Part shown: piece after piece, positions 1 to 64,000 of the stretch
Numbering within the stretch: the stretch's first letter is position 1
Layout: every line of letters starts with the position of its first letter
Assembly: GCA_011109175.1 (NCBI GenBank)
Contig: RDEW01000010.1
Span: 290,494 to 354,493, forward strand
DNA: 64,000 bases
DNA from: Dicyema japonicum
Taxonomy: Eukaryota; Animalia; Dicyemida
Direction of reading: 5' to 3'
Made by a program: the position numbers and the translations under genes
The notes under the pieces: generated by a model
The model's database searches: none
Told to the model about the DNA's origin: nothing
What the model saw: the letters and a program-made list of their open reading frames with translations, nothing else

Positions 1-59
1 TCTTGTAGACAGCAGACAGAAATGTTGTATTTTGTTAGATCGCATGCCAGTTGGTGTTT

Positions 60-1000
60 CTTGTAAGGTTGTTTAAGTCCTCTGCAATTAAAACTTCCCA
101 AAGTATACGGAGAAGTCAGTAAGGAATACGATTTGAATAGTAATCTTCCATAATCACTTCGTCCATTCTCAGAACATGTCCGAAAAGTCGCCAGCGTGAG
201 GTAATTACTTCTCTGCTTATCGGTTTGTATTTACATAATTTGTAGAAAGTGTCGTTTTTGATAATCTGTGGCCACTTGATTCCCACAATTTTTCTCAATT
301 GATTTCTATGAAATGTGTCTAGTCTGTCAAGGTTTTTGATGTTCCCCATGTTCCCGAGTTATATAATAGGATTGGTTATATGAACGCGTTATATAAGCGT
401 ATCCTAAGATTTAAGGAGATAAGTTTTCTGCGAGTCCAAATACTCCACATTCTTTTCAGTACACACGATGCCAACATTTTTCTGCAAGCAATGTCTTCAG
501 CATCACCCAAAAACGAGCCGAGCCTTTTAGTAAACTTCCATTTCTCATCAATCCGTGTCGGTAACCGCTGAATCAAAGTTAACTCCGTTTTTTCTGAATT
601 GATCTTCAAAGACCACCTATCCAGAACTGTTGTGGCCTTATCTACTACAGTTCTTAGTACCTCCACATTCTCAGACACAAAATTGATGTCATCAGCATAT
701 ATTAATTCCACAAAATGATTATTCAAGTGACCCAATTCTTTTCTAACGTTCCTCAACGCAGCTTCCAAATAGATTGCAAAGAGAACTGCCAAAAGCGAGT
801 CCTCTTGCGGAATACCAATCCCGGTCGTGAATTTTTCCAAATAGCCCTTCCCCACTTTCACTATGAGGCTCGTGTCAGCCAGCAAAAAATCGCACAATCC
901 TCGAACAGTCCTCATCAATTATGTTAATGAGAACTTGCAATAGTTTATCTCGGCAGACAGTCAAATGCTTTCGATAAGTCGACTTATCGAATGTTGCTTG
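60..1000 (-). mobile_element. RTE-like non-LTR retrotransposon remnant (RT and C-terminal region)
   Basis: ORFs 376-918 and 116-349 carry GIPQEDSL..LF, IYADD, RIRLYNAFI and SRWRLFGHVLRM; broken by frameshifts. Boundaries approximate. Confidence 0.85.
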
Positions 1001-1019
1001 TAATAATATCAGTTGATTT

Positions 1020-1335
1020 GTCGTATAGTCTGACACGAAGTTTCAGTGATACATTCCTCTTTCTTATCCAGATGTTGTACATTTATTGAAGTATATGGTG
1101 GCCAGCATTTGTTTTCGACAAAAATCCTCGGCGTCACCTAGTAGTGAGCCGAGTTTTTTATGTCTGAGTTCGTCATTTCTTGATTTGGCTCGCTCGATTC
1201 TAGTGTAGTCCGTTTTTGTAATATTTATGCGCAGATCCCATTTATTTACAATAGTTTTGGCTTGGACTAAAATTTGGTAAAGTAGGCTTTTCTGGTGAGT
1301 ACATACAAAGTCTACATTATCCGCGTATAACAATT
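1020..1335 (-). mobile_element. Second RTE-like RT fragment
   Basis: LYADNVDFV...KKLGSLLGDAED, paralogous to the adjacent copy. Confidence 0.75.
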
Positions 1336-1849
1336 TAATTATATGATATACAATTCCTGAACACGGGGAACCTCAAAAAACGATTTAGAGAGGCTAGATA
1401 CTTTCCACAGAAACCAACTGCGCATACTGACTGGAATCTTCTGGCTGAGAAAATTCCTAATGTTTACAGGAGACATCGAACAGAACCCCGGGCCCCACAA
1501 GAACGTGAAATTCCTCAATGTCATAAATTTTAAAATAAACAGCCTTGCACACATATCAATCTAACTTTTTGCATTTCTACAAATGATATTGCCAAATGTG
1601 GTCTCCTCTTCAAATTTATTGACAGTAGTAGCTTTTGTAGATCGTTCAGAACTGCTAACTTTTAATGTCGCACTTTTCGATCTTTTTGAATTAACTTTTT
1701 AAACCATTTTTTCTAGCCATCGTTAATCATGGATCCTTTAAGCAAAATTTTAAATAATAAATTTCCAAAACTGTCTATATCCCAAAAATAATTCATCATT
1801 GCTGACGTATTCAACCAATCACTTACTTTTTATTGATGCTCTAAAAATA

Positions 1850-2200
1850 TTTACTGAGAAGGAAGATACAATGGTGAGCATGATGAATGAGATTGATGAT
1901 TATTTCAGTGTGGTTAGCTCAAGAGGAGTTTTGAGATGTCTGCCACTAATTTGAGATGTATCTAAGATGTGAAATCTCTGGATGGGTATGAAGGTTAGAA
2001 GACTATTTCCTAGTGTTAGAAGACAAAGAAAGTAATGTCGTGAAATATGAAGCTTTGAATATTATTGCTGAAACTTGAAAGGGAGATAATAAACTCTGCA
2101 CATACTAAGCTCAATGGTGTAAATATGTTTAAAGCGATTAACGAGCATTCCTTGTTCCTTTATAATTTCTACCTTGGCGTATGAATTTGATCAAATCAAA
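1850..2200 (+). mobile_element. R4/Dong-like retrotransposon fragment
   Basis: Degenerate DLK..., FLVLE, KLNGVNMFKAINEHSL..YNFYLG, similar to 6100-6500. Confidence 0.5.
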
Positions 2201-2321
2201 ATTAAGGTGAAAATTACTGATGCAAATTTGGAATCTTGTGATAAAAATGACATGACACTATTGTCGAAGGAAATGCAGGGTCAATTATTAAAATAATAAC
2301 AAAATCATAAAAATATTAAAT

Positions 2322-3350
2322 TTATAGTATTTTAAAGCAGACTAAAATTAATAAGTGGCCAACCTGAGCAATCATCAGTTCTATAAGGAAAAGATAGAGT
2401 CAAGTTCTTACATCGGTAACACATTATACGGACAGACGAACAGTGCTAATAAATAAAGACACAACTACCAGACAATTCTTAATATGACTACAACACTTTA
2501 CAAATATATTATTATATATGTTTAAGAGCTTCTCCTGATGAATTTGTCTAAGGTAGTCCACAGAAAAACGTGCAGAGAACTCACGTAGAAAGAGAGACTC
2601 GTGGATTATATTCTCTAAAGGACTACCAAATTAACTCAAATGAAACAATTCACACCCTTTCACAATATCAATGATTATGCACAATCGGTCTCGCAGATAT
2701 TCCACGTGATCCAACTTTAGGACTCGAACCGTGGGTTCTGGAATCATTTCCAAACCAATCAATGGAGAATACAAAGCCCAGGACAAATATTGATAAGCCA
2801 CTACGCAAACAGGGTACTTTTTAAATTCACATCTTTCGACGACGTAGGCAGGGATAATAATCTCAAAGTTCTGGTGGCACATTGAACAGAAATACTGTTT
2901 CGTGTAGTGGCAGAATATCATAAGGTTATCAAATATTTAATAAGAGTTACTGTTGAATGCAGGGGTATTACAACCAAAACAGTTCATTTCCATGTTGATT
3001 CGGACATCGGGGGGAGAATGGAGAATCAAAAGGCGGTTGAGTCGACCCATGTTGTCATTTTTGGACGCATTTTCTGACTTGATTAAGGATTTTTTGTTCT
3101 AGGGTATTTATCAAAAATTAACTGATAAATCAGGAGCCTCAATGACTTCATCAATGTTGATTGAAAAATATTTGAGTGACATCTTTTTAAAATTCTGGAC
3201 TTGATTTCTCTTCAACTCATTCGCAGCTAATTTGAATGGAGCATTTTCCTACTTTAATGAATATATTACAATTTCTAGCTTCCCCTCAGTCTCCTCTTTG
3301 ACGTAAAGTAAAAAATTTTCATGTTGAACGTTTCTATCGTATTTAATCAT
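2322..3350 (-). CDS. Rubicon-homology (zf-RING_9; DEF8/PLEKHM1/Rubicon-like) domain protein, about 7 exons
   Basis: ATG 3350. Spliced reading gives NCFGC...FCHYTKQYFCSMCH...IIIPAYVVERCEFKKYPVC...HIKNCL|HCSS..MCYRC, the RH-domain Cys/His pattern. Introns are 21-24 nt. One acceptor reads TG (2930-2950) and there is one frameshift near 2492. 3' end uncertain. Confidence 0.75.
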
Positions 3351-3451
3351 TTTATTAAATTGCAAAACAACTAACGTTATTGAATTTATTTAAATATAAA
3401 TTAAATTTCAACAATTTAATTTATAGAATCATATAGATTAAAAAAATTCAT

Positions 3452-4315
3452 AACTATTGACATACAGAAGGCTGTGACTCGATACCGAGGAAACTGCTCA
3501 CTAGGAAGATTTATGGCTCTAACATTCAAACAACCTTAAAAGATTAATTATTAAACGTGGCGTCATGTAGTCTACCAGTCATAACGTTTCTGGAAGCGCT
3601 CAGGGTGCACCTAATGCACCTAGGAAAAAAACCATTTGCTCACCCTTATCCAAAGTTGGTTCCTTCGGACGGCTTCCTTCAACTCTTCTCCCATCAACTC
3701 TCACCACCTCTCTGGAAGACCTTATCGGACAAAATGGGAAGCGATTCGCCGCTCTGTGCCGAAAATCCAATTCCTACAATGCTCTAATGGATTGGGTCTT
3801 ATTAGAAGACTTTACATCACCCCTCTTGTATTCCTTTCAAAACCCTCCCGTCTTCAGAGAAGCTGTGTTGGATCTCGGAAGGTCCACCGGAAAAAGATGA
3901 GAGACCTAATGGAGGCGGCCGGGATCACCTAATTAGTTTAATACAATTAAATTAACTATTGGTGTTCTTGGGTTAAATAAAAAAAAACTATTGACTACAG
4001 AAGGCTGTGACTCGATACCGAGGAAACTGCTCACTAGGATGATTTATGGCTCCAACATTCAAACAACCAGAAAATTTGGCTCGCTAACTTCCTCAACGGA
4101 CAAAGAGGAAGAATAATTTTTCATTCCACATCTTCAGTCACTAAATTTTTACCGAATGGGATCCCGAAAAAATCCCCCTATCTCCCATTCTATTCAACCT
4201 ATTCATAAGCGACATGCCTTCCTACAGCTGCAACGATACCCTATTCCTTGCCTACGCCAACGACTTAATCCTGGGAATAAGAGACCATGCAATAACAGAG
4301 CAAGTACCCGCTTAC
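3452..4315 (+). mobile_element. Ingi/I-like LINE RT fragment interrupted by a 5'-truncated LINE 3' end (3536-3985)
   Basis: IDIQKA.DSI and LSPILFNLFISDMP..LAYANDL. The insert ends ...AAGIT* plus 3' UTR and A-tail, and is flanked by an ~83-bp direct repeat. Confidence 0.75.
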
Positions 4316-4358
4316 AAAATGATCAGGAGAAAAATTTTAAAGAAAGAAAATTATATGG

Positions 4359-4821
4359 TCATGAGAGCAGTAAAATCTCACTCTCTTTGTAAGCAAGTAT
4401 TTGCTCATACTTGGCCACCATATCATCAAAGTCAGCAAGTAGGATCTAAATCATAACCAGAACTACAGTGAAGGATATCTTCCAATTCTTCGAAGTACTG
4501 AAAGTAGTAGAAAATGAATTTTTAATGGAATACAGCTCTCCTTAAGATTCTACTATAATCACACATGAACAACGGAGTGAAGACTTTTCAAATGTAATAA
4601 GGTTGAAAGGAGAGATTGTAGATCCTCTAATTTCTTCTTAAGCACAACAAGATCACGTGGGTTGTAATTTCCAAAATTAAGTTAGGTTCAAAGTAGTTAA
4701 ATTCCCACCTTCAAACCCCGTGAAAATCATTTTTCCCCTGAAATAAGGTTTAATGATACAAAGAATCGTCATATCCAATGCAGTTTTGCATATTTACTTC
4801 GTTAATTGAGCCTTCGTCCAT
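4359..4821 (-). pseudogene. Inverted duplicate of the orphan gene at 10037-10499 (two indels relative to that copy)
   Basis: ~4316-4917 is a near-identical reverse complement of ~9937-10538. One extra base near 4683 creates a stop and one base is missing near 4541. Confidence 0.5.
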
Positions 4822-4989
4822 ACACAAGAATAAACAATGCCCGCTGAATTATCTAAAGTTATTCAAATGTAATTAATAATTATTTTTTATTATTATATGT
4901 TTATTTGTTCTTTCTTTGTTTTTAAAACATGCAACGTGCTTTCGATTCGGTGGCGTTAAAACTCTCTCGAGTTGGCAAAAATGTTGAAA

Positions 4990-6916
4990 GGAAAAAGGAG
5001 AAGGGTCACTTGCGTTACCTGATGGTATGAATGTAATTCTTGCCATATCCGAGAGCGTTGTGGCAGATGACCCAAAAGAATGGGCGAGGCAGGTAGTCTT
5101 GCAGGTACGTAGCAGGCTATCTCGAATTCCCTGGAATGGTTGGCCATACTTGGCGGAGCTCTGCAGTGGCAGATTCAGTACTGCTATATCTGTGAGTGAA
5201 CTCAATAATTGGTTGTAGGCAAAGAGGGTACTGATCTAAAGGGGCGGGGACCAGGTGACCACAACTATCAAAAAAAGAGGCACGAACACCCCAGAGCTGT
5301 GATACGTTGCAGCTCAAGCATGTTTATGAGGTCTTAGCGCGGAATCTCGCTGCAGCGGCAGATGTCCCACTTAAGGACCGTAGATTTACCTTAAGATCCT
5401 TCATAGCATGGTTAACGGAGTAGTATTAACCTGTATCAATAAGGCTGTGGCTTATGCGGTGGAGACTATGCCATCTCCCTTAGTGCTTTATGTAGCACAT
5501 ATCACCTATCAGCAGTTGACGTACAAGCCCAGACATTCAGTAAATGGAGGAAGCAGATCTGTGACAAGATTCCTTGGCGACAGACAGAGCTGGAAGCACT
5601 GGATGAGCACATAAGTAAAGTGGCGAGAAGGGTTGAAGGAAAAGCACCGTCTATACTAAAAGGGTTACTTAGTAAACTCCGTTTTCCCAAATGGGACTTC
5701 AAATGGAGGGCAATAATGGTGTATAAGAGGAAATTCTATAACATGAATGTCGAGGTAAGAGAAAGAGAGAAAATAATCTGTTTGAATTTAATCGAAGATT
5801 GTTTTACCGTTGCCTACACGAAAATGGCAATAGTGCATGTTCCCAGGAAAGAAGCAAATGGAATTCTCTCGAGAATAAGTTGTGTACTGTGCATAATTGT
5901 CAGGGAGCAAAAGAGGAGTCTTTTATCAACAAGTGCCTTTCTGTGTCTCACGGAAACTCACCTGGAGTATTCATCTGAACTATAATAGGCACCGGGTAGG
6001 CGAGGTAAAACTCCTTCAGGAGGATTGCAAGTCTCCGCTACTCTTTGTTCTCTGTTTGGAGCCATTGAGTCGCCTCCTCAATGACCGGTTTGAGCAAATA
6101 AGTTAATTGTGAAGGATTTGTTTCAGTGCAAATTACCTTCTTTTTATCTATGACTGAAGATGTATGCTCGAACAGCCGAGGAGCTCTACTTCATGGGGGT
6201 CTGTGCCAGGGAATTCTTTGAGAGTATAGGACTAGATTTGAATTATTCAAAGTCTGCGACTAACACGCAAGTATGTAGCGAGTTAGTAAAGTCCTAGAGG
6301 AACACGAAGGATATAAGTATCTGGGTGTTACCGAAACTCCAAAGTCTTTTATAATGCCTGAGACAAAGCGACAAATTACTGAAGGCATTCGTAAAAGAGC
6401 AGCGTTATTATGTAATTATCTAAATGAAAGGAATTTGAAAGGAATTTGTTCCTTGCATTAAATGAGTATACTGTCTCGTTGCTAAACTACTACATAGGTG
6501 TTGTGGAGTTTGAGCCCAAAGAGTATGATGAGAATGATGTTATGATCCGTAGAGTACTTCAAGAAAACCATGTCCATGTGCTGGCAGTTAATAAGAAGAG
6601 ACTATATTTACCCCGTGATAAATTCGGCCCTGGACTGTGTGGAGTAGTCCAACTAAGTGAGCGTATCCGTATGTGTATGTACGACACCCTGATAGCCGGG
6701 TCAATTGTATCTGCTAGGAAGCACGCCATAATAACGACCGAGAAAACACGGGCAACCCACCTAGGCACTATCAGACCTTTTTTGTCTGCTAAGTATGGTG
6801 TTGATGATGGTGGGCTAGTAAATGTGAAGGCGTTGATCGAATTACATTATAATAATTCAATGAAAAAAATCAACTTAAAAGCCTTCATAGGATCGATCTT
6901 TGAGTATAGCTATTGA
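4990..6916 (+). mobile_element. R4/Dong-like non-LTR retrotransposon remnant
   Basis: LLQEDC.SPLLFVLCLEPLS, NYLLF..DLK, YKYLGV, LFLALNEY..SLLNYY.G and RLYLPR..GPGL; many stops. Confidence 0.8.
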
Positions 6917-7959
6917 TCTTGTTTCTAAGATTATGTGGTGGAGTGTGAAAGTGCTTTTTAATAATAATTAACTCTTCTCTCTTTACGTTCCATCCTATTA
7001 GTCTTGTATCCTGAGAATTTATGGGTAGGGTCATTTAAAGTTAGTTTGGTCTCTTGGATCATAGCACGTTAATTTTCTAACTTGGCACTAGTGACCGAAG
7101 TTCCCTGTTCTTCTTAATCCCAAAAGAGAAGAAATACGAAGCGCTACGCGACCGATTCGCGTTCTATCCCATTGTGGTCGAGACAACTGGAGGAATAAGT
7201 GGAAAATCGCTTCGCTTCCTAAAGAAACTTGGACTCCTAGCTACATTAAAAAGCCACGACGCACGTGAGACCCGGTGGCTTCTCCGGTTGACTTCTGTTG
7301 CAATCGTGAAAGAGAACGCACGTCGATAATGTAAATATAGAGAAAAGTTTCCGGACTCAATTGAAAACGTAGAAGCGATTTCAACATCGATGTAGCTTTT
7401 TCCTTGTATTCTTGGTATAATTTATAAGGGAACCCTTCGAGTTCACACAAACACCAAGATATTGTATCTGTTCCATGCATGTGATTGTTCCAGTATTAAT
7501 ACAAAATTTTGACTTATTTTAGATATTCACAATCCATGAAGCAGTACACTTTTCAAGAGATAGGGATAAACTTTTATCTCGGCACCAACATCAAATTTTT
7601 TCGATTTGGGCTGAAACACGTTTCCAGGAAATCGATTTATTAATACTAAAATCAAGTATATCTTTTTCATAAATTAGCATTTTTTAATTTAAGTGTTCAA
7701 CCTTCGGAATTTCATATATAACACAGTTAAATAACAGGGGAATTAAGACACACGAGTGCCTTACTTCCAACATTTAAATTTGATAGAGTCTTCAACAGCC
7801 CATAATGCCAAACGCTATTAAAAGCCTTTGATGTCTAGACATACGTCCGTAAGAATTAAAATGAGCCTAATCAATTCTGTTAAAATCAAAAAAATTTAAA
7901 TTTTATTTAAAAAATTATTAAATCATATATAACATTTTGTACAAGTTTAAATAAAATTA

Positions 7960-8660
7960 CAAAAATTTTAAGTAGAGCCCACAAGCGCTCTTAATGGAAT
8001 CTACAAAATGCCTTGAAACTAAACTTTTTTGAAGTATTCCTAGGCCATTCACTCTCAGAATAATTCTTGGTCAGATTCTTCAAGGAGAACTCGGTAGAGT
8101 CATCGCATTGGTAGATCTAAGTTAAGTACTAACAATACTGGCTTGTCCCGTAGGTAGATGCATTTTCTATAAATGCAGGATTGCTTCAAGATTTTGCGAT
8201 TTAGGCAGTTTTTGCAGGAATTACAGTTCTCTCGGACATTACAAGGCCCACAGAAGCCGCATCTACGCCTTCGCTGACTCCGCCCTTTCGTAACTGGCTG
8301 AAAGTCATGGTCGATTCTCTTTAGTGCCCGACTAGATCCGTAGTCAATCCTTCTTTTCCGGGAGACGGGTTGTAGATTAGTCGACCTGGCTTTAATCTCG
8401 GCTTCTCGTAGTTTTACTGGCTCAAACGGTCCACAAATCTCGATGGCCTGCCGAGTCCATGAAAATTGCCACAGGTGGCAAGAGATCGTACAAGTTGAGC
8501 GTCCTGTAAGTCATCTTCAAACGTGGTTCTTCGATTTTGGTCCTTTGGAGTACCAACTGTTCAGGAGGATGCGGTTCCTTGGATACAGAATAGAAATTCT
8601 TAAGCAGTTCAAGATAGGGGATCCGAACGCTGAGTGAGCAATCGGGAAGGAAGTTCATTT
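7960..8660 (-). mobile_element. Degenerate APE-type LINE fragment
   Basis: Resembles the decayed element at 16080-17150; no intact ORF. Confidence 0.35.
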
Positions 8661-10036
8661 TTCATTAATCTTTAATAAATTATCGTTTGGCGTTTAACAA
8701 TTACGCTGCGTAGCATTTGCGCTGATACAGTCGATATATGGCGGTGATAATTGTGCTAATATATATAAAGGCAATATGCTGATTTTTATCCCAGAGTAGT
8801 TAAAAGTGTCAAATTATTGCATTTTTATGAAAATATTCTAATTATGACATGGACTAAGCGCACCACAGAAACCTTTTATATTATTGTCTATTTTAACGAT
8901 ATTAATTAATATTATTTAATTAATAAATGAATTATTTTAGATTTAGATTAATTTATGAGATTATGCATTATTATTCAATATTGTATCAAAAAAACTTAAT
9001 CTTGTCCATTCTCATCAATATAGTCAAGGGTAGATTATTAATGGATATTATTCAAGTACTGAACCTACATTTCTCTGCTTTTCTGCGGTAAACAGGCATT
9101 GAATAATCGCGTTCACATTAGATTGCGGTAATAATCTGTTTTCTATGTATTATTAGAATATTTAATCGCATTTATTTTTCGGTTGATATAATTCATTATA
9201 TTTTTGAAATTCAATTCCGACCAGGAGGAACAAAAATGAGTGAACTCAGAATGGTGCAATAACTCTTTCAAAACATTGGCCTTAGATATTGATGGGGACT
9301 CTCAATCAGCTCTTTGTGTCTGAAATCTCCCACTGTTAAATAATTTAATTTCACTTCATTTGGTGGAGGTTACAAAATACATTTTATGTCTTAAATGACG
9401 ACTAGGTCGCAATTTCCCAACCATAGAATCCCATTGACATTCTGAAGATTCTGATTCAAAGTTAGGTAAGACAAAAATCATTAAATTTGCTAAAATCGAT
9501 GAGTATTGATAATTTCTCGGCATGTGATACGTAATTGATTGCAGCTAGATTATGAGGCAATTTACCTGACTCGTCGTTTAGAAGAAAAAATCGATCAGTG
9601 TCCTTAGTATCAAGAATTGGTCTATATATTGACTAAAAAAAAGAACATTAAATTATCAACCTCTCAGCAGTCTTATCATCTTCGTTCTGATTGACCTATA
9701 CAGACCATTTTTTTCCTCGTTCCACTAGAGTGGCGTCATCCCATAACTACAAGGACGGGACATTTTTTCTTTTTCCGTTAGTCCTGGGGATACTTTTGCG
9801 TGATATTGGGAAATAAGTCCGCTTCTGAACCACTCGAATTCGGTGGATGCATTAACTAACTGTTAACTTCTTTCTCACCTTTGAAGTCCACGAGATTTAC
9901 TTATCTCATGGTGTATCGAGAATTATTAAATTAATAAAAGAAAGAACAAATAAACATATAATAATAATAAAATAATTATTAATTACATTTGAATAACTTT
10001 AAATAATAATTCAGCGGGCATTGTTTATTCTTGTGT

Positions 10037-10499
10037 ATGGACGAAGGCTCAATTAACAAAGTAAATATGCAAAACTCCATTGGATATGACGATTCTTTGT
10101 ATCATTAAACCTTATTTCAGGGGAAAAATTATTTTCACGGGGTTTGAAGGTGGGAATTTGACTACTTTGAACCTACTTAATTTTGGAAATTACAACCCAC
10201 GTGATCTTGTTGTGCTTAAGAAGAAATTAGAGGATCTACAATCTCTCCTTTCAACCTTATTACATTTGAAAAGTCTTCACTCCGTTGTTCATGTGTGATT
10301 ATAGTAGAATCTTAAGGGAGAGCTGTATTCCATTAAAAATTCATTTTCTACTACTTTCAGTACTTCGAAGAATTGGAAGATATCCTTCACTGTAGTTCTG
10401 GTTATGATTTAGATCCTACTTGCTGACTTTGATGATATGGTGGCCAAGTATGAGCAAATACTTGCTTACAAAGAGAGTGAGATTTTACTGCTCTCATGA
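10037..10499 (+). CDS. Orphan ~119-aa protein with 3-4 tiny introns
   Basis: Exons 10037-10098, 10121-10283, 10308-10324, 10361-10391 and 10413-10499, joined through GT-AG introns of 22, 24, 36 and 21 nt, give an uninterrupted ORF: MDEGSINKV...GKIIFTGFEGGNL...KKKLEDLQSLLSTLLH...ILLADFDDMVAKYEQILAYKESEILLLS*. No family recognised. Confidence 0.55.
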
Positions 10500-11249
10500 C
10501 CATATAATTTTCTTTAAAATTTTTCTCCTGATCATTTTATTGAATTACACGAGAAGGACTGGTCTTATTTCTAGCGTGCATTGCGTATGGAGATGTTGGG
10601 AGCTCAAGATTTTAAATAAAATAAGTTTCATATGCAAAATATTTTCGTTCCAATTTCGTCCCCATAAACGTTTAAAAATATGGGACCCGATACATTCGCT
10701 AAGAGACCATAGCCATCCTAAATTCTTATCTGTAATTCCGATTAATCCACACAGTATTTAAAACTAAGAATATGAATAATTTCGTGACCTTTAACACTCA
10801 AAATACAATAAACATTCCTCGTGTTTTTTATCCTACTATGCGATTTTGCTAATGAAGTTGGAGTGATTCCATACAATGTGTACAAGGCCTGCTGGATAGC
10901 TCCTCACGTTGCTTGCATGAACAGGTGAGATGGGAAAGGTTTGACTACAATCTTTACGTTTGAGAGGTACAAGGAATCTGCATCGACTTCCAATCTCATA
11001 CCAACATCTCAAGATCGCGGTGAAAGCATTGTAACTCGTGGAGAAGGTTAAAGGTAAATATAATGGATCCCTGAACGGTTCATTTCCTGATGCAATCACT
11101 GCCGACACAACTTGAGTTATAAGTAAGAAGTGTGTTTATCCACAAGAAACTGGGACGTTTGTCCACTCTCATAATAATTACTACGAATGGATGCAATAAT
11201 GCCTGCCAGTTAAGAACAGGGTTATTGGTGTATCAAATGCGGAGAAGTA

Positions 11250-11370
11250 CAGTAAAACCTCTCGAATCCGTCAGAAAAAATTATTTGTTAAAAATGCGGC
11301 GGATTCGAGAAATTCTCATAGGAAATTTTGTATTTTTGAAAAAATGCGGCGGATTCGAGAGGTTTTACTG
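11250..11370. mobile_element. Tc1/pogo-type MITE (121 bp)
   Basis: TIR CAGTAAAACCTCTCGAATCCG / CGGATTCGAGAGGTTTTACTG, TA on both flanks, internal repeat AAAAATGCGGCGGATTCGAGA. Confidence 0.85.
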
Positions 11371-12369
11371 TACATAAGGAAAGCTATGTGAATTACGCAG
11401 TACTACAAGGGATACGGTGATCGCTCTCCTTAGGTGGTGGCGATGTAAACATAATTCATTTTTTATTAAGCTACAGTGTACTAAACTACTGTGAGTAGTG
11501 ATAAACTTTCTTCAACTAATTGCTAAGGCGGAATAAACATCTTTCTGGAAGAGATGCTTGGATCTCATGAGATGGACTCCTTGAAATTAAATTTATTGAA
11601 TTAGAAAACCACCTGAAAAAATTCACGTGATTTCGGCCTTCCATCAGTCTTCGCATGCTCGAACTTCCATATAGGACCGAAAACTACTCTACTATAGTTC
11701 TGAATAAGACCTGTCGGAGGAGGATTATTGATAATCGTTAAGTATGCCCTTACATTCAAGGATGTCACCTTAAATGTAAGAATGTCAAGAATTTCATATC
11801 GCTGCGAAGAGGATTTTATTCTAGAACAGGTTTTTTTTCTTGAGCAAATTGTCTTGGACCGGATCTCCCCATATTTACCTAAAGAATCCTTATAACACGG
11901 ATTTAAGAAAGACATATCTACAAGTACGCACCTGAAGACCATCATAATATTGCTGAACACAAATTCAATGTCGACGGAAAAGTCCCCAACTTCTATAAGC
12001 TTAACTTCGTGAAGGTGCTCGTCTCAAAATTTTAAGGATCCCTAAACCGGTAACTATCCACGTTGTACATTCAATTCATCGAGCCATCTATAAGTTATAG
12101 ATGTGCAGCTTGGGTAACAAAACTTGCCAAAACAACATGGAAAAGATCAACTCTAGGCAGACATGGTATGACTAAAGCAATTTTTCAAATCACAAGACTA
12201 CCGATGAGGGCAACCCATTTGAAATCCTTGTAAGGAGGTCGGGCAGCATATTTACCCAAAATGGTAAACCGCCAGAAGAAACGGTGTTATCGAAAATGTG
12301 TCCAGAGAGCAACACCAGGAAAGATGAAATGTTACTTAGAGAATTTTATGGCTTTTTCCTATTAATTAG

Positions 12370-12800
12370 TGATTTTGACTTATAATAATTTGGTAGCCCA
12401 AGGAGATTCTTTATCTCCAATTTATTTGTGGTTTACCTTGAAGCTGCACTGAGAGAATTCAGATTTACAGTCAAAGATAATTACTACAGGATAATTTACG
12501 CCGATGATTTAGATTTTGTAACTGACGATGTCGATGTATTGAACCACATTCCACAGTGTGCTTCCAAAAGTATTCCGAAAATGGTTCTCACTATCAACAC
12601 AGAAAAAAACTTTTTTCTTTGCTGAGAAATACTCTGACGAATTATGGAGAAGACAAAAAAACGTCGGGTCGCTCCTGAGACCATCTATTTTGAATCAGGA
12701 ACTGAAACAAACATCGGAAAGTAACTTGTGAACGCAGAAGACCTTGACTACTTAGAGAAAAAAGCAAGAAACAAGGCTACTTGTAAGAAGATATTAACGA
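12370..12800 (+). mobile_element. RTE-like RT fragment
   Basis: QGDSLSP..FVVYLEAALREF...IIYADDLDFV. Confidence 0.75.
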
Positions 12801-12929
12801 AATCGTTATGAACTTAATTAACTTTAACTTCTCATGAGTGCTTATAATAAATGTCACGTTCTAATAGAGGTTAGGTTGAGAATGAGAAAAATTAATAATT
12901 TCTTATTTTCATAGGATGTAAACATTATT

Positions 12930-15280
12930 ATTATAAGCACTTATCGCTATGTCATAGACTTGACAAAGCATGTGCAACACGAGTTAGCAAATCACTGGTT
13001 AGTTTCATCCACTTCCTCCTATTCAAAGCCGCAGTGCGCAACCAATCAAGATCCTCTCCACTTCCAAGATGTCGTCCCATTTCTTTGAGGTCCTCGTCGA
13101 GAACGACTGCCAGTGTCGTCCTTGGGCGACCACGGAAACGAGGGCTTCCAAAATGAAATAATCCTCCATGGCTATGTTCGCGGGGGCATCTAGGTCCAGT
13201 CGCAGAATATAGCCGAAAATCCTCCATTGTGTATCCAAAATCTCATTAGAAATTTCTGAGGTCTTTGTTCTCTTATAAAGAAGATCGGATGACATTCTCG
13301 TATAACTTTTTTTGAACATCATATGCTGCAGTTGGTTTCTATGAAACCCATTAAGCCTCTTCAGTTCATTTTTTAAGCAGGCCTAGGTACCAGCGTTATA
13401 CAGTAGTATGAGTTTCACTAGCGAGTTGCATAATCGAGCTTTTGTTATAATGTCAAGGCTTTTTGTGGAACAAATTTTCTTCAGTTTGGAGAAGGCAGTT
13501 TGTGCTGAAGTTTTCCTTCTTGTAATGTCTTTATGGTCTACAAGGAGGGATCTAAGCTTTTTGCACTTGCACCAGTGCTCCTCCGTCCTTGTCTCTTCCT
13601 TCTTGATTTCAGTTATCTCAGTCTTGTGCGGATTTACTGTTAGGAACCAATCAACTAATCTTCTATGCACTTTTTTCAACAAGCGGGTGAACGATATTTT
13701 GTTATATGAAATAAAATCAACGTCGTCAGCATACGCAATAATGTTTGTCTTTTCAACCAGTTTCGGTTTCGAATCTCGTAGAGCAACTTCAAGGTATATG
13801 ACAAAAAATATAGGTGATAATGGGTCTCTTTGTGGAGAGCCAACAGTCGTCTCAAAACGGCGAGACAAGGCTCTCCCGACTCTTACAGTGAGCCAAGTAT
13901 CAGCTAGGAGGGTGGTGGCCATTCTGACAGTGGAGCGTCTAGGAAACTCCCCAGAACCAGAATTAGCCTCCGTCTGTCGACAGAGTCGAAGGCCCTCGAA
14001 ATGTCGATTCCGAGGATGGTTGTAGACATTTTGAACTTTTGAACGGCCGCAGATCTCCACTTGTGGGACCACAAAACATCGGAAGTAGATCTTCCTTTTC
14101 GGAATCCGCTGTGGTATAGCGACAGAAAAGTATCTAGGCGTCCTTCCATCCTTTGTAATGTTATGTTCGCCAGAATTTTCCGAAGTGAATTCATTAATAT
14201 GACCGGACGGAGGTTCTCCACCTTAGATCTTGGTTTATTCGCCTTCTGTACAGGTATCAAGATACCCTCTCCCAGGGTCAGCGTGTGACCATAATAGTAC
14301 ATTTCATTCAGGATCCTAGCGATGCATTCATACAGCTTTTGGGTTCCATATTTGAAGAATTCACCACGAGTCCGTCGGGGCCAGGAGTCCTGTTGTTTTT
14401 CAACTTGGAACTCGCAAGTTCAACTTCATATGGTGTGATTTCCTCGTCCAATTTTCCTCGTTCTAGGTGATAGTGTCGTTCCTTGGATTGAAAAAGTTTT
14501 CCAAAGTGGGCAGCGATAATTTCCGCCACTTCCCTTTGGTCCACAATTGCGTTCCTTTGGCATCTCTTATCATTATCGGTTGATGGGTCTTTTTCCTATC
14601 ATCTGTTTTACAGCCTCGTAAATCTAGCGTTGTCCTTGAGAGATTTTATCTTTTTAATCTGGTCCAGTGCTCCATTTCTGTTATCCTGGCGTATAGTTTT
14701 TCTTATTTTTGCTTTGATAGTTTTTCTTTCTAGCCGCAATTTTGATTTTACGTTCGAATCGTCAGTATTTTGATATAGCATCCATGGTCTTCTGTTTATT
14801 GGCAAGGTCCTTCACCGTGTAAATGTCATTGTGCGATGGGATTTTCTCATTTTCTTTCAATAGATGCAGATTGGCTCCTTTATGTGCTTAAAATCCCAGG
14901 ATATTCCGGGAAATTTTCTTATAATAAAAGTAAATTTTCTTTATAATTTAAATTTATATATAAAAATCTAAAATCTAAATTAATGAATGGTAGATTATTT
15001 AAAAAATTGAAAAATTTTATTAAGTTTTATATTTGTTTATCTCTTTCTCTTCCTATTAGTGTGGTGTCATGTGATCCACCTGTCCAGGTGGCGCTCAGTG
15101 CCTGGTCAGCACGAAAAATGATCATTTGCTCTCCCCCACTCCACTGGAGGTTTTTCCACAACTGCAAGTATGGACGTCTTGTACTTTTTATGTTGATTCC
15201 GGATGGACTCTGTTTCTGTCAAGTGGAAACTGGATACACTTAATTAGTTGTTTACTTTAACTTCTTTCTCGGTTAACAAA
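12930..15280 (-). mobile_element. RTE-like retrotransposon with 5' leader, internally deleted and frameshifted
   Basis: PGPDG, LRPVILMN, SGFRKGRST, DISRAFDSV, PQRDPLSP, YADD, GRPRTTL and WLRTAALNRRKW. The conserved leader motif lies at 15040-15270. Confidence 0.9.
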
Positions 15281-15339
15281 CAAATAATAAATAAATTTCT
15301 TACTTAGCTAATTAATATTTATTTATCAAAAACACAAAA

Positions 15340-16060
15340 ATCAATCAAAAATGATCTCCGTCGACATAATCGATCTTCGTACTCTATCACGATTGTAACA
15401 GAGTGCTAAAGTCTGTGGCCAACCAGCATCGTCTTGCATGCTCGTGTCCGCCGCCAACCATGGGAGCGGAGCGTGGCTGGATGCACTCCCGTGTTCCTCC
15501 TTGGGGACCTTTTTGGACGATGACTGTATTCGGATTGGGATCGCACAACGCCTGGGAGTTAATGTTTGCGTCGAACCAATGTCATTGTAGAGGGATCGTC
15601 GATGCCAAAGGGCTGCATCCGTTTTGTGCAAAAGGAGTGCGGGCAGAGCACTGCTATGAACAACATTGTCATGCGAGCTCTTGAAGCGGCAGGCTTCCCG
15701 GCAGTACTGGAGCCTGTGGGATTGGACCGCGGAGATGAGAAAAGACCGGGTGGGTTAACTATCTTTCCGTTCACCGAGGAAAAATCGTTCCTATGGGACT
15801 GCACTGTTGTGGATTCTTTCTCGAACTCAATGACTCAGTTCGGCTCAGTCTGCTGAATCGGCAGCCGATCTGCCGAGTAAATCAAGATTAAAAAATATGG
15901 CGAAATTGGAGACCGCTACCGTTTTGTACCGGTAGCAATCGAGACGTCTGGTGCGGCCGGAAGTATTACAGCCTCTTTCTTAAAGGAAATCGGGGGAAAA
16001 TTGTACCCACTTTCATATAAAGAGGTACATCCGGACCCACTTTCATATTCTCTTGAGGAG
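15340..16060 (+). mobile_element. CRE-clade (REL endonuclease) retrotransposon 3' fragment
   Basis: EPVGLDRGDEKRPGGLTIFPF..KS..WDCTVVD, K..KY and FVPVAIETSG (restriction-like endonuclease). Confidence 0.85.
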
Positions 16061-16079
16061 GCTCGAATAGTCTTCCAAA

Positions 16080-17150
16080 CTTTTACAATGGATCTATTTT
16101 TGTCAAAAGATAAGAGAACGTGCTTCCATCTAGATATCTGTGCCTTGAGCTCCCTTTTTTTATTTCATTAATCAAAGACCTCAGCCTGAGCTTGTCCTCA
16201 GTAGTTAATCGGTCAGACTTTTTTAATTGGTTTCTTTCCTTGATTAATGCAGATCTGCCATATCCTCTAGCGTAGTTAAGGTGGTATTTAGGCACAGATA
16301 GTGCCGTTTACATAAGCTACTGCATCCAGATACTGCAGTGAGCTCTCAATAGGTATAGGAAAAGTTTACAGTCTGCACGTTTGTGGTTGAATTGCTCTGG
16401 AAATTTTTTCCCAGTTTAATTTTCTCTATTGATCTTCAGAAGAATAGCTTTTTAGACACTTATTGAGTTGTAAGTGACTGACCATGCCGATATTGCAGCC
16501 AAGTCGGGAGAACAAAGCGTGATGCTTGGAGAAGTTAGTTGGTCTGACTCCCTGAAGGGGGTTCTCGTATCTTTTGACGAGTAATTCATGACCGTGAAAA
16601 GATCTGTCTGCCGTTCAAGGAAGCCAAAGTGGATAATTTTGGTATAGCGTAGTGCTTCGGGCAAAAACCAGATGGAGGCATGTAGATGTTCCCAAAGGTA
16701 ATTTTCCATTTGTTATAAGTGAAATTGAGTTGATTTCAGTAACATTGTCGTCTTCCAAGATATTCTTCACCACTGAAAGATTTCCATACATTAAAGATCT
16801 TTCCGATATAAAATGAGTCTTCTTACGGTTAGTCCTTATTGACTTGTATCAAGTAAACAGCGGGGTAAGACTATTTAATGGGAGTTTCGTCTTTTCTATA
16901 AAAGCCACATTGATCTTCAGCTCGGCCAAGAGAGAACGGAGTCACAATACTTTGCCGCTTATTCCATTGACGTTTAGCTGTAGAATTGTGGTCTATCTCT
17001 TGGGATGGGCTAAGGGTTCATTGCGGGTAGTCGAAGCTGAAAGTGCGTGCCACCAGGGAAAAAGTATCCTCGAGGTATGTGTTAATGGTTCAATTCGGAG
17101 TATCCGTTACCAATACTTAAAGAATTGGTGAACCAGATAACGCCACGCCA
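16080..17150 (-). mobile_element. APE-type LINE 5' remnant
   Basis: The minus strand near 16985 reads ILQLNVNGISGK (APE N-terminal motif); degenerate downstream. Confidence 0.55.
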
Positions 17151-17298
17151 AAAATTAAAATTGTTCTGATAGTTTTGATTGTTGCATTTAAATAATAGAA
17201 ATTAAAACTAATAAATTTTAAAATTAAAAGATTGAGTATTTATTTTAATTTTAATTTGATCCTCGTTTTATTCTGATAGCCTATTTGGATAATTTTGA

Positions 17299-17867
17299 AT
17301 GTCGGCGATATTAAGAAGAATTATGAATCCAACTTATTTTGCTGGGCTCTGCCGAGTTAATTGTTCCAGGCTGACCTATTCACGGTCGTTGTATTCCCAT
17401 TCTCAGTCGCTTGTCTATCGAACTGGATTTATAACTATGAGAAGAAACTTTTCTAGTCAAAACAACAGCAATACACTCATACAGCGATTCAAATCTCTTT
17501 TTAAACGATATGGCAAAATTGTGGGTGGTTCACTTCTCCCTTAGTATTTTCTGGGCCTTTTTTGCCTACCTAATTTATACCAGGTTTTTCGTGAAATTGA
17601 TTTTAGTGGATTTGATGTTTTCTCCTTCATTTCAAAGCTGAATCCCCTTCATACATTGAAGAACTAATAAACAAGCCTGGGGTTGGAGTTGGGGCCAATA
17701 CCTATCTTATTTACAAGTTGCTCACACCTCTGAGATATTTGGCCACCATTGGGATTACTCGTTCTGTTGTTAAGATCTCCATTAAGGGGAATTATGAAGC
17801 CCATTCCAAAGGAAGAAAGAATAACCAATTTATTAAGGAAAAGGCAAAAAGTAAACTTAAAAGTTAA
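17299..17867 (+). CDS. FAM210A: FAM210 (DUF1279) mitochondrial protein
   Basis: Arg/Ser-rich presequence, then QRFKSLFKRYGKIV.VVHFSLS..W, YLIYKLLTPLRY.ATIG and GIMKPIP. Intron 17584-17606 (23 nt). Needs about 3-4 small frameshift corrections. Confidence 0.8.
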
Positions 17868-17947
17868 TTTTTGTTTTTAATCATTTTAATAAATTTTGAA
17901 TTAAAATATTTAATTAAGTTAAGTTTCAGTTATCTCTTGTGTTCTCA

Positions 17948-19087
17948 ATGACTGATGATCTACGAAAGCTTTTGGCCGAAAAGAGACAGCATTATGACTC
18001 CCTTTGCCAAGTAGTCACATGTTAATCATTTTAAGGGAACCAAAAAACGTTTCATGAAAAGATCTGAATTAATTACCATGAAAGTTTTGAACCTGAGAAA
18101 TCCGAGATCTTAATCAAGCCACAAGATGTGATTCTTGAAGCAGAAGTGAAGATCATCCCAAAAAACGAAGATGAAAGTCATCCCAAACCCTCAATGCCCC
18201 GTAAAGATGTTATACGACTCCGCGAATTGAATGCCCCAATTTTGCTGTTTGGTGAGTGTGAATACGATGCCTTTTCTCGTTTGAGGAAACTGGAGATTGC
18301 TGAGCCCGATTTTAACGAAGTAGCCCTTTTCATTACCACAGAGCTACCAAAACGACTTCCGAGAGGCCATGGCGAGGGTTGACGAGGAATATCTCACGGA
18401 AAAGATAGGAACCGACGGAAAGGCCAGCGGACGAGGGAAGCCATCCCAGTCAGGGACCACACATAACATTGACTACTTTTTGGTAATATAAGTAGTATTA
18501 ATTTGTAGCGGATGAAGGAATCCTTACCCACGAGAAGGGGAGAACCTTTAGACATAAACCAGTCAAAACTGGTGGCGGATTATTTGCAGGTAGGACTCTG
18601 CCATTACTACAGTTCATTTTGAGGGGATGGACGGACCAACTCAACCGTCGTTCTGACTTGGAAAAGACGAGCACTGAAGGGAAGAAATTGAGGGCCATTC
18701 ACAGACAGACTATTGAGTACCTCAGACCACTGTTCAAGATGTTGACGAACGAGACGCTGAATAAGGACATTTTGGACGGATTAGTGAGTGTGGTGAGGTT
18801 CTTGATTGAGCGGAACTATATAAAGGTTTGCTTAGTGCTTACCGCAGGCAAATGATGTTTACTTGGAGATTGCTATTGGAAACGCTCCATGGCCAATTGG
18901 AGTGACCATGGTGGGGATTCACGCACGTCCTGGGAGAGAAAAAGTGTCTTCTAAGTATGTTGCCCACGTGCTCAATGATGAGACTCAAAGGAAGTTTCTA
19001 CAGGCTGTTAAAAGACTGATTACTCAAAATCAGGAGTTGTTTCCCACTTTTCCTCACCGTAGTGTTAATTATATTAAGAAAACTTGA
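17948..19087 (+). CDS. PRPF18: Pre-mRNA splicing factor 18
   Basis: [14 protein letters not shown] (PRP4-like motif) and [24 protein letters not shown]...[18 protein letters not shown]. Introns 18011-18035, 18320-18341, 18483-18508, 18590-18612 and 18826-18847 (22-26 nt). One frameshift near 18075. Confidence 0.95.
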
Positions 19088-19699
19088 ATTGTTACTTTAA
19101 ATCTTTTATTTTTTGTGTTTTTGCTTATTTTGTCTAACAAAACCGTTGTCGCTCGCTTCATATTTAGTTGTCAGTAGATTCCTACGCAGTTACCTAGTTG
19201 GCCAAATGATTTCTCTTCTTCTGGATGCTTCATTCACCTAACTTAGAAGACACTCATGTCTGGTTGGCACCTTCTTTTTATCTACTCCAGTGGATGGGTT
19301 CAGATACCTGAAAAGGATATGATGCTGGGACTTATTACTCCGACCTGGGAAACTGGATAAAACTTATTTTGGGTATATTCAGGTTATTAAAAAACAGAAC
19401 GATTTTTAGATGCTTAATAAATATTACGTGAAAAGCAAGCATATAGAAGAGCTTGGAGAGATTTCTTTTTTATTCGCAGTGTCTCTAATTTGTGATTTCC
19501 CATGCAAAAAAACAGTTATATCCATATCATGACAGAACTTTTCTTATTTTCTTGCTTAAGAATTTAAGACGAGATGTCAGGGTTCATGCAAGAGATATGT
19601 CATGCACCAAGCCAAGTCCAATTGATAATAATGCGTTAATATTCTTTTGTGTTCATAATAATTATGACAGCTAAATTGATGTTAGTGATCATGTCAACA

Positions 19700-20030
19700 T
19701 CGATATAAAGGAAAAAGTTTGAATCTCTTAAGTTAGAGTTGGTATTGTCTTTTTATCGACTTTTTCGTGGCGGGATTGATGAATTACGTCTTGGGCATGA
19801 AAAATATCATCTCTGGAAACACTACCGAAGCGGGACGAAACCGAAGAGTTCGCTCGCTTTTGAGGTCACATTATTGATTCTTCTACTGGGTAGATGAGTT
19901 CGCTCGCCTCTAAAGATAACAATATTGATTTTTCCACTGGTGGAAGCAAGGTGATCCTCTTGGACCTCTTTTACTATTGACCACGTTATTCGGAAGATCT
20001 CGGCCAACTAAATATATTGCACCTAGATGA
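19700..20030 (-). mobile_element. CRE-like RT fragment
   Basis: KGVQEDHLA-like and V..DD-like degenerate motifs. Confidence 0.4.
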
Positions 20031-20232
20031 TGGAACGATTGAAGAAGACGTCTCGATATTTGACGATTCGAAATGGTTATTCCCGTTTTTGACATACTCG
20101 ATGCAATTAAAAATACTGAAAACAAATTATAAATGTTAGCTTTTCGCCGGACTAGTTCTCAATTGTTCGAAATCGCCTTGAATTCTTGTTTCCTTGTGCG
20201 AGGATAGTCGAAACGTTTGATACAGCTTATTA

Positions 20233-20278
20233 CAGTGAAACTTCTCGATTAAAACAAGCGATTCGAGAGGTTTTACTG
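20233..20278. mobile_element. Minimal 46-bp MITE of the same family as 11250-11370
   Basis: TA|CAGTGAAACTTCTCGA...TCGAGAGGTTTTACTG|TA. Confidence 0.7.
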
Positions 20279-20747
20279 TATTCTGCAACTAAAATGCCAT
20301 GAAAATTATTTATGACGGTGGTCTATTACTATCTAGAATATTTATTGTTGGTCATACATTACCATGGATTGGATTTTTTTATTATCAATCGCATTTAAAA
20401 TTAATGAAATCTTGGAAATTAAGTGTCTGTCCAACATTATTTAGTTGTGCAGCTTGATTTCACACAGTTGCGTATGGGGCAGAAGTCATGACATTTGTAA
20501 CATTGGATCTCGGTCTTCCTATACTACTCGGCATTGACTTTTGTAAAGCCAATTTTTAGCCCTAACGACTTTTTTATGTCTTCAAAACGTCGAGAGTTTT
20601 AATTTTCCAGAAAATTTTCCATTAAGGTAATTTTTTAAGTTCTCATATTTCAACCCAAATGGGGACGTTCACTAAAGCAATCGACGTAGAGGGAAATTTG
20701 AATAGAAGATCCATTAACTTCACTTAATTGAGGCAGACTACCCACTC

Positions 20748-21098
20748 ACTTATTATTATTACCCCCAGGATCACTGGGTCAAAGAGAAAGAAATAAAAGT
20801 TCCCATCTAACTAAGTGATCCCAGACCGACAAAGGAGAGACGAGTCCGGCGGGTCGAGAATCCTGAACAGCTCTTCTCATTGAAACATGGTATCGGCTCA
20901 AAATTTCTGTATAATTGTAGAAATTTCGATAGTGTATGGAATAGAGGGCAGCTCGGTAAACTAGCCTCCTTTAAAATTTTCTGTTTTTATTCGATTAAAA
21001 AAGTTTTAATGGGCTGGATTTTGTGTTCTGGTCCAATTATCCTTATTGCAGTCTTCTCGATTGCGGATAGTTTCAATGAGGAGGATCGGATAGTTTCA
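20748..21098 (-). mobile_element. 5'-truncated Ingi/I-like LINE 3' end with (TAA)n tail
   Basis: The reverse complement aligns with 34850-35080 and ends in GIT* plus 3' UTR plus (TAA)n. Flanked by ACCCACTC direct repeats (20740, 21099). Confidence 0.75.
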
Positions 21099-21210
21099 AC
21101 CCACTCTTAATTTTTTAATAGAAAATAACTAAATCAATTCATTTTAGTTAATTGACTATTACCATTTTTTTTACTTTTAATTTAAAAAACGAACTTTAAT
21201 CATTTTAGTA

Positions 21211-22390
21211 ATGTCTTTAGCACAATTAACCACATTATAAAATGCACTGAACAGACTAATAGCTTTAATCGCCAAAATAAATTCAGTAGACATATTGGTT
21301 TCTAAAAACATGGTTATTGTGTAAAATAACTCATGTTATTATGTAAACTATGCTTAACGACAGTGAAGTGCTCGAAAAAGCACTTTGTAAACCTTCACAT
21401 GTTGTTAAAGAAACATAAAATTTCCAATGGTAAGGATTTGTGATATGACATAGATCTTTCGACAACATTTAAATGAATCTGAAAATTAAATGAATCTGAA
21501 ATTGGAAATTCGGATTTGAAGGTGACTAAGGCTCTTCTGAGATGTGCCATTCTGCTTAACAAATTATCAATCATTTGTTCATTGATCTTATCAAATACAA
21601 CCAAATTTCCCTTCCTTCGCAATCGCAAGCAAGGAACTGTGCCAAATATATTAAAAATAAATACATAGCTTCATTCAGGGGCATATTCATGTATTTCATC
21701 AAATTTTATTTTCTAGAGAACACAAAATTTTTTGCGATAACCGATGAAACTCGAATCCGAAACAAACGATATGTCGCGGTTTTGATGGGATCAAACAAAA
21801 TGCCTAAAATTACTTATTTGGTCTCATTCAAGCCAATTGAGTCTGCACCTACAAAAAATATTATAGCACAGATTGCTGATGATTCGATCCGAAATCTTAT
21901 GGTTGAACATGATAATTTTCTGCTTCTTATTTCTGATGCTGCAAGGTATATGACTATTGTTTTAATTCGCTTAGTGCAATAGATTTCGGGAGATAAAACA
22001 GGGTCAAAAAATATTTGGAGAGAGAATTTTGAAAAGCGACCTAACTAAAATTATTAATGTGGAATGTAAAAATGTCTCTCCTGAAGATTATTCGTTCCTT
22101 TTATATTGTCAGCCATCCTCGGCATCTGTCGAAAAATGTTTTTCGCAATTCAAGAGTTTTTGAGGACAAACAGAAACTTTTGTATACGAAATCAGGAAAA
22201 TTACGTAATGTTAATATTAAATAAATAGTCTTTAAACAACATTTGTCTTTTATTGTTTCGTATTCATATTTTACAAGTTTAAATTGAGAATAAAGTTAAT
22301 TTTTTTTTTTAAGGTTAAAAAGTATGTTTATAGGTTAAGTTAACTTTTTAAAGTTAAATTTTTTTCAAGTTTTGAGGTTCAATACTGTTT
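21211..22390 (+). mobile_element. hAT-related (DUF659/CGGBP1-like) transposase remnant
   Basis: ITDET, FLLLISDAARYM and CQPSSASVEKCFSQFK..L..NRNF; stops and an internal deletion. Confidence 0.7.
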
Positions 22391-23154
22391 GCCTAGGCAG
22401 GAAAAATATTGGGCCAATTTAAGTGATCTTACTGAATACTGGCCAAAAACTATCCTAATCTATGGATGAGAACTCAATTTTTATTGCTTTCCCATCAACC
22501 TATTTAATGTGGCTTCAGTAAAGTAGTATTATTTACAAAAAACGAGGATTAGACTTGATGTTGTCAATAGAAGTGATCTACGCTTATAGAAGTGATATAC
22601 TAACAAATATTGTCTATACTTAGTAAATAGTTTTATTGTTGTTAAACATTGGGAGCCACAGGATAGAACATATTTAAAAAAATATCTTGAAATCATCCAC
22701 AACCTGTGGGAGAGCCTGTCTGGGAAAACGATTGACAAGTTCTATATTTTAATTAATTTCAATTCTTTCATTTATATTATAATTAGTCATTTTTAACTCC
22801 ACATAAAATTTAAATATTGTTTCATAAATATTATATATTATGAAAATGTTGATAAAATTATTAATAAAGGAAGGAAAAAAGGAAAGAAAAAAGGTATTAT
22901 TTTTTGGTTTAACTAGACATTACTAAAAAGGTCAGAATCTGAAAATGAGAAAATAAACACTACCACAGGTAAGTTTAGAATTTTAAAATTGTCATTAAAT
23001 TAATTTTTATGAATGACTATAATAATAATAATAAAAATAAATGTTATAGATAAAATTATTATTTAATTATATTAAAATTTAATTTAATTTTTATATTATT
23101 ATTTTATTTGAAATAAAATATATTCTTCCTAACATTTGATTTATATACACGACA

Positions 23155-24412
23155 TGCAATATATAAGATTTATAACAGACACTGTAAACTACTCAAACCA
23201 GAGAAAAGATGATGAAGACGTTGACAGATCCCATTACTGCTGCCCTGATTTTAGCATTCTTCGCATTATTAATACTATCAAAACAGTTTGTTGGAGAACC
23301 CATTGCTTGTTGTCCCCCGCAGAATTTAAAAGTTGTAAATTTTTTTTTAAAAATTACATTTATTATTATTGAATTAACAAAGTGGACAACTAACATTCAG
23401 TTGGCCATTTTAGACTAAATTTTACCAAATATAATTTCAATTTTATTTTTAACCATAATTTCTATTTTAGGCCATTTTACAAAATTAACAGAAAGAGTTT
23501 GTCTGATGAACGGACTTACGTGAACTCAAACGAAGGGACCATCAGACTTGTTTACTACCAGTGGATTCATTTCATATTTTTCCTGTCCGCAGTGATGTTT
23601 TATGTTCCTATTTTGTTTTGGAGGTCAGTCGTGAATAATTGTGGAATTAAAATTGACCAGTTGATCTCCAAGGCTGAACTCTCTCAGGACCTATCTTTGT
23701 TCCACGACCATGAGAACATAGCTACTTTACTTGCGAATGAAATCGAAAATTATATCGATTCCAGACAGGAACGACAGAATGTGCCTAAGAGAACGATATT
23801 CAAGCAGATTCTATTCGGGTTGCCTACATTAAACAGCAACTTTATGTATATTTCGATAAATTACATGTTCACGAAATTATTATTTCTTGGAAATATAATC
23901 ATTCAGCTTCACTTCCTTAATTATCTCCTTGGAGTCGGCTTCCTTGAAATTGGGATAAAATCCCTATTCTATCATCAAGATGAGCGACCAATCACTTCGC
24001 CAGACTCACCATGTGCGACTTTTCAATCCGTGAATTGAACCGAATCCATGACTACAGTATTGAGTGTATTCTCCCAATGAATGTGTTCTTGGAAAAAATA
24101 TTTATTTTTGTGTGGTTTTGGTACGTTCTTCTGGCAATCAGGACTTTTTGGAATATTCTAGCTTGGCTGGTAAATTTCTTCATAATAGAATCGCGTGTGA
24201 TTTTTCTCCGACCATATCTCAAATTGCATTCCTTTATTTTTAATGAAGATATGGATACTCTAAGATATAAATTTGTTGAGAAATATCTCCGATCTGACGG
24301 ATTCCTTATTTTAAAACTCCTTTCAGGAAACGTGAACAGTCTGGTTGTGGATGATGTGGTGGACCAATTGTGGACTAATTTTTGTTGTCGCTGTTTCGAA
24401 GAAAAAGTTTAA
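23155..24412 (+). CDS. inx: Innexin (gap-junction protein)
   Basis: DDEDVDR, SKQFVGEPIAC..PAEF, C...GTY, YYQW, FARLTMCDF, CILPMNVFLEKIFIFVWFW and YLRSDGFLIL. One 139-nt intron (23332-23470). Four small deletion frameshifts (~23230, 23312, 23513, 23989). Confidence 0.92.
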
Positions 24413-24685
24413 TTAAATTTCAACTTTTTTTTAAATTTTTTGCTTAAATATATTTAATTTTAAGTTAAGGTTTTTATTTTTATAAATTATATCTAATTAT
24501 TGGGATCACATAATCATATTATGTCACATGGGCGGCGCGTAACGCATGGGCAGCCTGTTACATTTTTTCGACCTTGAAAAGGTCTTTTGATTATCCGACA
24601 TTATTATTATTCTTATTATTATTACCCTCAGGATCACTGGGTCAAAGAGAAAGAAATAAAAGTTCTCATCTAACTAAGTGATCCC

Positions 24686-24967
24686 GATCTGGCTTCACAA
24701 AAAGGGCTTTGACATTATAACAAAAACTCGATTATACAACTCGCTAGTGAAACCCATACTACTGTATAACGCTGGTACCTGGGCCTGCTCAAGAAATGAA
24801 CTGAAGAGGCTTAATTCATTTCATAGAGACCAACTACGGCATATGATGTTCGAAAGAAGTGATACGAGGATGTCATCTAATCTTCTCTATAAGAGGACGA
24901 AGACCTCAGAAATTTCTAATGAGATTCTGGATACACAATGGAGGCTTTTCGGCCATATTCTGCGACT
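24686..24967 (+). mobile_element. Internal RTE fragment nested in Ginger, between direct repeats
   Basis: TKTRLYNSLVKPILLYNAGTW...QWRLFGHILRL, closely matching 13200-13480 (minus strand). Confidence 0.85.
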
Positions 24968-25290
24968 GCGCGTAACGCATGGGCAGCCTGTTACATTTTT
25001 TCGACCTTGAAAAGGTCTTTTGATTATCCGACATTATTATTATTACCCTCAGGATCACTGGGTAAAAGAAAGAAATAAAAGTTCTCATCTAACTAAGTGA
25101 TCCCAGACCGACAAAGGTGAGGAGAGTGTCGAGTCCCTCTTCTCATTAGATTATCCGACATTTAATTTTATATATCCGATTTATGTTCTGATTTAATCCT
25201 GTTAAATTAGTTTTTTATTCATAAATGTTATGATTATAAAGATTTTATTTTTTATAGCGGTAAACCTAGATTTCTAGCGTGATTTATAGC

Positions 25291-26260
25291 ATGGAAGATT
25301 ATTTTGTTGCAATGGCTTCTTACAAGGGTTTTGTGAAAAATTGCGTTGAATATCAAACTTTGAAAGATGCTTTGCATGATAAATTTCCCGAAAATCTTCC
25401 GAGGCACCGAAAATATAGGCTTGTAAAGAAGATAGAGAATTTTTCTATTATCAATGACAGGTATTGTAAATTTTCAATAATTTTAGACTGTATCTTAAAT
25501 CAACTGATCCAAGTTAGTCATATCCCTGGATAATGAAACCGAAATGGAGCATGTTGCGAAATCGTTGCACGAGTTTTCACACGGAGGAGTCAATAAAATT
25601 GAGTATGAATGTCGACAAAGATACTTCACTGTAAAGAATGAGATTATCAGAAAAGTCATTCGAAATTGTGAAGTCTGCAAATTTTCGCGTCCTTTAAAAG
25701 TTCGTGATTTTTTATAATTGTAGATTGGAGATATAAATCACCATGTGTTTGCTTCTTCTCCAAATGAACGTTTTCAGGTAGATCTAATAGACCTGAAAAA
25801 ATTTTCAACATTAAATGAAAATTTCAAATGGATTTTAACGGTCATTGACATATATAGTAGGTTGGTTTTTTTTTAATTTATAGATTCGCTTTTGTACGAC
25901 CACTCTATAATAAGTCTGGTAAAGAAGTATGTGAAAACTTAAGATCTTTGTTCCGCCTGAATGGGCCATGTAAATTTCTTCAGTCGGACAATGGTTCTGA
26001 ATTTAAAAATCAAGAAATAACAAAACTTTGCGAAGATTTTAACATTAAGCAAATTCACGGAAGGCCTAACAATCCACGAGCAACAAGGAATTGTCGAAAG
26101 ATTTAATCATACGATCACGAGGAAGTTGTCAAAAATGCTGGATAACAGTGAAAAAAAGTGGCTTGATAAATTAGAAAGTGCTGTCTACAGTTATAACATA
26201 TCGGTCCATTCATTTTCCAACGAAAGTCCTTTCGAAAAGAAATTTAATTTTTGTGGTTAA
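25291..26260 (+). CDS. Ginger transposase/integrase with three tiny introns (frameshifted)
   Basis: HHCC finger (LHEFSH...CEVC) and DDE core (FQVDLID, LQSDNGSEF, QGIVERFN), then W...L..AV.SYN.SVH....SPF. Introns 25461-25486, 25700-25723 and 25861-25883. Frameshifts near 25510 and 26082. Confidence 0.85.
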
Positions 26261-26569
26261 TAAATCATTTATAAAATTAATTGAAGTTAATCTCGGTCAA
26301 GTTAATGTAACAGGCTGCCCATAGGTATCGCTTGCCCATGTGACATATTATCTATCATACTATACGTACAATTTCTGTTTTTTTTGTTATTTGAATTGAA
26401 TCCAGATACTTTGTGCACCAGAAATTTCCTTCCTTTTTAGAACCTTAGGAAAGGTTAATGATTCAATGAGGTAGAAGAAGCCATGTCTCTTTACGACCTT
26501 TTCGGATTGGGTGACGCTTTTCAAGTGATTCACATGGCACAACGCTAGCGTTGCATGTTGCAATTTCCA

Positions 26570-28480
26570 TAATTTAAAAAGCGCAGGCCTTCAATCATCA
26601 TACAAGTCTCTCAAGACAAAGGGAAACAAAAAATGTTTATTCCTTGCAGTTACAGACCCCCTCCAGTAAGGTGCGTAGAGCGAATAATCATTTTTTGTGC
26701 CATCTAGGTACTGGGTGCCATCTGAAACAGGTGGATCAAATGACTACACTCTAGTGACAGAAACAAAAATAGAAAGAGAAATCTTCTTTCTATATATTAA
26801 TGTTATAGAAATCGATTAAACATTTTGGTTTAGATGGTGACGAAATCTCTATTGCACAATGTCTTATTCGTATTGTTTACCAACTTCTCTGTTCACACTG
26901 GGAACCTTTAATTGCAGAGGACTTAAACAACCTCACAAGAATTTAGCACAGCGTTCAACTGACTCTTATGCAATACTTGTTTCAAGCACTCAGCAAGACA
27001 CAAGACAACTTGGATTGGCACCAGAAAAGACAAATCAGGCAACACAATTTGAATATACAACCAGATTGACTATATTCTCTGCAAGCAACATCAGAAGGCA
27101 CTCATGCAAAGTTCGAAGTCATATGGCGGACTTGAAACTAGCAGCAATCACAAACTTGTTGTCGCTTGGCTAATTCTAAACAGAATTCATGGAATACATG
27201 GAAAACGCAAAGGTATCGCCTCAGTACGATACGACATGGATGTTACGTTAGAGGCAGAGTCCTAACAAAGATCAAACAAATACAAAAATTCCTTCCCAGA
27301 AATGAAGAAAATCAAATTTCCGAAATAACGAAATATAAAGACGGACCAATGATGTTCAATGCAATTCGCTTCCTTAACAGAGGGAGGAGTTCGGCCCGAT
27401 CACTGTCCACGATAAGCTCGACCGTACTGTCATTGGAGACGTTAACAAAACTAATGTAATAGCTTCGCATTTTGATCATCTATTCAACTCGCACAGCGAA
27501 ATTAACTACATAATGAAATCATTGAAACCAGACAAATAAACATTACAATTAACTACACAATCATTGATACCAGACTATGCCAAAAGTATAAAAAATCTAT
27601 TGCAATACTTGGTATTGATATGTCCGTTTATTCGATTCGATACACCGGGAAAACTTATGGAAGTTCTGAAAAGTTTTCTTCACCCAGACGACGTTAAAAT
27701 AATTCGCCTTATCATGCAGAACACTCACATTTCTGTCAAAATTGGCAAATGTACCTCCAACTTTTTTCCAACTTTACGTGGAGTTCCACAGGGGGACTCG
27801 CTATCCCCGGTCTTTTTCATTTTACCATAAAGCTGTACTAAGAGAGTTCAGGACCCTGATTTGAAACAACTATGACGAAATAATTTATGCGGACGATCTG
27901 GATTTTGTTCTTAGGATACTCAAACACTTCAGCACATACTCAGCGTACTCCAACACATATTTTCGAAATGGTTCTTAACCGTACATCATGACAAAACGGA
28001 GTTTACAACGCTTACAAGTAATGATCGGAGATCGGACGAGTCATGGAGAAGGCAAAAGAAGGTTGGTTCGCTTCTAGGAGACTCTGAAAATGTTACTCGT
28101 AGGAAGATCCTTGCTATGAGTGCGCTGAAAAAAATATCGTCAATATGGAGCCACAAGAAGAGGATAGGACTAAACACCAGGCTTAGGATATACAAAACTT
28201 TTGTCATCCCGGTACTAACCTACAACTCTGGGACTTAAAGAATCTCTAAACGGGAAATGGACCGTCTTGACTCATTCCACAGAGCTCAGCTTAAATCGGT
28301 ACTCAAGATCAACTGGTCTATGAAGATCTCTAATGCTAACCTTTATGATAAATGCAAATCTGGCATGCTGTCAGAAAATATTTTCAAATCAAGATGGAGC
28401 CTCCTTGGTCACGTGTTTCGTCTAAATGACCAGGTCCCCGCAATTGTCGCTGAGGAAGAGGTTCTTTATATTTAGGCCGC
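26570..28480 (+). mobile_element. RTE-like retrotransposon with 5' leader (deleted and degenerate)
   Basis: Leader motif 26640-26760, LGTFNCRGL (APE start), GVPQGDSLSP, YADD and SRWSLLGHVFRL. Confidence 0.88.
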
Positions 28481-28739
28481 CGCAGTTCTTTCTTATTATT
28501 AACCCCGATATACTGAGGAAGAAGTTAACAATTAAATTAGTTTATAAAGTTCCACTGTCACAGAAAACAGTCCTTCAATTGTTACACAAATTCATCCAGA
28601 ACCAGTATAAAAGTACTCTTGGAGTGGGAGAGAGTAATGAGTGGAGAGAGTAATATACCCTGGTACTAAGTCATCAGACGTTACATGTAGTCAGAAAAGG
28701 CCTAAAATCAGGTCTTAGTATTTTTTAGTTTTTCTTTAT

Positions 28740-31113
28740 ATAGCGTTTTATTTATTTGTTGCCTCAGCCAGACCGCTTCCTTATGGTGGGTTAATTTCCC
28801 CCGATTTTCTTCAGGAAAGAGGCTGTGATACTTCCCGCGGCACCAGACGTCTCGATTGCCACCGGTACAAAACAAAAGCGGTCTCTAATTTCGCCATATT
28901 TTTTTAATCTTGATTTTTTTCGGCCAGATCGGCTGCCGATCCAGCAGACTGCGCCGAACTGAGTATCATCGAGTTCGAGCAAATCCACAACAGTGCAGTC
29001 CCATACGAACGATTTTCCCTCAGTAAACGGAAAGATAGTTAACCCATCCGGTCTTTTTCCATCTCCGCGGTTCAATCCCATGGGCTCCAGTACTGCCGGG
29101 AAGCTTGCAGTTTTACGAACACGCATGGCAACTTTGTTCATAGCAGTGCTCTGCCCTCACTCCTTTTGCACGAAAACGAATGCACCTCTTTGGCATAGAC
29201 GATCCCTCTACAATGACATTGGTGTTCGACGCAAACATCAACTCCCAGGTGTTGTGCGATTCCAATCCGAATACAGTCATCGTCCAAAAGGGTCCCCAGA
29301 GAGGAACACGGGAGTGTATCTAGCCACGCTCCGCTCCCATGGTTGGCGGCAGACACGAGGCATGCAGAACGATGCTGGTTGGCCACAGACTTTAGCACGT
29401 CGAATATATTCTTGGAGTAGATCTCATCCCAGTCACTTTGCCTCGAAGGATCGTTCGGCGTATCCAAACTAGTTTCACACCATTCGCGACGAGCTTCGTC
29501 GAAGACTTTTTCCCAAGAAAGTCCAGTTGAAAAACGTAGGATATCTTGGACCAAAAGACTTCCACTTGAGAGCGATGACACATATTTGGAAAGGCGATTT
29601 CCAGCGCCGACCTGAGACCCGTACCTCCGAGGCGTGTAGGAAGCTTGCATTGATTCCAACTTGGCACGTCAAAGTGGATGTTTAGAAGCAATTCAGCTGA
29701 TTTTCTCAATGTCCTATCCTGTGACAGGAGGATGTCACGATGTTTGAAGCAGGGAGATCATATAGGAGTTTGGGCAAGCCGATGCTATTATTCAAAAGGA
29801 AGAACGCTGTATGAACATTGAGTAAGGAGAGTATCTCCATAACTCAAGAGAGTTCATCCTTTTTTGTTAGTAGATGCCTCCGCAGTTCTTTTTCGTCAAG
29901 TGGGCACCCAAGAAAGTATGTCCGGTCCCTGGGTACGACAGTAATTCCAGGTAGTACCGAGTTGAAAGACTCGACCACGTTGATAAAATCACTCTCCGAG
30001 TATGTGATATTGTGGTACGGTGCGTTTGTGGTGCGTAATTGTATTATCATGGACCGTCGTTCACATAATGGAGCAACACATATTATACGCAAAAAACTGG
30101 ACACTACATGCGGTTATGCTAATGCACGCAAATATGGACTTTTCTGCTCGTTTTGCGGTGACTTTTTCCACCTCGGATGCATAAAGATGTCTCAGCGGGA
30201 TGCATGCTCGCTCTGCCTTTGGAACTGCAGTGCTTGCATGGGCACTGGTCGGAAAACCCAGACGATTATTCCAAACGAGCACGTCGAACCGAATGAGCCT
30301 CTAGACTTCAATGATATGGACAACCTCTTGCTCTTCTTGTCGGATCTAAGGAAAGCCAGGAAGATTCCAATCAGGATTCCAAGACCCGTCCGGATCCCCG
30401 CGGCTACATGCCTGGCCTCTGCGTAAACTATTTGAAGGCGATGTCCGAGCGGCGTTGCGCGTTGTTGTCAGCGACGATACTATCATGTCCGAGACATTCC
30501 TCCTCACGCAAGGGAACTTCTTTTCAGCGCACATCTACTGACCTTCAAAAAACCCGAAGGTGGGGTCCGCCCCATCGCAGTCGACAACTATTTCAGAAGA
30601 CTGACAGCGAAAATCGCATGCAGTATTGTCTGTCCGAGAATATCTGAAAAATTTTCCCCCTCCAACTGAGAGTCGGTGTAAGGAACGGATGCTAGGCGGC
30701 AGTGCATGCTGCGAAGTGTTTTTTTGGACAGAAAGACAAATAAAACCCACACATTCGGGGTCTAGTGAAACATCTGCAATGCCTTCAATTCACTGCGGAG
30801 ACCTCAAATTTTCGAAACTACAAGCAAACGAGCCCCGGAACTTATTCCACTCGTCTACCTCGCATACGGAACCACCTCTTCACTGGTTTTCGGGGACAAG
30901 ATTATTTGTTCGGAGACTGGAGTCCAACAAGGGGACCTACTTGGTCCACTTCTCTTCGCTCTGGCCATCGATAAAATTGTCCGCTCTATCAACACAGAAC
31001 TAAACTTCTGGTATCTTGATGACGCCACGATTGAAGGGCCGTGGAGAAAAGTTCATGACGTTCTGTCACAGGCCGTGCCGGCACTACGAAACCTCGGACT
31101 TGAGATAAATATC
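28740..31113. mobile_element. CRE-clade retrotransposon with inverted 5' half (PHD finger plus RT on +, RT thumb plus REL on -)
   Basis: Plus strand 30040-31113: CSFC..FFHLGC..CLWNCSAC, RPIAV, GVQQGD.LGPLLFSLAI, WYLDD, LGLEIN. Minus strand 30010-28740: FLGCPL, LPTRLGGTGLR, GKRPDGLT...VWDCTVVD, PVAIETSG. Confidence 0.88.
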
Positions 31114-31169
31114 TTAATAATAAACAGCCTTTTCACGAGAGCCATAATATCTATAGCTCCGCATAGGCA

Positions 31170-31434
31170 ACACACACTTTATTTAAGTAAGGAACAGTTA
31201 ATTTTAACTAATCGTAGAACCAAGGAATGATCTTCACTTCTTTTTTTCTTTTCTTGTGTGTGGGTCCTTTCTAGACAATCCAGTTCCGCAGTGAGTATTC
31301 ACTGATGACGGCGTCACTCGTCAAACCCTTTTGGCATCGTAGATGCGTGAACCTTCCACCAGGTGAACAGCAGCGAGAATCGACCCGTAACCTAAGTCAC
31401 TTTAGCCCGACACCTAACCACTATGCCACCCGGC
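31170..31434 (-). mobile_element. tRNA-derived SINE
   Basis: Head GCCGGGTGGCATAGTGGTTAG (A box) ... GGGTCGATTCTC (B-box-like). The body is shared with copies at 38570-38680, 47830-48050 and 63290-63445. Confidence 0.75.
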
Positions 31435-31591
31435 AAAAAAAATCTTAGTATTAAAAAAAATTATTTTTAGAAAATTAATAAAGCGAATAAAATTCATTTT
31501 ATTAACAAACTATAATATTTTTATTTTGGTTAACCTATCAAAATAAATTGCTTTTAAATTTGTCTTAAGATATACAATTCATTAGCACGTC

Positions 31592-32152
<561 letters not shown>

Positions 32153-32999
32153 TATCTACCTAACATTTCTAATTCATTTAATGGCTAACATACTATTCTT
32201 TAAATTTTTTGAAAATATGTTGCCTGGCTATTAATTGATTTTATGGAACAATTGATTATAGCACAGCACATGCTAGTTTTATTTTTAATAAATTAGTTTT
32301 TCAGTTTGTGCTTCAAATTTTATATTTTCTGTGTTTAATTGAGCTAAACATGTCAAACTTTTATTTGTTCACGCATTTATATAAAAATTGAAGCTTTTTT
32401 TACATTAAAAATTTATATATTATATCTAGGGGTCATAAAGTTAAAAATTAATTTTATATATTTTAAATAAAAAATTATTTTAAAGCTATATTTAAATAAA
32501 TTATAAAGTTTTTTTATATATAGTTTTAAATACAAACAGTCCGACTTTGTTAATAGTTTTAAATACAAACAGTCCGACCTCGTTGTGGGGAAACCCAAAC
32601 TGTCGGGAAAACCTCTTTTTGGGAGATTTTATCTTTTTAATAGTCATAATTTAAGTGTTGCTTAATGGTGTGGTGTGACTTCTTTGCAATGAAGGAAGAA
32701 AGAAGAAAAGAAGACGAAAAATTCAGAAAATCAATGAAGGATCCATCAACAGGAGCAGCAGGAGACGTATTAGCTCATATTCTGCATGTGAGATCGGAGA
32801 AGTTGGCATCTTGTGGAAATTGCAACGTAAGGAAGTGAGGCTTGAATTGTAAGTCTTGAGAGATTTTTCCACCTCGGGCTCGTGTGAATGTCGAAACTGG
32901 TAGTGGGATCCCTTTATAAATGAGACTGAGCGTGTTGCATGGATGCTGATTCCATCAGAACCGCTAATTCATTTAAGTTAATCATTTCTCGAATTCTAG

Positions 33000-33860
33000 A
33001 AGCATTGAACCCTTTTACTACACTCATTGGTAAATTGGAAGGCTAGATGGATCCACTAGAGATATCCAAGGGCTCTTGTAATGCTCACGTCATTAAAGTG
33101 CCATCAGAATCAATGATCCGATCTCTAAATACGGCACTTCTGACCCTTGGAATTTACTGCACGTACAAGGTCGTAGTGTATTATGGCCTCGAAAATTAAA
33201 AAAAAGCGGCTCTGCCTTTTTGACCACACTAGTAATGGTTGTGTCTTGTGACGAAACACTCGTAGAACCATGTTCAGGAATCTTGGAGTTACTGAGAAGA
33301 AAGCACCCTACTCCACCTCCGAACCAACGCTGCCGGAAGATCTCCCGATATTTTCCCTTACTGAAAACGAAGTAATACGAGGAATAAAGACTTTTACTCA
33401 CAGCTGTAGATAAGTTATGTACGGACCGCGCCCAGACCATGTAAAGGATTTAATTTAAGAAGTTACTGTTGAGGTGGGCTGCGAATTCAACCTGTGGTAC
33501 ATGGACAGAGGCGATGGAAGAGGCCAGATGTAATGTCATTATTTCCATACTCCCATGGGAAATCACTTGTTAGGACTCCACATGTGTGGACACCTTTTCT
33601 GGGGCCAGATCGTTGTCGGTACACTCTCATCTGGAGACGTGGGAGAGAAGGTCGAGGTCAGGAAAATCAGAAAGTACGGAAACACTCAGCGATAAAAACC
33701 ATTTCATTCCTATTGTGATGGAGACTTCCGACGCTGTGGGAGAGAAGACAGACGAATTTCTTTCCAATATCGGAAAAAGACTTGCTTCTAAGAAATACGA
33801 GGACTCTGGTTAATGCAGAAGCTCGAAATGGCGGTGATTAGAGGGAAAGTCTTTGCAATC
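33000..33860 (+). mobile_element. CRE-like fragments
   Basis: LLRRKHP, KRPDVMSLFPYSHGKSL and HFIPIVMETS. Confidence 0.7.
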
Positions 33861-34249
33861 CTGGTCTTCTTACCTGTTTACTTTTTTTTAAAAATTAATA
33901 TTTTTGTAAAAGTGATGCTAAATAACATTAATGTAGGGGAACCCTATAAATTGAAACTACCCTGGAGAAAAATACAATTCGCCTATAATAGGGGGGTCAA
34001 AGTATCCAAGAGTATTGTGAGAAGTAAATCTAAAATCCATAAGCATTTCTACTTCTATCTAATAATCAAACATCGACATAATATTTTTTTAAAATACGAC
34101 TTATGATGCAGTTATAAAGATAGCAGCTGCAGTTTATGCAAAGTGCAAGGCCAAATTGAAATAGGATTATCCCCTTGTTTTAATTCTAACCTTTGAAGAG
34201 AGCAAAAAAATATAGTTTCCTATTAATGAGTTTCTCATTGAATTATTTT

Positions 34250-35110
34250 GCTTGAAAATCTGAAGGACAATGGAAGGTACTATGAGGCGACTCTGCAACA
34301 AATCAAGATCTCGCTACCATCCAAATGGAGTCCTTCAATGCTCTCCACTGTCACCACAACTCTTCAACCTCTACATAAACGACATTCCATAAATTTGCAA
34401 TGAAAACTGTCTAATCCTTTCATACGCCGACAATATCATTTTTTCTACTAGGGACAAAATCATATCATTTTTCAATCAGAGACTCAATCCGCTCGACAAA
34501 TGCTTGACAAGCTGGAACGAAGCGGAGGCTCGACAACAAAGTCCTCTGTTACGCTGTTTACCACTTACAAAAGATAGCTCCGTCGAACCAAAAATCCTTG
34601 TGAAGAACGAGGTTATTCTTATTAACAAAAAACCGAAGATTCTGGGAGTCACCTTTGATCAAGGACTCTCTTTTATCCGACATGCTGAGAACAAAATAAC
34701 CTCTATGAAGAAAATGAGAATTTTTAAAAGTGCTCTCAAACACTTAAAGAGTAAACTGGGAACCTTGCACAGTTAATGAACAATTTATCCGACCCACGAT
34801 GACATATGCAAGTCCTTCGTGGGCAATCAGATTTCACGCTACTAGTAATTGAAACTATCTGCAATCCAGGAGACTGAAGTTGATTAGATCAGAACACAAG
34901 ATCAAACCTATTGAAAATCTTCTAGTTGAATTAAAACGAAAATTCCTAAAGACAGTCAGTCTACCAAGCTGCCCTATTGCATATACTATCGAAATATCTA
35001 AGAACATGTAAAAAGTTTGAGCCGATGCCATGTCTAATGAGAACAGCAGTACAGGATTTTCGACCCCGACGGACTAGATAATTTAATTAGAGTTTGAATA
35101 TCGTATTCTG
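34250..35110 (+). mobile_element. Ingi/I-like LINE RT and C-terminal remnant
   Basis: NGVLQ, YADN, KPKILGVTFDQGLSF..H and IRPTMTYASPSW. Confidence 0.75.
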
Positions 35111-35249
35111 TTAATAAAATAAACTTTATGAATGTATAGAAACAACCATTCTCCAATTCAAACTAACTCCTCTATTCACCATAATCCATTCTCTAATGCA
35201 CACTAATCAATTCTTTAATTCACCCTAATTCATCAGAAAATAGGGGGAA

Positions 35250-36330
35250 GATGTCAAGGTCTCCCATTTTGTCGCATACTACGTCAAACATGTTTTTAGA
35301 CAAAATTAAAAATTTTGTTTTCCTCCGAAAAGAAGCAACCATTTGTTTTGGAATGATAAGGTTGCCTTATCAGCCCGGACGTGATATTATACGACAATAC
35401 CTTCTGTCCGAGAGCAAACTTCGTATCTAAAAATAAAGTTCCTTTTCGACACCACATTTCGCAAGACAATAAAAAGTTCAAAATGCCACACAGTGTCGAA
35501 AGCTTTGAATATATAAGGCAGACCGCTGTCAAACATCCTTTAGTTTCCAAAACCTTTACAATTGACGTGTTAACACTGTAAAGACAATCCACACAATAGC
35601 GATTTTTGCGAAAACCCCACTAGTGTTCTTTCAATATATCATTCTGTCTTTTTAGAACAAGATCCACCACGTCCAGTAAAATGGACTTTTAAATATTCTC
35701 TATTCAATTGATTCAAGTTCCTGACTCCTAATGTTGAGGAACGAATCATTCCACTATTACGTGTATGTGGATGCAGAGAATGGTTTTTCTCTCAAAGGAA
35801 AGAATCCTTTTGCTGGCAGAAAAAACGAAGAGATCGGTTATAAAGTTTGCTGTCCAGATGAGGCCCGATGCGAAGTTGAATGAGAATGAAAAGGAATTCT
35901 AAGACTAGCGAGAAATACTAGTGGAAATGATAATAACCTTTCCTTGAGAAAGCCTGTGACTTATTTTCTACTTACTTTAAATTAACAGTTTGGAAGGGAC
36001 TCAAGTTAAGAGTACCTCATCATCTCGACCTTCCTACCAAATAACCACAAGGCTAACTGGTCTGTGAGTTTAATGGTTAATTCGATCAAGTGGTTAATAG
36101 GTCAGAGTTAAAATTTGAGGTCCCTTTGTTCTACGAAATTTAAACTTAGCTTTAGTAGATGAAAACCCTTGTATTCTCTTTTTAAGCATGGACAAGTAGA
36201 CGGACTTGAGAGACATCGAAAGCCCAAAGTTCTGAACAAAATAAATGTCAGATGTACGAAGTATCCGGCTTCAAATTCCACCCAAATTGAAATAACTCAG
36301 TGATCATCTGTCAGAGCCTCTACATATGAT
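35250..36330 (-). mobile_element. Degenerate APE-RT LINE fragment
   Basis: The minus strand near 35500 reads IFKAFDTVWH. Confidence 0.5.
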
Positions 36331-36409
36331 ACTTAATATGACTCTATGTATGGTCCTAGTTTTTTAATTTCCAATCATTAACTGAATTCTAAGTTTAATA
36401 TTTTTATTC

Positions 36410-37290
36410 TCAAACTCTGAAAATCAAATAATTTTCATACAAAAAATTGATAATGTCGGTTGTGATGAATTCATCATAATTATGCAATATTAGCATAATC
36501 ACGAAGATGATATCAGATTTTAAGTAATTTATTGTAAATTCCGTCACTAATTCATGGCTATTAGGATCCCCTAGGAGATGTCACTGAGCTGTTTTCTTAA
36601 CTTTCGCTTCTCCACTTAAAAATATCGTAGCCACTTCACTATGTTGAGACATAATAGTATAATCAGCCAAATCCAATAAACCACAAATATGGCTTCCAAT
36701 ATTAGATTTATGGGCAGAACACACTGAACACTATAATTTTGTCCTATATATTTCCGAATTCTTTGACGTTAAAATCACATAAAACAACACGTGGAAAATA
36801 ATGGGAAGATTCTGACCGATTATTTGTGATCAGTCCACGTGCAATTTGTGTCCAAAATAAGTGATGCAACCATTAGAGAACAGAATATCAATAAATGTGA
36901 TTTGAAAAACCACGTTGGTGATGTATAATACTATGGATGTGATGTATATTATGGATATGCAGTCCTCGTTCTTATTTTCGTCACAGATTCCCAAAATTTG
37001 AAGGATTATTATAATCTTGCATTTAAATGAATTCTCATTCAGATAGAGATCCCTTACTTTCAATATTATACGAAAATATCGTACTATAGCATTAATAGTG
37101 ATTCTTCTGATCTGCTAATTTGAGGATTTGTTGTGATTCGCAACGTGCCCGAACACATTCCCGGTGTTAATACTCAAACTTCTTCTAGAATTCCAAAAAA
37201 TCAAAGGGATTTGGCATAAAAATCCGAATACCAAGAATAATAGTGGAATATATGGATAATAGCGAAGTTGGTGTTTAACTTTGTGTGATT
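36410..37290 (-). pseudogene. inx: Second innexin, degenerate and 5'-truncated
   Basis: LRYYPYIPLLFL..LCQIPLIFW, LYITNVVFQ, YFPRVVLCDFNVKEFGNI, YSVQCVLPINLILEAIFVVYWIW and YLKSD.IF. In-frame TAG (37115-37117), frameshifts, no N-terminal half seen. Confidence 0.8.
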
Positions 37291-37419
37291 CTGCTCACTT
37301 TTTTCCGTAATAAATTGTTTAATAAAAATATTTAATTAATTATTAAAAAACTTAAAGTGAAGTGATTTTCGAGAAATTTAATTAAAATCAGAAATTAAAA
37401 TATGTAAATAGTCTATTAA

Positions 37420-37660
37420 CTATGCCACGTGGCGTAAATGTTAACATGGTGCTAGATTTTTTGTTTATTTTTTCTGTTCCTCTTCTTCCTTTTTGCCTCC
37501 GGGCAGCTTGAATTGTAGTGTGCGTCACGTAGTTAACCATCTCTGGTGGCGCCAGACATCTTATAACAACCATCCAGAGGAGTTCCCCTTGGACGGCACT
37601 TCCTTAAGTCCGAACATGTGAAGACTGTTGAGGGAAACCTGGATCCCTGAATTTTTTCAT
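37420..37660 (-). repeat. Solo copy (diverged subfamily) of the structured leader repeat
   Basis: ATCCAGGTTTCCCT ... TGGCGCCACCAGAGATGGT ... GTGACGC, plus a CCACGTGG tail. Confidence 0.5.
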
Positions 37661-38029
37661 TGCTTTTTTCTGGTTTAATAAATAAATACAGATTAATTTG
37701 TCACGTGCTTGTAGCTTCTGTGGATCATTGACTGCAACTCAAATAAACAAATTAATTTTTTTTAACAATTAAACAAATGTCAGTCCTTCTCGTTGAACAA
37801 ATTAATTGATAATATTTAATTGGTACATCAATTACACGTGTCATCTTTAATTATCGGCCATCCCAAACATTGGGGTACATCATGTTTTTGATGCAAGCAT
37901 AATATTTTGATGTGTTCACTGTGATTTTACAATTCGATATTTTTGAATTTCATTAAACAATGATTTCTTTAAATGCAAAAAGTGAAATTTTTTAGATTGA
38001 ATTAATTAAATTAAAATTATTTCCAAAGT

Positions 38030-38225
38030 AACTAACTCCTCGATCCTGACTCGTTTCAGCACTCCAGAACTTGTTACCAGGTAACGACGTTGTCCCCGAG
38101 GAAGAATTTTTGGATCCTCTTGATGCCTGCCAGGCATTGGGTGCCTCCTCAGTAAGGTGGATCCAGTGAAGCCATCGGAAGGAAGGAAAATAATTTTGAC
38201 AAACTATCCACGTGGCGCCACGCGA
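38030..38225 (+). repeat. Solo short element carrying the structured leader core
   Basis: Aligns along its length with the reverse complement of 60250-60470; core shared with the RTE leaders. Confidence 0.75.
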
Positions 38226-38689
38226 TAATTTTTTTAAATTATTTTTATTTATTTTAAAACCCCAAGACCATAAGAAAGAAAGAATTAATTTGCTAAATTA
38301 AGTGATCCCAGCCTCCAACATCTCTCGAATTCTCTTCGAATGTTCCGCCAGTGAACCAACAGCGTTTCTGAAGTGTCTTTTATTTCTGCAGAGAAGTTCT
38401 ATCGGAGTGCACTTTTTTAATGCCGATCTGAATTCTCCGCATGAACCACCCTCTCTCTGAATGGGTCTCCTAGCTTATTGCACATACGTAGGAAGCCCAG
38501 GTCATTTCTCTCTACCGAGGAGTGATAATTATTCCATTACTCAACTCAGACAGAACTCACAATTGATTATATAAGTAAAGAACAGTTATGTTAATTAACA
38601 AAATCCAAGGACTTTTTGTTAATTTTATATGCGTGTGATTCCGAGACAATCCAGTTCCTAGTAGTGAATCACTGATGACTGATCAATAG

Positions 38690-39180
38690 TGACTATGTGA
38701 GGAAGCATAACGAAATTGTTAGATGCAATCACCTGCATTTATGTAGAGTGTATGCATCAAAAGTCTAAACGTCTAAAGACACATCAGATCGATCAATTGT
38801 TACGACGCAGAGGGTGAAAATCCGAGTTGACACTTCCATCATGAGTGACATTGAAGTTCAACACAATAAGCCAGACATTTTCGTTTATGACAAAATGATG
38901 TATGAGATTGTGATTATTGAAGTTGGAATCACCTCACAACAAGCACTATAGCATACAGAGGTGGATAAGCTATATAAGTATGACTTGCTCGCTGGAGAAT
39001 TGAGCATGTTATACGATGCTCCTGTGAGAATTATTCCCGTGGTTTTGACATGGTACGGGATTATCTCCACGTGCTACAGAAATCATTTAAAGTTCTCTCG
39101 TGCCAATAAGAGCGTATATTCAGTCATTGTTTTTAAAGAAAACGTTAGAAAGTATTATTGTCGAGCACAAACATCGATTC
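38690..39180 (+). mobile_element. R4/Dong-like REL endonuclease fragment
   Basis: YVRKHNEIVRC, HNKPDIFVYDK, IIEVGIT and KLYKYDLLA. Confidence 0.8.
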
Positions 39181-40010
39181 AAGCAGCGATGCGACTGGAA
39201 AAGCGGGCAACTTTGCGAGGCGGCGGACCCACAGTCCGAGGGAAGTGAAGTCATGTGGATGGCTGGTGAAGATCCTCGTAAAAGAAGAAGTTCTGTTAGA
39301 TTAGTTCTTGATTGTAATTTTCAACAATATTATTTAAACTTTAGAAATAATAAACAATCTAAAATTCATAATTAAATCCGGTCAACTAACTTCTTCCACG
39401 CTCCCCTGTTCAGTGCCCTTTTTCGTGGTTATCGAGATCTTATTGTGTGAGAAGTTTACCACTGATTTTCTTTATATCGGTGTTGAGAATAACCGGAAGG
39501 GTTATTATACAAATTGAAGCAACGTAACCGGTCGATAATCCAAGTATCCTAGCTCTTTGGAAGAGCAATTTGGATATTAAAATGAACCTTAGAGACATCA
39601 AAATATAGTAAGTTCTACTATAAAGAAATCATCTCAAACAAAATCGAGATGTAAGGCAGGAAAAGACAAAATCAAGTTGATATATGCAAGATCACTAACC
39701 TCTTTCAAATTTGGGCCAAGTAAGATTGAACCCCGATGCTTCATGTACCCAGAACTTATTTCGTTTGTTCAGAACTTGGGGTTTCTGTTGTCTCTTGATT
39801 TCATCGTCTCATCCATGCAACGAGAAAAGAAGAATTAAGCTTTAATTTACAATGAAACGTGCAATAGAGATACTTGGACACTTCAACCCGCCACCAATTA
39901 TGGATTTGAAAATTCCAGAACCTTTTCCACATTGTGAGATATTAAATTAAATTTATTAATATTATGAAATATTTAATTTATTAATAATATTAATATAACC
40001 AGGAAACGAA

Positions 40011-43000
40011 ATGAAGGTACCTGCATTTTACCAAATTTAAGTTACTTTATGAATTGAAAATAAACTCACATAAATCAAACGTAGTATTTGCTTGGCAAAA
40101 TTTCAAGGAGACATATTTGGCAGCTGTGAGGTATCGAAATTAAAAATATTTTTAGTGATTCTAACATGATAAAAATTATCAACAGATTCGGGAAAATTGT
40201 CAATGAATTCGATTTGGGGGAGTATTTTCCATATTAAATATTCTAGTGAAGTCAAGAAATTTGTTGGAGTCCCAATGGAGCGTTTTTAACAGTAATTTTA
40301 AAAAACAGCAGCACGCTATTCATTTGGTCTGAATCAAAAAATAATAGATACAACGTGGACTCTGGTTTTAAGTAATTAGAGAGTTTAATTTCTAAGGGAA
40401 AGCCTCAACTGCATTGGATGGAGTCAGGATTCGACCCTGATCGCATGCGGCTCTTCCAAGGGGAATCTGTTGATCTTTAATGTTTTATCGAAAAAGTATT
40501 ATTTTAAATAACTAAAGAAAAACGTCAATTTTGGGAAAACATGTGAAATCAATAGCATATGCAGTCTGGGATTCAAATAACGTGTTGGCTCTGGCTTGCC
40601 AAGACAATAAAATTTCTATCTCCAATATGGAAGGGAGTACACTTCAGGAACTGAATCTTGCTTATTCCGCGAAAAAATTAAAATTTTCACAAATGAAAAA
40701 ACCCGGCAATTTTACAGGAACCCACAGCACTGTATAATATACGATTATTCAAAGTTGTCTCTAATTGCGAACAAACGAGTCATTTACCTGATTAACATAC
40801 ACACGAAGGAGGTTCCCATAGAAATTGTCTTTCAGGAAAAATACGGGAAAATAGTCGATTACGAATGGTTAAGGGATTCTGTTATCTTAGGTTCGGGACG
40901 GATACATTATTGTAGCTTTCATCACGGGAACAATCGTTGTCTTGTCTAGCCACATGAAGGAAATATATAAGGTACTCCGAGACTAGAATTTGAAGGAAAT
41001 TTCGAAAGTCACAGTTTTTGAAGGAAAAAAGTTAACGAGTTTTTCTGCCTGCCACAAATCCAACAGAATAGCAGTTTCGAGTAACGAACGGTAATTTTTT
41101 CATGGATTTTTTGCCAGTGTGGAGATTTTGTCGATGAAGGATGTCAGAGGACTCGATCATTCATTCGAATCAAAAAAAGACTTTACGATCCATTTTTTAG
41201 AATGGTCCTCGTGCGGATCCTATCTTGCTCTGGGAGGCTCAAATGGAAGCATTAATGTTTACCTATATAAACTCCCCGAGATTTATTGCAAAAATAAGTC
41301 AAAAATTGCATTCATGTCCTCTATTACGGAAATTACGGTGGTTGACATGGCAACCCAGGTTTACATGACGTTATATTCTAGAAAAGTAGTATCTCGTTTG
41401 AAGTCGCTTTGGAGCCTTCTTTTCTGGAACTCAATGATTCTCTAATAGCCGTCGGAATTAACAACAAGGTTATTTTCCATTCTCTGTTGGAAAAAGGTGA
41501 ACGATAAATCTCAGTTTAGATTCCCCCGTTGTCACGGAGATCGACTATTTTGATGAAATTGAAAAATTGAGAATAAATGATGTATTCGCAGCTGCCTTAT
41601 CAGGCGGCCAACTGAAATTATCGAAAGTACTTTTCTATATTCAAATTGCCATAAATTATCAACATTCTTAGATTAATTCGAAGCGGGATTTAGTCGAGCA
41701 GACATTCTCGATAAAGGAAATAGTAGACTTTTACATAACTCCCGACTTTCTGATATACTACACTGTACTAGTTTTCACTAAAAATAAAGAAAAAATGCAT
41801 TTTTTACTATTCGTTAACGAAAATGTCCCATTCGATCACATTCCCCGTGGAGACCTCAATCACAACCCTCTTTATGTCGACCGACACGTATTATACAATT
41901 TTGTGCACCACTTCAAGTTCACAACTCATCCGTCCATTCAAAGACTGTGTCGAAATTATCGAGGATTTTATATTTCCATGTGAAGGCGCAGTTTGGACGA
42001 CGGTGGAAGATATCGTCGTTTTTCTTGGTTGCAATAAAACGGAAATGGCCGTCTATGTGATTTCTGAAAGTTTTGGCGGTATTTATCGGTTATATTAAGA
42101 TTTTAAAATAAATTTAATAAGCAAATTTAAGAGAAAAAATATGAATATTCCGATTCATTTCGACAAACTGACTATGATCTCGTTAACTGCAACGGGGACA
42201 CTGGAGAGGGAAACATTTGCCGAGTTGGACGAATTTGTTAAAAGCAGAGTAAAATTCGATTTCTATGTTAGACTTTCAAGAGATCAGATCTGGCATCAAA
42301 AAGGTTTGCTTTCTTTGACAATTTCAGACAAATTGAATGTTCGTGTGAAGAAAATCAACAAATTATCACCAAGCTCGTCGAAAATGGAAAAATAATGGAA
42401 GGTAATCAATTTATCATTTAATTGACCACTTCGAATTTATTTCATTTTAAATTATTTACTTATTTTTATTGATAATTTTATTAAATATTTTAAATTATTA
42501 CAAATTTAAAATTTAATCAAAATATAATTTTTAGCAAAAAATTACGCGACAAAAGTCGGGGACGTAAAAACGGTCCTCGCATTGGAACCATTACTAGTAG
42601 GGACCAATTCTAATTTTAGGGATTAACTGATAAATTTCTAATATCTGGATATTTAATGATGTTTCTGAACAAGTATGATCAGGCTCAGGAATATTTTCTA
42701 AAATCGTCGGATCCGACAGCTGCATTAGAGGTTGATAATATTTGTAAGATTAGATGAGAGTCGACCTCATGCATTGGAATGAGGCAATGCTCTTGGCCAA
42801 GTCTCTAAAATCAGAATATTCTGGGTTTATCGCTTACGAGTACTCACAGCAAATGGAACTAACAGGAAATTATTCAGAGGCGATTAACTACTATAAAATA
42901 GTCATATATGACTTCAAAGACTCTGAATATGTGGAGAACGCAAAGGCCGGCTTGGCTCGAAGTCTTTTAAAAAATAAAGAATTCGATAGGTAATTTGAAT

Positions 43001-44856
43001 TTAAACGACTTTAGTGGGGCCAAAATTGCGTCCAAATTAAAAGACCCCGAGTCGCAAATTTCATGTGCTAACATTTTGGAGGAATTTAGTGTAAGAACTG
43101 CAATTGTACGATTTTGTAGATTTGGAAAGATGCCGGTTTGTTGTACGAAGCCGCTGGGGAGCACAACCTTGCTGCCAAAGTCTATTTAAATGGAGACTTA
43201 TGGTTATATCATTCACTTTTAGAATTTAAATATTTTCATTAAAAACTAAATCTAAAAAATTTAGGAATAAACTTGAAAGAATCAAGGACAAAATTACATC
43301 CAAGCCGATTTTATACAAATTGGGGGAAAGATTAGAGAAAAATAAGGAGTATAGAGATGCTGCTTCGGTTTTTGAGCGTGCAGGCGAATTTGTGCGTTCC
43401 GTCACGTTTTTTAAATTACTTAAATATAGAATTCTTCTAAATGAGCTGAACGATGCTGAAAATGCCATAAAAATTGCAAAGAAGTCACATTCGGATGAAG
43501 TTGTCCAGATTATTGCCGAGTTTTATTATGAAAAATTGTAGGTTCTTTGAAAAGATTGGCGATTTCAAAACAGCAATTAGATTTTTTGTAAAAATGGGAT
43601 TCCCCAGAGAGGCCCTACGATTGGCCCAAACTCACCATGAACTGGAATTTTACATATCTTTAATAGGTATATACTACTCCCATATTTCAGACAAGACCGA
43701 ATCAGAGGAATTACATTTTGAAATTGGAAATCACTTTGTGGAACAGAATAATCCAATAATGGCTGCGAAACACTTTCGATTGAGCAAGAGATCTAATAAA
43801 GTAATTTTTCTCATAATTTTTAGGCTCTGAGTGTCCTTTTGGATAGCCTCACTCCACAAACAATGAATTTGGCGGTGGAGATGATTGGAGAATCTGATGA
43901 CGCAAATCTGCGCGAAAAACTGTTAAAAGTGGTGGAGAAAAATAATGTGTTTTGATATTTTAACTGGTAGAATCAAAAACTACTTATACAACTTCATATT
44001 AATACAAGACATTACACAGAAGCTGTGAATATTTCAAAATGCATGGCAAACGAGCAGATCAAAGCAGGTTTGAGTCCACAATAACAACAGGAAATTATCT
44101 TCAGGCTATGGAATTCTTCTTAGATGCAGCTATTCCGTTAAATAAACTGAATCAAGCTTTACGTGACGATTTCTTGAACGATATTTCCATTTTACAAAGC
44201 TACAACTTAGCTAAGGTTTCCCTGTTAATATGTATTCCAGTATTATATGAAACATGATCAGAAGGTGTTGGCATTGAGTCTTCTAATGAGGATAGTAGAA
44301 AATATAGACAAATTCTCTACCCGTATTTATGTGATGTGACTACTTAGACGCTGTTTTGATTTTGAAAACAACCCTGGTTGAGTGCTATCGCTCAGAATTG
44401 GGGGAATATGTCTCACGTGTCTATAAAGTGTTGAAAAATCCGCAATATTATGACTTATTGGACGAAAAAAGCAAAAAGCAGATCGAAAATATAATGTAAT
44501 TTAGTTGAACGACTTGAAGGACTAAAAGAATGGCTCAAAATAAGGAAGATGCAATTTCTCCATGTCCTTTTTGTAATTTCCTACTTCCTTCGATGAAGCT
44601 TAAATGTGGGAGATGCACAAAATTCATTCCATTTTGTGTCGCTTCAGTTAATTACCTCGTTATATATTAATAGGGAAAACACGTGGTCAGGGACGAATGG
44701 ACTAGGTGCCCAAATTGCTATTTTTCTGCAAATTTTAAAGAATTTGAAAGGTTTTTGTAATTTAAGTACTCCAGTTTTGTAAAATGTGAGCAGAAATGTC
44801 CTATTTGTTCATTTAACGTTACTGATATTACAATGTCTCCACCATCTTGCTATTAG
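40011..44856 (+). CDS. WDR19: WD repeat protein 19 / IFT144 (IFT-A), about 33 exons
   Basis: MK|...FAWQ, ILGKH, FQEKYGKIVDYEW.GDGYI, AQEYFLKSSDPTAALE|MRVDLMHW, AGLAR, and C-terminal CPFC...C..C..IPFCVAS|GKHVV..W..CPNC.F zinc ribbons. About 32 GT-AG introns, mostly 21-29 nt. About 3 frameshifts. Confidence 0.95.
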
Positions 44857-45599
44857 TTGTCACATTGTTGAATTATTAAATAGAAATTCTTTTCTTAATT
44901 TTTAAGGTGACCTCTAATTTAAGTTTTCTATAACTTAGGATCAATAAATCACAGATTTCTTAGTTTTAATTTTTCCACGTGGTACATAATATAGTTAGGC
45001 CTAATTCGACAAATTCTTCTTCAATGGAGACGAGCACTCGATACGTCTCCACTGAGATCTGATAAAATCTGTCCTTGGCGACGGCAGAAATTATACACTG
45101 GAACTCAAAATGGAATAAAAAATTGAGATACACCAGAAATCTAAAAATACAAAGAATTAATCATCAAATTTGATTTAGTTTTAATTTTTTATTTTGAACA
45201 AGTTTCATTTAAGTTCTATAAAATTCTATTAAAACTACAATTTCTTAAGTTAAGATTTGAGTGAAAAATTCTTCCGAAACATTCATTTTTCTTATAAACA
45301 GTGTTTAGTTTTTTCTGAGTTATTAATCATCTCTGTTATAGAGAAATTGACAACTAATTACTGATTTTTCAGTCAAAATCAATTTTTTATAAAAACGAAA
45401 ACAACAAGTAAGAGTTACATATATTCCCCTCTAGAATGCGAGGAAATTGGTTCGAATAGCCAATAGCGCTTACGAAGGTTCCTGGATCGGGTTGAGATAA
45501 GGTTTCCGAGTTAAAGGATGTCGCTAATCATTTAGAACGAACATTTGTGATTCAGCTTGTGATACAATATATTAATTTAATTAACTTTAATTTATTAGC

Positions 45600-45885
45600 C
45601 CCGGATACACCGAGAAAGAAGTTAAGTAAACAACTAATTAAGTGCATTCAGTTTCCACTTCTATCCGGAATCAACATAAAAGGAAAAAGACGTCCATACT
45701 TGTAGTTGTGGAAACCCATCCAGTGGAGTGGGAAGAGCTAATGATCCTTTTTTTCGATCTGGCACTGGGCGCTACCTAAACAGGTGGATCACATGACGCC
45801 ACTCTAATAGGAAGGGAAATTGGAGGAACAAATAAAACATGCAGAAAACTTAAACCAATTAGCTACGTAGCACCACATGGGCCAA
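45600..45885 (+). repeat. Solo copy of the RTE 5' leader (structured repeat)
   Basis: Aligns with the reverse complement of 15040-15270; no ORF follows. Confidence 0.8.
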
Positions 45886-46745
45886 GATACAATATATTCC
45901 ATGTACTCTGTTTTTTAACTTTCTCTATAAATTATTTTGAAAAGTTATTTATTATTCAATATACACATAATCATAAAAATATCGCATAATACTTTCAGCT
46001 TCAAACGGATGATCCATATGTTCTTTCAATTTGGGGGCGGACGGGATTCGAATTTAGAAAATATTATAAAATTTCTTTAAATGTCGATTTTTACAACTAA
46101 TCAAATTCTTAAAATTTTTTGAAATTATACATTTTCATCAAGCAAGGAAATGAAAAGATGAATGTTTCATGAGTCCAACTATAGGGCTTGGGTTCTTCAA
46201 CAGTATCCTCTTTACAGTCCTTCTTGAGGTCTGATATATGAATCAAGGATTAGAGTTGTCTTTTGAAAACTCACAATCATTTTCTCAACAACCTTTTTAT
46301 AGGAGCAACAAGACTGTCCTCTTCTTCACTCAGGAACCTATTAAATCTCATATGTAAACCATAATTCCTACCTTTATCGATTTTTCAAGAGCAAGATGAA
46401 CCAGTCCTTGTATCATAAATATGGAGGGGATGATGACTCGCGTCAAGATAGAAGGAAACGCTCATCTTTCAGGGGAAACATCCTTCTTTAGAACCGGAAC
46501 ACTTTTATTAAGGAAAGACAAGGGAGTAAACGGTTATATAGCGGCTGCCCTGATTGCGTGGCTATTCCCTCTCAGGATAGCGAGCGAGATTCGCTCAAAT
46601 TATAAAAAGTCAGAAAAATGCCGAAAACTAAACAAATAAAAGCTACTTTGAAAGTGATCTCAGTCTTATATTTTCTTTAAAATTGTTTATCGAAATGAAT
46701 TTGAAATAAGTAAAAAATAAAAATATTTGAGGGAAAAATAAGGCT

Positions 46746-47339
46746 TTAATAGTCCTCATAACCTTGAAATATAGTATTTGGATCAAATGTCTGAAAATTG
46801 GTAGAAGGTGGATTTATTCCATTTACTTGTGGTTGATAGAAATTCTGATCGCTGTGATCATAAATATTCGGAAAATAGAAATTCGGGATATTTTCTGGGA
46901 GTTGATCATAGGGAAGTTGATTCATTTGGTAATTTCTTGGAATCCCAAATCCGTACATTTGGTTTTCCTGATTAAAAAAATATTGATTTGAGTGTAAATA
47001 GGCTTCTGCTTCATATGACGGATAAGTAAAATTTTGTGTAATTCCAGCCTTTTTTAGTTTATACCGATGATTTTGAAACCAAATTTTTACCTGTTTGGGG
47101 GTTAAGTTTATTCTTTTCGCAAATTCATCTCTTTCTGCAGTTGAAAGATAATTTTGGAAGTTGAACTTGTTTTGCAAAGCAAAAATTTGAACTTTAGAAA
47201 ACAAATTTCTTTTTTTCTTACGAGCAGTGCTATTCGATTTACAAATATTATTTTCACTTTTTTGGGACGGGGAGCCTGGAGACAAAATTGAATCAATACT
47301 TTCCGAAGATTTAAGTGGCCTGCGAGTCATATTGTTCAT
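46746..47339 (-). CDS. NKX2: NK2-class homeobox protein (NK2.1/NK2.2-type)
   Basis: Homeodomain KKKRNLFSKVQIFALQNKF..QNYLSTAERDEFA..INLTPKQVKIWFQNHRYKLKK with Tyr54 and HRYK. Intronless ORF. Confidence 0.9.
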   Translation of the reverse strand: MNNMTRRPLKSSESIDSILSPGSPSQKSENNICKSNSTARKKKRNLFSKVQIFALQNKFNFQNYLSTAERDEFAKRINLTPKQVKIWFQNHRYKLKKAGITQNFTYPSYEAEAYLHSNQYFFNQENQMYGFGIPRNYQMNQLPYDQLPENIPNFYFPNIYDHSDQNFYQPQVNGINPPSTNFQTFDPNTIFQGYEDY

Positions 47340-47829
47340 CAAACGTGGATTCTATATTTTAAATTAGTCATTCAACGTATATAAGAGTTCCTTGAGTAAT
47401 ATAATTAAATTTTATTGTTTTTTTTGAACAACCACTAATTTATTTTAAATGGACTTGTCAGACTTGATGAAAAGTCAGATTTTAATAAAAAATAACCTAA
47501 GGGTCTCAGGGTTTAGAGGAGACGTGGGAATTTATGAACTATTCTCACATCGAGTTGGTCTACCCCTAATAAATGCAAAATTCACGTTTTCGCACTTTGA
47601 AAATAAAACGAATTTAACTTACAAATCAAAAATGAGCGTATTTCGGATAATCACTTTCTTATAAACTATTCCGTTGAATAATATGGGGCGTTAATAGTTA
47701 CACAAATTTGTAATCCTTGTTTTGTAACATGAAATTATCAAAATAATAAATCTGTGCTTAAACATACAGCTAACCCATGATACACTATATTCTTGTAATA
47801 TCTGATGCATTGTAATGAGTTCATCACCA

Positions 47830-48050
47830 AAATCAGGAGGTCCAGAGTTAAAATCTCGTTGCTGTCAATTCGGTGAAGGTTTCACTATCTACCATGCTTC
47901 TACGTTGACCAGTGACGCTGTCTTCAGTGTTTCATCACTGCGGAACCGGATTGTCTTCTGGGTCACAAGCAAAAGAAAAGAACGAGAAGTCAAGAACATT
48001 TCCAATGCATTGGATTAGTTAGCATGACTGTTCTTGAAAAAAGTGTGATT
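47830..48050 (+). mobile_element. SINE copy (head eroded)
   Basis: Aligns with the reverse complement of 31170-31400. Confidence 0.7.
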
Positions 48051-49444
48051 TTTGTCTAAACTTATGTTTAATAATGGTAACATTACTAATCCTTGGCGGC
48101 AGGGCTGTTGTTTTTTTCTGGCAAAAGAGAAGTTCGAGATATCAGAATTCTCAATCAAAATATTAGATTAATTCATTAACAGGTTTGCATAAAATTAAAT
48201 AATTTCAATAATCCCAATTTCCTAGTAAAAATACTAAATTTATAAATCTCAGGATACAATTATAACAGCAGTATAGTCCAAAGAAGTAAAGAAATTTTTA
48301 TTTAGCGTAATCATTACGGATCAGACTCGACAGCTTATATATTACTCAAAGGTACGCTAATTAAGCCCTATATACTTTCATTAAGTCATTCGATTTAGTT
48401 CAAACTTACGGAGATATATGCGTAATTAAGACCATTTGAAAACAAGAAATATATAATTAGTCTCATTGGATTGACCAAGGTCAATAATTGTTAACACAAA
48501 GTAAAATAAACAAAAAGGTATACAGGGGGATTCGCTCAAATAACCAGCAGCGAGTTCTATAATTGAGACTTCTTCAAATGACAGCCACCCGAATGAGCAT
48601 TTTGGTGAAAGGTTGGTGTGAAGAGAACCGCTATTGCACTGTCAACTTTTTTTTCGAAAGCCCACGTCTTATTTATGCTGTGAGACTCCGACTCGAATCT
48701 AGTCGTTGTCAAGAAAAGTCCCACATAATTCCAAAAAAACAAAAAGTTCTAATTATTTATCCTAACTGACATAATCGAGGCAACTTCACGATTATTATTA
48801 ATATTTAACAACTAGTTATGCGATCCAGGTACTCCTAACAGTTTGCAATGGTCTTCCATAGCTCCCACTGCTTTTTGTACTCACGGTTGTCCTCTTTCAA
48901 AAGAATTTGAAGAGGTATAAGTTTCTATGATGTTATGAGTTTTGCCGGCCTCTATCGCTGGTCAAAAGAAACTATCAGATTCAACGATGGCCATTGAGAT
49001 TAAATTATTGAGATAAACTTGAGGAGTTTAATATATAATATAGTATATTTATATATGACATGAAACATTTAATATGATGTATGACATGAAACATAATTAA
49101 TGGTAATCAGATAAATTTACATATAAATCAGATCACAAAATTTCCTAAGGTTTCCTTTTTTATGAACATTTCTACCATCGAAAATATAGTTAACAGTGAT
49201 AGAAACTACTTATTCTCCCTATTCATGTCCTAAGCAACACCAGTGTCCGTTTTTAGCAGTTATTTTCCTTCAGCCAACGGTTTCCTTCATTTGAATGAAT
49301 CAGAGGTAAATAAACAAAAAACTACTTAAACTGGAAAGTGACTCAAGAGCCAGTGAATTAATTGATTCGCGAAAATTAATAAACTATTGCTGGAGGTTTT
49401 AAAACACGATGTACCGATTAACATAAAAATATAGTTTATTATGA

Positions 49445-50308
49445 TTAATCAATAAGTTCAATGTCTTCGGGATTCGAATCCTTATCACCTATGGAGAAAA
49501 CCACAGAGATTGCCATTAATCGAAACTCGTCGATAAAAGTCATAGAAAATCCAGTGCACAAAAGTATGGTCCCAACTTCGCAGAGGGCACAAAAGACCAG
49601 AATTTTTTATTCTAGCTTATTTTATGAAAATACCTGAGACAGTCCATCAATCTGAACCAATGAAGTCCCAATGAATGCTAAAATAAAAAAAATAATCCAA
49701 AACTGATTATAGCCCAGCGATGGCTAGCAGAATAATGCTCAATCTGGTGTAGAAAGTCTTCCTAGTCTGAAAGGTGAGCTTTCCGAGTAGAGTCTGCAGG
49801 ATGCAGTAAAGAGGCTGAGATACGAAAACCATGATAGCCGCGACATAGTGACCTGATTTTATAGAACTGGCCTAATTATAAAAAATCAATCGTTTCCTTT
49901 AAATTTGCAGTTAGGAAAGTACCAAGTGAGATCAAGAAGGCGACGAGAATGAAAAATTATTCAAATAAGAAATTCTATAGTTCTTCCGACTGATTTTGCT
50001 TCTTAAGTAGACAAATCGAAGACAAAACGTGGCAAAACCTTCAAGTGAGCGATTCAAGCTTCACCTAGTACAGTGATGATATTCAAACAAATTGAGAAGA
50101 ACACACTAGGAGGCCCGGTGTCTGAGACTTCACTAAAAGCTAAACCAGGCGGGCCATACCTTATATAGGGAAAGTAGTCATAGATGTTGTTGAATATTAG
50201 GGCATAAAGATAAACAATGATTAGGTTGAATATGAAAATAAAGAACGTGAACGACGGAATAAGGTGTATCTTCTTGAAAGAAATAGTTAGCATATCAGGA
50301 GACAACAT
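49445..50308 (-). CDS. DRAM/TMEM150 (Frag1/DRAM/Sfk1) membrane protein
   Basis: FPYIS...PPSVFF, LRFVYL, TANLK|..GHYVAA, YCILQT and CEVG...FSMTFIDEFR. Five tiny introns, several frameshifts, one donor reading GA. Confidence 0.75.
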
Positions 50309-50629
50309 TTGTAGAAATCGCACGAAATATATTTATATAAAAAAACGTTCTAATTAAGATTTATTTAAACGAATTTTAAATATTACTGATTATTTTTTAA
50401 ATTAGCAATTAATATAATAATTTTCACTTTATTGCCTTTTCTATCACGAACTTTCTATAAAGGGATAGTTTTTATTTAAGTAATTCATACATGGAACACC
50501 CTTAGGGTTTTATTTACCAAAGCAAACGTCTGGGTGTGTATTGTTGCAATCTGTTTGGTTATTGATTTTTTGTTTTTGATAATTTTACCGTAATCGATTC
50601 TTTACTAATTTATGGATTCTAGAGTCCTC

Positions 50630-50955
50630 CATGAATTCTCTACTGACCAGGACGCTGGTCATGTCCGTGAAGTTTGGAGCCGTACCCATCAGTTTTCCCT
50701 ACCTTCCATGTTCTCTCAGCGGCTGAGAAGGCCGAGATGTTGAAACTGGCAAAGTACACGGTGCTAGCAATTATTTTTTGGTCGTCCACTCGTTGTTGAG
50801 ACGTCTGGTTCCCTTGCGCCTGCGACACTGGAATTTTTGAGTTTTCTAGGGAATTGGATTTCTACACGATCAAGAGACCCTCGTGAGGGCTGCTTGAGCG
50901 AATCCGTTCGCTATCCTGAGAGGGAATAGCCACGCAGTCAGGGTGGAACTATATG
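50630..50955 (+). mobile_element. CRE-like 3' end fragment
   Basis: AAEKAEMLKLAKY, VETSGSLA and ILRGNSHA; similar to 62440-62800 (minus) and 46530-46600. Confidence 0.7.
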
Positions 50956-51899
50956 AAAATTTGTTTTTTTCCGTAATAAATTGTTCGAATTTTTATTGAT
51001 TATTAATTTTAAGAGAAAGATGACACTCCTCTTTTTGAGTGACGATTTAAGAGATTTTATTAACTATTGAATTTTAACTTCTGGACTTATTGTCTAGGAT
51101 ATCATGGCTATAACAGTGGTCTCTAGGTTCTATTCCCCCCATTTGGATACTTTGTCTAATAGTTCCTGTCTTTTAATCAGTTCTTTATCTCCACTACTTC
51201 ATTAGTGCGCTGTCTCAGGGGTCCCCAGTAACGAGACGGCGTCATGTGATTCACCCGTCTCAAGGCGCCCAATGAAGAGATAGCATCGAGATTCAACATT
51301 CCTTTCTTTAACTGAGTGATCAGTTGACAATAAAAAATAACATAGCATTAAAACGAACTACGTGAAGCTACCGTTTCATTTGCTAATTTTTGGTGCATTA
51401 CTCAAGTTGTGTCATTCAATGTGAAATAAACTATGTCTTCAGAGCTGTTAATGGAACAGGGTGATCGCTAGCAGTGGATCTTGTCTAAACATATAGAAAA
51501 AAGTGATTATAGTTTAATAACGTGAACTCTATGGCTTCGATCTGCTGCCCCTACAGGGTGCTGCTCGGGGCGGCTGCCTCAATGGCCACCCTCTAGGTAC
51601 GCCCTTGAAAGCATTTCATTAAAATTAGACAATTTTGGGATGAAATTTTTGAAATTCTATAACGGCATTACTTGAAAATCAATGCATACCAGGAAAAATC
51701 CTACCGAGTGTCCTCAACAATGACATGTACAAACTATGAAAGATATGAAAACAACTTAAGAAAGCGAACAACAAACGAGCGCTGAGAATATTGGCCGGTC
51801 AGATCTTCAACAAGATGATACAAGAGTAATAGTAATGACTATGTGCTATAATATTATTATTTATTAACCAAATAAATTTATTGACAAAAACAAAGTTAA

Positions 51900-52500
51900 T
51901 GTTCACTGACTGCTCTTATAATTAAGAACGCATTACCCTGACGATTTGAAACGAAATGCGTCCTTTGATGAACCAGTTCTTTTTTCTTCTATCATTTTTT
52001 TCTCGCGATAAGCAATCCGATTTTGTTTACCAGAATCAGTGACCTGCTTCACATGATTCCCGACGTTTCCATGTCAATTGGTTCAAAAATTAACTGTCAA
52101 CCTTCATTTTAAGCCTTTTCCAAGGCTGAGCTTGGGTTAGTTGAAGTTATAGCAAGATTGGCAAAAGAGAGACTATTCACACAGGTGACATCCCAAACGA
52201 GCTATCTACCACTTTCCCATTGGAAAAGAGTTGTCCTGACAGGCTTTTTATTGGCTGGGGCCGTCCGAGAGGCTCCAACTGGACAGGGAATCCGGCCGCT
52301 TCTTGTCCCACCCAATAGCTCGGTTGATTGCACTGTGTCCTGTACTCCTTCCAGGACTCCTCCGGCAGGAGAGAACGTGAAGACCTTATTTTTTCACATC
52401 TAAAGCGATGGACCAAACAAACATCCACTCCGAGGTGGAAACAAACCCCAATTATCTTGTCGTGGTCATTAATAGTGGCAAAAGTGAGGTACATGGGAAG
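51900..52500 (-). mobile_element. CRE-like REL fragment
   Basis: HLGVDVCLVH..C, AAGFPVQLEP, LVWDVTC and RISFQI.QGNA. Confidence 0.7.
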
Positions 52501-52599
52501 GCTCTGAATCACTTTTAATAATATTAATAATTCATAACAAATTATAATAAAAAATAAGATTAAAAGATTAATCATAAATAGACAATTATTTAATCACGT

Positions 52600-53640
52600 G
52601 ATAAGAATAATTGTGTGCTTACAATGGTAAATAGATTTGACACCATCATTCAGCCGGCTTTGAAAAGATGGATAGCTAATTTTCTTTCCGGAAGAAGAGG
52701 ACGTGTCTGTATAGGCCACGCAAGATCGAGGTCCCGTCTCCTACCAAATGGTATCCCTCAAGGATCGCCCCTCTCTCCGGCGTTATTCAATTTATTCCTC
52801 AACGATTGACCCTGCCCTGGAGGACCAGATTAAATGCCTCTCACTTATGCTGACGACCTAATCATCGCTAGCAGGAACAAATACGTGGGTACAGCTAAAT
52901 CAGAGCTTTAGTCACTTATTGACGACCTGGGAGCCTGGTTGAAGTTGAATCGTCTCTCCATATCCAGGGATAAATCAACGTATACAATCTTCACCACGGA
53001 CAGACAAGAAAAACATACACTGGATTTGAACATTTATGGAGACTCCTTACCATTACAGATTTGTCCAACTATCCTGGGAGTGACTTTTGACCCTTTGATG
53101 ACATTTTCTCAACATGTGGAGAACGTTATGACAAAGAGTCTCAGGAAACTAAATATAATCAAACCGCTCTTAAAGTCCAGGCCGTCACGGGAATGCGCTG
53201 TCGTCTTGTTGAATCAACTTCTAAAACCTACGGTAGAGTATGCTTGTGCCTCATGGAACTTCAATATCAATTCATACAAGATCAACTCCCTAACAGGCAA
53301 ACTCGCACTTCTAACAAATCTACCCCTGATCTTTCCCCCCAATGCTTGACCACGCTGCAATCAAAAATAACGGCTCCGGCTTCATCGGTCTGTGTGGTCA
53401 AGAAACAAGTCGTTTCTACCATTCAAGGCTAGAGGCCTCAAACACATAAAATTTGTGGAAAAAACCCACCTCTCTCCAAACTCTAATGAAAGATGATCGT
53501 CGTCTATTCAGGAAAGCCGTGGGTACTTTGGAAGAACATAGGAAAAACTTCTCGATCTTGTTGAAGCGTACAGGATCACTTATTTAGTAGGTTTACTCTT
53601 TCTTTCTTGGTGTTCCTTTTTCGGGGTTATTAAATAAATA
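52600..53640 (+). mobile_element. Ingi/I-like LINE 3' half
   Basis: WIANFLSGR, NGIPQGSPLSPALFNLF, YADD, ILGVTFD and YACASW; ends GIT* plus 3' UTR. Confidence 0.85.
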
Positions 53641-53649
53641 GAAATCGCA

Positions 53650-55232
53650 CTACGGGAGGTATGGAAAGCTATTTGAAAATGTGGCAAAAGGCTATGAAAT
53701 TTCAACAGAGAGAATTATGTTCAAAGAGATGTAAACAACTTAATAAAATTTTACTAAAATTTCACACAAGGAGCACGTAAAGTCTGATACACTACCATCA
53801 CGCAGGAAACTAAAGACTATCAGAACCACTCTTCTTTTCGGAGAATAGGTGAGGGAAACAATACATTCGCAAAAAACGACATACTCACGGACCAGACAGC
53901 ATTCAAGTTATTTTATCAAAAATCTTGGAGACGGGGGAGTCACTTTCTAACTTCAGTTTTCAACTGTTCGATTAACCAGAATGTGATACCATTATTATGA
54001 AGACAGGCAATAATACGGCCAATACTAAAACCAGGAAGACTGAGAGATGACCCACCGTCTTTTAGACAGGTATCACTACTATGTTCCATGTCAAAAATCC
54101 TGGAGAGGCTTGTGCTTGGAGAATAAAAGAATTTTTATTAGAGAGGCTTTTCAGCATGGATTCAAAAATGAAAGATCACGTCTAGATGCTTACAAACATT
54201 GACCGACTTTATTCAAGTCGGATTCACAACCAAGCCGAGACACTTTAAAACAGTGCTCTGTTCGATTGACATACATAAGCTATTGACTCAGTTTCGAAAA
54301 GATTCTATCGAGAAAAATATTTCAATTGGAGATCTCAGAGAAGCTAAAGCTTTGGATCACTAACTTCCTAAGTGGATGAAGGGGACGTGTTTGCCTGGAG
54401 GTCTGAAATCAATTTCACGGCTCCTCCCCAACGGAATCCCAAGGATCTCTTTATCCCCTGCTTGTTTAACCTATTTCTGGCTGATCTCCGACTCTTGAAT
54501 CTGATAATGATGTTCTATTTTCCTATGGGATGATATTGTGTTGGCTTCTCGGGATCAGGACATCCAGAAGGCCGCAGAAAGAATATAAATTGACCTGGAC
54601 AGGCTTAATGCCTGGATAATGGAAAACCGGCTCGTGGTGAATGCAGAGAAGTCGTCTACGTCACTAATAACCTGACAAAAGATTGGGAAGGAAGACAGTA
54701 CCTTGAAGTTAAACAAGGTTGGCATCCCTTTTAACAGATGTCAAAAGATTTGGGTGTGACAATTGATATGCATCTCTATCTGACACCACACGTAGAAAAC
54801 ATTATATTGAAATGCGAGAAGAAACTGAACGTATTTAAAAGTTCATCGAGAATATAGAAAAGTGGTACTCCCAGTCTTGATGAACGTATACAAACAGTGC
54901 ATCGAGCATGTTTTCTCATATACATGCGCCTCGTGGGACTGTCCATATTTGGACAAATATGAGGAAAATTGAGGAAATGCAAGAGGGCTCACAGAGTAAC
55001 GGAGCGTTGGATTTTTGAAGATCACCGAACCAGACCTACGCCTCTGGAAATCCTTATGAGACTATACTCCAGATCACGGGAAGGTGGCCTGAAAATTCAG
55101 GCATCCGTCCTGCACATTCATGCGCGGCTATTAAAGAAGAACACCGGGCAAAGATGAGGTCTATGTCGGAATGCATCGGGATCACGTGATAATTAGATTG
55201 GTTTTACCGTGGTCTTGGGTTAAATAAAATAA
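53650..55232 (+). mobile_element. Second Ingi/I-like LINE, degenerate
   Basis: GPD.I, PILKPG, FRQVSLL, QHGFK, NGIP.G and LGVTID; GIT* tail at 55178. Confidence 0.8.
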
Positions 55233-55499
55233 ATTGGTACAATTCATCTGGAAAACTGGTTTAAATTCCTGATTTTGTCCTCCAAAAAGTCATTTACACT
55301 TCATTTTGTAAATGTGAATTTTCTACCTTTCTAACTCGAGACTTTGAAAATGAACCGTATTTCTTCTTGAGAGTTTATCCCTCATTGAGGTGATCGTCGC
55401 TAAGTAGCTGTTAGTGATAGGTTGGAGAGAGAAAAGCAATCAACACAAGTGGCGGTCCAAGCCAGGTATTTCTCATCCTTCCATACGAAAAGAGTCTGG

Positions 55500-55900
55500 C
55501 AAGCATTCCTCCATGTTCGCGCAAGAACTCAGACGTCGTTGGACCAACGGCTCCTGATGACTCGACCACAACAGAAGTAAAGCGGCACCGGTCCCCGAGG
55601 CAAGAATTTTTTGATTTTTACGTTTTCCGCAATTGAAGCAGCTTCTCCAGGTGTCTGAACCGATTTAAGGAGGTTCTTGCTTGAATACGCATCAACACAA
55701 GTTGCGTCCCAGACCAAAGATCTTCTGGATTTGTATGGGAAAAGGGTCATCCATTTAGGTCTTTTTCAATCTCCTCGATCGAAACCCATGAGTTCAAGCT
55801 GTGATGGGAAGCCTGTAGCCTTTAGAACTCTGACGATCACATCGTTCAGAGCAGCGTGACGTGGTCCTCTTCCGACGCTTTTTCTGCAGGAGAGCGGATG
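55500..55900 (-). mobile_element. CRE-like REL fragment
   Basis: RHAALND, TLFPYKSRRSLVWDATCVD and VESSG. Confidence 0.75.
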
Positions 55901-57299
55901 AAATCTTTTCGAATCGACTATTTTGAAAAGTTAAAAGAGCACTTAATTTAGTGAGCTTGAATGGCCATCCCGTTTCTACTGAAATGAGTTTCGAGATTCG
56001 CTCTCGAAGCCATTCAGTCTCATGTGGTCTCATGGAGGTGGCACCAGATCACCTGGCTAAATGGTCTCTATTAATGAACGCTTCAAAAACGGATATCGTC
56101 GAGATTTAGCGGATGGAACCATGCAGTTACGAAAACTTGAGAAAGACCATAAAATTTGACTCGCTTCTTAGGGACTCCAAAGACATTAACTGAAGGAAAT
56201 TGTTATCTACGGTGACCATGCAAAAGCTTTTGAAAAGGATGGATCCAAAGGCGTCCAGTCTGCCCATCACTCCGACTCAGATTTTATAAGGTTTTAGTGA
56301 AACCGATCCTTACGTATAACTTTGGAACATGGGGAATCTCAACGGTTCGAATCCTTTCATATGAATCAACTTCAGTTCTCTGGGATTAAAGTGGAAGTTG
56401 TGATTCCACTTTTGCCATGCATCTTTGATACACGCTGTAAGTCGTTTTCATCCTCCTCTGTTTCTCACAACCGCCCTCAGATCATCCAGATCCTCTCCTG
56501 TTTTCAGCATTCTTCTTATGCAAGTGAGCTCTGTCGACCTCGATGCGTTGTTTTGTTTAATGTAGAGTCCGTGTCCTGATTGGACGGTCCCATTTCCGAA
56601 GCTCACAAAGATTTTATACAGCTGCGTCATTAAAATAAGATCATCAGAGAAAGCAGTAGATTTCTGTCAATGGCATCAAAATGACAGGTCGCGGTTATGA
56701 GCGTTCTACGTGGTCAAAAGACGTTCATTCGATAAACTTTACGCTCGCCCTTATATACGAACGTTCCCAGAATAAGGATGCTGTCCCACAAGGTGCGTAC
56801 TTCCAAGTGTTTGGCAGAGCTCTGGGCGATTACGTCCATAACATGATGCTGAAACTGTTTCATTTATTGGCGATACTTGCAATTTAACAAATTTAAAAAA
56901 AAATAATGGAACAAATCACCTATCCCCTCTGCATCGAAATCCACCGTCATTATTCACGTCCAACCGCCGCCAACTAAATTTTCAACCAATTTTAACAATT
57001 CATGGACAAACACTCTCCATTACGAAACATCCCAAAATAAGGTGGAGTCATTTTTAACCAACTACTAACTTTCTCGAAACATTAGGAGGAACTTTTACAA
57101 AAGCCTCTCGCAAGATCAACATACTGAAAGCTGTGACAGACCTTTTGCAACCTCTACGTGTTGACAACAAAACACCTATTTGAATGTCATGAATTAACAC
57201 AACGTTCGTCTACAATGCGGTGACTGACTGATCCAGCGAACGGAATTTGCTGCGCCCTATTTAATAGCTGCTGGCTTCCTATAAGTTAGTGAGGTTACT

Positions 57300-57827
57300 T
57301 AACTAAGTAACATTTCTATACCAAAAGAGTCTAACTTAAAAAGACATTATGAAAATAACTATCGATTTTGCGATAAATACGAGGACTTAATGCGTGTTCG
57401 AAGACTCAAAGAATTGAAGGCTAAGTTGACACAGCAACAAGCATGTTTTACAAAAATGTTCAGTTCTACCTATGTGTGGACAGTTGTTTTCCTTCGTAAA
57501 ATCAACAAAATCTTCTCAGAGAACAAGGTTGACTGATGAACACTTGTCATTCTTGATTAAGGTCGAAACTGCTAATACATTTCAGATGTACGAGAAATTG
57601 TCATGAAAAAGAGGCACCTCAGGAGTAAAAATAATAATCTTGAAAAAATGATTAAAATGTTATATTTGGCCGTTGTAGTAATATTTTTATTTTTTAGATT
57701 TGTTAGGCTTGTAAATATATAAATACACTTCAATAAGATTTTTATTTTTTAGATTTGTTAGTGTGTCCCACTTGCATATTCAAATTATCTATACGGCCCC
57801 TCGAGCATTTCGAGTTTGAGATGCCTG
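57300..57827 (+). mobile_element. hAT (SPIN/Charlie-like) internally deleted remnant
   Basis: KESNLKRHYE, ELKAKL.QQQ..FTK, MFSSTYVC.Q.FS and RLTDEHL; right end GAGTTTGAGATGCCTG. Confidence 0.75.
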
Positions 57828-58139
57828 ATCTAGAAGAGTCCCAAAAATATGCAGGGAAGAGCCATTAGTCACATATTGGTTTCATTTATTGATACAGAAG
57901 CAAGCACGCATGTCGTTGTTGATCCAATTTTGGTTTTACCACTTCAATAGTATTGTTTAGAACAAATCATCCCAGTCTGCGTTGTTCCTCAAGGGTTTAT
58001 TAAGTTCCAAAGTTCAGGCGTGCCCATTGAATTAAATAGAAAGTTAATAATTTCTAATAACTAATCCTGACGATGGTTTGGTTCAAATTAGATATGTGTT
58101 CTACAGCAGTGTCGATGCAATGAGTGGATTGACTGTTTA

Positions 58140-58520
58140 GGACTACATTTACTCGCTTACAGGAGGAGTGCCGGTATTTCCCTAAACATAAACCTTTAAA
58201 CTAAGTCATTTGACGCGCTTTGTTTTTACTCTGTACTTGAACCAGTCAATATGTGTAGACGAGATGGAATAAACATCTTTCCGTTAGTTGAAGGAAAGTC
58301 TCTATTCTAGGACGTCACATATAAGAACACTTTTTGCTTCGCACAACATTCCAATGCCTGTTCGATCGTTGAGAATAGCGAGAAATTGAAGTGTCGGAAA
58401 TATAATGACCTACGGAGATGTGGCGTTTATTACAGTTGAAACCCTTGGAGCCTCAACACTCCTCGTATATTTTTTTTCAAAAAACTCGGAAGGCTCATCT
58501 CAGCCTTCTCAGGAGAGCAC
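58140..58520 (+). mobile_element. CRE-like REL fragment
   Basis: RDGINIFPL..GKSLF.DVT, EKLKC.KY and VETLG. Confidence 0.65.
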
Positions 58521-59223
58521 GTTAAATTATTTTCTAGTTGTTTGCCATCCACGTGTTACTACATAACGATGGCTCTAACAAATACTTTGCTGCAAAAAGC
58601 ACAAGGATCATATTTACTCTGACTTTAACAAACTTTATTGCATGATCATAACAATGTTTCTCCACGATGACGCCATTTCACTTCAGACTAACTAACTATC
58701 TTCAGATTCACGGATAATAGCAGCGGAATGTTATCGCTGCCAATAAATGATTCCGAATCAGAACTCATCTCAAAGTTGAAAGGTCGACATCACAGCCAAA
58801 AGATCAATCAGATAATTTTTAAGTAAGTCACCTGCTTGTGGAGAAAGCAGGATTTTGTAGCGAACAGACCAAGTTATTTCCTTCATTAAACAACTATCAA
58901 ACAGTTTGCTAAATAATAGCTACTGGACTAGCGTCAAGATCCTAGATTTCCTTACAAAACTTTTTAATAATGGTCATAAAAATAACGCTACAATTATAAA
59001 AAGTATCCATTACGACTTCATAAAATTTCCTAACATAGCATTTAGTTGAATCTCTTGTATGAGGATTCGAATTCTACAAGTTTATCCTTTAATCATTATG
59101 TCTTAGCGATCAACTAAGGGGAAGTTGACGTTTTTTAACCATCATGTTACCTCTAATCACTTTTATGTACTAATCCTTTATCACACATTTACCAAATTAC
59201 AAATTCACAGATATTGGACACAT

Positions 59224-59299
59224 CAGTGCTTCTCACCCTTTTGAGGATCGCCTAAAAAATCCCTCAAATTAAAAAAATCGCCCTCGTTGAGAAACACTG
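59224..59299. mobile_element. 76-bp hAT-type MITE
   Basis: CAGTGCTTCTCA.C ... GTTGAGAAACACTG; flanks GGACACAT / GGATGCAT (degenerate 8-bp TSD). Confidence 0.6.
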
Positions 59300-59597
59300 G
59301 GATGCATGAAGCTCTCGCGTTCCTTAGGATCTCAAAACTATAATACTGCGATCTATTAAAAAAATATTTGAAACAAAAAGTGCTGTGATTTCAAAAAAAG
59401 AAATAGCTTAGAAAAGAATGCCACCTGTGGAACAAAAAAATCCGTCACCATTAATTCTCTGATTATACTTCAGATAAGCTACATACATCTAAAAATCAAA
59501 AGTCGCTAATAAAATAGACATCAAAATAATACGCAAGCCTACAAAAACCAACTACTAAATATTTAAAGAATTCAAACGTTAATACCAAAATTAATGA

Positions 59598-60117
59598 TTA
59601 CTGACGTTTGGGTGGCATAAACCCAGGAACTGGATATTGTGGAGGCATTGGGAATCCTGGTCTTATAGGCATGACTTCTAAAAATAAAAAATAAAGTCAA
59701 ACGGGGAGGCGGAATTGCGTACATTCCTGAAGGAGTGGCAGTCATCTGTGGTGGGTAAAAGGAAGCCACCATTGGAGGAGGCTGGTTTACATTAATACCA
59801 GGGACCACAGAGGTGTCCCCCATATGGTTAAATTGCGGAGGCGGTTTGGCACCAAGTAGATGCATTGCAGCTGTTTTGTCGACTATTTTTTGAACCTTCT
59901 CTTGACGGAGATTATAGTAATAATCCCGAACGTTTTCTCTATGTTTTCTACCACCGTTGTGGGTTTTCCGGACAGAAGGCTTTGTATGATTAAATAGTAT
60001 TACCGAATCGTGTGTCAAATATGCATCGCAGTAATCACAATAGAAACTATTTTTTTAATTATTATATTTTTGTTTAAAAACTCATTTACTGAGAAAAAAG
60101 TGAACTTACCGTGGCAT
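59598..60117 (-). CDS. SNRPC: U1 snRNP protein C
   Basis: MPR|[14 protein letters not shown]|[21 protein letters not shown] plus Pro/Met-rich tail. Introns 60047-60109, 59980-60003 and 59678-59702. Intact ORF. Confidence 0.96.
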
Positions 60118-60249
60118 AACAACAACAGAAAATAAAATATAGATCTATTTATTAATTTAAAATTTTGTTAATATAAATATTAAATAATTTTTAATTTGAT
60201 ATAAAACATACATACTCATCTTGTAAAATTTTATTTTTATATTTTTGGA

Positions 60250-60470
60250 CGCGTGGGGCCATGTGGTGTTATGTGGCTATCTGGTCAAAAATTATTTTTC
60301 TTCTTACCGATGGTGTCATTAGATCCACTTTACTGAGGAGACGCCCAATGCCTGGTCAGTATCAAGATGATCCAACTATTCATTCCCCAGGGGACAATGT
60401 CGTTACCTGGAGACAAGTTCTGGAGCGCTGGAACGAGTCAGGATCAAGTAGTTTATTAGTTTGGTTACCC
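60250..60470 (-). repeat. Solo short element carrying the structured leader core, just upstream of SNRPC
   Basis: Paralogous to 38030-38225. Confidence 0.75.
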
Positions 60471-61299
60471 TTGGTTTTTAAAATAATTTTTGTTTTTTAA
60501 TTAATTTTAATATACTTTATTTTCTGAAAAAGCTTCTTATTGAGATTTTCGATTCGAAAGTTTGTCAAAACCTAAAACTGCTTGATCAATTTTCTTTCTG
60601 AGCGACGTGGGAAAGTAGTCTGCAGTCATCGATTTCTTCCGAATCTCAATATGTACGCTTTTTACTTCAGACCGTTGTTCAAAAGAAGAGCCAAGAATTT
60701 TTATTGCTTTTGTCCAGATATAAGCAACAAGGTCTCTTCAATTCTTGGATAAATGTTTCGACAGACTGTTTAATTTTATCTCCCATGCAAAGAAAGTCCT
60801 CACCAAAAAGCATACAGAAGTTGAACTTTGTAAGCGCACTTGCCTGGAAGGACTCCTTTGAATTAGATGCTTATGTTACAACACTCTACCAAAAACTATC
60901 GCCTCCCGACTGTGGAGAATGCCTCTTGCGTAGATATTCGCTTTACAAACTCAATTAAATATATCGAAAAACTATTCATATGATGTGCCCTCATTCTGAA
61001 TCAATGGTTAATCCCCTACTCACGGAAGCTACGACCCTTATTCTTTCGGGTTTGTAAGGAGGATGGAAACCCGCTTGACCTGTCCTTTTCCAAGGCAAAA
61101 GAAGGTCGATTGGTCAGGAAGTTCCTCTCCCAAATCAGATTCCTCTGCAAGGATGAGAGAAGGCTCTTTCGCACGGTAGTGGGAACAATAGGAGACCACA
61201 GACGTTGGATGCCTCATTTGATGTCGGGAACTGGGATTACCTAACTGTCTGACGTTTTCAAGTTTCCTGAGTAGCTTAGGATAGATTAGGAAAATTACT

Positions 61300-61960
61300 T
61301 CTAGGTGTGAATTTTATACGTTGAAGTCCATAGTAAACCTGGAGAGTTTGATGAATTCCACACCTCACTATCATACTACTCAATCCGACCAGAAAGATAA
61401 AAAAATGGCTATAAACTAGAAATATCATATTACAGAGATATTATAAATGATGTCAATCTTCTTGATAATCAGAGCCTACAAAGAAAATGAGATTTTGATC
61501 TAAACCAACGCTTCAAACACTAATTATATACACTCATATAACAAACGATATTACGAATATTGGGTGTCACATTTGACTATCATGACCTTAGGACATCAAT
61601 GAGCAACGAATTGTCTTTTTGCTAAAAAACACAACTTGTTAAAAGTTCTCCTTGGACAATGTAGTATTTATTTTTCCTCAGCATTAGGCTTCCTATATGC
61701 GCAGTACATTGAACCAACTATCAGTTACGGTTCGTCGCCTCAGGTAAAAACTTCACAAAATCCACTCATAAAAATCAGACTCTTATCATTTTGGATAATT
61801 AAGTCCCATTGATCAAACAAAGCCCTATTGACTAATATGCAATATTACTTTGTCAAATGAAGGAATGAAACCATCAAGACTATTGCAGCATTTGCGAAGC
61901 AAGAATCCTTGTAAACTTGACAAACCTATCAGATACATTGAAAAACTAAGGGAGAACAAT
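61300..61960 (+). mobile_element. Ingi/I-like LINE remnant
   Basis: ILGVTFD and Y..YIEPTISYGSS. Confidence 0.55.
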
Positions 61961-62434
61961 TTCAACACTTTTAAAATTAAAAAATACAAATAACATACAT
62001 AACTAATAGTTTTAGTTATTTTTTTAGAAGACTGGAAACCTCATAAANGCCCTATTGACTAATATGCAATATTACTTTGTCAAATGAAGGAATGAAACCA
62101 TCAAGACTATTGCAGCATTTGCGAAGCAAGAATTCTTGTAAACTTGACCAACCTATCAGATACATTGAAAAACTAAGGGAGAACAATTTCAACACTTTTA
62201 AAATTAAAAAATACAAATAACATACATAACTAATAGTTCTAGTTATTTTTTTAGAAGACTGGAAACCTCATAAAATATCTGAATGGTCGCAAAAACAAAC
62301 TGTTACCATACGATTGGAGAGTTAATAAAATTGATATTACCGGATGTTAGGATAAATGTTTAATGCAATTTAATTCATATATTTTTTAACGAGAAAAGTA
62401 ATTTATTAAATAAAAAAAGTAAGCAAATGGTCAT

Positions 62435-63290
62435 ATAGCGGCCGCCCTGACTGCGTGGCTATTCCCTCTCAGGATGGAGAGATTCGCTCAAAGCAGCGCT
62501 CACGGGGGTCTCCTGATCGTGTAGAAACCCAATTCCCTAGACGACTCAGGAATTCCAGCGTCGCAGGCGCAAGGGAACCAGACGTCTCAACGGTTATCGA
62601 AAAAAACAAAAAATTATTGGGTAGGACAGTGTACTTTGCCAATTTCGACCTCTCAGCCCTCTCACTCAGGAATTCCAGCGTCGCAGGCGCAAGGGAACCA
62701 GACGTCTCAACGGTTATCGGAAAAAACAAAAAATTATTGGGTAGGACAGTGTACTTTGCCAATTTCGACCTCTCAGCCCTCTCAGCGACAGAACAGTCTC
62801 CAGAGGCGCTCTGGAGCAGGTTGCAAAGGGCAAATGTGTTGGTGCAGAACAAGAGGTTTCCCGACTTCAAAGAGTAAGATTGTGATCTTATCTGGTCGTT
62901 TTCCGTCACGTCTGCAAAGACCGACTGGTTCAAGCATGGAGGGGTGTCCGGCGGCGTCCAAAACTCGCCTAGCGCCTTCGTTCAAGGCCATATGTCTGGG
63001 AAATCTACTTGCACTTTTCCTGAAGGTGTAGGTCAAAACAGTCGATCTGGTCTCCCCATCAGCAAGGATGTGGAACACAAACTTTTAATCCCAGTCGTAA
63101 TGAGATTCCAATACGGATGAATTCATCATTTAGAAAGGTACCCAAAACTCCATTGGGAATGGCGTTGAGCCTCGGAAGATTCCCTCGACAACAAACATGC
63201 ACTGCGATGTTGGCTAGATGACACTAGCAATTCTTCGAAAAAATTCCGGCATACAGCATCGTTCAGGCAAGGCTAAGAGAACATGGAAGG
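62435..63290 (-). mobile_element. CRE-like REL fragment with 120-bp internal tandem duplication
   Basis: RHMALNE, LEPVGLCRRDGKRPD, AERSKLAKY...VETSGSLA (twice) and ILRGNSHA. Confidence 0.85.
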
Positions 63291-63445
63291 CAGTCGGTTA
63301 CGCAGTGATATGTTCACTGATGACGACATCACTTTTCAAATCAAAGCATCGTCGATACGTGAAACCTTTAGTCAGGATGTACAGCAGCGAGATTTTAACT
63401 AGGGGCCATCAGGCCTTTTTCCATGCACTCGTTACGCTGAATTAA
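63290..63445 (-). mobile_element. SINE copy (partial)
   Basis: Aligns with 31280-31420. Confidence 0.6.
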
Positions 63446-64000
63446 TAAGAAAACATGTTGAAGTGGAGAAACTCCACGAATATGATCTATTTACAGAACC
63501 CGCACAATTCACAACGCCAAGGTGACGATAATCCTAATTGTCTTGACCTGTGATAAAGGATTAACAAAGTACTACAAGTCCTATATTGAAAGACTAAACG
63601 TGGACGTATCGACAAGGGAATACGTTCAGGCTGAAACTAATAAAAATCTTTGGTGAGTATGATAGTCAAACACATAAATAAACTTAAAATTGAAAAGTAT
63701 GAAAATGAAATCACGAGATTGATTAATTATCTTATTGCAAGAGACTATGAACTCGAAGAAGACTTCTAAGAACAACTAGGAGAACCAATAGTTTCTGCCA
63801 GACGAGGTTAATAATGAAGGGGATAGAGGGCCAATGCCCTAAAAGGAGAAGAATTCATTGAGTCTTGAATACAAATTGAAAAACCAAAATTTAAATTATT
63901 ATTATTTTTAAAATTTCAATCTACCATGAAGAATTTGAATAAATTAAAACTATCTCTTTCCGTGGAGAAATTTAGACAAATTTGACAAATATGGTAATTT

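Follow-up and report, generated by a model that had tools for sequence, protein, structure and literature searches.

The stretch that we analysed, a 64-kb window of the Dicyema japonicum genome, holds on the minus strand at 12925..14910 an RTE-like LINE that is truncated on its 5' side (amino acid 315 to the end) and was delimited by tblastn and by blastn against L044 (91.6% identity), with RVT_1 and DUF6451 domains. On the plus strand, in sense orientation, a 5'-truncated copy of a SINE-like element named F1 spans 15034..15273, with 89% identity to a full F1 unit over unit positions 38-276; 30 genomic copies were aligned. This copy lacks the head of ~85 nt, and its tail region passes into an A/T microsatellite at ~15275-15300. 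Its core, at 15063..15124 (+), matched covariance model R1 at 15057-15126(+) with 92.9 bits, and the columns of alignment A7 predict an HDV-like topology for it. The RTE has a 3' end of its own, of the (TAA)n type, and stands head-to-head with the F1 fragment, which is a separate element and not its leader. Twin priming or a single double insertion was considered for this pair (12.9-15.3 kb) and appears doubtful: identity to L044 is 91.6% for the RTE part compared with 74% for the SINE part, and the flanks carry no clear duplication.

Core copies and short retroposon families

According to an earlier note on this DNA, a ~70-nt core recurs at seven or more places in the window. The seven listed were all recovered using nhmmer and R1 with filters off, and the same searches added an eighth at 3553-3636(+). 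A 50-base core query with three mismatches or fewer matched the 15-kb copy alone, showing that the core copies are diverged. The F1-like copies include a near full-length one at 45576..45884 (-; 82% identity, unit positions 16-329), with its core at 45740-45806 (-; R1, 74.1 bits), and an old fragment at 26644..26753 (-), with its core at 26683-26753(-), which is antisense to the adjoining RTE at 26942-28460(+). A copy of a second SINE-like element, F2, lies at 38023..38221 (-) with a deletion in its head (own-genome search, query positions 4-202; alignment of 27 copies), and its core at 38110-38179 (-) scored 36 bits with R1. R1 also matched the core of a diverged F2-like copy at 60305..60375 (+), where helix P1 reads GGUGUC/GACGCC, its U.G pair having become U-A and one C-G pair U.G. 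The core at 37516..37574 (+) belongs to a third, older family with 277 genomic candidates at 68-77% identity; R1 gave it 19.1 bits (E 0.07), and P4 is unrecognisable in this copy. A degenerate copy at 51233..51300 (+) was recovered weakly (nhmmer E 1e-9; R1 15 bits, E 0.47). The eighth copy, w3553 (3553..3636, +; R1 22.4 bits), is by its fold table a LINE-type leader version of the module, with G1.U in P1 (GGCGUC/AGCGCU) and a longer, 7-bp hairpin as P4. Its genomic relatives start at ~3551-3553 (own-genome boundaries, query 71-74), and downstream of it lies a piece with weak RT similarity (blastx E 0.03) and no Pfam match. As for the two weaker remnants that had also been listed, 19232-19271 gave a partial nhmmer match (E 0.009), while neither nhmmer nor the covariance model matched 9730-9880.

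The core copies are pieces of at least two short retroposon families, F1 and F2, and the core is far more abundant than expected by chance: a first look at the 67.5-Mb genome yielded at least 1467 candidates for F1 (unit of ~320 bp) and 627 for F2 (unit of ~245 bp). In the 30 F1 and 27 F2 copies aligned, the units are sharp-ended, with a variable A/T microsatellite at one end and truncations plus 10-26 nt of filler at the opposite end, and target-site duplications surround them (e.g., L072, L063, L012). The A/T tail, the truncations at the other end and the target-site duplications together indicate that the sense strand of both families is the reverse of the one read in the earlier note. The diverged solo copies reported there are indeed present, as short non-autonomous elements (F1, F2 and others). 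Like SINEs, F1 and F2 are short, non-coding and high-copy; their 3' tails are intact, truncation affects the 5' side and the target sites are duplicated, and they carry the core as a central module behind a head of 60-90 nt. ARAGORN found no tRNA-like head in the window and 37 loci, and Rfam gave no match to tRNA, 5S or 7SL at E up to 10. Instead of a Pol III small RNA, the head repeats nt 4-19 of a LINE, suggesting that F1 and F2 may be LINE-derived non-autonomous elements and not SINEs in the strict sense. The RTE-like families examined terminate in ...GCGAUAAGUGCUGUA(UAA)n, and the F1 and F2 tails share just the A/T microsatellite with them. A full-text literature search returned no match to the core sequence. 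Metagenome occurrence, searched with a 16-base pattern, was set aside, the 120 stretches obtained all being chance matches confined to the seeded ~30 nt.

Predicted fold on the sense strand

On the sense strand, the helices of alignment A7 follow exactly the HDV-like order P1-P2-P3-P3'-P1'-P4-P4'-P2', and we consider it probable that the core is a ~62-nt module forming a nested double pseudoknot of this kind. In the 15-kb copy (+), A7 places P1 at 15063-15068/15090-15095, P2 at 15072-15077/15119-15124, P3 at 15078-15081/15086-15089 and P4 at 15098-15102/15108-15112, with J1/4 at 15096-15097 and J4/2 at 15113-15118. The helices written out in the earlier note are present in the sequence; its suggestion of an undescribed class of fold did not hold, and the HDV fit had been missed because the opposite strand was read. 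The consensus is GGCGUC/GGCGCC for P1, (U)GAUCC/GGAUC(A) for P2, ACCU/AGGU for P3 and GUGCC/GGCAC for P4, with CA as J1/4 and an A-rich J4/2. Depending on the lineage, P4 reads GUGCC/GGCAC, AUGCC/GGCAU, GAUAC/GUAUC, GUGCA/UGCAU or GAGGGC/GCCCUC, P1 may read GGCGUU/AACGCC or GUGGUC/GGCCGU, and P2 has changes from A-U to G-C and from C-G to U-A. The first pair of P1 is G-C in F1, F2 and L015b and G.U in L044b, L062b, w3553 and L071b (10 of 69 rows overall). J4/2 contains a C in F2 (CAAGA), L015b (CCGAAAA) and L071b (CAAAAA); in F1 it is GAAAAA, and the only available C closes P4. A candidate for P1.1 is offered by J1/4, nearly always CA, and a UG in L3 of F1, F2 and the LINE family with a 2A peptide (2A-LINE, described below). 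This would be a 2-bp C-G/A-U contact, whose position in L3 varies between families and for which covariation is not scorable. The 6 nt upstream of P1 are conserved too (UAGCGU, AAACGU, UAGAGU). An alternative P1 built from them (AACGU/ACGUU in L062b) was dropped, being unconserved in w3553 and L015b.

One P1 pair, a U.G wobble, is fixed in 55 of 69 rows (U-A in 8), and the opposite strand, that of the earlier note, has a C.A mismatch at this place. In the orientation of that note, the copies at 15 and 26 kb share the strand of an RTE coding sequence and precede it by 150-190 nt, and they had been taken for leaders directly 5' of RTE ORFs. Their position was correctly described; the leader role was not, as both are antisense SINE fragments, separate elements beside RTEs that are truncated and start at amino acids 315 and 169, respectively. 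A new ribozyme or a translation fold acting on that strand as an RTE 5' leader is extremely improbable. In that orientation, three copies (15 kb, 26 kb and L045) do precede RTE coding sequence by 170-200 nt, and the nested helices form equally on both strands. However, read in this way the copies start with the microsatellite tail and end with the head, antisense to the element, and carry the fixed mismatch in P1. Besides the truncation of the adjoining RTEs, L045 has a sister, L043, from which the block is missing, the full-length RTE-like homology of L043 and L045 begins at the ORF, and the full-length RTE-like families L043-L049 have no module leader. Moreover, blocks located behind RTEs or turned the other way are equally numerous, all four classes of orientation and position being found among the arrangements of block and RTE fragment (7, 5, 5 and 3 cases).

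Compensatory changes between lineages support the fold. In A7, 90.9% of cells were paired compared with 86.3% in shuffles, and double-sided changes occurred in 16 of the 21 pairs compared with 6.7 +/- 1.7, values reached by none of 500 shuffles, while slid partners paired in just 31-52% of cells. Three of the four helices guided the alignment; P1, outside the model that built it, had 92% of its cells paired and double changes in 4 of 6 pairs. Eighteen lineage representatives gave 85.3% of cells paired against 77.5% and double changes in 15 of 21 pairs against 6.8, which 0 of 2000 shuffles reached; the covariation is based on perhaps 8-15 lineages, many representatives being single decayed copies. 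The covarying helices and the pseudoknot of the earlier note are supported, but on the other strand, and the pairing drawn there between the linker TGGGCG and TGACGCC is P1 on the other strand. With 24 diverse copies, RNAalifold predicted no consensus pairs on either strand, likely because the copies are decayed and F1 and F2 differ in register by one base, a shift that MAFFT left ungapped. Single-sequence folding energies were ordinary relative to shuffles (z -1.55 to +0.71). A comparison with Rfam, which the earlier note had proposed, matched no ribozyme or other RNA family to the core in the window at gathering score, nor anything on both strands at E up to 10 (14900-15400 and four full-length loci), although this is a weak test, the HDV-family models being blind to pseudoknots. 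Departures to G.U and A.C were tried as a test of strand and gave no asymmetry (60 and 52, respectively), indicating that variation within families is neutral decay without signal.

Conservation at the DNA level would be another explanation, in which a LINE internal promoter or 5'-end signal, like Pr77 of L1Tc, was duplicated in the SINE and the helices are incidental. The unremarkable folding energy is in keeping with it, as are the GGCGCC palindrome, which occurs three times per unit, the conserved 6 nt upstream of P1 and the presence, twice per SINE, of the ~20 nt that are most conserved in the LINE. Pr77 is itself both promoter and ribozyme (PMC3185411; PMC3383444). However, a promoter leaves unexplained the turnover of P4 and P3 sequences with their hairpins kept, as well as the double changes by which P1 and P2 stay paired from lineage to lineage, and we assign it a small probability.

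The module at the 5' ends of LINEs

Diverged versions of the module occupy the 5' ends of APE-type LINEs, in sense orientation, and it is in these elements, not in RTEs, that the link to LINE 5' leaders drawn in the earlier note survives. At L044:9136-9208, the module is followed by DVEPNPGP (2A peptide) and then by Exo_endo_phos_2 (E 2e-18); at L062:1274-1356, Exo_endo_phos starts behind it. Of 39 copies in the 2A-LINE family, 21 have G1 of P1 as their exact first base and 3 start upstream of it; in the LINE families L062b, L015b and w3553, the start lies 6-7 nt ahead of G1. Conservation is highest in the ~20 nt that open the LINE (GU-GGCGYC-AUGU-GG), and these occur twice in the SINE, once at its extreme 5' end. 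In the SINE, nt 6-21 (head) and nt 87-106 (core) both match LINE nt 4-24 with 94-95% identity, the similarity between SINE and LINE being restricted to blocks of 16-45 nt with weak E-values.

What we observed is the strand and architecture of the elements, the order of the helices with their compensatory changes, and where the module and the 5' boundaries lie in the LINEs. The module is probably a leader of predicted HDV topology that is also carried by SINEs, its self-cleavage being putative. It would be transcribed from the strand opposite to that of the earlier note and, lying at or 6-7 nt from the LINE 5' end, would most likely help to form or use the 5' end of the LINE RNA. F1, F2 and other short elements would have taken it from there, as has been described for the bodies of other SINEs (PMC5786205), and the 60-90-nt head before the SINE module itself repeats the ~20 nt with which the LINE begins. 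In these short elements, selection on source copies would preserve the fold, the SINE RNA presumably having to resemble the LINE 5' region for the retrotransposition or translation machinery. Since every full copy retains the head that cleavage would remove, the fold would be kept in SINEs for this resemblance and not for cutting, which we infer to be absent from them.

An active HDV-like self-cleaving ribozyme, cutting LINE co-transcripts at G1 and thereby making their 5' end, with the SINE versions active or partly silenced, is possible but unlikely. It would account for the helix order, for the 2A-LINE copies that start at G1 with just 3 upstream, and for G1.U at the base of P1 in the four lineages that have it (L044b, L062b, w3553, L071b). 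J4/2 also begins with C in L015b and F2, and would do so in F1 (C-GAAAAA) if the last P4 pair opens, which we take to recall the C-G-A-A of HDV. RTE, R2 and L1Tc are established carriers of such ribozymes at their 5' ends (PMC3185411; PMC4908430; PMC5786205). However, the sole family with G1 starts has GGAAGA as J4/2 and is without the catalytic cytosine in 59 of 59 copies, and the three other leader-bearing LINE families start upstream of G1. F1 and F2 have G1-C instead of G1.U, the SINEs retain 60-90 nt upstream of G1, and no truncated copy among those aligned ends at G1. P1.1 is only a possible 2-bp contact, no Rfam HDV family was matched, and a start at G1 equally fits transcription from an internal promoter. 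Quite unlikely, too, is a combination in which an HDV-like branch without the J4/2 cytosine would set the 5' end of the 2A-APE-RT LINE at G1, through other catalysis or in a non-catalytic role, and the same fold would be needed uncut inside thousands of short elements for their mobilisation.

Known systems and significance

Non-LTR retrotransposons with an HDV-like ribozyme at their 5' end were reportedly described by Eickbush in 2010, Ruminski in 2011 and Sanchez-Luque in 2011. Self-cleaving ribozymes of this type are found in R2, RTE and L1Tc/ingi (PMC3185411; PMC4035085; PMC4908430). The Dicyema module resembles them in its strand order, that of a predicted nested double pseudoknot, in its position at the 5' end of APE-type LINEs or close to it, in its A-rich J4/2 and in G1.U in several lineages; one family has the first base of P1 as its start, and the order of leader, 2A peptide and APE-RT is the L1Tc architecture. 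Unlike in those ribozymes, the Dicyema family with G1 ends lacks the catalytic C, and in other families the start precedes P1 by 6-7 nt. Further differences are a P1 of 6 bp, usually with G-C first, a P3 of 3-4 bp, a P1.1 that is only a candidate, the lack of an Rfam HDV-family match and a cleavage that is putative.

SINE bodies that stem from LINE 5' UTRs (Kojima 2018, PMC5786205) and the conserved SINE central domains CORE, V, Deu, Ceph and Meta (PMC4824008) are also comparable, the Dicyema families being short, with different flanks around a shared, conserved centre that matches resident LINEs in their 5' region. Unlike the published domains, beside which it was set by description only, the Dicyema block has a recognisable, predicted HDV-topology fold. 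Unlike the published bodies, it would come from the extreme 5' end of a LINE and has a second, incomplete copy of that end ahead of it; a 5' ribozyme within a SINE would, according to Kojima, be lost or harmful (PMC5786205). NARTc, RIME and SIDER are non-autonomous derivatives of L1Tc/ingi that retain the Pr77/L1TcRz 5' end (PMC3383444; PMC4035085), and they share with the Dicyema families a short, non-autonomous organisation starting with the 5'-terminal sequence of their own LINE and an HDV-like fold. In contrast to them, the Dicyema elements have an animal host, carry the full fold internally, 60-90 nt from the 5' end, and are counted in thousands in a genome of 67.5 Mb.

That LINEs can carry HDV-like ribozymes at their 5' ends (PMC3185411; PMC4908430) and that 5' parts of LINEs can serve as SINE bodies (PMC5786205) is already known. 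Repeats account for 49% of this reduced parasite genome and were left uncharacterised in the genome paper (PMC6736024). The 2A-LINE family provides a sharp test case, with 5' ends at the cleavage position and a J4/2 without cytosine, for which the alternatives are non-canonical cutting and another job of the fold. If the leader reading is true, D. japonicum has a group of SINEs with a whole HDV-topology pseudoknot as their shared central domain, kept by compensatory change and apparently uncut. The function of the conserved SINE core is still unknown (PMC4824008; PMC5786205), and such a non-cutting fold would supply a structural reason for it.

Core copies and the short families that carry them

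The stretch 15040-15270 is AT-poor compared with its own flanks and includes, at 15066-15126, the core that the earlier note had reported from seven places. This repetition was borne out, as nhmmer and a covariance model recovered every one of the seven as well as an eighth copy at 3553-3636. In an alignment of the seven, the common block covers approximately 70-90 nt and the flanks align poorly. The assembly containing the window has 67.5 Mb in 377 contigs (~37% GC), and the published Dicyema japonicum genome has 67.5 Mb in 377 scaffolds, with 36.7% GC and 49% repeats (PMC6736024). ORF pieces of animal genes (innexin and homeodomain) were observed at 23499-24038 (+) and 46746-47342 (-).

With the core and 70 flanking nt as query, we found at least 1467 candidates genome-wide for a SINE-like family, F1, the best 40 of which have 89-92% identity. 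The F1 unit (~320 bp) has sharp ends common to 30 genomic loci. In the orientation used in the earlier note, a variable (ATTT/ATT)n run comes first, followed by the unit and an abrupt end at ...CATGGCGCCACGCGGC, where at least 7 of the 30 copies, including the 15k copy, are truncated. The 38k and 60k copies fall into a second family, F2 (~245 bp, 627 candidates). Of 27 F2 copies, 7 have lost sequence at the ...GGCGCCACGCG end, by shortening or deletion, and no copy has lost any at the microsatellite end; filler of 10-26 nt is found at the GCG end. Target-site duplications were seen at three loci (L072, L063, L071). Target-primed reverse transcription leaves a complete 3' tail of A/T repeats, elements truncated at the 5' end and irregular 5' junctions. 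Because the copies carry these marks, the sense strand is the reverse complement of the one previously proposed, which was wrong. In the flanks of F1 and F2 copies at L012, L071 and L072, 10-26 nt of unrelated filler separates the SINE 5' end from the target-site duplication, suggesting that template jumps, or synthesis without a template, are frequent at the 5' junction.

The 37k copy belongs to a third family (277 candidates, 68-77% identity). Putative pairings read from the sequence of the F1 unit (e.g., 45651-45715) include a long-range 8-bp stem, GUUUCCAC/GUGGAAAC, between core and tail, and a hairpin near the 3' tail in which GGAUACAC pairs with GUGUAUCC. Two 38-nt stretches, at 20784-20821 and 24647-24684 (+), match the F1 tail-hairpin region with identical statistics (79.5% identity), the latter directly adjoining an RTE C-terminal fragment at 24687.

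A probable fold with the HDV helix order

The sense strand of F1 reads GGCGUC-AUG-UGAUCC-ACCU-GUCU-AGGU-GGCGCC-CA-GUGCC-AGGCC-GGCAC-GAAAAA-GGAUCA, that is, P1(5')-J1/2-P2(5')-P3-L3-P3'-P1(3')-J1/4-P4-J4/2-P2(3') (P, helices; J, joining strands; L3, loop), which is the HDV helix order. The helices noticed earlier map onto this fold, the closing stem being P2, hairpin 2 P4 and hairpin 3 P3; the suggested pseudoknot corresponds to P1, with its strand reversed. P1 contains a fixed U.G pair, which some lineages replace by U-A and which would be a C.A mismatch on the original strand.

A covariance model (R1) was built from the nested helices only, with P1 playing no role in the alignment and being added as a pseudoknot for pair counts. 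R1 finds 76 copies. In the pair counts, 90.9% of cells form a pair (86.3% when shuffled), 16 of 21 pairs changed on both sides (6.7 +/- 1.7) and the covariation score is 0.191 (0.115); none of 500 shuffles attained the observed value, and sliding the partners gave 31-52% paired cells. P1 pairs in 92% of cells despite having had no part in building the alignment. When each of 18 lineages is represented by a single row, pairing reaches 85.3% of cells vs. 77.5% shuffled, and double changes occur in 15 of 21 pairs vs. 6.8, a value attained by none of 2000 shuffles. Across lineages, P4 keeps a 5-7-bp hairpin with wholly different sequence, P2 changes from A-U to G-C, C-G to U-A and U-A to G-C or C-G, and P1 occurs as GGCGUU/AACGCC, GUGGUC/GGCCGU and GGCGUC/GACGUU. 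Another short family, at L071:1740-1902 (+), has an F1-like head and a core differing in P1 (GUGGUC/GGCCGU), P2 (UGGUU/AACCA) and P4 (GAUAC/GUAUC); it is the single lineage most informative for covariation.

Counting against the fold, RNAalifold found no structure in 24 decayed copies, folding energies were ordinary, the Rfam search gave no match, within-family variation was neutral (60 G.U vs. 52 A.C), and the independent lineages are few. Overall, we consider that the fold is probably real. The proposal of a new structured RNA was right in kind, as a structured RNA related to LINE leaders, and mistaken in strand, carrier and novelty.

RTE neighbors and LINE leaders

RTE-like coding sequence occurs at 14884-13332 (-) and 26942-28460 (+), with further pieces elsewhere in the window, and the 15k and 26k copies lie 150-190 nt from it. 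The core is not an RTE 5' leader, since these RTEs are cut off before aa 315 and aa 169, an F2-like block upstream of one RTE-like copy (L045) is missing from its sister L043, and orientations are mixed. Among seven full-length loci (L043-L049), homology between these sisters begins at the ORF start. Cores near RTE pieces lie upstream or downstream in both orientations (7, 5, 5 and 3 cases in the 338 kb of sequence examined). The 15k fragment has ~90% identity to F1 and only 74% to an F1-like piece in L044, and the adjoining RTE has 91.6% identity to the L044 RTE and its own (TAA)n end at ~12925. At 12925-15300, a 5'-truncated RTE (-) and a 5'-truncated SINE (+) stand head-to-head across a 124-nt AT-rich spacer. 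Such close pairings recur (26.6 kb; L045), with two in the window vs. ~0.08 expected from repeat density alone. At L044, the RTE's last ~100 nt have given way to an F1-like unit of the same sense. The RTE-like ORF (L044:5700-6070, +) is joined at ~5722 to the unit, which is without its first ~12 nt. The arrangement resembles a template-switch chimera or tail exchange, and the junction has the form expected from template switching.

Diverged module copies were found in sense orientation directly 5' of LINE coding sequence: at L044:9136-9208, followed by ...SGDVEPNPGP (2A motif) and Exo_endo_phos_2 (E 2e-18); L062:1274-1356, by the start of Exo_endo_phos; L015:487-578, by an APE-like N-terminus (by eye); and 3553-3636 in the window, by weak RT similarity. 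In contrast, the APE domain comes first in the RTE-like families, which lack a leader. The 2A "StopGo" motifs DVEPNPGP and DIEQNPGP occur just 5' of the LINE APE domain at L044:9213-9380 (+) and window 1397-1500 (+). At L044 the motif comes ~80 nt after the HDV-topology leader, whose ATGs (9148, 9193) are both out of frame with it.

Cleavage and origin of the module

HDV-like ribozymes are known at LINE 5' ends (PMC3185411, PMC4908430) and cleave at the position of the first P1 base (PMC4908430). Leaders plus flanks served as whole-genome queries for locating the start of homology. Among 39 copies of the family with the 2A motif, 21 have the first G of P1 (G1) as their very first base, 3 begin upstream and the others are truncated; its J4/2 is GGAAGA, with a cytosine in 0 of 59 copies. 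For the L062, L015 and window 3553-3636 families, the start lies 6-7 nt before P1. Full SINE copies retain the head, and none of the truncated SINE copies examined ends at G1. Four lineages have G.U as the first P1 pair, and F1, F2 and the L015 lineage have G-C; P1.1 is a guess at most. Because of these boundaries, J4/2, the SINE heads, the first P1 pair and P1.1, cleavage in some LINE families appears possible though doubtful, and in SINEs it would be distinctly improbable.

Nt 6-21 of the SINE, in its head, and nt 87-106, in its core, each match LINE nt 4-24 at 94-95% identity, and J4/2-P2' plus ~12 nt downstream match between SINE and LINE too. Therefore, the LINE 5' end occurs twice in the short elements, first as an incomplete copy at their start and then in full. 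LINE 5' parts are known as SINE bodies (PMC5786205). From this published pattern, we infer that the SINEs of D. japonicum may have acquired the module from LINEs, and not the reverse.
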